A stretch of DNA of 64,000 bases from Polymyxa betae A26-41 (taxonomy: Eukaryota > Protista > Endomyxa: Phytomyxea): assembly GCA_003693705.1 (NCBI GenBank), contig RBZT01000323.1:1-64000 (forward strand), written 5' to 3'. The translations under genes and the position numbers were made by a program. Shown piece after piece: positions 1 to 64,000 of the stretch (position 1 is its first letter; each line of letters begins with the position of its first letter). A model generated the notes under the pieces. The model searched no databases, was not told the origin of the DNA, and saw nothing but the letters and a program-made list of their open reading frames with translations.

Positions 1-249
1 ATTTTGGAGTTGATCGGAATCGTTGCGTGGAGGCCGCTCCTCGCCATTCATAGTAGGGAGACGAGGGGACCCGCGCAGTCCGTGACAGTTAGGGCTCTTC
101 CCCTATAGGAATCGTCAGCAGGGGCGCAGCCCTCTGCGCAGCCCCTCAGGAAGGGCCAGTACGACTGCCTGGTGGTCTGCTGGGCGGCTGCGAGTACTGT
201 CATGCTCAATGGGCATGACACAATTGCTGATGCATAAGTCTGTTTGCGA

Positions 250-387
250 TGCCCAGGCCTTGTTTATGGTAAATTTGGTGATCAAACAACAATATATAAA
301 CTAGTCTAACCTGCTTAACTTCAGGCTGCACTGACAGCAAACGATAACTTCCAAACCCCTGGGCGTCCGGGCAAAGTTGCCAAGACC
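250..387. repeat. Dispersed direct repeat, copy 1 (~138 bp; copy 2 at 5914-6052), a minus-strand exon/intron fragment
   Basis: Closely similar to 5914-6052 (shared ttccaaacccctgggcgtccgggcaaagttgccaagacc and caaacaacaatatataaac); both copies keep a minus-strand CAG|GTTAGA..AAG intron-like segment. Confidence 0.85.
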
Positions 388-1879
388 TCTGTGGCTTGAA
401 TCGGAGATTCAACCAAAATAAGAAATAATAAGGAAAAAGTAATCTGTTTATTGCCACGGCATTAATGCTCCTTATATAGAAAAAGGAATGCAAATTCTCG
501 TTTTAGGACCTTCCCAGACTTTATGTAACATAACATGTAACATAACAGTTAAAGTAGGGCGCAATAAGTGTTCGCAATTATTACCGCACTACACACTTCC
601 TTCTCCCAAAAGTTTTCAAAGAATCTAAGGTGGCTGTAGTGAGACTTGAACACATTTTGAAGGGGACCGACCTCCAGTAAAAAAAACATAAGTGGCAAGT
701 TATGGGAAAAGGTCTGCTCCAAGTCACTTGTGCAATCCGGTCATTAGAACCAGCTCCCTGCGCTCAAGCATCTCTGCATTATAAACGTCACACTCACGGC
801 TCATAGGCTCACTTGGAACTTCGACGACGTCATTAGAATCCAATAAAACGGACCGGAATCACCTTAATTCGAATTTCTTTTATGCGAATACAGCTGCAAA
901 ACAATTCTGGTGGATTGGAATGGGATTTTTTTGGAGCGAGAGCGTTTTGATATTTACAAATATTTAAGTGGCAAATTACAATATTGTTTCCTCTCTATGA
1001 TATTTTGGGACATCCACTGCTCGACCAATGGTTTCCAGGTGTCCAAATATCCAGAGCATTAATCACAACAGGTCAGGAAGGGCGTATTTGTAGTTTGTAT
1101 TCTGGGAGCCCAATTTGTTAATGGTGTTAAAAAATCAAGTAAAACTGCGATTATCTCGCTGGGGCAGAATTGGGAAAGAGGCACTTTTTTAATGTTTGTC
1201 TAAACGACATCAAATTTGCTTGTGAATAAAAATGCCACCATGCTCATTCGTTAATGTCATCGACCTCGGCTGGTGTCCTATCAGAAACGGGAAATGCAGC
1301 ATAACTGGCGACTCTAACTGTTAGCGGCGCTTTCAGCCATTGAATACGCATCAATTACTCCAATTGCGACGAATAAAGCGGGCAAATTCCTGTTCGGAAC
1401 GAGCCTGTCGGCACTTGAAACACATTAGGCTGATAGGCTGCTTCTGGAACGTTTATTGGTAATGTTGACACGAAACAATCTACTACTTCATTTTCATTGT
1501 TGCATTGGTTTCTTCTTTCAAGTTTGGGAATATGGTACGGATCCTTTCAAAATTAAACGCTGTGCCTTTTTGATGGCTGAGCGGCATCAAAACCACCTCA
1601 ATGGCCGGGCGATGGAATCATTGTCATCAATTTCTCGAGAACGCCATTCTTATATTTCGGCAGATGAAAATATGATTCTGATAATTTCGAGTAATTATTC
1701 TCGGTGCAAAGGTGGACGGCATGAAGAAATTTGCGACTTCATCAGATCCCACGAAACGGCTTTGCGGCCAATTTGGTCTTATATATAAATAGTTTCTTCG
1801 AAATTCTGTTTAAAGACCTCCCTACCAGCCAATGTTGATAAAAGCTTGAAGCCAATTACAGCTGATGCTGGTTTCCCAA

Positions 1880-3160
1880 CTAAATTATCTTAAGCAGTGA
1901 ATGATAAACCTTGTCGAAATCAGAAACAAACCAAGATCTACCTGGGTGGTATTCGATGGTGGAGCTTGATATTTTCATCGGCTCTTGATCAATGCGCTTG
2001 GCTGAGCCGAAATCCCCTAAATGACCCAAGCCACCTTGGTCTATGAACACGTTACCACTGGTAACGTCACAGTGAGCTAAACCGAGATCGTGCATTTCTA
2101 CGAGCGCACTATGAAGCCGACGCAAATATGAAGCCAAAACCAGATGTGATTGCGCAGGAAGTTGGTCAAGAGATGCGACATAGACGGGCATGATCAGACA
2201 AGCAGACCGCTGTCCCGATTCGAGAAAGGTTTCTTGTAGTGTGCCACTAAAATAAAATGAGAATCCAACGTCTGTTCCGAGAGACGTAAAGTTTGACATG
2301 CATATATTTCCATATCGACCTCCTCTAGACCGGCGAGATTGGACTCTTGTCTACAAATGGAACGCAAAATACAGAAATACAATACGGTTTGCATAGTGAC
2401 TTCAACTAACCGACGGCGTAGGATCTTGACTATTTTAGGCGATCCATCGATCAAACTGGACCCTTTAAGAAGATAAGGGTTGTTCGCAAATGCAAGACCG
2501 TCAAGACTGATTTTTGCAGCTTCAGAAATTCTAACCCTTGTTGCAGTGTGCGGAAGATCCTTGAAATAGTAATACAATGCAGAAGCACGTTCCGGATGGT
2601 CTGCGGTGAGTTCCATTTGTCGGCGTGCACGGATAATGATCTTGTCAAGGACATCGCCAAGTGGTGGGTTGATTTTACATTGGCGCAAAGACTGGATGAA
2701 TCTTGTAATCACTTGAGAATCTATACAATGGAAATATCAGAAAAATACCGTAAAATGTGTTCATAGTGATTGGACCATCAAAAAAGCAATGATAAATCAA
2801 GATAGAAACATGATTCATATAATCACGAAAAAAACAGCTAATATGCCTAATTCAAAAATAATCAATACACGATCAGTATAATCACTCACAAATCCAGAGA
2901 TAATCGTGTGAAATTCTGTGAAGTTTGGCAAACGTACCGGAAGGGGCGGCGGCGGGTGGATGCTGGCCCTTGGTGAGAGTGCACCCATGAATACACGGTT
3001 CGTCGGCATGCGACAGATCCAGAGGAGTCCCAAGCAACTCTTGGCGAGTGTAGCCATTTGACACGACATCGGTTTTGTGATTATGACTAAGCACTGCGAG
3101 GCAAGTCCGAGACATCGCGACTGACGGCAAGTCAAACAAAATCGTAGTGACGTCGCTCAC
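1880..3160 (-). CDS. Divergent Ser/Thr protein kinase (non-RD), multi-exon, possibly pseudogenised
   Basis: IVKIL (subdomain II), LIMPVY, HCDVTSGNVFID and LGDFGS motifs in ORFs 2194-2712 and 1880-2299; a frame change near 2245 needs a weak intron or a 2-nt insertion; both ends uncertain. Confidence 0.7.
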
Positions 3161-4072
3161 AGTATGATCCTGCCATCGCGTACTAATAATCTAAAATGAT
3201 GGAGAGTTCGGATAGCGCATACATCCAAAAAATATCATGATCAGATTACCGTAAACTTATGCTTGGAATGGATATGCGAGTCTGATTGATAGTGGTCTCT
3301 ACAGGACAATATTCAATTATCAAAGGCAACAAAAGATGCGATCTCCAAAATCAGCGCAAATCGCACTCTAGGGTTCCGATCGATACCGGTAGTACCCGAC
3401 TATCGGCGCTCCGGTAGTCTCCCGGTTGGATACCGGTAGATGGGTGGTACCCGACCCGACTACCGACACTACCGGCCTAGGAATAGTGAGTGCTGGAAAA
3501 TCTGCGTGGCGGACTTTGAAATCCTTCTTGTAATCTTGTTTCATACACGGAAGCGAAGGGCTGACGCTCCACTGTGCCCCGTAAATGCACCTTTCCTTTG
3601 CGCCAATCTAAGGATTGAAGTTTTCGATCCTGTCGTGAGTGATTACGAGCCCATAGCGTTGAGTAAAAGCTTCGGCAGTAGCCTTGTGTCCAACGTATTA
3701 TATACCTGATTCAGCATCTGGAACCGAGATTGACCCCAATGATGCTGAATCAGTTCAATGGAAATTGTTCAACAGCCGATAAACCCAAGGTGATTGTTTA
3801 TGATCAGATAAGCAAGACAGGCACAGATGGGACCATCACTTTTGCTTAAATTGGTGATATCATGCACGAAGTTGATAAGTATCTCAGCCTTCCTTGCGAC
3901 GGCACTTAGGTCGATCCAGTCGGGTTTTAGTGAGGTTGGGAAAGATATTCTCTCTATCCAAGGTTCATCGGTCTCAGTGGAGATGATTATGAACTGCGGT
4001 CGTGATTTTATTGGTCTTGACATTCATCGACTCATAAACATGAAACTTTAAGGACCCTGATATTTGGGGAAT

Positions 4073-4172
4073 TGTGGAGCACTGCTTAGTAGGCCCTTGA
4101 CTAATAGCTGTGGAGCTGTTATTGTACCTTGTGGTCAGTTAGTTGCTGTGAAGTCCAGGCGCAGTTTCTACA
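4073..4172 (+). repeat. LTR copy 1 (100 bp, TG...CA)
   Basis: Terminal TGTGGA/TCTACA imperfect inverted repeat; near-identical to copies 2 and 3. Confidence 0.85.
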
Positions 4173-4365
4173 GAATAACAGCTCAAAGGGTCGGGTTCGA
4201 GTCTCCCCTGTATACTGGACGTTTTTGGGTTCACTGGACCGGACCGGCTCACAACTCGTGAAAAGATGCGTGGTTCATCTGAGTTGGGGGTCACCTACTT
4301 AATTCTGCCTGAGGCCTGAGTGCCTGATTCTGGTGAGGAAGGCAGTCACATTCAAGAGAGGGGTG

Positions 4366-4461
4366 TGTGGAGTACTGCTTATCTAGGCCCTGGACTAACA
4401 GCTGTGGAGCTGTTATTGTACCTTTTGGTCAGTTAGTTGCTGTGGTGAAGTCCAGGCGCAG
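4366..4461 (+). repeat. LTR copy 2 (3' end shortened)
   Basis: Preceded by the polypurine tract; lacks the terminal tttctaca, consistent with a deletion between CAG microhomologies; followed by gaata like LTR1. Confidence 0.85.
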
Positions 4462-5448
4462 AATATGCAGCCATCCCTCGTTGAAGTTGAGTTTCCAGGC
4501 TAGGCTGCAGATCGACGTTTTTTTGCGCTGGGGACAGCAACCTCAACTGGTAGCCTCAAAATATCACAGATTCTTTGAAACGGTGCCAGTAAGTCACCGA
4601 AAGGACTTGCCTTGCGGCGATCTCTCGAACAGCATTGGGATCGACACAAGGATTGCGCAATCCTTGCGCCATGAAGCAGGTAAGCGGTCTTCCAGAACCT
4701 GTAGAAATTGCACTCCAATCTACTCGAAAACGCTGACGAGACGATGGCTGGAAATTGCGAACTATTTTATTTCCGGCAATTGTAGAACGTGGACACTACC
4801 CATTGGAAGGTTCCAAACTCCGCAACGGAGAAGCGCCACGGAACTGTGGAACCTAATGCTGGAATGTTCCAACAGAACCTTCCTTCAAAATGTGGTCCCA
4901 CAGTTTCCTGTGCTGATTCCTGCAGTGACCGCGCAGGTAGTCTGGGTTGTCGCATATATAGTAGCATGCCAAGCAAGTGACGTTAATATAGTTGGATATT
5001 TGTTCTCTGGGGAGTCCAATGTGCCAGCTGCAAAATGACGCGCCTTTTCGTTCAGGTACCCGTGTTGACTATGCGCCCGACACCGTAGATCCCAGAGGAC
5101 GATATGAGGATAGTCTTCGTCGTTTTTGAAGATTTACAGGTCGGGAGTCGGTGACAGGTCATACTTCTGTTTGATAGCGTTGATTTCTTCCAATACTTGG
5201 GTGTCTGATTGGTCATCTCGTTTCGGTTTCTTGCAACTCGGAGGCTGGCATCCATCCTCGTCCAATGGAGATTCGTCTTCGTTGGGCGAGATGGGTGTTT
5301 TCCCTTTTCCGTCTTGGAGAAACACGATCGCGTCCGAATTGGCGGAGTCGTACTCGAAACCATTACGTCGAAGTTGACTCTCGTTCTCGTCAGCATCACT
5401 AATCGGTGGGCTTGATCGTAGTCGGCGCCGCGACTCTTTCGAAGCCAT
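4462..5448 (-). pseudogene. Decayed gene fragment: acidic N-terminus plus a C2H2 zinc finger, captured between LTR2 and LTR3
   Basis: ORF 5134-5448 reads on past an in-frame TAA (IFKNDEDYPHIVLW...); after a frameshift, 4910-4975 encodes CLACYYICDNPDYLRGHCRNQH (C-x2-C-x12-H-x4-H); further stops downstream. Confidence 0.6.
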
Positions 5449-5482
5449 TGCTGATGCTCACAATGGTCGTAAATCGGGGTGT

Positions 5483-5586
5483 TGTCGCGAGATCTTGCTT
5501 AAGTAGGCCCTGGACTAACAGCTGTGGAGCTGTTATTGTACCTTTTGGTCAGTTAGTTGCTGTGAAGTCCAGGCGCAGTTTCTACA
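5483..5586 (+). repeat. LTR copy 3 (5' end degenerate)
   Basis: tgcttaagtaggccctggactaacagctgtggagctgttattg...gcagtttctaca; preceded by ggggtg as LTR2 is. Confidence 0.85.
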
Positions 5587-5913
5587 GAGGAATGCGCTTT
5601 AAAGTATTGAAATGACAGAAGAGCTGTTATAATGAAATTTGGGTCTTTTCTGAGCCTTTCTGTCTTTATGTGCTTCGGTAGCCGGTACTACCGGTATCCG
5701 ACCCGAACGGTACCGATCGGAACCCTAAATCGCAGCGAGACAAAGCGTCAGGCTAAGGACTTTTGCAAAAAATATCTGACACGTATGCGTCAAATTTGAA
5801 CTGCTTGATAACGGAAGCGAAAGAAAAACTGTTCGGTCCCTTGATTAAAACGCGACCTGGATTGGCGATTTCCGAGTACGGATATAGCGGGTAGATTGTG
5901 ACAGTCTCATTAC

Positions 5914-6052
5914 TGCCCATGCCTTAGTTCTGATAAAATTTGGAGGTCAAACAACAATATATAAACATGTCTAACCTGTTTAACTTCAAGCTGCACTGAC
6001 AGCAAATGATGACTTCCAAACCCCTGGGCGTCCGGGCAAAGTTGCCAAGACC
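5914..6052. repeat. Dispersed direct repeat, copy 2 (copy 1 at 250-387)
   Basis: Direct comparison with 250-387. Confidence 0.85.
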
Positions 6053-6826
6053 GTTGCGAACAGCGATACTTCAGTCGTATCATTTTCCCAATTATTCCGT
6101 TTTTGCCAAAAGGATAATCATCGGTCCAATCGTGTCTCGAACAAGGCGCCGTTGCCGTAAAAAAAATCTACGCAATCGCATTGCGAGAGTTCAAAAAGTG
6201 CAAGCCTACCTACATGCACATAACTGGTACATTATACAGGTGCTCAGAACTTGGTCATTTTCGAACCGAAACCTGTTATGTACCTTAAGAATCCCAAAGG
6301 GGAGGTGAAATAGAGAACTGAGAAGAAGACCACAGAAGCGAGACGGAAGTGCAGTCTGGAACTACTGTTCTGCAACTCACCGCTCCCATCAGATTCTATT
6401 ATAACACAAAATAAGAATAAAGCATTGCAATACTGTATCATGACTTGAATGGCTATCTGCCGTTTTGCTGTGTCATATATATTGACAGCGTCAGCAAATT
6501 CACGAAACATGTGTGCTGATGGGGATTGGAAGGTCCAGAGCGAATTCATCCGACACTGGCAGGAACATGGAGAGGGTCACTGAGCGCTCTGATGAGCATG
6601 TAAGTGGGTATGTCTCCCAACAATTGACTTGATCGCATACAGATCAGAATAAAAACATGACCAGAAGTGAAGTTTACATCAGGGCTGTTTATAGCGACAT
6701 TTTCGCTCCATCAGACCAGGTAGACAATCCATCAAGATGAAGCTTGTCTCATCGGACAACAGGTGGAAATTAAACAGAGCTAAACAATCAAAAAATATTT
6801 TACAATTATTAACAAACAATAAACGA

Positions 6827-7820
6827 TCACGATTTGGGCGCGAAATACGATCGCAGCGACCGCATCGAGCTCGTATCGGCCTTGATCCGTTTCGCTTTCC
6901 TTCCGGCTGCAGTCGTCGCCGCCTTCGTCTTTTAACACACAATCAGCACCAGTATCACCAGTCTACAAAACTGATCACCTTTTTCAGCGGCTCCGGCGTG
7001 GGCGCCGCCGCAGCCTTGGGCGGGTCCAGTACGTCCGCCGACAGCTGGAACCGGTGCAGCAGCAGCGGCGCCCATTTCTCATCGACATAATCGCAGATGA
7101 TGCCAACCGCTTCAACCAGATAGGAGGTGGCGACGACCCCCTTAACATCGACGACGTCCGCCATCAAGGCGGCCTGGACACGTTCAATCTTGGCCGCCAA
7201 CCAGCTCACGACCTTGTCGTCATTCAGGCGGAACACATCGCCGACGTCCAGCGATCGCCAATCGCAGATGTGCTTCAGATCAAAATGCTCGAACGACGAT
7301 AGCGTTTGTAGAGAGCCTTGATCGTCGTCCAGCTGATCAAGAGGACAGAAACAGCCCGGGGTCTGATCTTGAGTATTTAGTTGATGCTTGAAGAAGCAAA
7401 AACATCAAACTGTTTCTTACGTGTGATTGCAACAAAGGCAGAGCGATCAACAAAGGGTCTATACGAGTAGCTATATACAGTGACCCGTCCTTGAATCAAA
7501 CGGTCAGTATGATAAAAACATGCAAAATAAAGATAAACAAAAAATCCGAAAAATGATGTTTCGAAATTATAAAGCTGTCTGCTTACCGACACGACCTGCT
7601 TGCCAAGAAACCACGACGCCTTTGATTGCTGCATCTGCTGGATTTCAAACAGGGCGCCATCGCAGCGAATGAACGTCGAGCGTCTGCCTGGAAAGAGTTC
7701 AGCGAAGAGTCGGTAGGAGTCGCGGCAAGGCCAGCTACCCGGGCGAGATGGATGCGTCAGCAGGACAATCTTGGCCGATGCCGCATCACGCCCGACGCCA
7801 TCGACGACAATGACGGCCAT
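6827..7820 (-). CDS. RNASEH2B: Ribonuclease H2 subunit B (multi-exon)
   Basis: LLTHP, LFEIQ, SWFLGKQVVS(D)GSLYIATRIDPLL, FRLNDDKVVSWLAAK; C-terminal PIP box MRSLRSYF. Confidence 0.88.
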
Positions 7821-7920
7821 GACGACCTCTCCGAGACCGCTGTCTTTGTGTTATGAGATTGGCTCGCAGTCTTGCAAGAGGGCGCCGCAACAACTCAATG
7901 AAACGTGACGAGCTCCTCTC

Positions 7921-8290
7921 ATTTCATACAAATCCAGGAGGCTGCTGTATCATGGCCCTGGGTGAGATTCATCAAGTGATAGTCGATGGAAGAGAGGTCC
8001 AAAACCCTAAAACCCTGGAACTTGGTTTTAAGAGTCTCTCTGTCAGTAATTAACCCGTTCGTAGGTGTGTTGGATTCCCTGCTTGTTCTGTACCTAGATA
8101 GCCATGACTACTCAGCCCCTAATGGGATCGTACGCGGTCCACGTTTCGCCTATGGAAATTGAGCCTTCCTGGATATTAGCAGGCCCCCGCTGCAGCCCAT
8201 CGCCGTTACGGTCATCCTGGACCTATTGCACGAGGCGTGCTCTCGTCACGCGAGCTACCGAGACTACGTGACCTTGCTCTCTTTGTTTGA
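7921..8290 (+). ncRNA. Candidate structured ncRNA, possibly telomerase RNA (template-like AAAACCCUAAAACCCU at 8001-8016)
   Basis: Intergenic; two copies of the TTTTAGGG complement; long-range helices 7932-7939/8167-8174 and 7940-7963/8092-8117; hairpin 5' of the motif; 3' hairpins 8210-8272; pseudoknot not identified. Confidence 0.35.
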
Positions 8291-8551
8291 TACATTTCAT
8301 TCCATTTGTTCTCTTTATTGCTGTGTACCAACAATATCCATCCTATTGAATTACATTGATCACCGCGCTTTTCGACTTCCTTCACTGTGAGATAAACTTT
8401 TTTTCACGTACTGGGCAGCTTGCAAGGCTTTCACAAGGAAAAACTGCACATACTCTTTTCAGGATCTGCAAAAGATCGTTCCAGTGGCGTTGAAAAGTTC
8501 CCGATCAAGTCGGGAAAGCCGTGAAGACGTATCGAATCACCGCCGCATTCC

Positions 8552-8714
8552 AGTGCGAATTTGAAATGCGACCTAAATTTTCTGAAGAAAAAATGCCGCT
8601 CAGTCAAAAACTATATTCGCACTTTATCTGAAACCGATTTGAAACAATGTAACCTGGCTGGAAGTACTTTTAATGAGCGGCATTTTCAAAAAGTGCTTCA
8701 AAATGAATCGCACT
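8552..8714. repeat. Imperfect inverted repeat (MITE-like relic or palindromic promoter element)
   Basis: Perfect 13-bp IR AAAATGCCGCTCA (8590-8602)/TGAGCGGCATTTT (8674-8686), nested in AGTGCGA (8552)/TCGCACT (8708-8714). Confidence 0.5.
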
Positions 8715-8805
8715 CTATCATTTAGCACACCCAAGTTTGGGGGTGAATGACAGGCGCACTTTTTTTATATGCTGCTTATAGAAAGTGCTTCCAGCCCAAG
8801 GCATA

Positions 8806-10442
8806 ATGTTGCGTTATGTTCTGCAACGGCGCCCTTCATCGTCGTTATCATGGTCACAGATCCAGTCGCAGTGCCTACGAGCCTTGCAGGGCGTCATCCA
8901 TCCGGAGACCAAACGGGATGTCGTTTATTCCGGGCTGATTCACAAAATCGAACAGAGGCCGGACGCCTCCGTCCTCGTCCATCTCGATGTCGACCGCCAT
9001 TATCGCGACCTTCGTTCTCAGATCATCCACGCCCTGAAATCTGTACCTGGGGTTAAAGACCTTGAAGTTCGTATGGCACCTATGCGGAAATCTGAGAAAT
9101 CACAATCAAGCACGCAATCGGAAGTACTGCTACATTTTATTTGCATTATTTCCACGATTTTGCCATTTCAGCTTTTTTCAAACAAATATTTAAAAGTCCT
9201 TTCGCAGGAGGCGTCATCAGATCGTCGCGGCGGCCTGATCGATGTTGAGCGGATTGTGTCTGTCTCCAGCTGCAAAGGCGGCGTCGGCAAGTCGACGGTG
9301 GCCGTCAACCTGGCCTACAGCCTCTCTCAAGCCGGCCTTCGCGTGGGCCTGCTCGACGCCGACCTCTTCGGGCCCAGCCTGCCGACCTTGGTTGGTCAGG
9401 CCGGGCAGCGCCTCGAGCGCAACGCCGATCGGCGCGTCGTCCCGCTCGATTATCGCGGCGTCCGCCTCGTCTCGTACGGATTCCTGGCGCCGGATCCGTC
9501 GGCCGCCACCGTCCTGCGCGGGCCAGTATCGTCGCAGATCGCCCAGCAGCTGGCCCTGGGCACGGCCTGGGGCCAGCTCGACTACCTCGTGATTGATACC
9601 CCGCCGGGCACCGGTGATATCCAGCTGTCGCTGATGCAGGCGCTGACGTTGACGGCGAACGTGGTTGTGACGACGCCGCAACTGCTCAGCCATATCGATG
9701 TGGTGAAAGGGCTCGCTATGTATAAGAAGCTATCGGTCCCGACTGTCGCTGCTGTCAATAATATGGTGAACTTTCCTTTGTTAAAAATATGGTTTTTAAT
9801 ACTGTTTCTTTTCTTGCAAATTCTTTCATTCCAGTTTTTCCAACGTTATATTTTGCTTTGAATTTTTGAATTCTAAAACATCAGTTTCAGGCCTATTTTG
9901 TTTGCGATCGGTGCGATGCTCAGCATTATCCATTCGGGCGTCAGGCGAACAGTTTCATGACGGATTTCGAGATCCCTCTCTCAACGGACTTGCCAATTCA
10001 GGCGGAGATCGGGCGTGATGTCGATATCGGCGTCCCGACCATGCTCAGCGACGATCCGAGAACAGCCGCTATTCGCTCCATTATGAAAACGTTCGCGGCG
10101 TCCTTTCACGAACACGTCTCATTGCTGCAGAGCTCCCCCGCGCCTCGTCCCGACGTTTCCCTCGACAGTGGCAACATCGCCTTTTCTGATGACAGGTCAG
10201 CTGGCGTCATCGATGCCGAGCGCCTTCGCCGGGCATGCCAATGCGCAGCTTGTTTGCAATCACGGACGGAGTCGGCCAAACCGGGCCCTCGCCAGGCTGT
10301 TAATGTGAAACCGATCGGGAATTATGGAGTTGAAATTGATTGGGACGATGGACATAAAGGATCCATATATTCGTATGATACATTACGAAGGCTGTTACAC
10401 GATCAGCCACGAATACACGAGAGACAATCGGGCCGGATCTGA
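8806..10442 (+). CDS. HCF101: HCF101-type Fe-S cluster carrier (MIP18/DUF59 + Mrp/NBP35 P-loop ATPase + GBBH-like N/DUF971), likely mitochondrial
   Basis: VIHPETKRDVV; SSCKGGVGKSTVAVNLA; DADLFGPSLP; WGQLDYLVIDTPPGTGDIQL; LRRACQCAAC; GNYGVEIDWDDGH; Arg/Ser-rich N-terminus. Confidence 0.9.
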
Positions 10443-10491
10443 ACCGCTGCCAAATACATTATATCTATCAAATCATAATATTATATACATT

Positions 10492-11575
10492 TCATGGATT
10501 TCTTTCGCTCTGCACTTGTTGGCAGCTATCGGTCGAGTAAGTGTGCTTCTCGATCAACTCCATCAGGTTCGGGCTGATTCTGTTCACCAAATCCAGCGTC
10601 ACAGCGATCGTCAGCTTGGCGTTCAGCGCCGGCCACTTCCGATAATTCAGGATCGCATTCGGGCTATCATCATTATCAGCATTTTGCAACAACCCTCCTG
10701 CTATATGTCTCACCTCGGGTTGTGAATCAGCGAATCCCGTATCAGAATCATCTGAGCGATTATCGTCAAGATGTTCAGATGCAGACCGAAAGCTATCAGG
10801 AAATCCCAGAGCTTTAAAACCTCGGAGAACGGCTGCAGACAGCACAACATGCTCGACACAACTGTTATAAAGTCATAAAATGAAAAAAAATGTTTGAAAA
10901 TATTTCTTTTAAAAAAACAATTGTTTGAACAATCTAAAACAATATCTTGTTTGTTTGCATACGAGGGAAGGCGTAGACGGTGGCGATTAGGTTCTTCGAT
11001 TTCAGGTAATCGAAAAGTTCGCGATCAATGGAGCTCAAGCATTGGTCGAGTAGAATGCATCCAGCTCTGGGCCCCAACATGCTCTGCACCCAGTAGGTCG
11101 GGCAATACACCTTCACGAATCTCGAGAACGTCGCGTGAGCGTCCAGCTCGCCCATACAATACAGAAACGGCCCCGAAATCGCATTCATCCCCTGCAGATA
11201 GCGGAACCCATCGCCGGCGTTCTCGTGGACGAACGAATTCAGCAGACGAATCATGGAATTCTCGCTGACGCGATTCTGGAACGATTTCTCGTTGGGAAAC
11301 GTTCGAAACGAATCGCTGCGAATCTTCTGGTATTGCTCGCAAGGCCCGCGACGAATCAGGGCGCAATACCGCTCGGCGCTGACGCTCTCCACGCCCAGCA
11401 GCGTCTTCCAGATCAGGCCGCGGATCTCATTCTGGTCGTCAGCGACGCCATGGAAAAGCAGGTGCCGGCGCAGTTGGAACAGGAGGTCGGCGGCCGTGTC
11501 GTCGCCGGCCGAGCAGGCACCCAGGAATTGCCTCAGAATGTGCAGCGATTGGCGGTCGCCATCACTCCGTGGCAT
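10492..11575 (-). CDS. BUB2: Bub2/Cdc16-like TBC-domain GAP
   Basis: RGLIWKTLLG, IRSDSFRTF (R finger), YLQGMNAI (Q finger), EVLKLWDFLIAFG in a spliced exon. Confidence 0.88.
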
Positions 11576-12063
11576 TATGATAGGAAGGTTGGGGGTCGCC
11601 CCAGCCTGATTCTGTAAGATGGGGTGATGGGGCGATGGGGTGATGGAGTCGCCCCGAGCCGGCCAAGGCAGAGCGATCTGGCGAGAGTGGCAAACGTTGG
11701 GGAAGCGTCTGATGGATATCTGCCTGCTCTGTGGCTGACTGGCGTCCTGGACCTTCACAGAGGCCCGACCACCTCTATAGGGGGACCTCGAGACGCGATC
11801 TTCATGCCCGACCAGAGCACTATCAGATAAGATGGTGCGACGTGCGCGAATAAATGACGAAAACCTGGGTTTGTTATTCATGACGAAAACATTCAGAATA
11901 CCGGTAGAAAACTTCTCCTAATGCTAAACGTATCTTAGATTAGCTTGTCTGCGTATCTTGCTGTATACTGCGGCTTTATACATACAAAAAGAAGCCATTT
12001 GCAGATTTATAAAGTTTTGTCGTTAAGAAACACGTTATTAAGGTTACAGAAATGACGCCTTAT

Positions 12064-12510
12064 TTAGCTGATGCTCTTCAGACCATGCGATCCACCAAAT
12101 CGTCCCCGGAACTTATTGAATCGATTGATATCATCCTGCTTGCTGAGGCGGTTCCGATGCGCGCCAGTATGTCGGCTGTTGATGGTCGCGATGCCGTCGT
12201 CGACCGCCTCCATGTCGGCGTCGACCACGGACATGCCGTTATATGTTCGGCGAATCATGGCGTCCATGCCAGTGGCCGCCTCCGTATCCGAGCCTTGCGT
12301 ATGCTGTCCAGCAATCCACGGGCTCCAGAACGGGTTCGCCGGGCGCACGGCGCCGTACGCGTCGGTGTGCTGGCCCAGCATGGCTCGCAGCTGGGAGTTG
12401 ATACCCATGTCGGCGTCGAGACGAACGCCCATTTGGGCCTTGTTGCGAATGATGACGGCGTCGAATTGGCCTAAGACGACCAGCGCGAGCAACAGCAGCG
12501 ACGAATGCAT
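12064..12510 (-). CDS. Small secreted protein (148 aa), unknown function
   Basis: Signal peptide MHSSLLLLALVVLGQFDA; intronless; GC3-biased codons. Confidence 0.75.
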   Translation of the reverse strand: MHSSLLLLALVVLGQFDAVIIRNKAQMGVRLDADMGINSQLRAMLGQHTDAYGAVRPANPFWSPWIAGQHTQGSDTEAATGMDAMIRRTYNGMSVVDADMEAVDDGIATINSRHTGAHRNRLSKQDDINRFNKFRGRFGGSHGLKSIS

Positions 12511-12679
12511 CTTGTTATGAAATGAACGACGAATGGCTCATTCTCAAGAGGGTCCCTCAAGGTTGTGGTCGGTTGCGTCTCGGGCATCATCCACCATGGA
12601 ACGACCGATGCGAAATCGACCATCACTTCGAAGAGGTAACCCCGAGCTAGTGCTTCGATAATCGTTCATTCTGATCACG

Positions 12680-13009
12680 ATGAGATTGTTGATACTGGTG
12701 CTATCAGCAGCGACGATGATGATGTGCCGGGGTGGCGGCATGCTGCCCAGCAACAACCCGGTCGCCATGCAACTAGCTCACGTCGCAAACTTGGAAAACA
12801 TTCAGCAGCGAGTGCTCGGCGACGCCGGTGAACAAGCTGTAGACACTAACCTGCAGAAATGGGCGCCTGGTTGGAATGTCAGGACGCTTCATGCAGCAAC
12901 GATGCCATCAAGCGTTGAAGAATTCAGCAAGAATCAGGGAGAAATGATGCAGCGCAAGCAGCTACTGAGGGACCAAATCCAAACCATAAGCAAATCATCG
13001 TTCAAGTAA
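12680..13009 (+). CDS. Small secreted protein (109 aa), paralogue of 13342-13635
   Basis: Signal peptide MRLLILVLSAATMMMCRG; motif LPSNNPVAMQ...IQQR. Confidence 0.78.
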   Translation: MRLLILVLSAATMMMCRGGGMLPSNNPVAMQLAHVANLENIQQRVLGDAGEQAVDTNLQKWAPGWNVRTLHAATMPSSVEEFSKNQGEMMQRKQLLRDQIQTISKSSFK

Positions 13010-13341
13010 AACTTCTGAAACGGTTTAGATCTCATCAGATGGCATCGTGACCTCAAATATCGTAATACATCAAATAATCATATCGTGAGTTCGATTATAG
13101 CGATCGACCTGAATACCTTCTTAGCACTGTTCGTGATAACGATAGGATGGAGCTGTTCAGAACGAAAACCAACACCGTCTTAACAGCCATAGAAGAGGAC
13201 GGTTGAACGAAGCTTCAAAGAAGCTAAACCTTATACGTTAGTCCATAATGGTGGGTTAGATCAGCCGATAGAAATCAGCCATAAGTTCGACCAACGACCC
13301 CCAAGAGCAGCTGCTGTTGCTACTCTTCCTTCATTCATAAA

Positions 13342-13635
13342 ATGGCACGATTGCATCATCTTCTTCTGTTCGTACTGGCGGTCTTATCGACCATGGGCGA
13401 TGAAACACTCACCAGCAATGATCCCGTGGCCATGCAGGCCCGATCTCTGCAACACCAGTTCCAAGCGATCCAGCAGCGGACGTTCAACAATGCACATCAG
13501 CGAACTCTGCAACCACAAGCCATGTTCTGGCAGCAATGGAATGGCGTCCAGCAAGCGAATGCAGCACTGCAGGTTAACAATCCTCTCAACAACGGCAACC
13601 TCCGGCCTCCTATGACGCCAGCCAAATTCAACTAA
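13342..13635 (+). CDS. Small secreted Q/N-rich protein (97 aa), paralogue of 12680-13009
   Basis: Signal peptide MARLHHLLLFVLAVLSTMG; motif LTSNDPVAMQ...IQQR. Confidence 0.78.
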   Translation: MARLHHLLLFVLAVLSTMGDETLTSNDPVAMQARSLQHQFQAIQQRTFNNAHQRTLQPQAMFWQQWNGVQQANAALQVNNPLNNGNLRPPMTPAKFN

Positions 13636-13687
13636 ACCACACAGCACTTCAAGCATCGCTCCAAACTGTTACAATACTTCATAAATT

Positions 13688-14875
13688 TTATGATTGACTC
13701 ACATCCAGTAGCATCTCGCCATATGTTGTCGTCCAATGCAGACACAGGTTCTTGACAGCAACGAAAACACATTGATATGAGACAGCCAGGCCTACAAACA
13801 GCCCTACAAAACAATCACTAAAAGCAAATCTGAAGTCACGTTTAGCACACCAATTCGCGATAGAGAATGATGGGACATGCTGGCGAACCAGAGCCCATGC
13901 CTAATCAGGTGATGTAAGGCATCCGGGCGATCGTGCCTAAATCGATTTAGAAACTGAAAGCTTCCAGACTCTACGAGCAATCCCACCAGGTGTCCCATTC
14001 CCTCTTGAAATACATTAATGCTCCGATCATACTGACAGCTGCAGCTCCTGCCACATAGAAATCGAAAACCGGCGCCGTCCAATGCCGAGGAGAATACCAG
14101 AAAGGCTGAAACCTCCTGCAATCGTCTATCAATGCCAAATGGACAAATGTTTGTTTGTATAACGACTAACCCGAATTGATATACAGTAAAAGCCAGATGT
14201 GGCGACATTTTGGTTGCTATGACTGCTGAAATTGTAGTTAGCAGAAAGCATACCAGAATAGTCGCTGATAGGACAACTTTCTCGCTGGTTAGCCAGGCTG
14301 CCCATCGGGCCCGTTCGAACGAATACCGAAACAGGCACTGGTCGCATTGATAATAGCTCTGCGAATTAGCGCTAAGCCGTCTCCATCTATAAACAGCTTC
14401 AGCAATTTACAGGAGAAAATTTCTGACAGGATTACTGATTTAAACATCCAACATGGACGAAGCGCATACTGCCTGAGCATTTACAGGGCGAGATGAAACG
14501 ACCCGTTTCCGGCGTCGTATCCGAATCGTGACAGATTCGACACATTTTCGGCTCATTAGATTCCGGAGAGCCTGGATTGAAAGCCTCCGAAGCGGTTCTT
14601 GGCGAATCCGCCTCTGGTTGAAGCAGCTCGTTCCTAGGCGCTTCATCAGAAAGAGGATAAGAGGCAATCAGCGTGTCGCCATGGCGTAGGCAAGAGCCGA
14701 TCGCTGCGGTAGGCTCCAGAGGCGGACTGTCTCGAGGCCAGGCTAATCGTAAGCTGCCGCCCGAGTAGCACTGATTGTGGCTGATAAGAGTTTGGAGAAC
14801 GTCAGAGATGGCCTGGGTCTCGTCCAGGTCTAGACGAAGTCGGCCGTCATGGTAGATGACGCCAACAGTGATCAT
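13688..14875 (-). CDS. RING-CH (MARCH-type) E3 ubiquitin ligase with a ubiquitin-like N-terminus and TM segments
   Basis: CRICHD...FISPCKCSGSMRFVHVGCLNQ; downstream hydrophobic exons. Confidence 0.85.
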
Positions 14876-15595
14876 TTACATACAACCATACAGTCAAATG
14901 ATGTGTACTGCATGAATATAAAGCGCGATATAAAACTTGGATTTTTCAAAAACAATTCGTCGATTTTTCTGGAATTTTCATACCAATGCATGGGTGAGCG
15001 CCAACCAGGGCTGAAAATGATATAGTTTTTCTGGGTTAGCCAAAATGTTTTTCTAGTACTGGCCCGTAAATTCAGCAAACGGAAAAGCGGTTGTGACTTT
15101 GTCATGACAGTTCTTTTAAAAGTTTATTGGCTGTCATATGACTTATATCTGCTTGTGTGAATTGCTGTCAAGATGTATGATTACTCACGAGACGCTGAAA
15201 TCGCAGTGACGACGAGAGGTTGCTGAGGACATAATCTAACATATCTAGGGTAGGTACAGCTTAGGTCAAAAAACAAGCATAGAATACATCATGGAACCTT
15301 CACTGCCGGTAAGGAATCAAACCGTCAACAAACTTAATATAGGACGGAACGAAACGTAAAGCCAGTAGATGGCAAATATGTGAAGGGCTGAAAACTCTTC
15401 CCAGGTTTTTATGTCTTCAGCAACAACCCAGATCTGCATGTGAAAACTCGAATACCAGATGTCAATTCTCACGAAACCCACGTTTCCTTATGCGAACTTC
15501 AAGTGGGAGTTAGCGATCATAGTTTCAACAACCGAATGGATCAAATTCAACAACTTTAAAAAAATGCATCCAATTTGGTTATATTATTACCTTAA

Positions 15596-17032
15596 TTAAA
15601 ACTGTAGTGGTAGCGAATCCTGTACGGTCTGCTCAACAGAGCAATATGGGCACTTGAACGTCCTCATGGCAGAGCTCCTTCCAATACGAGGTATATTCTC
15701 CATAGAAGAGCGAGATATCACATGACCGCATAAGAGCATCATAGGCTGATCATCAACAGTTTTTGAAACTGGACAAACAAATGTCGAATGGTATTGAAAC
15801 TTCTTCCCGAGGTCCAGTGCAATCTAACAATGACAGAGTGTCAGATATTCAATCGTAGAACACAAATGACTTCAGGATTACTTCAGAAGCATTGCATGAC
15901 ACATTCAGGGCTGAACTCTGGGATTGCAAGGCATTAATCTTGACGAGCGGCGGCAAGGCGATCTGGCTGGCTGCCACGCTGAAAGAAATTCTGTACTATT
16001 GATAATCACTTATAAATAAAACCAACCAGACTGAAAGCGGGCTTTCTTTCGCCAGTCCCATGCCTTTACAGAAGACAGAAATGAAGATTTTCTCGAGGGC
16101 ATCCCAATCTTCACTCGAAGTCCCAACATATTTAAATTTCGAGAATACAAATATCAGCATTCCCATCAAATCCCCGATCTGTGCAGCTACGATTGCATAG
16201 TCAACGGGAACCTTTACAAATCCTTTACAAATTACCGTATTCTGGAAATAATAAAGGGAAATTAGCTCGAGCGTACTTGACGGCAGCGCTAACATGCCCT
16301 TTCTCGAGCAATTGAAGATATTCCATTCGATGCAGGTGGAACAGCAAGAGATTATACTCCCTTCTATTGTCTTGACAACAGCACCAGCTAAATTCAGAAA
16401 CATTAGCATTCTTTGGGTGCACAAACCGATCATCATCATTACTTCACGCATGGTGAGATCTCTTTTCGTCGTAACGACTGAAGAAGGATGTCAAGCGTAG
16501 CGAACCGTTCGTCAAACGAAAAGTTCATTTGCGTCTCACTGATTAGAGATTGGGCGATACTGAACCGACCCGTTCGTAATAAATGGTTGACAATGATTCG
16601 GTCGAGAAGCTCATCATTCAGCACAGTCGAATCTTTAACACCTTCAATCGAATCACAGACCTGCAGTAGGCGACTAAATCGCCAGATAAAACTATTGAAG
16701 GAATCATTTAGCGCATACTGCTTCCATCTTCTGAGATATAGTCGCGATTTCTACAGTCCCTGTTTTCAGTAGCCCAGCCAATCTGAGCAGCGAATCATTA
16801 TAAAACAGATCCTCTAACAAAGCATTATTTACTGCTTTCGAACTGGTTTTAGCAAATCCGCTGACGATTTACAATCTATTCTCCTTGTTGCCTCAAGCTC
16901 GTCAGCCAGGCTCCTGATATCGTTTGCAAACCGGGTTATGGCCGCTTCTGTCTGTTCTGATAATTGTCTCTGCTGATCTGCAAACACATCGAAAGACGCT
17001 TGTAGCCTGGGGACATCTGACCGCCTAAACAT
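15596..17032 (-). CDS. RMND5: CTLH/GID complex RING subunit RMND5/Gid2
   Basis: LisH (IIVNHLLRTGRFSIAQSL), CTLH (LLFHLHRMEYLQLL), FQYHSTFVCPVSK...PMMLLCGHVIS...FKCPYC. Confidence 0.9.
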
Positions 17033-17358
17033 GATAGAAGACTAATGACGGACTAAGTGGAAAGGACATGACAGAACTTACACCAGTCAAGGCTGTAATG
17101 TTACAGCGATCGCTCGAACTCGCATGGAACGATACCATTTCTACGACAGTCTGTACCAAAGCCACCTACAGTGGTCTGCCCCAAATCAAAATGGGGATAT
17201 CAAGGCAAGGAAAGAGAGAGAGATAAAGAGACGGGCGAAAAGACAGAGAATTAACAAGACTGAGTAATGTTACAAAGGTCAAAGAATGGCGATTTCTAGA
17301 GTGACCCTATCCATATGGCTTACAAGACGATGTTGGAGAGCGGAGAGCGAAAGCATAG

Positions 17359-18990
17359 TTATCTCTGTATTGCAGGAATGGACAAAGAGATCATGGAGGG
17401 ATCCTGCGGCCTGGGCGGCTCTTTAAACCAGTCGTGTTCTAGAGCGTCTTTCGCAGAGATTCGTTGTTCGGGATCCAAAGCTAGAAGTCGCGATAGCAAA
17501 TCGAATCCTTTTCCCGTTAGATACGACGCGCTGGTTACCGATCGTCTCGGGAACAGATCCGACAGAGATCCTGATCAGAAAACTCAGATAAGAGAGGTAG
17601 AAGTTAGGCGAAATCGCACCTTTGGTAGGTTTCCAGGTCCAGTTTTGAGCATGAGGAAGTTTCATATAACCAGGCCAGTTTTCTTCGGTTGGAGATCCGA
17701 CCAACGAGAATATTTTATGTAATTGGTCCAGCTCGCCCTGCGCCCCTTCGAAAAGCGGCGTCTTTGTTAGGAGCTCGGCGAAGATGCATCCTACAGACCA
17801 CATATCGACAGCTGTGCTATAGGTCTTGGCTCCTGTCTTGCAATAAGCAATGCGCCAATACAGCATTGAATCTACAAACCTAAAAGAAGCTCTGGAGAGC
17901 GGTACCAAAGCGTGACAACCAGAGGCGAATATTCTTTGACGGGATCGCCGAATTTCCTTGCCAGACCTAAATCGCAGATCTTTAACATGCCATGGTTGTT
18001 GAGTAGTAAATTCGTGGTCTTCAAATCTCGATGTATAATCCAGTGCGAATGCAGATATGCTACTCCCCGAAGAAGCTGCTGCATAAGACACTTCACCTCG
18101 CTCTGTGAGAAAGGCTCCTTTTTCGCCTTAATCAGCGATTTCACCTGAAAACAATTAATGTGTGTTTTCGGATAGCAAAGAATGCTGACTTCATGGGTCA
18201 TATGTTCCATCACCATGAAGATTTGACCAGGACGGCGCCCAATCACGATCTCGCGCAGCTGGACCAGATTCGGATGACTAAGTGACATCAAAATATTGAT
18301 TTCCCGAAGAGACGTCACTGGGAATCCAGCAGCTTGCGAATCCATCTTGATTTTTTTTAAAGCGACCGCTGTGAAAATAAATTTGGAAAAGGGTATTAAG
18401 GCGATATAAAAGTACTTTGTTTTGTCGCTTTGTCAATAGCTTGATGAACAACACCATAGGCTCCTTCACTAATCGTCTTCACCCGTTCGAATTCATCCAC
18501 GCTTCGGCATCCAAGACGGGCAACAGAGGCGACAGTCGAGATGTAAGGCTGTGATCGTGATTGAACCTCGAGAGTGGCTTCACTATCACTATCCGAGTCG
18601 AGAGCACAAGAATCAGGTGGCGTTGGGAGTCGAACCTGAAAGGACACCATAAAAAACAGCCTCGTTAAAATGTGTTATGTGAAATATTTCCACCTGATCT
18701 TCATTTAGCTCTATTTTGTGTTCATCGACGCTTTGACGTTCTGAGACAGGGCCGATTTCCGCCTCCTGCCTCTTAACTTCTTCAAGCAGATTCTGCTCCT
18801 CTTCTAGCAGTTTCTGCTTTTTCAGCTCTTCAGCAATGGCATCACGAAGCCATTGTGGCTGGCTGTGCAGCACTGGCTCGGGCGCCTTTTGATCACATAC
18901 AGGGCGCTGATACGATCTCTGATTCGACGATCCTTGTCTATGCCCAGACCTGGGCGGGTCGTGACGGGGTCGTTTCGCCCAGGGATCCAT
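17359..18990 (-). CDS. CDK11: Cyclin-dependent kinase of the CDK11/CDK10 (PITSLRE) class
   Basis: [54 protein letters not shown]. Confidence 0.9.
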
Positions 18991-19272
18991 TTGTTTTGAG
19001 AAGAAACCCGCAGTCCGAATCCGATAATGCCTTCTTTCAACGACTTATTTCAAATGCTACCGATTTCTTGTTAAAAAGGAAACCAACATGCTTACCTAAA
19101 GATTTATGGCGATGATAGAACAAAAAAACACTGAGCGATACAAAACTTGAATCCAACAATATGGATAAGTTGATATTCTTAGCTTGTTTATTTCTGTTAT
19201 AGATATTAGGCTATGCTAACAGGGATTCTGATTGCCCATGTTTTAAGGATTCACCTTTAATTAAAACGCAGT

Positions 19273-20014
19273 ATGTCTGTAGAATCTAAACTCAGTGACT
19301 ATGCGGTAAGTTTGTCTCTATCGGAATCCATAGTCGTTGCGATACCGTCAAATGACAGAGAGATTTTGTGCCAGCAACGATCAACATGCTGAGTCGTGCT
19401 CGAAACTGACAAGCGTATGGTTCACCGACCTATACGACGATGGTAAACCGCAGATAGAGATGGAGCTGATCAGACCGGAATCCATTCCTGAGCCGTGTCG
19501 AACATTGCTTCATCACGACCACAATATGACGCCCACGCTGGCAACATGGTGTCGATCTAAGGCGAATCTCAGCGTTCTTCAAAAAATTTTTGACATAAAG
19601 CAATCTGTTCTGAGCCGTATCATTACGCTGGATTGCGAAGGTCATATCGTGGAGTTATCGTCTATCAGAATCTATTTGAGTTCGCTGCCGGAATATACAC
19701 ACCACAGGTGCCATTTCATGTCTTTGTTGTAACTTATGCACGTTGTTTATTGTTCGATAATTCTTAGAGTACTTTCTGGAGAGATACCTCTAGGCACCAT
19801 GCTGATTGAGAATGGCATCTCCCAACATTGTGTTCCAGATTGTTTTCTGAAAGTTTCCTGTGATTCTGTTCTAAAAAAGATTTTTGGCACGGACTCGGAT
19901 GCGTTTCTTTTCGGCAGGAGAAATCGATTGCTGTCAGATACAAAACAAGTCATTGCCGAGCTCATTGAAATAATTCCCGGCCCTAATCAGCTGGAGAAAA
20001 TAAAAAAGCAGTAA
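19273..20014 (+). CDS. Chorismate-lyase (UbiC/UTRA)-fold protein of bacterial type
   Basis: IPEPCRTLLHHDHNMTPTL, LSRIITL, VELSSIRIYLSSLP, VLSGEIPLGTMLI, FGRRNRL, ELIEIIP; start uncertain (19273 or 19352). Confidence 0.6.
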
Positions 20015-20121
20015 TCTGTTCTGATCAACGTTAATTAATTTATTTGTAGATTTAAACCTAGATAAATACATATGGAGCAATCGGTGTTATTTAAACAGGT
20101 TTTCTAAGCCGTAATGCATCC

Positions 20122-21563
<1,442 letters not shown>

Positions 21564-22832
21564 AGAAGAGGCCTGGATTTGATGTCGACAACAACCTTGG
21601 GATGCTAGGCTGCGCTGGTTCGTCTTCCAGGCACCGTCTCAGTAGCACAGATCCGACAATAATTCCCTATGAGATGGCAAGCCACACGCCGACAAGGTCC
21701 ATATGGACGCGCGTGCTCGAGCCCTTTCGGCACAAGCCAGATATTTGTAGGTTTGTACCGGGCAGGTCGGCGATCACCGTCGAACTCTCTATTGCCTGCC
21801 ATATTAAACGAATGAAGAAGGCCCCGCCATGATTCTCTCCCTGTAATGACAGGAAACACGTTCTCTGTCAAAGAGATCTCTCTTTCACCGTGACGAAAAT
21901 CATGACGCAGTCATTAGTAGAGCTATTGAACGATTGCTTTATCTGCTACAAGCGTATCGTAGCTTCTCGTATCGCAATACGTAATCTTAAAAAACAGCAA
22001 TTGGTCGAAATTTGTTTGGAAGCATGCGTTTCGCGCGTACATTGAAATAAAAATTCATTAGATATTTCTTTCGTCCGTCAAATTCTAAGATAACAGAGCA
22101 GCAATAATCGATCATAAACAATATTGTTACGGTTAACGATGCCCGGGCGTCGGGCGGCGCCTTTCGATTTCTTCAAAGATCAGATTCTGATCCCGAGCTT
22201 AGTCCCAGCATGTTGCTCAAACTCAAAGGTATATTCTCTTGCGCATGTTGATTCCTCAGCCGGAAGTTGTTAAGCTTTCAGATACGGATGCTTAAGAGGT
22301 TTTTTATCAAACATGTTACATAATGTTGTCAGGCATTCTATGCGACATGCATAATTGAGGAATCGCGTACTCCTCTTCTTTGCCAAACATCGTTGTCTCA
22401 GAGTATTCGATGAAAAAGACGCTGTTGACTTGGCGAAATCTTTCAGCTGCTGATTTTGATGATGTCGAAAGAAGGAAGGAATTGAGTGACAGCAGTCAAC
22501 TGTATCGCTTTCTGTAATTCGTTTTCTGTCGAATTCGAAACGACGCTTAGAACCAATTTGGTATTTTGAATCGCAGTCCTATAGTAACCTTCGGGTGAGA
22601 GGGCAAGCAATGTGACATTATGAAGTGATCTGCCTTATACATACGTTTGTTCAAAACGATTCTAAGTTCCGACGTGGAGATAGTAGACCCTAGTTTTTCT
22701 ATTACAAAGGAAACGCTTAATTACGGAATGGAAACCTTCAGCACAAGGCGGTAAACGCTTAATTACTAGCAGAATAGCAATAATGCGACAGAGCTGATGT
22801 AGAGCAAAGGTGACAGCCATGTATAAACTGCA

Positions 22833-23500
22833 TCATTCTGGTTCTGATTTCGAAGCAAATCTAAGCTTGGATTCGGCCGACATTTTGCTGACGGTTAGTT
22901 TTATCATTCGCGTTCGATGGTGGTCGTTTGCTAATCTCAACAGAATCACAAGCTGGCTCGAGCGCAAATTGGCGATGCCGACTGATCTGGTTTTATTAAT
23001 CGTGCGGTATGGAACAATAACGGAAAGAAATCGGTCGGCAAGCCCCATAATCATAGAATTATCATGAGTGGTTGAGCCACGGACTCCGGACGGAGTGCCG
23101 CCCACCTTGCTGAAGGGACGGTAACTAGGTAAGAACAATCCAACCCAATCTAATCCAAGCCCATATAATCCTGCATAAAGCCTGAATATCGTTATGTAGC
23201 AAGAACGAAAGACTCACAAAAAGTGACAGAAAAATAACTCTACAAACAACGTAACAGCGATAGCAAATCTATTCTTCAGTATCATTCAGCCCTGGGTTTG
23301 TTGGCAGAATATAAGGACTGGAATAATAATGTAGGCTTGAACTGATAACCAATGGATTCGCTGACCATACAAATCGGTGTCGGTTCGCAGCAGAAACGAT
23401 TGTTGGCGTTGTTCCAGCAACCACATGAACATAGAGTCTGACCAGCGAGGCAGGATCCTCCTGAGAATTAAGGCAGTAGAGAAGCACAGCCAATCCGATA
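22833..23500 (-). CDS. Possible small multi-exon membrane protein (hypothetical)
   Basis: Hydrophobic exon-like segments (FAIAVTLFVELFFCHFL; LYAGLYGLGLDWVGLFLP) separated by GT-AG introns. Confidence 0.3.
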
Positions 23501-23694
23501 TAAAACCTCAGGATACTGAGTGGAGATATTGCACTGATTTATTAGGAAGATGCACATATAGACGTTTGATACTTCAAGAATGGTTGACAAGGCAATACGC
23601 ATCAAGCCTGTAGTGACACATGATAGAGAAATCGCGTATGGATAATTTCTGGATAGAGACTACCTTGAATGCTGTAAGCATTATTAGCGCTGAT

Positions 23695-24278
23695 ATGGGT
23701 TATAAGCATTGCTGGGCTCCCAAACGTCGATGGACTCAGGCCGAATGGGACAGCATCATCAAGTTCGTTCGCGCTTCAATCAACGCTGCCAGCTGGGTTA
23801 GGATTGGAGACGCGTCGGGCGCGGAAGAATCCCAGCCGGTTATTCATCAGGATCGCATCGAGCTGAATGGAATCGGTGGAGACGGCTGTACGCCATTCAT
23901 TTTGCATCAAATCAGTTCTGATCCATTGGTAACTGTTTGAAAGCGTTTCACACCAGCTTTCTGATTGTCTTCTTTTGATGAATAGTCAGACATTCCTATC
24001 GTCAATCCGTTCAGCAGCGAATTCCATATGTGTAAAACCCGCTTGCACAAGTACGACGATCTTGTCACCGCAATTTTAGCCGGGGTTGCATATCTGGCTC
24101 CTGATAGCATTATAATCGAATCAGATGGTATGAATCTCACTCAAATCGACCCATAGAGTTTACGAGATGCTTTAAAGGTGCCGAACGTAACTGGGAACAG
24201 GGCCTGAAGTTGGCGTCCAAAATCCTGGGTGAAACAGTCCCATTCCCAATCAAAACTGGAGTCGAACGTCCAACATAA
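23695..24278 (+). CDS. Uncharacterised protein resembling a phage/bacterial MGYTHYW...FCKT..KPYD...SDG family; 2 introns
   Basis: Spliced product MGYKHCW...IELNGIGGDGCTPFIL...FHMCKTRLHKYDDLVTAIL...ESDGAERNWEQGLKLA. Confidence 0.7.
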
Positions 24279-24306
24279 TAATAGTACAGTTTCGAGTTTT
24301 AATTTT

Positions 24307-26066
24307 TTAAGAAAGCAGGTTCTCTACTAGATCATCAGCATCATCGATTTCTCTTAGATATGTCCTTTGCTTGGTGCAACTCACCCATACCATCGTGCAT
24401 AGATATATCACCATGAACACAATGTTTGACAGGAACGTTAGACCTCCAATCAAAGGAATATTAGCAAACAAACTATTGTTGATCTGCCACAGCACTGATG
24501 TTGTGCAACCGTGTCCTACGTCCTCTAATTGGCAAGATCGTATGTTCCCTTCGAAATCGGCCGTTTGTTGGTTGCCAAACGTTGCATAATGAGGTGCAAG
24601 TACCAAGGTTTGAGAGTTGATGGCGAGTAAGAAAAAAATCATGAGCCAAACACCCATGAGCAAAGCGTTGTGCTTTGTTCTTCGGATCTTCATGCTATAA
24701 AGCTAGAGAGATCAATCAGTCGCCGATAACAATAGTTAGAGGCTTACCTTGATAAACAAGAATCGTACTCCTAAGTGAGAGAGACCGGTCAAGGTAGCAG
24801 CAAAGAGGTAGAACATCAACAAAGAAAAGAATATAAGATCAAGAGGAAAATTGTCAGAGGAAAAGAGCAATATCAGGCTAATGGGGTTGGCAAGTAGTTG
24901 ATTGCTTTCAAAACCACATCGAAATCCACATTCCGAGTTCATCACTTTGTCAACCATGCTTATGAGAAGAGAACAGATGATCAGAAAGGATAAACACCCT
25001 AGAAAGCATCCAGCCGCCCTGTTTAGAATTCTGCCAATCCATGAAACTCTTAGAGAACGTTGACGTGGAGTTGCTTGATCGCACACCAGCGCCAATTGTG
25101 ACTGACGATCGCGAAGCTTCGCAATCTCTAACAGCAGATTTTAGAATGCCATCAGTTCAAAGTGCTTGGTATGCCAAACCAAGTCTGTCTGATGGCGGCC
25201 AGAAACTCTCGGGGCGTGACATGTTTCTGGCTTGAAGTGTTTCGATTTCTGCGTTTATCTGTAGCAATTCACCGGTATGCCCAATGTATTCAATGCCAGT
25301 CCATGAAGGCTTGTTTCGTTGAAATAAAACCAAAGGTAGCTCTGCCAAACCATATGCCTATTTCAAATTGTCAGCAAGGCCTTTTGAGGACATAGATCGT
25401 CTTACTGTATACGTCGTATATCCAATCAGACCAACAGCCAGCATGAGGCCCATCAGAGTCGCAATCGCTGATTGTACACGTTCTGATCCAGTCTGACTGG
25501 CAAGTTTTTCAAAATTGGCGCATAAGATCACTAATGTCAGTGTCAAGGCAACTCCCAAAATGCCAAAACTGTATTTTCCAGCCCGCCAAGCTTGCGGAGC
25601 GATTTGGTTGCTTCCATCGTCTTCTTCATACAAGAAGTAGGCGAATGGCAAAAGAAAGAAAGCAAAGATTGCAAGCAGCAAATAAATTCCTGAACCAGCG
25701 TTATGTTAGATTCAATGAGACTTGTTTAAATACCATAGTAGAAAATTCTTATATCCCCCTGTGATTCGGTCATTGGCTGTTTTATAGTGAAAATATCAAT
25801 AGGCAATAGAAACCTGCAAACAGAAAGATTAACTGGAAAGCAGCAGAATGCAAATCCCAAACGCACATTGCGCAGAATGCAATAAACATCGCCAACGAAG
25901 CTATCGCTTTCGTTAAGACACCCTTCTCTGAAGGATCGATATGAAGCTGCACAAAGCAGATACTTGCGCCCAACAGCACCTGCAGTTACCATTGAGAAGC
26001 TGTTATAGCACACAGTAAAGTCGATACCGCAACAGCAGCGGTGCCGACGACCCAAACAAGCATCAT
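24307..26066 (-). CDS. LMBRD1: LMBR1-family membrane protein, LMBRD1-like lysosomal cobalamin exporter
   Basis: FFLLPFAYFLYEEDD, GMAELPL, CGFRCGF, FPLDLIFF, LAPHYATFGNQ. Confidence 0.82.
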
Positions 26067-26531
26067 GTTTGTTTGGTAGCTGGCGACAATCTGGTCTGAA
26101 GAATCTGTCCAATGTCCTCGGGGAGATTACCCTTAAGATATGATGAGCACTGAAGGGGGCCACGCCCGTTTGACGTTACACCGCAGCCTGATCAGACAGG
26201 GAAATTCTCGAGCTACGTTGCGATGGTCATGATCCAGCTAAAGGTAATAGTAGCAGTTGCTTCATTTGAGAGACAAAGCCAAGGGAATCCTGATTTCCTT
26301 GGATTTCTGGCGCATTTTCCAATTTTTGTTTGATGAACGTGTATGAAATCGACCGTTTTGAAGATTTTTGATCTGTACTAAGCGATTTTGTGAAATTCGT
26401 TGGAGTAGTATCTTTTGTTTCTGATGAACATTGGGTTTCATGATGCAGCAGTTGAGGATTTCCAGCGGGCGCACTTGACAGGATTGCAACTTCGAAATTG
26501 GGCAGAGTCGTTTCGGAAATGGATAGGCGAA

Positions 26532-26963
26532 ATGTCATTTGCTGCTGTAATCATTACAGTTGTCGCATTGTTGTCATTATCATCACCAGGAAATCCTGCT
26601 GATATCTTCTCATTGAAATGTTCCAAGACACATTCGTTCACAACTGTCTGTAAGCATCTTACGAAGGCGCCTGTAAATAAAGCTCAGCTTAGCGCGTTCG
26701 ATTTGGAGAGATTGATTATCAGCAAAACCAACCTGGGCTCTGCTGAATGCCGTCACAACTATCGCTCGTTTCTATGTACTGCTTTATCGGAACCGTGTAC
26801 TGAACTATTCGGGAATACAATCCCAATTTGCATGTCGATGTGCACAGACTATATCTCGTCATGCTACTATTTCAACTCGACAGAGGCTACAGATATCTGC
26901 AATGACAATCGCAAGGAACTCAACCTAGCCCTTCCTGACCAGCACTGCTACTCATCAAGATAA
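26532..26963 (+). CDS. Secreted cysteine-rich protein with a Frizzled/folate-receptor-like CRD
   Basis: Signal peptide; ECRHNYRSFLCTALSEPC...ICMSMCTDYISSC; 10 Cys. Confidence 0.75.
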   Translation: MSFAAVIITVVALLSLSSPGNPADIFSLKCSKTHSFTTVCKHLTKAPVNKAQLSAFDLERLIISKTNLGSAECRHNYRSFLCTALSEPCTELFGNTIPICMSMCTDYISSCYYFNSTEATDICNDNRKELNLALPDQHCYSSR

Positions 26964-27498
26964 GCAGCAACTACCTCTAACGTTAATAGATTCGTGATGA
27001 AAACATCCCTAACTGAATAATAAAGATTATTTGCAGATGCAGATGCCTCTTGGCAGACTGTCAGAAAGATCTCGATATTTGCTCGCCTGAAAGCGCCTCG
27101 GTTGCAGGCAACAGCCGCATCGAGTCGGATCTCATTCAATCCCAGCATTCTCACTGCTGGTCAATGTCGGTTCCACAAACACCGACTAACGCTGCATTTC
27201 ACAGACAAAACCGAGATGTTTTAGTCAACAAAATCAGCGCAACTAAATAGATGACTGTTTAGCGGGGTGGGCCCGCCCGTTTCTGCTCTCACTGCCCGAT
27301 ACAGAAGCGATATTCTGGGAACCGCTACCATTAATCCCATTGATCAATCACAGTCTCGCATATTGCACCATTCCGTTCTTCAGCCTCACATCTTTCTATT
27401 GTCATGCGATTTGTATAGAGTGGCCCCGAAAGTAGACATTTTTTTAATTCGGCTGGCCGATATTAGATTATAGAGACCCGTCTAACTAGCTAGAAATT

Positions 27499-30337
27499 AT
27501 GGCTGGAGACAGTGGGCAGAAGCTCGATATGGGCATTGAAGCCAATCAGCTCGAGCTTATTGCCGTTATCACTATTATGGTCACGCTGCTCTTACACTAT
27601 GCTTCAGTAAAGCTCGAACAGGTCTGAGAGTATACTGTTTTTATAAATAATGTATTGGCGTGCTTCTTTTTATTCTTTTCGGCTGATAGGTTTATCTCAT
27701 ATTGTTGTCAGGTTCTGAAAAGGCATAAGCATTTATCAGAAATGCTACATCATTTATATCGAGAGCTGATGGTCCTTGGTCTAATCTCGTTCGGGCTGTT
27801 TGCTGTTGAAAAGCAAAAAGGATCGTCGTTCAGCCATGATACAAAGGAGATTTTCGAGAATATCCATATAATGGTGTTGAACTTTCAAACTTATCTCCAT
27901 CACGTTTTCTAAGCCTGCGAACAGATTTTTTTGATTGCATTTGCCTACACCGTTTTCACTGTGATATTAATGACGGTTTCCGTCCGAATATCAAAATTTT
28001 GGGATGGTGTTGAAGAACAAGACCATGATTATTACTTCAGGCTAAAAGCCCAGTTTGAAGATATTCGCGAAAAGTTCAAAAACATGGGCATTATCTCCAA
28101 GATATTCAGCGTATGCCTGCTGTTTAAGTATGTTCTCCATTAGCAAGTTTCTGCCTTTCGATAATATCCCGTCAGGCATTTTAAATTAGTTGAGCAAGTC
28201 TCATTCCACGATCTCAAGCTTCATTTTGTGCACTCAAACCATCTGCCCTCATCATTCTCCTTCGCCAGATACCTCCGTAAATGCAAGAGTCACGTCTTAT
28301 TGCAATTTGGAGATATTCATCCAGCTTGCTGGATGACTTTGATCATTATTTTGATGTGCGATATGCTGCTAAGAAATTCCATCGCCATTCCTCATGGTAG
28401 TTTGTCAATTGAGCTCAAATTTGGAACATACTGAATTGCTCTCAGATATCATGATTCGAATATGGCAGGTGACTTTGGTAGTTCTCGGGTTTCTTCTCTG
28501 TATCGTTCCCATCGCTGTGCTTGTTAAGACTCGAGCTATTCTCTCAGAAATCATGCTGCATCCAGAAATGATCGATTTCGACCCAGTTGCTGCCAGGTGA
28601 TGGTTTATCTCGTCGTGTTCGTCTCCCGGCTAAATTCTTTTTAGGTATTACATCGACCATTGGAGAGACTCGGAAGATGGGGCTCCAGAGCAATCGTTGT
28701 CGTACGCTTTTGCGGAGAATAGTGTCCAAGGAATTAACATCCATTTCACTGCCGAATCTGCTGCACGACAGGTTGCCAGAACCTTTCAAATAGACCATTG
28801 GGGCCAAAAAAGTGCACATTTGAATGTATGAGAAGCAACATTAACTGATTTCTCATCTAGATTCCAGTGAGTCTACTGTCCCAGCATTTCTAGCGAATCT
28901 GGATCCTGCTTGTCATCTGGAGCAGGACAACGATGCTACTCTGGGTGTCGATGAGCAGCCTCGGCTTGGCAGGGTCCAATCCGTGCGAAATGTCATGTTC
29001 CATCAAATGAATCTATTCTGGTTCAATTCCCATATCTTCATGCTGCGGTAAAGTCAATCTAATCTGCTGTTTAAATTAGTTCGCTTATTGTCTGACAGGC
29101 TGATGCAAGTCTGCCAGTTCTTAGCGGTTTGGTATTTTGCCATTCTGTTCCAATATCACGCACAGTTGATTGGCAAATACTATTTCATGTATCCTTTGGC
29201 TGCAAGTACGTATTTTACAATCTTGGCTGATATGCTATGTTGATCGTCTTGTTATAGTCCCACTGATTGTGCTTCTGACCTGCTTCTCTTGGACATTACC
29301 GGTTTATACGATTATTATCCATGTCGGTCAATTAGTTGATCTTGACATCGTCCTTGAAGCTCGAATGAAAGCATCAAGGCCAGCTCAGGTAACAGCTTCT
29401 CAATCGTCTATTCGATCATTTTAATTAGGGGCTTAGGACCTTACTACTGTGGTTGTTGCTCCAGCTCAATTAAGGCGAACATCGACGTTAATGCTCTTAC
29501 CTAGACGTGAGCGATTGAGGCTTCAGGTATCATCAACTCGGTTGCCGTTTCCCAACATTGACCATGTAATGCAGCTGTCGGTCATTGTATTTGGTGGCAG
29601 ATTCCAAATGGCATTATTCTGGGGCATCCTCATCCAGACCAGCCTGGTGCTCTTCTATTATTTCCCCTCGCTTTCTATTCATTCGTCGATTCCGTATCTG
29701 ACGCTTGTGATCCCGTCATTGTTTTTATTTGAAATGTAATCTTATCTTGTTATGCCGTTTGGCAATTCTAATTGTTGGTCTGCAGGGGTGCAAAATTCTA
29801 CGCTGCGGGTTACAAGTTCTTCAAGAAATCGCACATTGCGCTTTTCGACCTATTTATTGTCCTGTCTACGTTCGCTCTGTCAATTTTACAACTATGCATT
29901 GGTGTGGTGAGTCCTCCAGCTACAGCTATTGTGCTGTTGAGAGTATTCCAAATAATTCGTGCTTCTCGATATGGCAGAATTATGCGGCAGAACCAAGAAA
30001 GCATTTACGAAGGTAGTTACCGCTTGCAGACACTCATCCATCTATGTCGTTAAGAAATCTTTCTCTAGCTAAAATCGGACAAACCGAAATCGAAATGCAA
30101 ATGAAGCGTACGCTGGAGAATTTGGCTTCAGAGCCAAGCCAGCACCGGAAATGGGTTTCGACGGGTTCGAACTCGGACGGCGTCATTGTACAAGACGATT
30201 TCCTTCTCAGGAGGGCTCGAACGTTACCGGCTAGTAGTTCGCCTCAGGCTACCAGGGTTAAGAATTTCAAATTCTCGGCAGGAAATGAGAAGTTTGAGAT
30301 CCCGGTCCAGTCGTTCGTTGTTCGACCTGAGTTATAA
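27499..30337 (+). CDS. MLO-like membrane protein with a C-terminal voltage-sensor-like (S1-S4) domain
   Basis: LYRELMVLGLISFGL, FENIHIMIFLIA, FSFARYLRKC, LFWFNS (MLO motifs); later FDLFIVLSTF (S3) and LLRVFQIIRASRYGRIMR (S4). Confidence 0.75.
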
Positions 30338-30362
30338 ACTTAATATTTGTATCTACCATAAA

Positions 30363-30783
30363 TTAATTGTTCAATTTGAATTTGTGCTTGCACTTGAGAC
30401 ATTCGTAGAAGACCGTCTGACCTTCATCAGCCGATCGCGTCTGCATCGTGTAGAATGACAGCTCGAGGTGACCGCACTCAGGGCAATCTTCTTTCACGAT
30501 TGCCCTCGATTGAGATTCGTCAGCATTAGACAATACAATAGTGTCGGCATTCTTGGAAACAGATTGAGAATCTATCTGTTTAGCAACAGATAACACTGAA
30601 CAGATGCTCAATATCAACGACGACTGAATTTGTGGAAATAAAATTACGTTCCGAGCGGCAGAGAAAACCGCAATCGTAGCACGAGACGTTATCGTCATCA
30701 TCTGGTAACGACATAATCGAATGGCATGTTGGGCAAAATGAAGCAGTTGGAGAGAGTTGCTGGAAGGTCCACTTTAATGCCAT
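30363..30783 (-). CDS. RPA12: RNA polymerase I subunit RPA12
   Basis: FCPTCHSIM...CYDCG; [32 protein letters not shown]. Confidence 0.93.
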
Positions 30784-31725
30784 CAGGATTTCAGCTGACG
30801 ATTGCTCAGAATCGATTGAGATCGCCAGTCCAACGACTCCGTGACGCAAAAATGATCCTTTGATTTTGGTTCCAATAAAGTTTTGTTACCTTTGTTGACC
30901 GCGAGCATTGAGGAATGCTTGTGATAGGTAGCTGTCTATCAGTATCTGAGATAAGTCTGACGTAAATATTCTGAATCGATTTCTGAGATTTAACGATATA
31001 ATACCGAGTCTCGATCTATTTTATGTCAGCGACGATTCGAGCGCGTCCATTCATAGCCATGGGCTCACGGCATCAAATTCGTCGCCATCTTGTAGCCGAA
31101 ACCGAACTGACAGGACGAGCGATAAGCTCAGCAGCGAGTCGTGTCCATTGTTAAACAACAAATCAGTTGTTGTTTATCAAGCGAAGCCTGGTAGAATTCT
31201 AACGGCAATAAAAAACCCATCTTCTGGCGTTTTGTGGTTTTGATGGTGGACTTTCAGAGAGGTTTTGATGATAGCGAAAGATAGCTCTCGCTTTATACAT
31301 TCAGTAATCTGCTCGCAACCGAGTTAAATCACGGAATTTTTTTCTAGTTTTCTGCTGATGGCGGAGGCTAGAAGAATCACGAAACGCGACCGATAATCCT
31401 CCAATGTTCCATACGTTTACGATCTCAAATTGGTAAATCTCAGCATTAACTAGATTGGTTTCATAGAAAGCGTCATTGCAAAACGAAACCTTCAACTTCA
31501 TCGAAACAGCATTATCGGGATACGGCCGTGGACCAGCATGTTTTACTATGCATATGGGAGCCCAATATCAGTACAATGAAGAGAGAGAGACAGTAACAAG
31601 ACTGAGGACGACAGCAGTCTGCTGGAGAGCTCCGCAGTAATCGCCTCCTTCAATCCGAGTGAGTGAAACATACTCACGCTTAACCATTCGCTCGGGGCGT
31701 CCTGCTGCCATTCCAGGCGGTCGCC

Positions 31726-33112
31726 ATGCTGTCCCGCTCCCTAATCCGGCCGCAGGCCCAAGTCGTCTACAACACGACGCTGCGCCTGCTGAGGACGTCG
31801 GCCACGATTAGGAGATCGCCGTTGGTCATGGCGTCCTACCATCATCCCTTACGATCGCATATCCTGTTCGCACAAGCAGCCAATCTGCATATCGTTCGGC
31901 GGTTTTCGTCCTCGTCCGATTCGTCGTCGGAAAAGCAAGGACGATGGGAGCAGGTTAAAGGCGTCTTGCGTCATTATTGGAATGGGTCCAAGCTGCTGGC
32001 TGCCAATGTATCGACGGCTGCAAAACTTGTTCGGAAATCGACTCTTGGCAAAAGACTGACTAGAAGAGAGAGAAGGTTATTGACATTAACAGCTGCTGAT
32101 GTCGCTCGTTTGGTCCCATTCGCCTTCTTTATAATCGTGCCTTTCATGTAAGCAATGTTGATAAGGTAATAGCTATTTTCCAAAAATAATTTTTTGTAGG
32201 GAACTTTTATTGCCCTTCGCCTTAATGTTGTTCCCGAACATGCTTCCATCAACGTTCGAGGACAAGAACAAGAAGGAAGAGAAGATGAAGAAGCAACTGA
32301 AGTTACGAATGGAAATGGCCCAGTTTCTGCAAGAGACGACAGAAATGATGGCGAAAGATCTTGAAAAGCGATCGACCGATTCCGAAGGCGTGAAAGACAA
32401 GGCCGAACGTCTCGTTCGTCTGCTTCAGCGCGTTCGCGAAGGGAAGTACATCACTAATGACGACCTGCACGAGTTGGCGTCGCTCTTCCAGGACGATTTC
32501 ACCTTGGAGCATCTCTCTCGAGATCAGCTTCTGAGTCTGTGCCGATACATGGGCATACCAGCGTATGGGCGAAACTCGCGACTTCAGTACGAGCTGATAA
32601 AGCGATTGGAGGAGATTCGCGAGGACGATCGCCTAATCATTGAAGAGGGCGGCATCAGTACTCTGACGCTGCCGGAATTACGAGCGGCTGCCCAGCATCG
32701 GGGAATGCAGGCCCTGGGTGTCGAAGAGCATGTTTTGAAGGAGAAATTACAGGGCTGGCTGGATCTGTCCTTGAATCAGGCTATCCCGCCTGCTTTGTTG
32801 ATTCTGTCCCGAATATTCACTCTCAATCAGGGCGAGAACCCAGCCAACCTCGAGATGATCAAGGATACGCTTGCGAATCTGGACGACAAGATCGTGGAAG
32901 AAGCCCTGGACGACCTAATCGACGACAACGCGCAGAAACTCGAGGACGTCAAATTCCAACTCGAACTACTGAAAGAAGAAGAAGCCGACGCACAGAGCAA
33001 AACACAGCAAGAGAAAGAACGGAAAGACGGCGACGATGACGACGACGACGAATGTGAACAAGTGGATGCCCAAGCTGATCAGAAATCAAGAGGAAAAACG
33101 AAAATCGAGTGA
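31726..33112 (+). CDS. LETM1: LETM1/Mdm38 mitochondrial inner-membrane protein (1 intron)
   Basis: HYWNGSKLL, LTRRERRLL, RLVPFAFFIIVPFMELLLP, FPNMLPSTF, DDRLI. Confidence 0.95.
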
Positions 33113-33852
33113 GTCCCGAGTCCTATTCTCCCTTTCGAAGGATTTTGGGATAGTGTCCAAGACAGAAAGGGAACATTGTAGAAGAATCTATTAGCAAGTA
33201 AAAGAGCTACGCTTTCCTATTGGAATTTTGTCCGATCTCGCTGATTTTTTTAATTCGGTCGATCATCTTCAGCCGTGCTCGATTTCCACCCACGCCAGTG
33301 TCATAGAAACGCCTATCTGCTCTTCCTCTTGTTGTTGTCGACAGTCGCTCACATTGCGACATGTTTTGCAGCATAGCTCTTCTACGTCCAGTTTGCTATC
33401 GCTTGCCCGTCATCCCATCCTTGTAGGTAAAGAACTCTGCATGATAGTATTCATGCAGTACTCCCTTTCTATTGATCTTCACCTGGAGAAGCAAGCCTTT
33501 TGTAGCTAAGAACGAACTAAATGCTGGTTTTGCTCAACCTTCCCTTCCATCAAAAACTGTTTAGCAAGTTACTGGCTAAAGTGATCTATTGACGAAAGGT
33601 CGGTGTCATTTCATCTTGACGAACCGAACTAATTATCACAGTCTATAGCCGGATATTTCACTGTGATTCAGGAATGCGAAGCGTTCTACGGTCTGAAAAC
33701 CGTAAGCTATGATCTACGTCTGCATAACAGGACTTCATTAGCACATTGGCAGCCACCAAATGGAACATTCTCGCCAGCTATTGTTTACTCAAAGATCTCT
33801 GAGTGGGATATAAGCAAGCTGCATAATGGTTTATGCTTTACAATTAAACAAC

Positions 33853-34458
33853 TTATGCCCTTTTCTTCGGTGATTCCGCCCGCTGCGCTGAGAGCACAGC
33901 AAGCCCCAGCAGCGCCAACGACATGACAGTCGAAACGGTCACTGAGATTACAATGCTATGGAATGTTGTTCGATTATGGAGAATGGGGCCCAGAACGAAC
34001 ATGGAAGATGATAGCAGAGACGTCACCAAGCACATGACAGAATGAGAATGTCTTCGGTAGGAGGTCAAGCTGATGACGACCGCCAGAATGGTGAACAGAT
34101 GAGGGCTGGCTAGAAATGCAGATTCGAAAGCTTCCGGGTCGAATTCATAAGCACGAATCAGACGATACTGCTTGAAGCAGCTGGCGGAGACCGAGTCCAT
34201 TAAGGCCCAGAAGATGGCAAGCAAACGCGGGTTACGAGGCGACAGAATCACCACGCTTAAGAACAAGCCGAGAAGATCACAAAGCCTTGTCGTGACAATC
34301 GACGACGTTGGTAGCAAGGCGATGCGAACCAGCTGGGTGGCGAAGAAGGCGATGGAGCCGGAGAAGGCCAACCTCGGCGTCGACGGTTCGAAATGCTGAA
34401 GCACCAGATGCGGACCGACCGACAGAGCGGCACAGTTTAGGAAATGGAAAAACGTCAT
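33853..34458 (-). CDS. TMEM147: TMEM147 (BOS complex subunit)
   Basis: N-terminus MTFFHFLNCAAL, FFATQLVRI, multiple TM helices. Confidence 0.8.
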   Translation of the reverse strand: MTFFHFLNCAALSVGPHLVLQHFEPSTPRLAFSGSIAFFATQLVRIALLPTSSIVTTRLCDLLGLFLSVVILSPRNPRLLAIFWALMDSVSASCFKQYRLIRAYEFDPEAFESAFLASPHLFTILAVVISLTSYRRHSHSVMCLVTSLLSSSMFVLGPILHNRTTFHSIVISVTVSTVMSLALLGLAVLSAQRAESPKKRA

Positions 34459-34719
34459 TCGAATGTCGGGCTGTCTGGGAATGCTCTGAGAAGGTTTCAG
34501 AAGACAATCTGAGAAAACCGCCGACTTCCGTCTTCCGCTACGGCTACGCAGCGCCCAATAACAGAAGGCGCATTTGTAAAAAACAAACAAAAAACAAAAA
34601 AAATCTGATTGGACGCAGCCTCCTCCCTGCTGTTGAGACATTGTCCTGTTTCATTCTGTATTCGATGTGAGAGACAACTTTGGTGTATTTAAGCGAAATT
34701 AAATCGAAGCCTTTGGCCG

Positions 34720-36290
34720 TCATGTGGCGGGTTCATGCGATCGTTTTTTAGCAGGCGTTGTTGCGCTATTGAGCCAGCTGTAAGCATCTTCGAGCTGGTC
34801 GTCGCCAGGCCCAGATTCAAAGCTGATGATGATGAACGCATTCAGGTCTTTGACGCCGGCCTTATTATCGGCCAGAATTCGGGTGGCGATTTCATTCTTG
34901 GCCCCGCCTGGTACGCTGCCATAATAACTCTTTAATAGACGTTCTTTGACCATGATGACGATAGGCAGATCAGGATGTCTCTTATGGATGTTATCGAAGC
35001 ATAACATGATAAATCGTAGCAAAGAGGCGAGATTTGGAGCGTCCATCACTGATATGATGGCGGCCTTGACGCTTTCTTTCTGGGTCCTGACGATCCATTC
35101 GGCAATGGTATGCTGTTCGGCGCCTTTGCAATTGCTGGAAACTCGGGCTATGAAGACACGATTGATTTCGGATTTTCTTGGCACTTTCCTGGGCAAAAGG
35201 CTTCGAAGAAGATCGCGAACTCGAATGCAGGGCGATAATGTGAGCTTCGCCTCGGTCGTCGTCATGTATAGACCACCAATCGGGTCTGTTAGATCACCTT
35301 GCCTGAAATTCGTGCACAAGGCTGTTTGCATTTTGCCAAGATGATACAACGATCTGGAAGGTGAAAGCGTGTACTGCTCGAATACCAGCAGCTTCCCATC
35401 GTTTTGGTTCTGTATTTTCTGATTCAGATTCTTACGTAAACTGTGCCTTGCTCTACCAACGCTCTTGAACAGTTTCGTAAAACGCTCCATACTCGCCGGC
35501 TACGAACTCGCTTGGTCGATATGCCTTGTTCGGCGTCTCGTCGTTTTGAAAGATGTGGTACTGGACTTGAGCGATGGTCCGATTGACTTTTCCGATTTCC
35601 GATTGGCCACAATTTTGGAAGAAATGATCCTTAGAAATTCCGCATCATAGTCACTGTTCGGTAGCATTCGAAATTGACGATTGAAGCGAAGTTCTTTGTT
35701 GAAATGTTTAATTACAAGAATCGTCACGGTTTGCAAACGCTTTCCTGAAATTTGCCTGCGTTAGTATGGCTCTTCGCGAAATCCTCTCTCTTGAGGATTC
35801 TGCAATCTCTTCACGATAGACTGAATCGACGGGGTTCGAACATTATCAAAACATAATCAACAGGAGTCTACTGTATGAGCACATACCTACTTCCATTGTT
35901 TCAGAGCTGGCAGTATCCCACCCTGTTAGGAAATGACACGGTTGCTCGGCCCTTTCTGTACGACCACGATGACCTTCGAGAAGCTAAGAGAGGCTTGATC
36001 AGGGACTCGACCCAGGACCTTATCGGTTCAAGTTCCCCTACTGATGAATTATATAACATCCAAATTCGTACGCTGTTGTTCAAAAATTGGCATCGCTCCT
36101 GTAATAGGGCTGTGTTGAAGTCAGTGATCCCCATCTCGGTGTAGTCTTCTCGAAGTTTTCTCGGGCGTTTCCTGTTGTTGTTTGCATCGCAATCGGAATC
36201 GGTGCGGTTTGGATCAGCTCAGATGATAAGCAATGAAGTTGATAGAGAGAATCAATGAAGAATCAGAAACCAATCGGCTAACTGTCATGA
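34720..36290 (-). CDS. Hypothetical multi-exon protein
   Basis: Consecutive minus-strand ORFs 34720-35490, 35500-35736 and 35901-36134 with intron-like gaps; RKRPRK NLS-like motif; start uncertain. Confidence 0.55.
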
Positions 36291-36360
36291 AAAGTCATTC
36301 GATAGGGCGAATCGCATATTGAATCTCGGAACAAAGCGGCCCCAGCGTTCACTATTGCCG

Positions 36361-37302
36361 ATGCATCTTCAAGAGTTAGTTGCACTGCTGCCGGATGACG
36401 CCAGCGTCCAGCGTCATTTCGACCAGCCGGGTCCCGGCCAGAAAGTGCCCCCCTTCGTGATCGCCCGTCGTGTCACCAGCTCGGAGTTCGGCGCATTGCT
36501 CGATCTGATCGCCACGAGAGAAGAGCCGCCGATCTACTTGAAAGATCTCGACCTGGATGCTGACGGCACGTTACAGGTCAGCTTGATGCAGCCGATCGCG
36601 ATTCCTGAGATGGCGTCGATATGGCATGATTGTGTTAGTGAGGCGATCGTGGCACACATGAGAGAGGGACTTTGCCAGGCGGGTTTGTCACCCGATGCTC
36701 TCGTCCCGTTCGGCGGCGCCCGTTACCCGAGCGCCATCTGCGGCGTCCGAATGGCAACTGGTGTCCAGATTGGACGGAAACCGAATGGCAACAGGTTTGA
36801 TTGCATTTAGGTTCGTATCTATACGCTGACCTCAATCAGATTTGCAGGGATTGGCCGGAAAGCAATCGTGATCGTCATTCGGGAACGTTTCTGGTGGAGG
36901 TCGCATTCAGCGAGGATCCTCCTCATCTGAGACGGAAAATCGAGTCGACTTGGATGAATGCTAAAGGGGGCATCTTTCCGCTGCTGTTATTAAGCGTCGA
37001 CTTCGTCTGCTGCGGATCTGAGCAATCGTTGCTCGAAGAAGTGCCAATTTGCCTTCATGTCTGCCTCTACAGGCGCCGGATTCTAGACGGTGACGAAGGT
37101 CTCGAGATTCTTCAGAGCCTCCATGTCGGGCCAGATTCCGGTTGCACCAGCGCCGGGCTTCCAAATCCGCCTCCCTTTAAGGGAGCTCCTGTTTGGCCTG
37201 ACAAGCGCTCAACACGCCCAATGCACCGCCGTCTGCATTGACCTGTATCACATTATCCACACTCTGGAGCAGAAACGCAACTTGTTAAGGCATCGAATGT
37301 AA
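36361..37302 (+). CDS. Uma2-like PD-(D/E)xK nuclease-fold protein with an apparent frameshift near the C-terminus
   Basis: SIWHDCVSEAI, LYADL, FLVEVAFSE...LRRKIESTW; C-terminal GCTSAGLP and FQIRLPL...IDLYHI lie in different frames. Confidence 0.55.
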
Positions 37303-37574
37303 TTTCCGATTCCTTCTAAGATCCTCTATTCCATCTATATAATTTTTCCTAATCGCCATTTTTGATTGAAAACAGATTATTAATGGAGGCGATAACTTGG
37401 AGAAAAAGCGAGCGCGAGTTTGATCGGAGCGACCCAGGACCAAAACTACAAGTTCTTGAGACAAATTGTCGAAGAACCAAAGGTAATTTCGGCAGCTGCA
37501 TGACAAGAGTTGAAGCCTAACTGCATAAAATATCGAATATGAATTGAAATATATATTTGGGTATGGTATTACAG

Positions 37575-39283
37575 TTAAGCTTTGGCAGCAGCACCGAAAC
37601 GACCTCGTGAGAGCTCATATGCATACAATTTTAGAACATTTGCTGCCTGCTGCAAGGCCAAGCGCTGTTTGGCTTTCGATATCCAATCCGAAGCCAGCGA
37701 ATACGCTAACCCATCATGGTCTAACGACTCCATCTCCTTGATAGCGTTTCCTAATTCCGATTGCGAAAGGAAATATTGAGAGCGGTGAATCTTGGAAATA
37801 TCGTCATTGCCATAGACGTACGAATCCCTGTTGATTAGCAGCATTGAGACCATTCGACCTAAAACGCACAGATCGTCAGCAAGATGGCGGCGGTAATGAT
37901 GCAAACTATCAGCCTGTACCAAGAGCATGACCAAATATTCCGGAATCTGGAGGAACAAGAGCCGCCTGTCGACAAGCCTTGGAAACCGTTTTGAAACGAT
38001 TCTTGATTTGATCGAATGTCATCACTGGAGCATCCGACTTTCTGCTTGGCAACTAACAAGTGCTTAATTGCAATATTCCGATTGAACATTCCAAGCCTTA
38101 CTGAACTTAATAAAACATCAACAGTCGGATCATCAGAAAAACGTCTCAAAGGCGCTAAATCCCGCTGAAAACATGCAGAGGCCTCCAAGGCAGTCTCAAG
38201 ACCGATGGCAGCAGTTGCTAGGGCATGGGCCTGTACGCCGAGAGCTTTAACTAAACAAACTACATTTTAACAAACGTCGTACCTTTTCTGATTCCTGCAG
38301 GCTGACCTCACAGTTCTTGATGATTCGATCTACTTGCTTCACCTGCGATTCGATAGCAGCCATCCTCTCCAGCCGGCTCTTCTTCTCAGCTTCGAATCTT
38401 TCTTCGAGCTCCTATTCAACGTTCAGCAACGTGATTTTTGAAAAAAACGTTCAAAACGACCTGTCGTTTGGCAATTAATTCGGCCTCGTATTTCGACTGA
38501 ATCTCCTTTTGCTTGGATTCGAGTTGCTCTTCTAAACGCTTTTCGATGCGTTGGTCGAGATTGGCATTGAACTCTTCGCGAAGTTCGTCTTCTCTTTCCT
38601 GAGCCTGCAGAACGGTCACATCTTGAGAATATGTTCGACAGGAAAGTTCACCAACAATGACGTGCATAAGGGCTCGGAATTGATCGGATTTCAGCAGTTC
38701 CAGAGACACATTGGGCGTCCCGTTGAATTGGGGACTTTCCTCTAAATCTTCTAAAGGAACATCCGGCTGACGAGCGAGTCTACAAAATATCGTTATTTCT
38801 AGCAAAAAAAATCCAAAACCTTCAACAGAACTCGAAATCGTCTTTCGCTTCGTTTTTGGCTTTCTGAGCGCCATCGCTGGGCATGACCAATGAATGGAAA
38901 CGCGCTTTTAAATCCTGGTTTTAACTCAGCATATTACGGTAATCAATTCTTATTTTGTAGACCTCAATAATTTCTGTGGGAATGTTGGAATGAACCAATT
39001 GACGAAAATCATCGTTGAAATGGTACGCTGCGACAGCAGATCCGCTTGCAATCAAAGGCACACCTGTCACTACCAAAAACGTCCTTAAAAACGACCGCCT
39101 CTTGGTGCCTTCAGGTCGGATTAGCTAGCGATTACAAATAGCCTGCGATCCGCAACCTGTGGACGCCGCTTCCGGGACAGCCGTCTTGGGCGTCGACTCA
39201 GTTGGGGTTTTTGGGGTAGAGTTTGTCGTTGCCTTAGAAAAACGCCGGATTGGCTGAAGGCGACACCGACAACGAACCAACAT
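37575..39283 (-). CDS. MIC60: MICOS subunit Mic60/mitofilin
   Basis: Mitochondrial-type presequence MLVRCRCRLQPIRRFS, TM helix, coiled coil, C-terminal ELGNAIKEMESL..LASDWISKAKQRLALQQA. Confidence 0.8.
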
Positions 39284-39505
39284 ATTCGATACGAGAAATG
39301 AAGGTCGTTAAGGTAAGAATCACCTTCAAAACTGAATATTTTCATACGGTGTCGCACTTTTTTAAAATCTTACAATTAAGGCGCACTTTTTTTACTGTTT
39401 TTTTAAACAGCTACAGTACTTGTTTTGAAAAGCTCTTATTATAATCAAGCCTTCTTTGTAACCCCTATCGGCGATTGCTCAAAAGTTCTCGAATAGAATG
39501 TGTCG

Positions 39506-41209
39506 TTATTTCCATATTTTTATTGTGTTATCTGCGGAACACGACGCCAATATCAGCTTTTCTCGATGGAACGACACCGAATAGACCCGATCGCGATGCC
39601 CTTCCAGGTTTCTGCCAGCGATCTTCGACTGGGCCGTCAAACGAGTGGCACCAACATCGAAAAGGTAGACACCAGAATCCGCGCTTCCAGCAGCAACTAA
39701 AAAGCTATTTGATGAACGGCCACCCAGAAGCTGGTCGTCTTCAGGCTGGTAAAACAACAGAATAAGTTTAATACGGATTTGAACGTTGCTGAGTTTACGC
39801 TATCGTCTGATTGGTCAGTGTTGATGTAAATCGAGCTCCGAATGGGCCAATTCCGAGTCTTATGCCCGATCAGCTCGTAGATAATGCCCATCGAAGGCCA
39901 ATCGTACAGCCGAATAATATTATCGAAACTGTTCACAGACAGGACTTCGCCATTGGAGGCAATGTGAGAGACCGGCGAGTTCGAAACGGTAATTGTTGAT
40001 GAGCATTGCCCTTTGGCCGTACTCCAGCACTTCAGATTGCCATTATGATCACCACTTAGAATCTGTTCACAAGCTAAAGAGAGCGTAGTAATGAATCAAA
40101 CTAACAGAGAAGTGATGTCGGACCAGAAAATAATCGTTGAATGCAGAAAACTCGAATGTGTTTGCTAAAATGAACCTGTTTGTCATCAGGCAAGCAGACG
40201 ATCGTGTTGACCATGACGTCGTTCATGATTTGGCAGATCGGACTGGATCCAGAACGCGTATCGAATCCCGATATCGTTCCTTGAGAAGTGGCGACAAAGA
40301 ACGTGGCGCCGCTCGAGCACGAAACGGATTGAATGGCTCCTGGGACATTAACGACCAGAGAGACAGTCTTAGAAAAAGTATCCCATACATTAGCCTGCAA
40401 TCTTGATTATACATTTACAGCTTATTTCGCAGGGAAGAGCAATTAAAGTAAATGTTAAGCAAATCAAAAATCAATAAGCCTGCAAATGTCTGAAATCGAT
40501 AGCTATAACGAAATAAAATGCAAAAATTATAGGCTATTAGCAAACTTGAAAGTTGCAGAATAAATTATTTACAGAGCCATCAAAGGAGCCAGTGACGATC
40601 TTGGAGTTATCGTTTCCCATCCAGCACAGACTCGACATATTCCGCTGTGCATCGGATAGAACGACGGGTTCATTAGGTCGGATCAGACGAGACGATTCCA
40701 GGTCCCAGAACCGACACGAACCATCAAACGACCCGCTGGCAAGCACGCTTCCCGATGGACTAAAACACAGATTACAGAAGCGATGGCAAGAGAGGATCGA
40801 CCGACCTCCATGCGATATCGTAGACAGCACCGCCATGACCTTTCAGAGTCGATTTACAAGTTAATTGGGTAGCGGCGCCCTGCTTATGAAGGAACGATTC
40901 GTCGTTCATATTGCTGTCTCGATCCGAGTTTGCAGCCGACACAGCTGCCAGCGCCTGGCCGACATCGAAAGGCGCCAGCGGCTGCCTCATCGACGAAATC
41001 AATCGAGCTTGCTCGAAGTTCAAATCATAGACGGTCTGGCATCAGATTGGGTGAGACACGAAGGTCGCCGGCGGAGGCATTACACGCTTCAGATCGCGGT
41101 TCTCTCTCTCGAGATTGTCGATCTGGGCCTTGAGCTTCTTGATGGTGGCCTGCGCCAGCTCCAGCGATCGACTAAGAGACGGCCCACATGCTGTTGTCGA
41201 CGTTTGCAT
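39506..41209 (-). CDS. WD40-repeat protein with an N-terminal coiled coil
   Basis: LKGHGGAVYDIAW, LASGSFDGSCRFWD, LEGHRDRVYSVSFH, LASCSADNTIKIW. Confidence 0.88.
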
Positions 41210-41510
41210 AAGTGCGACCAAGACAGAGACACAAAGCCCTATAAGAGACCGCCCTTACATTTTCTATCTGTCTGTTTAAAGGCAGCTTAAAACATCATAT
41301 CACATCCCTCATGTAACATTACATTTCGGGACCCAGTTCTAACAACCTGCGCCATTTTCAACAAAAAAAATCGCTATAACCGCATTATTCAAGGGAGACA
41401 ATCTGCAGCGATGGGATAACGTTTTATAGATTTGCTAAAGCCAATTTGATCTGAGATTCTAGAGAGAAGAAAGCAGAGCGATTCTGGAGGAGATGGTGAG
41501 GTTTATATGA

Positions 41511-42053
<543 letters not shown>

Positions 42054-42489
42054 ATAAACCCATCCGGATTCCGCTTTTAATGAGATCTTGTCTGGTTTTT
42101 GTAGCAGGGCTGATATGCAATCGAGGATTCATTGGTTGCTCTTTGAGGAGATTGCTCTCGGCCTATTGTATCTTCTTTCTTGCCATATCCGTTATAATTG
42201 TCGCAATTTTTCGATGCCTGTTGATTCTTCATGATGTCTCTGCGAATTGTATTTGCTTGAGCTATGAAACTGCTTTTCTTAGCATTAGTAGCCGATGATT
42301 GATCTCGGGTCTGCCTCCCTACTGATTGTTGGGGTTGTTTCGCTTGTTCTCTATCGCTGTATATTACTTTATTTCAGAGAGCCACCGATTCAGTTCGGCT
42401 CTGTCGTTATGCTTATTCCAAACTGCTCATTATAAGCCTGATTTGATGGAATATCTGATTAGCTGATCAATGTCCGAACATTTGGGTTT

Positions 42490-43760
42490 CGTTGTCAGGA
42501 TTGTAATTCTGGAATATCTTTTAGCTGGCGATATTTCTCTGCTGCATCTTGCTCTAGCTTCGATGCCCTCTTCTGGAACGCGTCTCGACTCTCGATGCTG
42601 TTCTCCTGTTATCCATTAAGTGACTATATATTGTGCACGCGAATACGCATCGTGTAATTTTCACCATATTGTGGCATAATTTCAATTGAGTGCCTTGTTG
42701 AATCTTTCAAATCACCAATCCTGCTTCTTTCTGGAATCTGTTTCAGATAACTGCGGTTTAACTGATTCAACGTTGCAGTCTGGGTATCGAAGGTTTTCCA
42801 CTTCCAAAGAATTCGATTATTTGTTCAGCTTATCGGGCAATTATTGCCCAAGGTTTTTTAGTTGGGTCATGAATGGGAACATCCAGAATTTCCTATCGTC
42901 GTACTGGATCACATTTCCTTGCCATTAATCAACATCGGACTGCGTACGTTGATTTTCCAAATGGCTCTGAAATTTACATCAAAATGCAACTCTTTTGCAT
43001 TGTGATTCGAGAAGCTGAGAATATAGGCATGATACGACTGTGGCGCCTCGATGAATGCTGCATGGGATATTCTTGCCAAAACTATGCAGACTGTCAGGTC
43101 AGGCATTGTCCTTGTACATGTCTCTGCATTCGTAGTCTTTCTGGGTCATTGGCATCAGAACCTAAATTTCTGTCATCTCGTTTGCCTTATTCGTCTACGT
43201 CCTTGAATCCCGATTACTTGCTTAATTTTCACGAGTGTCTGTTTTCTCTGCATCAATCTTTGCAAAGATATTCGCCCGATTCTTCTGAATCTAAATTTAA
43301 ATAAAAAAGGACATGCCAATCGTTTTCCTTCTGATGATCTCTTTATCGCCCTGGATACCTCTTGTACCATGGGAGATCCGGCAGAATTTTCGGTCAGAGA
43401 TTAACGAAATGATTGTCAGCAACGAGTAACGAACAATTCCAAATGAGAAGAGAGCAAAGAGTGCATTAATCCAGTTCCTTTGGCTACTTGGCCGGAAAGG
43501 CGGTTGTGGAATTTTGGCTATCCGCTGGCTATGGATCTCGATACAGCACCGAGCGTCGTAATATTTTCGCTTCCACACTTCTTAGATCTGGCTTCCTTAC
43601 TACGATATGTGTGTAGACCATAGGCATCTTAATATCTTTGAGATGTCAATCCCTATTGCATGATAATCGAGAAAACACTAGAAAGCATGTTAATGCGTTT
43701 CGTCGACCCTTCCGACAGCTTCTTGATTTATGAGCGAATTCGTACTGTAACAACTCAGAT
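42490..43760 (-). CDS. Probable hypothetical coiled-coil protein (multi-exon)
   Basis: Charged exon-like segments on the minus strand (e.g. ESRDAFQKRASKLEQDAAEKYRQLKD) bounded by AG/GT; structure not resolved. Confidence 0.35.
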
Positions 43761-44197
43761 TGCATCAACTCAACACCAAAAGCATTCCAGTTTCGTTCTA
43801 AAAAATGTTTGGCTACGATGCGGCGAAACGAGACGTTTCTGTTGCGGCGGCAGAAGCTCTAACGAGCCGCTTTTTTGGCACTTGAATCCAAAGTAATGAT
43901 ATGGACGAGATGTTTAACATCGGTGCTGCTATTTGGCAATAGCTCTATCGACCGCTTGCTCTCGCCTGACAACTGAACTCAATGCTTAACAAAATGGCGC
44001 TTAATGACACATCGTTACGAAAATTAAGGGAGAGGCAGTGGGCTGCCCCAACGAAGGTCGATCGAGCCCAGGACGGCCCCATCGGCCCAAAGACCCCAAG
44101 TGATACTGACATGACAGCCAGTTAGGGGAGGTGAGGCACCCCTGCCTACAATGACCTGTTCCAGAGCAACTTCAACATTCGCCTAAATGGCTTGTAG

Positions 44198-46442
44198 ATG
44201 AAGCTGCGGAGCTGCCGACACCGATTGTCGCGATTGATCCGGGTTCCCTCGTACTTCATCTCGGCATCGCTCCCATCGCTGAAGAGCCGTGGTAGGCTCT
44301 TCAACTCAATGCTATCTGGTCCCCTGATTCCAAGCCAGAGCTCGGGCCTTCGTCATTGCTCTTCCATGAATGGAATGTCATCGGATGAGAGAAGCAGCCT
44401 ATGCGGGCTGCAAGTCGTTAGAGAGACTGCTGAGAATGCATTAAATGCTCTGTATCAGACGCAATCGAAAATCGAACTCTCACGGCGTAAATCCTCAAGA
44501 GTTATGCTGCATTCAGAAGTAGAAAAAGCAACCGAATCTCTTGAAAAATGCTATCAAAGAATTACCCAGGTCCAAGCACAAATGTTTGCAGAGAATCCGA
44601 TTGCAACCCAGAAGATTAAATACGTTTATCATTGGACCTTATCACAGCACAATGAATTCGAGACAACTGTCGCAATGGACGATTTCAAATCCGTTGCTGT
44701 TTTTCACCAATTCATAACGGATCCTAAACCTGAGCGAAATTACAACGCTTTTGGATTTCTGCTCCCGCATATCAACCAAGGCTTCGCTGCGGTTCGAGCT
44801 ATAATCAACGCAGGCGATAATCGCAGCCATATATGGACGTCGATGCGATTAAATCAGCTCCTTGTCGAATGCAACAAAATCGAAGTTCTCGTCGATCTAA
44901 TTCCAGCTGCCCTTGCTACTCCTACCAATAGCGTGGCTTCTCCAACACAATTTCTTCTAGATGCTGTCGAAACTCCAACCGATCCCGAAAGCTTATCACG
45001 AAACCTAGCTACATTTGCTTCACGACTTGAAAAGGTCAAGTGCATGGCGAAGGATGCGATTCAGCATTCGAACGGCTTGCTGCAACAGATTAAATTAGCA
45101 ACGAGCGGTATATATTATTGCGCTAATCCAGATCAAGCACGTCATGAGTATTGCTGTTTTTTTCTTAGAAAAAAAACAATTCTCACTAAATCTGATTGTT
45201 GCAGGGCGAACCTGGTGGGTGTTGATCCTGATATTCGCATGATCAAGTTCATGTGGAACCTCACAGAACACGCAGCTGGCCGAGCACTGTACAAAGTGAC
45301 TTTCCCCAAGATCGCCCAGCACGAAACCTTCTATATTTTACCATCAGACATTGAGGCTGATGAACAAGCTCCAAATCAGCCTCCTGTTAAAGTCAGATAT
45401 TTATCGTCCAAGTAAGGCTTGCAAATCGGCTCATCCAGTTCATTTAAACTCGATCAGGCGTTCAGATCGAGTGGTCAAGAATATTGAAGCTATACGCCTG
45501 CGCCAGCAGCCATCGGGATGCCAGGTTTTTCTTAGATCTCCAGGGTGTTTGCGCTTCCAGTCAACTGCTTCGCAGGAAGACGACTTTCATGGTCAATTGG
45601 AGCCATTAATTCTGCATTTTCATGGGGGCGGATTCGTCGCTCAATCGTCTTACTCGCATCAAACATATTCGAGGCAGTGGGTTAATGGAACCAATGTCGC
45701 CGTCCTTTCAGTCGATTATCGGCTGGCGCCTGAATCGCAGTATCCAGCCCCTATAGACGACGCTTGGCTCGTATACAGATGGTGCCTACAACATGGACCT
45801 CGCGTTCTGGGAATCGATCCAACGCGAATCGTCGTAGCGGGAGATTCTGCGGGAGGAAGTATCGCTGCCTCTCTGGTGATCAAAGCGCTAGCGAACGGAG
45901 TTCAGCCACCATCTGGGCTTTGTATGGCCTATCCCTGTCTGTGTTTAAGCGCTGATGTATTTTATCCATCATCCCTATCCTGCCTGGAGGAAGTTATGAT
46001 CCCATACGGTTTCCTCCTAGGTAGCAACTTGCATTGTAAGACTGAAAACAGACTCTTAATTGTTTTACAGCTTGTATGAAGGCGTATGTTCCTACTAACG
46101 GCGACCCTTTACACGACCCAGAATTAAGCCCAGCAGTAGTCTCCGACGACATTCTCAAGCGATTTCCAGCCGTCAAAATTATGGTGGGTGCGCGAGATCC
46201 TCTGCTAGATCAAAGCCTGGAATTCGCTCAGCGTCTTTATCTATTGAGCAAAGACATTCAGCTGGTCATCTATTCCGGATTTGGACACGGATTCCTGTCG
46301 TTCGATAATCCCGGTGAGAATGGCAAACTTACCTGATAATTGAATGGTCTGACGTCATCATCCAGTGGTGGGCGTACCCGAATCGCATTCATGCGTTTTG
46401 AAATCGATCGAGTGGCTTCAGCAGCTGACCAGGATGCAGTAG
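44198..46442 (+). CDS. Hormone-sensitive lipase family alpha/beta hydrolase
   Basis: ILHFHGGGFVAQSSYSH, VDYRLAPE, GDSAGG, DPLLD, HGFL; KFMWNLTE. Confidence 0.92.
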
Positions 46443-46565
46443 GGGTGGCCCATTGACAATCAGTCCTTCGTTAATATAGTTTGATATTTATTGGTTCCGA
46501 ATCGGAGTTTAACTAACTGTCGCGTATTCATCCGAATTCTGCTGAGCATCACTATAGTCGGCGCT

Positions 46566-48104
46566 ATGCCGCTAATGGGGAAACATTCCCGCTACTTCGA
46601 CAATCATTATATTCAAGACACGAGTGACTTTCTTCGATTACGTACTCAGGTCTATAACCACCCGGAGAATCTGGTCGATACCTTCCTCAGCCGGGCTGTC
46701 ACCCTGCTTCATGCCTGCTCGGAGAACTCCATGCGATTGTTATCGGTGGCGTCCGGGTCGCCCACTCGTAGTCGCGACCTGCGTCGTTTAGGCCTGAAAC
46801 TCTACAATGGCGAACTCGCCGGCTTCGGCTACGCCTTACATCGCATCGCCCGGACCCTCTCCATTATTCGATCGGAGATCACGTTCAGTGAGATGCTGTC
46901 GTCAACGCTCAAATCGATCGGAGAGATCCATTGCGGATTTCACGTTAACGAACATGATCTCAAATCGAAACAGAATTGGGCCAGTCCGGACGTCGATACA
47001 CCTGACCCGCTTGTCCAGCTAATGACCATCAACCAAGCTGTGAATCACTGCGAGGCGTTGTCGAATAAGGTCATGAAGCTGTGTATTGGCGCTTGCAATC
47101 GCATCGCGCCCGAACATGACGAGCTCGCGTCGCTGCCGACGTTGAACACGTTTCTCGAGAGCGATCTCGGCTCGCGTTCGTTTCTGCATCGACTGATGCA
47201 GCCGGCTTACGAAGAGCATCCAACCCAGATCGCCAACCATCCGTTCGAATCGGGATTTCGGTCGGCGATTGAGGCCACGATCAAAGTCGCCTCCGCTCCG
47301 GATCGAGACGCCAACAACGAGCTTCTTTACGGTCGAGCCGGCGTCCTCTACACGCTCCTGTTCCTCTACAAGCATTGTCACGATTACGATTACGATCACG
47401 CTGTCGCCGACCTCTGTCGATGTATTCTCGCCTCCGGGGCGATTCTCGCTCGTCATAACGAGACCCGTTTCCCGGTCTATTACGAATGGCATGGGAGCGA
47501 CTATCTGGGCGCCGCCCATGGCCTTGCCGGCATCCTGTACGTCCTGCTGCAGGTCGACACCAGAGACGACGACCTGAATCGCCAGATCGAATCGGTCACC
47601 GTACAATCGGTTCAGCTCATGCTGAGCTCGTTGCAGATGCGCTCCGGCAACTTCCCGACCAAGCTGAGGGCTTCCCGTCTCGGCGATAGCGACAGCCTCG
47701 TGCAATGGTGTCATGGTTCGCCGGGCGTCGTTGCCCTGCTCTGTCGTATTCGCAAGTCCGGCAGCGATCTGGAGCGGCCATTAACGGCCGCGATTAACCG
47801 CGCGCTCGACGATATCTGGTGTCGCGGGCTGTTGCGGAAGGGCGTTGGACTCTGCCATGGTATCGCCGGCAATGGGTACGCGTTCCTTCGCGATCCGGGC
47901 CCGAATATCGACCGGAAGCTGCTGCTGGTGAAGGCGGTAGCGTTCGCCGAGATCGGCTGGGCCAAGATGGACGACCTGTTCGCCGTTCCCGACAACCCGT
48001 TCTCGCTCTACGAAGGCATCGCCGGCTTCGTCTGCTACCTGCTCGATATTGTCCTCGCATTGCACGATAAACCGATTCTTGGTATCCCCGGATACGATCT
48101 CTAA
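46566..48104 (+). CDS. LanC-like protein (LANCL/GCR2 family), intronless
   Basis: ELLYGRAG, YLGAAHGLAG, QWCHGSPG, GLCHGIAGNGYAFL, PDNPFSLYEGIAG. Confidence 0.95.
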   Translation: MPLMGKHSRYFDNHYIQDTSDFLRLRTQVYNHPENLVDTFLSRAVTLLHACSENSMRLLSVASGSPTRSRDLRRLGLKLYNGELAGFGYALHRIARTLSIIRSEITFSEMLSSTLKSIGEIHCGFHVNEHDLKSKQNWASPDVDTPDPLVQLMTINQAVNHCEALSNKVMKLCIGACNRIAPEHDELASLPTLNTFLESDLGSRSFLHRLMQPAYEEHPTQIANHPFESGFRSAIEATIKVASAPDRDANNELLYGRAGVLYTLLFLYKHCHDYDYDHAVADLCRCILASGAILARHNETRFPVYYEWHGSDYLGAAHGLAGILYVLLQVDTRDDDLNRQIESVTVQSVQLMLSSLQMRSGNFPTKLRASRLGDSDSLVQWCHGSPGVVALLCRIRKSGSDLERPLTAAINRALDDIWCRGLLRKGVGLCHGIAGNGYAFLRDPGPNIDRKLLLVKAVAFAEIGWAKMDDLFAVPDNPFSLYEGIAGFVCYLLDIVLALHDKPILGIPGYDL

Positions 48105-48254
48105 ACCGGAAATCAACAGAAACTTTCAATACAAAACACAAACAATTGTCGCAAAAGTGTCTCAGAATATTGCCACCCGTTGCTGTGACTTTCAGCCTTC
48201 TTCTCATTGGACGGATTTCTATCTCCAACGTTGTATTACAGGTCCGCCCAAGTC

Positions 48255-50609
48255 ATGTCTGGCGAAGATCCCGAATTCGACGATTTCCTGGCCCGCGTCG
48301 AGAACGTCAGCCAGGCGGTGAACAAGCTGGTCCGAGGCGAGATCTCGCCGGACGAATGCGATGCGATCAAAGCGAAGATCGAGCGGCGACCATCGCCGCC
48401 CACGCAGCCCGACCCCGAACGCCATCGCCAGGGGTCCGGCAGCGCGGACCAGTACGCCCTCTACTGCCGCCGATGCGGTATCGAGCACGATGACGACGTC
48501 GCGACCTGCGCTGTGTGTCACCGGTCCGATGTGCTTGAGACGCGCCAGCAGCGCCATCAGTACTTGAAGGGACGTGTTCAGGAGCTGATTGCCCAACGCG
48601 AACGTCGCACTCAGCGTCGTCAACGCTGGCAGCGTTATCGGGAGAATCGTCTCGCCACGAATCGCGTCGAGACCGATTTCGAAGGCTGGCAGGTCTGGGA
48701 GCCCGACACCGATTCCGACGACGAGCCCGTCCCGGATCGCCACGATCCGCGATTCGTTGCCCTCGATGCCAATATTCGTCGTCGCGATGAGGAAGTCGCG
48801 CGGAAACGGCGCCAGGCCGACGAGTTCAAGACCGAAGGGAACGCGTGCTTCGCCCAACACCGATACGTTCAGGCCTGCGAGCTGTATACGAAGGCGATCG
48901 AGCTGAAGAAGGACCAGCCAGCGTACTATACGAATAGGGCGCTGGCCTATCTCCGTACCGATCAGTATCAGTTAGCGTTGGCCGATTGCGATGCGATGCT
49001 CGACATGGCCGAATTCTTCGGCGGCGACCGGCGCCAGAAGCACGACGAGTTCGTTCGGAAGGCGTGGCTGCGTCGCGCCATGGCCCTACATGGTCTGCTA
49101 CGATTCGACGACGCCATCGAATCATTGAAAGATGGCGCCCTGATATCCGCGCCCGGCGACCCGGAAGCCGTCGCTCTGTTGAAACAATACGAGGACGATC
49201 GCGACGAATACGCCCAAGAGCGGCGCCTTCGTTCCGTCGCTGAATACGACGATTTCCGCAACGTTGTCAAGCGATTTCGAGCCGGTGAGGAGGCCGCCGG
49301 CACCGTATTGGATCAGATACGCGAGCTCGGCGCCATCGGGAGGATCTTATTCCGATCGCTGAAAGGACTGGCGTTCGCCTTGGATCTCTTACCGAAGCAG
49401 ACGGTCGCGATCGTTCCGTTGCTGATCGCCGCCTCCACCGACAATCATCGAAGCCTGCATCTGATCGCCAAGCCGCAGCATTTGGATTGGATTTCGGGAA
49501 AGCTGCAAGAACGCCAACTCGCCGATGCGGACGTGCTGGCTTTGTGCCAGCTGCTCCTGCATCTCTGCCAGATGGAGTCTGTGCGGAAACATGTCACGGC
49601 TGGGTTCGAAGGCGATCGTCTCTGGCGCGTCATGAATGCCTTGTTGCAGCGGCCGGGCAACGATGAGTGCCGGATCGCGGCGCTCGGTGTCGTTGCAAAT
49701 TGTGCGATGACGGCGACATTCCGTAGGGCGATTCGTGAGGGTCCCGGTGGCGATAGCCATCCTCAACGATTGATCGCGATCGCCTCATCGAAATCGGCTT
49801 GCGATCAGCTGAAAGAACGGGCGCTCCATGCTCTGAACAACGTCCTGCTTGATAACACCATTAGAGCCAGATTCGCCGCCTTTGACGATCCGCGCGTGTT
49901 CCAGGTTCTGGTTGGAACGCTGTCGGTGGTCTGGAAGCGCATTCGTCGGCAGAGCGTCATCTGGTACGGGCACGACTCCCTGCTCTATGCTCTAAACATC
50001 ATCGTAAACCTGAGCAGCGAGCCGGTGGCATTGCAGAGTTTAATCGCATCTGACCTTTTAAATAAGGTGAACATGCTAATTGCTGAAGGGTCGGGCATCA
50101 TTCGGCAACACTCGTTACAGATTGTGGCTTGCTGCGCTAAAACCGGTCCATCTTCAAAAGCGTTAGTGCAGACGGCTCTGCCTGTAATATTTGAAGCTCT
50201 AACAGACAATGGATGTCGGGAGCATTCGGTTCGTGCTTTGGCTGCATTATCAAGGCAACCAGAGTTCGCTAAGCACCTGTATGAATGCCGACCTCAGAAG
50301 GACGTTCGGGAACGCCTCGTCGAGCTGGTTTGCTCAAGCAGTGATCATCAAGTGATCGGCAACGTTTGCTTATGCATCTCGAAATGCATCGAAGCTGATG
50401 CTGAAGACGATTCCGTCGTAGTCAGCTTCGAGAAAATTATCCCGCGCCTGGCAGAAATTCTGTTAGATAGCGATGTCGATCAAGCGATTCGGCGCAACGT
50501 GGCGATTACGATGGCGAAGATGAGCCGACTACCGCACATATTGAGCAAGCTTCGCGAGCTACGAGTGTTAGAATGTATGTTGTCAACAGCACAAAGTCTA
50601 TTAAGATAA
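48255..50609 (+). CDS. TTC12: TTC12-like TPR + ARM protein (axonemal dynein assembly)
   Basis: FDDFLARVENV N-terminus, three TPRs (ADEFKTEGNACF; YYTNRALAYL; KAWLRRAMA), ARM-like C-terminus (VIGNVCLCI; RRNVAITMAKM). Confidence 0.75.
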   Translation: MSGEDPEFDDFLARVENVSQAVNKLVRGEISPDECDAIKAKIERRPSPPTQPDPERHRQGSGSADQYALYCRRCGIEHDDDVATCAVCHRSDVLETRQQRHQYLKGRVQELIAQRERRTQRRQRWQRYRENRLATNRVETDFEGWQVWEPDTDSDDEPVPDRHDPRFVALDANIRRRDEEVARKRRQADEFKTEGNACFAQHRYVQACELYTKAIELKKDQPAYYTNRALAYLRTDQYQLALADCDAMLDMAEFFGGDRRQKHDEFVRKAWLRRAMALHGLLRFDDAIESLKDGALISAPGDPEAVALLKQYEDDRDEYAQERRLRSVAEYDDFRNVVKRFRAGEEAAGTVLDQIRELGAIGRILFRSLKGLAFALDLLPKQTVAIVPLLIAASTDNHRSLHLIAKPQHLDWISGKLQERQLADADVLALCQLLLHLCQMESVRKHVTAGFEGDRLWRVMNALLQRPGNDECRIAALGVVANCAMTATFRRAIREGPGGDSHPQRLIAIASSKSACDQLKERALHALNNVLLDNTIRARFAAFDDPRVFQVLVGTLSVVWKRIRRQSVIWYGHDSLLYALNIIVNLSSEPVALQSLIASDLLNKVNMLIAEGSGIIRQHSLQIVACCAKTGPSSKALVQTALPVIFEALTDNGCREHSVRALAALSRQPEFAKHLYECRPQKDVRERLVELVCSSSDHQVIGNVCLCISKCIEADAEDDSVVVSFEKIIPRLAEILLDSDVDQAIRRNVAITMAKMSRLPHILSKLRELRVLECMLSTAQSLLR

Positions 50610-50611
50610 GG

Positions 50612-51131
50612 CTAGCCGCCGTGAAGCGTCGAAATAAAGACGATATTGTCACCGTCTTTAACTGTAGACTTGAGGCCGGCGTCTAATTCCCAATCGACAT
50701 CGTTGATTAAGACCAGAATTCCAGGCCTCCTATAGATACAATATTACGACAAGTGCGATAAATAATGAAAAAATATCATTACAGAAAGTATCATCTGATC
50801 AACAATAATCTCACTAAAAAATACTGAACTTGATGTGAAAGCAAAATTTTGAAATTGAATTAACAACAAACTTGAAAGTATTATGATTAAAAGGAATACT
50901 GACACGGTGCCGTCTTGAATAAATAATTCCTTTCTCTCTTGAATGATATGATCCCTGACATATTCGATGATCGTGCTTATCTGGACTTGGTCGCGCTCGT
51001 CCAGCTGGATCCGATGCGTCTTTTGGTTACCCGTCAGAGCGTCCAAACCACCGCTACACAGCATCAACAATGAGACCAAGGTCGGGCATCGCTTTTCAAT
51101 GACCATACCCTAGTTCAACGGTCACCTTCAT
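50612..51131 (-). CDS. URM1: Ubiquitin-related modifier 1 (2 introns)
   Basis: [11 protein letters not shown]...[27 protein letters not shown]...FISTLHGG. Confidence 0.95.
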
Positions 51132-51530
51132 CGAATCGCCACAAGCGGAATCCAACGACCCGAATGACTGCGTGATAGACTCGGCCTGGCCGGGTCATGT
51201 CGCGCGGCTTCCCTTCTGGCTTGCCTGCCGCCCTGGCCATGATCACCACGACTATATAACAAGTATAATAGAGCAAATGAGCGCCTTTGTAAGCCATGAC
51301 GTGGTGAAGCTGCAGAAAACCCTAGCTGGTGGGGGGCACGACGTACAACCACTTGTCACGTAACGTAATCACAGATGTGATAAGGTCGTTATGTCGCTCT
51401 GCCTCTCTTAACGTCTCTCATTGTGGCATTTGGATTTTGGCTCTTTCCAGCGCCGTCTGCGCTTTATATCACGGCGTCAGACGAGGCATATGGCTGAACG
51501 GCCTGGCAGGTTCCAACCGTGCTGACTTGT

Positions 51531-53985
51531 ATGGATGCTCCAGATCTAGCATGCTGCACCGTTGAATATATCCATGGGTCGCAGCATGGTGCTCTATCCG
51601 ACCGTTTTGCTATCGAAGAACGTCTAATATTGCATCGAGCGTATGCCAAAGCTGATAATCGACAGCTGATCAGCTTGTTCAGCAATCAGCTTGCCTATTT
51701 CTGCGCTTTGCAAGGCTCGAGTAGAGAACAAATGATCGAGATTGCAACACAACTTGTCAGCTGTCAAAATGGGACTGACCTTCAGCTCATTTTACGAAAG
51801 AGATTATTAGATCTTGTGTCGGAGGATTTTCGCGATTGCAGAGATGCCTTTTACTCGAACAAATCTGCTGCGTTTCTCACTCAGCTGACTGCCAGAACTA
51901 TCAAAGCTATTTCTGAATCGGTTCAGCTATGGACAGAATCGTCGAACAATCAGCCTCTTTATGACCATATTCGCAAAGTGCTACATGAGAATGCAGACAG
52001 GTAATGGTCTGACTGTTTTGAAATTCATTTTTTAAGCCTATTTGCCCTACAGGCTTAATCCACATCAAAGGCGTCAAGCTGTTATGGACGTTGAGAAATG
52101 GTTTTCCGATTCTCTGAAAGAATCTGTCGTGAAGTCGCCGTCTCTGACTTCTTCGAATTGGGATCGCATTATCTCTTTTGCCGGCTACCAGACTTCTATG
52201 AGAACAATTCGGTGTCTAAACAGAAGTCTATTTTTCGCCTGTCACCAACCCGCGGTTTGCAGTCTGTTTTTTGATCCATTTTTCACAACGTTTACCTGAC
52301 GATATTAGGCCTGGAAACATGTCAAACATGTCGACATCGATTTACTCTGGATCCCTTCCACCCAAGAAGATATCAGTTTGCTTTTCAGAAGAACGTCTTC
52401 GCTACTGTCGTTGCGATGTAGACGCGATCCCGGGCGGTTAACTGCTGACACCATATCAGCAGTTGCTAAGTTTTGCCCATGTTTGGAGGAAGTTTGGTTT
52501 GAAGGCTGGACGTGTCTGACCGATGAGCATGTCGAAACGCTGGCGAAAGCATGCACTTCTCTAAAACGCCTAACTTTGGATTCCTGTGATCTGTTAACTG
52601 ATTGTGGATTGGCAGCTCTGGCAAAAAATTGCTCACAGATAGAGAGCTTATCCTTAAACTGGTGTCCAAGGATCACATTGTTTCCCATCCTGAGTCCGGG
52701 CATATTTAAGAATCTTCGATCATTGTCGGTTGCCAATGCAAATGATAGGAATCCCGATATGTTATCTGACGCTGCGTTTTCAAGAATCATTCGCCTATTT
52801 TCTAATCTGGACCGGCTTGTTTATTCGGGCAGGACCCAACTCGACAACCGAGGATTAGCGACGCTGTCGATTTCCAAATTGGCATATCTTGATTGCTCTA
52901 ATATCACATCTGTAACAGATTCTTGGGTCTCAAAAGTTTGCAAAATCTGTCCGAATCTCAAGTTTATTAACCTCTCGAAGTGCCCAGTTGCTAGACTTGA
53001 CGCTGCCGAATTTGCCTTAAGCAATGCTGATCAAGTTATTCTTGCAAACTGCAATAAGCTATGCAATGATGCTTTGCATAATCTCTCCAATTGCCAGAGG
53101 CTGTCAGTTCTGAACCTTTCTGGTTGTGCATCTTTATCAGATCCAGCATTTTCTAAACTACCCAAGGATTGGAGAAGCGTTCGGGTCCTCTGCCTTGATC
53201 GCTGCTCTTCTCTTACAGATCGATCTATCTCTGCGATTTGCAAACGTATGCCTTCAATCGAGTCTCTCTCGCTTCAGAATCTTCGCCATTTAGGCAATAG
53301 CTCTGTCAGCACGATTGTATCGTCCCTAAACAGGTTGACGCATTTGAATATTTCTGGCTGCTACAAAATCACTGACGCTGGTATTGGTTTCTTGGGTTCG
53401 TCAAGATGCTCAATGCGATCGTTGAATATAAGCAACTTATCAAGCATCACCGATTTGGCAATGCAAAGTTTAGTTTCATTTGGGTTCCTGGAAAATTTGG
53501 ATGTAAGCGGCTGTAGCGGCCTCTCATATGAAGGAATCTTGATTTTATGTGCTGCTGCATTCCGGAATACAGTGAGAACACTATCAATCGCACGGTGCTC
53601 TGGTGTTGAAAGTGACATCATGAAACTGATTGGAATCTGTTTTCCGTTGTTGCAAGACTTGGATGTTTCTTCATGCGAGAATCTATCTGATGCTGGTATG
53701 AAGGGTTTGGTCTCTGAATTTTCCAATATTCGTTGTATCAGTTTCGGTGGATGTACCGAAGTAACGGAGATAGGCGTCAGAGATCTTTTGCAGAAGGCGC
53801 CGCTTTTGCGATTTATCAACATGTCTTGCTGCCCTAGAATATCTTCAGAAAGCACTCAAAAACTACGGCAGGACTTTGTTGGTGTGAACTTCGTCAGCAA
53901 TCCTCTCGTTCTGGAAACATCAGTCTCAATGAAGCTTGACCCGCCATCAAAACCGTTTCCTCTTGATCGCGCATTGACCTGTTGA
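51531..53985 (+). CDS. F-box/LRR-repeat (cysteine-containing LRR, FBXL/AMN1-like) protein
   Basis: Many LxxLxLxxCxxLTDxG repeats in ORF 52378-53985; degenerate F-box-like segment near 52150. Confidence 0.85.
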
Positions 53986-54130
53986 TGCAAAATTGTAATA
54001 TTTCTGCTATTTATTTAAGGAATTCAAGCTATTTATGTGGGACATGTTAATATTAATACAACTATGGAGTGATGTGGGCTTTATGAGTGCTGTAGGTCTG
54101 TCTCACATAACTTCTTCATTGACATCTTTC

Positions 54131-55026
54131 ATGTCGGCAGATAGCAACGTCCCTGTTATCATCGTGAATGCTGCCCTGCACCCAGACATCGCTAAAGCGA
54201 TTCAAGCATCCAATCTTTTCAGAATTAGATCTGATAGCAGTATTGATGCAAGGTAGGCTTAATTCTTGACTGGTATGGGAAATCACGTTTTACCATGCAG
54301 TACAGTGTGATCTTACCGTCTTCTTTGACGGTTGGATTAATTATCGCAACTGAAAACGAATGGCTTTTTACGTAAGTGAATCGATGCTGTGTATGCCTAT
54401 CAACAGATCTTTAGCCACCGATGGGAGCAGTTACAACAGAAAAGCACGAAACTGAAGAAGCTATTTCAGCAATCGTATCTGATAGCGATGGTTCAATCTC
54501 GCTATGGCCAACGGGTGATTACCGACCGATTGATGTAAGAATAGTGGAAGAACGGTGATGTATCATCAACATGGCCCAAACAGTGATAACCTCGGCGAGA
54601 TACCTCAGCTAATCCTTTGTGCAAATTTGGAATTTCTTCCCAGAATTATCTTGTACTTGTCTCGATGTTTCCGTCCCGAGAATTCCTCAACAAAAGAACG
54701 AAGACTCAGCACTCACCATAAAAGGGCATCGGACCCCAACTTGGTTCCTGATCTTCTATCCAACATACCTGGATGCCCAAGCGCTAACGAACTGTAAATT
54801 GAATCGAAGGCCTGCAAAACAGTCTAACTCTTGGGCTGGCAATAGGTCAATACTGCAAGACTATTTTGGAAACATATCCAAGATCGCCAACGCAAGCTAT
54901 GAAACGATTCTGGACACTACACCTTGCTCAAGCGAAGCAGCAATGCAAATATCTACGTTCTTCGGGAATAGTTTACAAATTCAACGTTCTTTATTACAAG
55001 AAGACAGTGAATACTTGAGCCCATAA
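54131..55026 (+). CDS. PTD/SPO16/SCRE-like ERCC1-fold + HhH2 protein (meiotic ZMM partner; FAAP24 is the alternative)
   Basis: VIIVNAAL..IAKAI..FRIRSDSSI..SVILP; C-terminal FGNISKIANASYETILDTTPCSSEAAMQISTFF. Confidence 0.6.
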
Positions 55027-55523
55027 CAATATATACCTAAACTACAGAATCAGTAAAAGGATCTCCAGAAGACTCTCAAACAAATAAATAAGAAATTTCA
55101 GCCCCGAAAGATGGTTAAGATGCGTGATCATATTTACGCTCAATGAAAAGTGTTTTTCATCAGAAAGTAGTATCAATAAGTATAAAATTATAAATGTCTT
55201 GCTAACCTTTACCACAGCCGAAGACGAGGACGTTGAACATTAGTACATACTCAAACTACAGAGACCTCATGAGAATGAATGAGAATGGATGAACTCGGAC
55301 TGCGAGGTTCGGACTTCTAGGCCTGCCGGAAAGCCGGAAGCCCAGGAGACTCAAATATATGATGTATGCGCTAAACTTGGTCAGGCTCTTCAGCAAAAGT
55401 ATTGTAAGAAGATTGAAAAAGCTTGTACGTTTATGATATGCATAAAAATAAATTAAATAACGGTACGACAAAAATTTTTTATAGTCACAGCTATGTTCAA
55501 TTCTGTTCTGATCAATTCTGGTC

Positions 55524-58500
55524 ATGGACGAGTTCGTCGTTTTCGCAGAAGCTCATGCTTCTTTGTTAACATTAACAGTCCAAACCTGCCAAGCGAACCC
55601 ACAGCCCGATAACCTACCAGTACGGCTGTCCCTCATTGATAAGCTTCTTCTCACGATCGAGAACGCTTCTTCATCGGAGAACCCGGCCGGAACAATCTGC
55701 GATCGCATCTCGCGAATCGACATTCAACAGTAAGCGCTCTGTCTCTACAAGAAAGAAGCTCTGTCTAATCTTCGCAGGATCGCAGCCTCCTTTAAAAACG
55801 ACGACTGGCAATGGCTGTTTATGAAGCCAGAAGAGGAAAGACGCGAACAGTCGATACGACTGGTGAACGCAGCCCGTGATTTTGTGGGGACCCGACATGA
55901 CGACCTCGAATCGTTAACGTTTCTCTCCTCATTGCTGCTCCGATTCAGTCTCATTGGTTCAGGCTCATTAGACAATCTGATCCTTCAGTTTCTGTTGACG
56001 AATGTCCTGAGCTCGGCACCGTCGGCTGTGCTCAGCGCCTTCCATGAGACTCTGCCAGTCTTGATCACTCTCGTCGCTGATGATAATCTCCTTGGGCGGT
56101 TCGCTTCTGTCGTGATACGATTCGTATCGCATCATGCGTACTGCAACGAGGCGGCGACCATCTTACTACGACATTTGCCTCAGCTGATGATATTCTGGTC
56201 GGCCTCTGTCATCCACAAGGTAACATTCCTTTTTAAAACGGTTCTTGCCGGTTTCATGACAATCGCTTTAGGCAACACTAATGCAAATTCTCTCTGCATT
56301 AAGCATCAACAATTCGCTTTCTCATGTTTTCCCTTCACAACCTGCTGTTAATTCGTTTATTGCCATTCCATCGACTGCATCAGTGCTGCTAGACTCGGTT
56401 ATCGACAACTCCACCGGCCTTATCAAGAGCATTAGTAACTGCGATGATATCGCTCTTCGTAATTTGCTGGAATCACTTCGGCTTATCGGGAGGGTTTCGT
56501 CTCAGTCTGCTCCTATCGCAGATCAATTCGCAACAACGCTCTTTGACCATGAATTGTTTATTGGTGAACTAATTCGCACATTACGATCGGAGGTTACGAG
56601 GGCTCCTGGTCCCGGAATCGAATCAACACGACGTGTCTTGTTTTCATGCCGTCAATTGGAGGCGCTGGCTGGTGTGATTTTGGCAATGTCGCTTACTCCA
56701 AAGTCATTGTCAAAGGCTAGATCTCGTATTGAGCGACAAGTTATAGAGAGCGCCGCAAGCCACTGGGATTTATTCGTGGGCCCTTTCTCAAGAATTATGC
56801 TAGCCTTAGATAGATACCGTAATGACGAGGAGCGATGCCAGATAGCATGGACTGGTCGGCTGTCACTTACCGATATCGTGAAACGGTATGGCGATTACAT
56901 ATTTGCGCTATCAAATGGTGCATTAATTCGTGTGACATAGCATTCCGCGACTGATTACTCGACTACAATTCGACGACGATTCACTGATATCACATAGTGA
57001 ATATGAAACTTGCATTGATTTAGTGTCAATGATCAAGCTTGTCACTTTGTATGCCAAGACTACACCTGATCCATCATATCTTGGCCCTGATCAGGTTCAT
57101 CGCGTTTATCATGTTCTTATCAAGCGCCTGTTCGAGATTATTTCGGCGGTTCCTTGCCAACCGGTCAGGTCGGCAGCTTTACAGGCTCTCAAGGAAATAA
57201 AGCTCCCGGACGACCAAGGACTGCTTATTACGGAAATGCTGTCGTCGTTCAATACTGTAATTAGGCATCACAAGATGGAGATGGCGCTGCATATGGTTTA
57301 CGTTACCTTTCAAGCAATGGTTACCTCCGACGATCAACTACAAATCAATTACCACGAAGTTGCCGAAGCTCTATTAAACTTCACTGAGATGTCCGATCAT
57401 ACTTCGATACTTTCCGATCCAATTCTTGACGATAAGATCAATCAAAATCGCGTTCTTGCTTCCTGCGTTAAAGTTTTCATGCTTGCCTGGCGGAATATTG
57501 CATTTGCGAAGGTTGAATTGTGTGTGTGTGTGTGCTCATAGTTCATTGACGTTCGAAAAGGCAGTCACGGTCATCCCCATACCTACTGTTAGGAAGATCC
57601 TTTGTCGAACGCTTGCGTTAGAATTTCTGTCCTACATCGAACAATCCCAACGTGTTTCTGCGAAGAAAGACGAGGATGGCTTTTGGCTGCCGATAGGTGG
57701 AAGTCAAGACAGCGTATTCAATAACAGGTGCTGCTTGGTTGTTGAAATATGGCCTCGGCTGAACGGTTTACAGTATATTGATTGAGCAAACGCTGTTGGG
57801 ATTTAACTGCAACACTCTCCTGGGGGTCGTAGATGAACTTTCTGATATTGTCAGGAAGATAGAGACCACAGATGGCGAACAGCCGGAGCGTACATCAAAC
57901 GAAGGGCTGAGGTCGCGGTTGCAATTTCTAATCGTTCGCTGCGTACAACAAATTGCCGATGTTATTTCGGGTGATCGTAAAGACGATGTCCTGCAAAAAT
58001 TGATTGGTGCTAAAACCTTCGACGAATGGGTCTCATTACCGAGCGGTCGTCCTGTTCCTGCTTGCATTGAGAGGGAAACTCAACCATTGTGTGAGTCATT
58101 TCTAGTATTGTTTATCTATCCCAATCATGTATGAATTCAGCGAACTTTGAGAGGAGGCAATATTATTTGACAAAACCCACGAGTGATCACATTGATGGAA
58201 TTGCGGCTTTGTTGAATCAGTGTGGATCTTCCGAAGGCGAATGTGACGTAGCTACAAAATGGAGAGACATTTGTCATAATGAAGTGGGTCTTACAAACTG
58301 GCTCTCACATGAGGATAAATGATTGTACATAGAAAAAATCAAATCATGACTCGTTTATAATGGTTCATAAAGCGACCAATAGTGTGGTAGGATTCTGTGG
58401 CTTTTCCGGGCCAAAGATCGAGTCATTTATTATCGATTCTTCGTGCCATTATCAAGACCAGTATGACATTCAGCTATGTTTGCTGTCTTATTATGATAGG

Positions 58501-61384
58501 TGGTCTGGTCTCAACGGCCATGAGAAGCTCTTCATCGATTTATCACAGCATTCTTCTCAAGCTGCCTTTATGACACGGCACGATCATATTTTTAGGTCAA
58601 CCACAACTTGCCCAATTCAATCACAAAATTGATATAATTTCGTAGGATCCAACAAATAGATGAGAACTCGGTTAAATTTTATTGGAATGTTCTGCTAGAG
58701 TATCCATTAGAGGAGAGAATCGATCATGATTTAAGCACGATTCAAGGGCAGATCAGGCATCTTCTAACAAAAAGAATACTTTCTGACAGCTCTGAAGAGC
58801 CATTGCTCAGTCCTCTGTCTCGTGTATATAATCTCATTGCTGGGTTCATCCCCATTCCTTCCAAGTCTTCAAATCCTGATTCAGGTCCTCATTCTTTCCG
58901 ATCATCTCTTGAGTCGTACAGTCGCCAGATGTATGAGAGGGTTATGAGAAGCCATGCATCCAATGATGCGGTACAACCTCTCCAAGAATTTACATCCGAA
59001 CCAGCACAGATAAATGATTTCATGCAGTCGCTAAAACTGGCCTTCATCAAAGAATCTGTAACGTCGTCAACGTCAAGCGTTTGGGAAGAGAAAGACAAAT
59101 GGAACCCTGTCGCCATCGGCTCCTTTGAAGAAAACCTTATTGGGTTCACTACTCAATCCATTCAGCAACGATTATTTTGTGATCTGACTGATGCTACTGA
59201 TTCATCGGCTCGATCCTCCTCTATTCTCTCGCCAACTGCTCTAATCAAATGCGGTATGTAGTCGCTTGTAACAGAGTCCCAGTCTAAATTGCCTCACAGG
59301 TGACGCTAGACATCAGTTTGCAACAGATGCACATCAGCTCTCTGAAAATGACTGCGTCATCGATCCGTCTACCGTTGTCCTCGCTGCCTTCGCTCGCATA
59401 TTATACATCTGTGTTACAGACGGAACCGAGTATAGCAAGCGAAAAGCACAGAAATATCTGCTGAAAAGGACTATGCTGTCGTCTTTGCAACATTGGATCA
59501 TTGTTAAGGAATTCGGAACCACACGTGGTCCAATCGATATCCGCTTACTTTTAGGGAGAACTGCAATTAATCGGTTCGGTATTGGTGCGAAGATATTGGC
59601 GACGCTTTCAAGGACTTTAAATTGGTCGGCTTGGGGACTGGAAGCATTTGTTGAAAGCTGCGAAGAACTGAACGAGCTGCTCTGCTTTGCATTTAACGTT
59701 AGCTCAAGATTGACAATGGCGGTTCAATCAAGGTAATATACAACCGACATGCCTTAGTAATATGCTGACCAATTTTAGGCGAGATTCGAATAGGAAATTG
59801 CCCACTTGCATGGAGTCTATGATGCTTTACCTTACTCAGATGGTCAAGGATATCTTGTTAACGATTCCTTTATTGCATTACATAGATCGTCTAGTGGATC
59901 CAGCGAATCCGAACTCCACCTCGATTGACGACACCCCTCCTGATGTCCTCTGCCAATTTAATTTGCAGCTTCAGCTGCATGTTACCAATCTCTTGTTCGG
60001 AAACCGACGAGTTTTGAAGTACATTCAGCATTTTATCTATTACGACCAAGAGCTGTCGGCGCAAACTTTCGTCTCCAAGACAGAAGGAGACGACTACTTT
60101 GATGACTATGAAGAGGGTTCGGGCACCACCTTAGATCGCTTGAGGATTAATATCTTCAACATATTGGGCATCTTAATGCAAGCGAGTAAGGGCATTGCTG
60201 TGAGATTCCGCAGAACAATAACTTTCAAACAGGCTCAGACATTCGCAATGTCGTCCTATATCAGTATTCCTTAGCCGGTATAAAGTACGACATATCAGTT
60301 CGTCCATCGTTTTTGCAGTCCATTTTAACACAAGCGTCTATCGAATCGTTTTCTCTGTCGCTGCATCAATCTCTACTACATCGACGAATTTTTGCTGTCG
60401 ATGAATCTATCGAGTACATTACTGTCATTGAAACAAACACGAAATCATTCTTAGGCTCGTCTACCATTCGAAACAAACTATTAATAATGTCATGTCATTA
60501 TGTATACGTTAGCAATTTCGATGTAAGTTTGTAGCTTAACGCACCTCGATCTATGTAAACTTGTTTAACAGTTGCCCTCTGGCATTATAACTAATAACGA
60601 CTATAAGCTAGATGTAACCAATTTCTGTCGAATCCACTATTCTGCTGTTTATGAAGTCAGAGTAGATATCACAGGGCAGATCCTGACATTGGGTCACACG
60701 ACCTCGCCCACTTCAAGATCTCCCCTGAGATATGAAGTTTGGGCTGTTCGTCTGTTCGGATCCGTTCAAGCCATTGCCAATCTATTCCAAAGGAAATGCG
60801 GATTATTTACAACATTGTATTGGGTTCCGATCAAACTGCTGCCATTAGAAAACCGAAAGCAATACCCTTTTAAGACGGCAACCAATACCTCTTGCCATAG
60901 TGTTGAACCTGGATGTTCTGATATTGTTCAGTTGCCCAAGATCAAGCTAGCGACACTAGTTGACATCTTGAAGCCGAATGGTCTGCTTGAGAGGAAAGTT
61001 CTGTTCTGGACTGAAATGAAGCAAAACAATAAGCCCAAACACATACTTTACATTGCTGCTGATGTTTCGGACATCATGCAACTAGCAAAACGTCCTCCCC
61101 AAGCGGATACCAATGCAGAAAACTGGAAATGGCCCGTTTCGTCTTGGTTCAACTCTTCATCAACCTATTCGTACCTGCTATCCGATTTGCAAGCAGTTGA
61201 AGTAACTGAGACGACAAAAGCAATCATGACAATGAGTTTTGTCGGGGATCGGATGGTCAGCATATTTTTCGCATGTGACTCTGCTCGGGAAACATGGAAA
61301 CGCGCATTGCGAAAGTATTTGGTCAATTCAAGCAAGAAGAACCCATGGGATATACTAATGATTCCATCAAGAGAGGTTATTTAA
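55524..61384 (+). CDS. Large multi-exon hypothetical protein (helical N-terminus, PH-like C-terminus)
   Basis: Chain of plus-strand ORFs joined by ~50-nt GT-AG introns; ends SIFFACDSARETWKRALRKYL; may be more than one gene. Confidence 0.65.
57519..57534. repeat. (TG)8 microsatellite in an intron
   Basis: tgtgtgtgtgtgtgtg. Confidence 0.9.
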
Positions 61385-61454
61385 TACAATATCTAACGTA
61401 GATGTTAAAGTTTTTGTTTGAGCAGTCATGAATTTGTTGAAAATGCTCTGGATT

Positions 61455-64000
61455 TTAATCAGATCCCGCAGAGAAGTTTGATCCAGGAAATCCTGATCGA
61501 GATCTTAGTATGGTTTCACTTGGTGTGAGAGGGCGACTCTCGTTGGATTCATTCATCGATGCAGGAAAAACGGGGGTTCCCCATTTCGACCGTCTTTTTG
61601 GTTGAGCTGAAGATAGAGCAGAAGGAAGCTGAGATTCACTTACGAATCGCTCCAGTATGTCGTCATCAGATAAACCCTGATAATTCAACCCCTGATAATT
61701 CTTCTCTGAAACAGAAGCGGGTACGTCAACAAACTCAGATTTAACAGGCAACTGATGTTCAGAGTCCGACTCGACAGGAAGCCAGCTCGACACATTCGGC
61801 AACAACTGTTGGAAATCCTCCACGATTCCTTCTGGTTCTACAATCCTCTTCTGTAGCCTTTGACGCTGCTCTGCAATATATTGACGCAGCTCCCCGGAAT
61901 CAAGAGCTAATTTGTCTCGAATTTGACGAAGAGGTTGAATACATTCGGCTTCAGTCTGTTTCCAATCCAGATTATCTCTTACAGTGACGCTTGTTCTAAC
62001 TGGAGAATGCTGTCGGGGAATGTCTTCAGATTTCTTTCTCGCGGGGGATTTCGATTGTGGGGAATTGTGATTTCTTGGATCGTTTGGCTCATCGTTCCTG
62101 CATTCTCCGGTTTTGCCTAGTTTTGACGGTTCATTCCTGACAGAGCTGTTCATCTCTTCAATCTGCTTTAAAAGCCGATTATCGTCTTCCAGATTTTCCT
62201 GCTGTTCTTTCAGTTTCCGCTGCTCTTCCCGTCTCCGTTGCTCTTCCATCTGCTTTTGTAGTTCTTCGCCAAGTTGCCTTCGTTGCACCTTTTGAGCAAT
62301 CGCCGCTTTCAAAGGATCATGATTGAAAATGTCTCCAGTAGATCGGGTTCCAGTATCATCGAGACCATCTTCTGACGCCGATGCCAATAGGCCTTCAGAA
62401 ACCCTCGAGCAGGGACGCCAAATTATCCCTCTCTGGGACGGAGATGAACTCCTAATGGGATTTGCTTTGCTTCCGTCGCCTTCACTTTGTTCGCGCCTTC
62501 TGTCTTCTTCATCCTGCTTGGCTTTATCGAGCGATTCTCTCTGTTTGCGTTCCAACATCTGAAAATGCAGTGCTTCAGCGTATTCTCTTTGTCTTTGTCG
62601 AATGATCTCCGGCGATTCAATTTGCTCTCCAAGTGGAAAACCACTTCGATTGGGAGTTTTGACAAAACTAGCAGCAAGACGTGGGTATTGATTTCGTACA
62701 CGATCAACTGTATGACTAGGACGCTCTTGCATTTGACGTTGCAGAGCCTCAGCGTAGTCTCGCTGTCTTTGACGAATAACTTCTGGCGTCTGTATCTTCT
62801 CTCCAATCGGAAGAGCACTCCGAAAAGGAGATTCAGAGGACCGAACAGGAAATGGAGATTTGCTGGCTTGCTCTGACCAATCGTCTTGCCCACTTTTCCG
62901 ACGTTCCCTTATCTGACTCTCCAAAGCTTGAGCGTACTCTCTTTGCCTTTGACGGATGACCTCTGGCGTTTCTACCGTTTCTCCAGTTGGAAGAGCACTT
63001 CGATAAGGGGATTCAGAAGACCAATGAGCAAGCCGAGAGCCCTGCTTACTTAAAGGATGAGGTGACGAGAGCTTGGAGCGCTCCCGCATTTGAAGTTTTA
63101 ACGCTTCTGCATACTCACTTTGCCTTTGGCGAAGAGCTTCTGGCGTTTCAGAGTTCTCTCCAATGGGAATAGCGTTTCGATAAGGAAATTCAGAGGATCG
63201 GGAAACCAGAGGAGACCTGCTTCTTTGATCTGATGAGCAGTCTAATGAACGCCTAGAACGACGCTTTTCATTGTCAATCTCGTAAAACGGGGATCCCAAA
63301 TCGGCTCCCCTGGAGAGAAGTTTATCTGAAGATTTTCTTCTTTGATGCTCTTGAATCTGATGCCGTAGGGCGCTGTTCAAGTCAATCTGCGATTTCCTTC
63401 GACGGCTTATTTCCTTTTCTGGATCCCGGTCTAAAGCTGTGATGGATACAGACGGCATGAAGGATGTTCCAGGTTCAGGTGAGCGCAAGCGCTGTGGCGT
63501 TCGACAAGAATGAAACGGAATGCTGGTCGAAGTGGAAGGATCCTGTGACATGGAAATTTGAGCCATCCTCTCTTGAATGGTCTTTTCACGCATCTGCTGC
63601 TGAAGAATGCTGCTCATCTCCAGCTGCATCTTCTTTCGGCGTTGTTTTTCAGCAACAGGATCAATCGATGGAAGTATGCTGCATGTAGAACAAGAAGACA
63701 ACGCTGTCGACGATAGCGAATGGGGTCCGTTTTCAGCGGAATTTCGATTTTCGCTCATTGGGGGCCTCAGCTCGTTTCGCTGTCCTATCCGTTCTTGTTC
63801 GATTCTTCTCTGTTTTTCCAATATTTGCTCTTCTAACAGTTTGCGTGTCGTTTGCTTCATTTGCCGACGACGAGAGGCCTCGCTAACTGGATCTTTGCCT
63901 ATCATCAACGATTCTCCATGCTGCGTTTCATCAGCAGCATTACTTCTTGAGCAAGGCTGTTCATGCTTCTCTGTAGATGACGCACTAGAGCTCTGTAGAG
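61455..64000 (-). CDS. CSPP1/CCDC66-like coiled-coil repeat protein (5' end beyond the window)
   Basis: Frame open to the window edge; repeated QRQREYAEALxxQMxER helices. Confidence 0.7.
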   Translation of the reverse strand, partial: LQSSSASSTEKHEQPCSRSNAADETQHGESLMIGKDPVSEASRRRQMKQTTRKLLEEQILEKQRRIEQERIGQRNELRPPMSENRNSAENGPHSLSSTALSSCSTCSILPSIDPVAEKQRRKKMQLEMSSILQQQMREKTIQERMAQISMSQDPSTSTSIPFHSCRTPQRLRSPEPGTSFMPSVSITALDRDPEKEISRRRKSQIDLNSALRHQIQEHQRRKSSDKLLSRGADLGSPFYEIDNEKRRSRRSLDCSSDQRSRSPLVSRSSEFPYRNAIPIGENSETPEALRQRQSEYAEALKLQMRERSKLSSPHPLSKQGSRLAHWSSESPYRSALPTGETVETPEVIRQRQREYAQALESQIRERRKSGQDDWSEQASKSPFPVRSSESPFRSALPIGEKIQTPEVIRQRQRDYAEALQRQMQERPSHTVDRVRNQYPRLAASFVKTPNRSGFPLGEQIESPEIIRQRQREYAEALHFQMLERKQRESLDKAKQDEEDRRREQSEGDGSKANPIRSSSPSQRGIIWRPCSRVSEGLLASASEDGLDDTGTRSTGDIFNHDPLKAAIAQKVQRRQLGEELQKQMEEQRRREEQRKLKEQQENLEDDNRLLKQIEEMNSSVRNEPSKLGKTGECRNDEPNDPRNHNSPQSKSPARKKSEDIPRQHSPVRTSVTVRDNLDWKQTEAECIQPLRQIRDKLALDSGELRQYIAEQRQRLQKRIVEPEGIVEDFQQLLPNVSSWLPVESDSEHQLPVKSEFVDVPASVSEKNYQGLNYQGLSDDDILERFVSESQLPSALSSAQPKRRSKWGTPVFPASMNESNESRPLTPSETILRSRSGFPGSNFSAGSD
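62540..63200 (-). repeat. Four coding tandem repeats, period ~177 bp (~59 aa)
   Basis: SSESP(Y/F)RSALP(I/T)GE...TPEVIRQRQREYAEAL repeated four times. Confidence 0.9.

Follow-up and report, generated by a model that had tools for sequence, protein, structure and literature searches.

An LTR element of a few hundred base pairs that has neither genes nor a tRNA-type primer-binding site raises the question of how its reverse transcription would be started. Such an element lies at 4073-4461 of the window analyzed here, which is a stretch of 64,000 nucleotides from Polymyxa betae A26-41. A first-pass annotation of this stretch had proposed that the RNA of the element primes its own copying, by folding an 11-nt segment of the LTR back onto the primer-binding site, as in Tf1 of S. 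pombe.

A repeat scan and direct reading identified two direct repeats, at 4073-4174 and 4366-4461, that are approximately 95% alike. Alignment of 48 copies, together with the target-site duplications, defined the family LTR as a sequence of 103 nt (TGTGGAG...CTACAGA) whose termini, as set by the duplications, are TG...GA instead of the canonical TG...CA. Non-canonical ends occur in known LTR elements and do not exclude membership among the TRIMs. The 5' LTR of the copy in the window (4073-4174, plus strand) is 102 nt long, with boundaries taken from the 48 aligned copies and from solo LTRs flanked by duplications of 4-5 bp. The second LTR (4366-4461, plus strand), aligned to the family LTR, comprises family positions 1-93 with a 3-nt insertion and lacks the terminal TTTCTACAGA (about 10 nt). 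Between the two lies a non-coding interior of 191 nt (4175-4365, plus strand), for which the genome matches were family members only. Interiors of 189-191 nt are too short for Gag or Pol, and coding capacity is absent. The interior ends with the polypurine tract AAGAGAGGGG (4354-4363) followed by TG, so that the tract and TG (4354-4365, plus strand) abut the second LTR; the same junction, with the tract AAGAGAGGGGTG preceding the LTR, was found in 13 family copies. Near the other end of the interior, direct reading found a B-box-like or tRNA T-arm-like motif, GGTTCGAGTCT, in the sense orientation at 4194-4204 (plus strand), and then TTTTT at 4222-4226.

The putative primer-binding site AATAACAGCTC is located at the canonical position, 4174-4184 (plus strand), and consists of the last A of the LTR and the first 10 nt of the interior, so that 10 of its 11 complementary bases lie outside the LTR. 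The repeat scan showed it to be the exact reverse complement of GAGCTGTTATT at 4113-4123 (plus strand; family LTR positions 42-52), which is the proposed self-primer and also forms the right arm of a hairpin within the LTR. The second copy of this LTR motif, at 4407-4417 (plus strand), forms a second exact inverted pair with the site. The first TGG 3' of the first LTR is found 35 nt downstream, and the element is without a TGG-type tRNA primer site. These results agree with the first-pass annotation on the direct repeats, on a non-coding interior of about 190 bp, on a polypurine tract abutting the second LTR, on the missing TGG-type site and on the exact 11-nt complement; its values for the LTR, a length of 100 bp and ends of TG...CA, have to be replaced by 103 nt and an end in ...CAGA.

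The 27-Mb assembly, consisting of 1001 contigs, was searched for related sequences, and the family was found to include at least 48 LTR copies; an interior is present in approximately 12 of these, and solo LTRs with duplications are numerous. With the whole element as query, six other copies of full length (86-95% identity) were obtained, together with several partial copies and many isolated repeats, a 21-nt word from the LTR located 45 LTRs in the genome, and 48 LTRs were aligned in all. The interior alone gave 22 matches, all of them to family members and none to an autonomous relative. Seven full copies have 103-nt LTRs and interiors of 189-191 nt. A natural solo LTR (L022:1502-1604, minus strand), identical to one in L023, served as the reference LTR. 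Exact-pattern scans of public metagenomes for relatives gave no matches.

Duplications of 4-5 bp were read at about two dozen insertions, solo LTRs included. Examples at full copies are TTCT, ATCT, CTTTG, GGATG, CCAT and CATG, and examples at solo LTRs are ACCT, CACT, GCCG, ATCC, CCACC, CAGG and GGTG, to which GACA, GTTCG, CGTCC, ATACC, TGTT, AGCT and AAAT can be added. The expectation of 5-bp duplications at other copies was thus confirmed as to their presence, and their length proved to be 4-5 bp rather than strictly 5 bp. The stretch in the window is securely identified as a copy of a TRIM family with a unit of about 395 bp, and its earlier designation as a non-autonomous TRIM is upheld by the other copies, the solo LTRs, the target-site duplications and the gene-less interior. 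Because the LTR pairs inside full copies are 85-98.7% identical and some solo LTRs are identical to one another, we conclude that the family was active over a long period and also fairly recently.

Candidates for a larger element, a coding version and an autonomous relative were rejected. A pair of LTRs on contig C189 that might have bounded a larger element consists of two independent solo LTRs, the 2.9-kb "interior" of the copy on contig C187, considered as a coding version, is a nested foreign insertion, and a match on contig C974 is a chance match in other sequence. The foreign insertion of about 2.9 kb in the C187 copy (L031:873-3746) lies within the TRIM interior, holds an assembly gap and has an end with repeated GTGTCCGACTCTATAG-like units.

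The pairing between the LTR and the primer site was compared with that in shuffled sequences. Among 200,000 shuffled versions of the LTR, 68 (3.4e-4) gave a perfect complement of at least 11 nt to an 18-nt window at the position of the primer site. The best duplex between the LTR and the primer site has an energy of -24.4 kcal/mol, compared with -13.3 +/- 2.4 kcal/mol in shuffles, and none of 2000 shuffles reached it. In the predicted fold of the RNA from the motif to the site, the 11-bp helix closes two small hairpins (z = -2.46). ATAACAGCTC is conserved in the copies that retain the LTR/interior junction, the exceptions being an old, rearranged copy on contig C431 and copies truncated at this place; divergent copies on contigs C112 and C90 are without the primer-site region. 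The pairing is kept in the copies that still have this junction, as the proposal of the first-pass annotation implied. Compensatory changes between motif and site, for which that annotation had also suggested looking, were not found within the family among the 48 aligned LTRs. Motif and site are invariant among functional-looking copies, and in decayed LTRs the motif mutates about as often as the remaining LTR, with changes that are uncompensated. Since the intact copies are invariant and uncompensated changes are expected in dead copies, the family gives no covariation evidence.

The motif also takes part in structures within the LTR. An internal hairpin, TAACAGCT-GTGG-AGCTGTTA, present in other copies as well, has a right arm that overlaps the motif and a left arm that resembles the primer site, and the repeat scan found the core TAACAGCT three times, in the two arms of the LTR hairpin and in the primer site. 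The whole 103-nt LTR (L022:1502-1604) is predicted to form a single long and imperfect hairpin (-40.2 kcal/mol, z = -3.3, reached by none of 200 shuffles), its halves being partly complementary, for example CCTGGACT and AGTCCAGG. If transcription starts between the hairpin arms, the motif would be free at the 5' end of the RNA and sequestered at the 3' end, which is an attractive idea.

Several analyses addressed the possibility that a tRNA is involved in priming. The motif GAGCTGTTATT occurs 69 times in the genome, compared with 11 times for the reversed control, and 47 of the 69 occurrences are at known places of the family. Among the remaining 22, the 20 that were examined (those on contigs C780 and C955 being left out) included four further family fragments, and none was in a tRNA gene. 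A set of tRNA sequences was assembled from an Rfam tRNA search of the genome, in which 63 of 1372 first-look candidates were scored; the resulting 38 distinct sequences, an incomplete set, represent 9 amino acids and 13 anticodons. Contiguous complementarity between these 38 sequences and the 60 nt around the site did not exceed 7 nt (GCTGTTA, in the anticodon loop of tRNA-Asn), a match that one G-U pair can extend. The absence of a host-tRNA match, on which the proposal of self-priming depended, thus held for the places examined and for this incomplete set. Within the same incomplete set, a half-tRNA site, with complementarity to about 12-15 nt of a tRNA 5' half whose end lies in the anticodon loop, was not found, the best match being the 7 contiguous nucleotides. 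The tRNA genes collected here (L085-L124) include two tRNA-Lys(CTT) genes with introns of different length, and at one tRNA-Arg(ACG) locus the start of a second copy follows directly.

No tRNA genes were found in the window by ARAGORN, and the region 3000-6000 gave no Rfam match to a tRNA or ribozyme at E <= 10. A retrozyme was considered and rejected on the same search, which found no hammerhead ribozyme in 3000-6000. A tRNA-like unit at 4130-4226 straddles the LTR/interior junction: an A-box-like stretch lies in the LTR, and the B box GGTTCGAGTCT is followed by an acceptor-like stretch and then by TTTTT. ARAGORN drew a poor 92-nt cloverleaf, with T and anticodon stems of 3 bp, in several copies at a threshold of 70% and none at 80-100%, and no host tRNA that could have donated the T-arm-like piece GGTTCGAGTCT was found in the assembly.

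The position and statistics of the pairing, the absent tRNA site, the fold-back relics and the analogous autonomous family that are described below make self-priming the best-supported mechanism, and reverse transcription of the TRIM is, to judge from the sequence, probably self-primed as in Tf1 and not tRNA-primed. In this model, the enzymes of an autonomous LTR retrotransposon would copy the TRIM through RNA and insert it with duplications of 4-5 bp. LTR positions 42-52, GAGCUGUUAUU, which would lie at the 5' end of the RNA or close to it, would fold back onto AAUAACAGCUC at the LTR/interior boundary, RNase H would cut after the paired segment, and the 11-nt RNA would then prime the minus strand through U5 and R. 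Three parts of this model are inferences, namely where transcription starts, that RNase H cuts as described, and which element acts as the helper.

A group of unusual products that might be expected from such a primer was found in the genome. At three loci, on contigs C618, C187 and C431, the 11-mer connects LTR sequence with the reverse complement of LTR positions 1-41. The C618 relic (L014:1585-1737) contains a complete LTR, the 11-mer and the reverse complement of LTR 1-41; it can be aligned over 154 nt, from one end to the other, with LTR(1-102) plus the reverse complement of LTR(1-52), and it ends exactly at LTR position 1. The relics on C187 (L031:613-713) and C431 (L143:~302-395) both consist of LTR 57-103, the 11-mer and the reverse complement of LTR 1-41, and the latter was reached via a loose contig end in the only public sequence run that contains the locus, a set of short contigs. 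The insert that contains the C618 relic (L014:1452-1737) has an inverted interior block on the left, and the repeat on its flanks, ATTCAAGCC, measures 9 bp instead of 4-5 bp; the insert looks like aberrant cDNA captured by repair and not like an integrase product.

The structure of the relics could be explained if plus-strand strong-stop DNA, consisting of the LTR and the copy of the primer, ends within the 11-nt copy of the site. The 3' end of this strong-stop DNA would anneal to LTR 42-52 of the same strand and be extended to the 5' end of the strand, which would give the relic structure. If the copy of the primer continued into a tRNA, an unpaired 3' tail would result and the fold-back reaction would be blocked. 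The relics thus appear to fit a primer of at most 11 nt, and this support for self-priming is indirect, because fold-back repair at the level of DNA, at the 11-bp inverted repeat, is an alternative origin.

Autonomous elements of the same genome were compared with the TRIM. There are at least 115 RVT_1 matches in the genome, and few of these loci were examined. One Ty3/gypsy element (C896:6254-11323) has LTRs of 175-179 nt that are 93% identical, a 4-bp duplication, ATAC, and domains for protease, RT, RNase H and the integrase zinc domain, together with a weak SH3_Tf2-1 match of 20 bits against a cut-off of 30. It belongs to a low-copy family, all copies of which are old and broken (L150:1501-1700 on C896; L151, C856:8059-8333, minus strand; and L153 on C424). 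In the C856 copy, an 18-nt site, ATAACCGAAACACTTTAT, begins one base after the LTR and is the exact reverse complement of ATAAAGTGTTTCGGTTAT at positions ~63-80 of the C424 LTR. This 18-nt pairing is exact between copies; inside each single old copy, one of the two sides has 1-2 substitutions.

This gypsy family and the TRIM have in common 4-bp duplications, a polypurine tract ending in GGGGTG, an LTR starting with TGTG and a site beside the LTR end that starts with ATAAC and can pair with a segment within the LTR; since the site starts with ATAAC, the primer would end in ...GUUAU in both families. The gypsy family differs from the TRIM in the length (18 nt) and sequence of the complement and in its LTRs of 175-179 nt, and the overall DNA similarity between the two was not significant (p about 0.1). 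Because a second, unrelated pair of sequences occupies the same two positions, there is covariation between families, although not within one. From its sequence, the gypsy family can be regarded as an analogue, perhaps a distant relative of the helper, and no demonstrated partner. No autonomous element sharing TRIM sequence was found with the whole element, the interior alone or the polypurine-tract/LTR junction as queries. The search for the autonomous Ty3/gypsy partner that the first-pass annotation had postulated gave a gypsy family whose site is complementary to its own LTR, and no element that shares the LTR or interior sequence of the TRIM.

Two other autonomous elements that were examined did not have this arrangement. 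An apparently intact chromovirus (L125, C854:12000-21000) has a frame of 1212 aa for RT, RNase H, integrase and chromodomain, 333-nt LTRs that are 97.6% identical and a 5-bp duplication, and neither in this element nor in an element on C669 was a TGG site or a site/LTR complement above chance found. The LTR of the chromovirus starts with telomere-like AACCCTAAACCCTAAAACCCTA. For the gypsy copies on C164, C307 and C714, primer sites could not be located, since none of these contigs includes both LTRs of the copy.

Self-priming has to be weighed against several other explanations. The 11-bp pairing could have a structural role in the RNA or cDNA, for instance as a U5-leader stem, as an element for packaging or dimerization, or as a part of the three-copy motif TAACAGCT, while another, unrecognized primer is used. 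The complementarity could serve such a role because the motif is also a hairpin arm and the whole LTR folds as a hairpin (z = -3.3), the three copies of the core in the two hairpin arms and the primer site point in the same direction, and TRIMs of bivalves are likewise without a conventional primer site, with no mechanism known (PMC6934838). However, no alternative primer site was found near the LTR end, the pairing occupies the very position at which a primer has to anneal, the fold-back relics are consistent with a cDNA that has its 3' end within the 11-mer, and the gypsy family shows the same geometry with a different sequence, which leaves a purely structural signal an unlikely explanation. 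Chance complementarity in a decayed element, which might be considered because one family was examined in depth out of many elements inspected, is extremely improbable in view of its frequency in shuffles (3.4e-4), its retention across copies, its use as the junction in the relics and the 18-nt analogue in a second family.

Two further explanations involve tRNA. A tRNA-derived Pol III unit, similar to that of Cassandra, might lie across the LTR/interior junction, with the A-box-like stretch, the B box GGTTCGAGTCT and the T5 run at 4222-4226 as its parts and the 11-mer pair as a remnant. The B-box match of 10/11, the acceptor-like segment and T run that follow it, the suitable spacing, and the 92-nt ARAGORN cloverleaf found at the same place in several copies at the 70% threshold agree with this possibility, whereas the poor stems of that cloverleaf (3 bp in the T and anticodon arms), its absence at 80-100%, the lack of an Rfam tRNA match and the failure to find a donor tRNA gene do not. 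Moreover, a Pol III transcript of about 100 nt could not serve as template for the element, the 11-nt complement would be left unexplained, and such a unit would not exclude self-priming; we consider this explanation improbable. Priming by a host tRNA fragment, such as a 5' half of tRNA-Asn(GUU) that results from a cut within the anticodon loop, in the manner of copia-type elements, appears improbable as well. Half-tRNA priming is known in copia lineages (PMC6317226), and GCTGTTA of tRNA-Asn can form seven contiguous pairs and one G-U pair with TAACAGC of the site; but these 7-8 bp compare with 11 perfect pairs of the self-complement, none of the tRNA genes found contains the full 11-mer, and strong-stop DNA would run on into tRNA sequence, blocking the fold-back products that were observed. 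Half-tRNA priming is a weak rival also because a 7-mer is expected by chance in that comparison.

Three further points count against self-priming of the TRIM. A transcription start at LTR position 42 leaves just 41 nt for the promoter; there is no compensatory variation within the family, and the changes in decayed copies are uncompensated; and no autonomous element with TRIM sequence was found, and the elements on C854 and C669 show no self-complement above chance. A more far-reaching proposal, which we offer as tentative, is that a Ty3/gypsy lineage of this protist self-primes, that a gene-less parasite of 395 bp inherited or copied this feature, and that the genome has kept fossils of a strong-stop fold-back side reaction peculiar to self-primed elements. 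If this is true, the fold-back fossils would be natural in vivo evidence for the element's own 11-mer as primer.

To our knowledge, self-priming has been demonstrated for Tf1 only and is elsewhere, in fungal, vertebrate and some plant elements, inferred from sequence. In a published account (PMC4600332), Tf1 is the demonstrated case, and self-priming of Tj1 and of the Tf1/sushi group is inferred. Tf1 and Tf2 of S. pombe, Tj1 of S. japonicus and the Tf1/sushi elements of the Ty3/gypsy class are similar to the TRIM in having a primer site beside the 5' LTR that is a complement of their own LTR, and no tRNA-type site, and the 11-nt pairing of the TRIM equals the length reported for Tf1 (PMC4600332, with papers by Levin from 1995-1998 that it cites). 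The Tf1, Tj1 and sushi elements differ from it in that they are autonomous, coding elements of 5 kb with LTRs of about 350 nt in fungal or vertebrate hosts, whereas the TRIM is a gene-less sequence of 395 bp in a protist, for which self-priming is predicted from sequence. In plants, 12% of LTR elements were predicted to prime themselves, in the Tcn1 and TAR lineages (PMC6317226). The plant Tcn1 (chromovirus) and TAR (Ty1/copia) elements resemble the TRIM in that the prediction was made from sequence alone and outside the fungi, and differ from it in being autonomous, no miniature derivative with this feature being present in that survey (PMC6317226).

The TRIMs of plants and bivalves fall into the same size class as the Polymyxa family; they likewise have short LTRs, a non-coding interior that is short, a polypurine tract and short duplications, and occur as solo LTRs, too. 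Plant TRIMs, including Cassandra, have a tRNA-Met primer site and TG..CA ends, whereas the Polymyxa TRIM has a self-complementary site and TG..GA ends; Cassandra TRIMs also carry 5S genes. Bivalve TRIMs share with the Polymyxa family the lack of a tRNA primer site and the presence of tRNA-like stretches in the interior, and no priming mechanism could be proposed for them (PMC6934838). A full-text literature search, with incomplete coverage, yielded no report of TRIMs whose primer site is self-complementary. If the TRIM is self-primed, all cis needs of self-priming would fit into a stretch of about 75 nt that spans motif and primer site, providing a compact natural substrate for study of the reaction; self-priming would be extended to a protist, and the spread of the TRIM without a match to any host tRNA would be explained. 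The fold-back relics also suggest a simple genomic signature by which self-primed families might be spotted in other genomes.

The copy in the window is part of a larger composite. A 5-bp duplication, GGAAT, at 4068-4072 recurs at 5589-5593, directly after a third LTR, and since GGAAT precedes the first LTR and follows the third, the insertion unit is 4073-5588. The 3' boundary of 4461 given by the first-pass annotation was thus set too early, the copy described above being the left part of a three-LTR unit that reaches 5588. The second LTR is followed by a second interior of 1034 nt (4462-5495, plus strand) that is unrelated to the first, ends with GGGGTG (5476-5481) and is unique in the genome except for a repeat of about 180 bp; its ends weakly resemble those of the TRIM interior, and its GGGGTG end is like the TRIM polypurine tract. 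The third LTR (5496-5588, plus strand), as aligned, comprises family positions 11-103 and is identical there to the reference solo LTR, the preceding 10 nt having diverged. The repeat of about 180 bp in the second interior, at 4698-4882, has four other copies in the genome (on contigs C743, C171, C128 and C548) at 82-97% identity. In the public run X1, one contig, with a depth of 33 that is above that of its neighbours, connects 4018 directly with 5658, leaving out 1639 nt, which suggests that the composite may be contained in a repeated element of which the other copies are without it.
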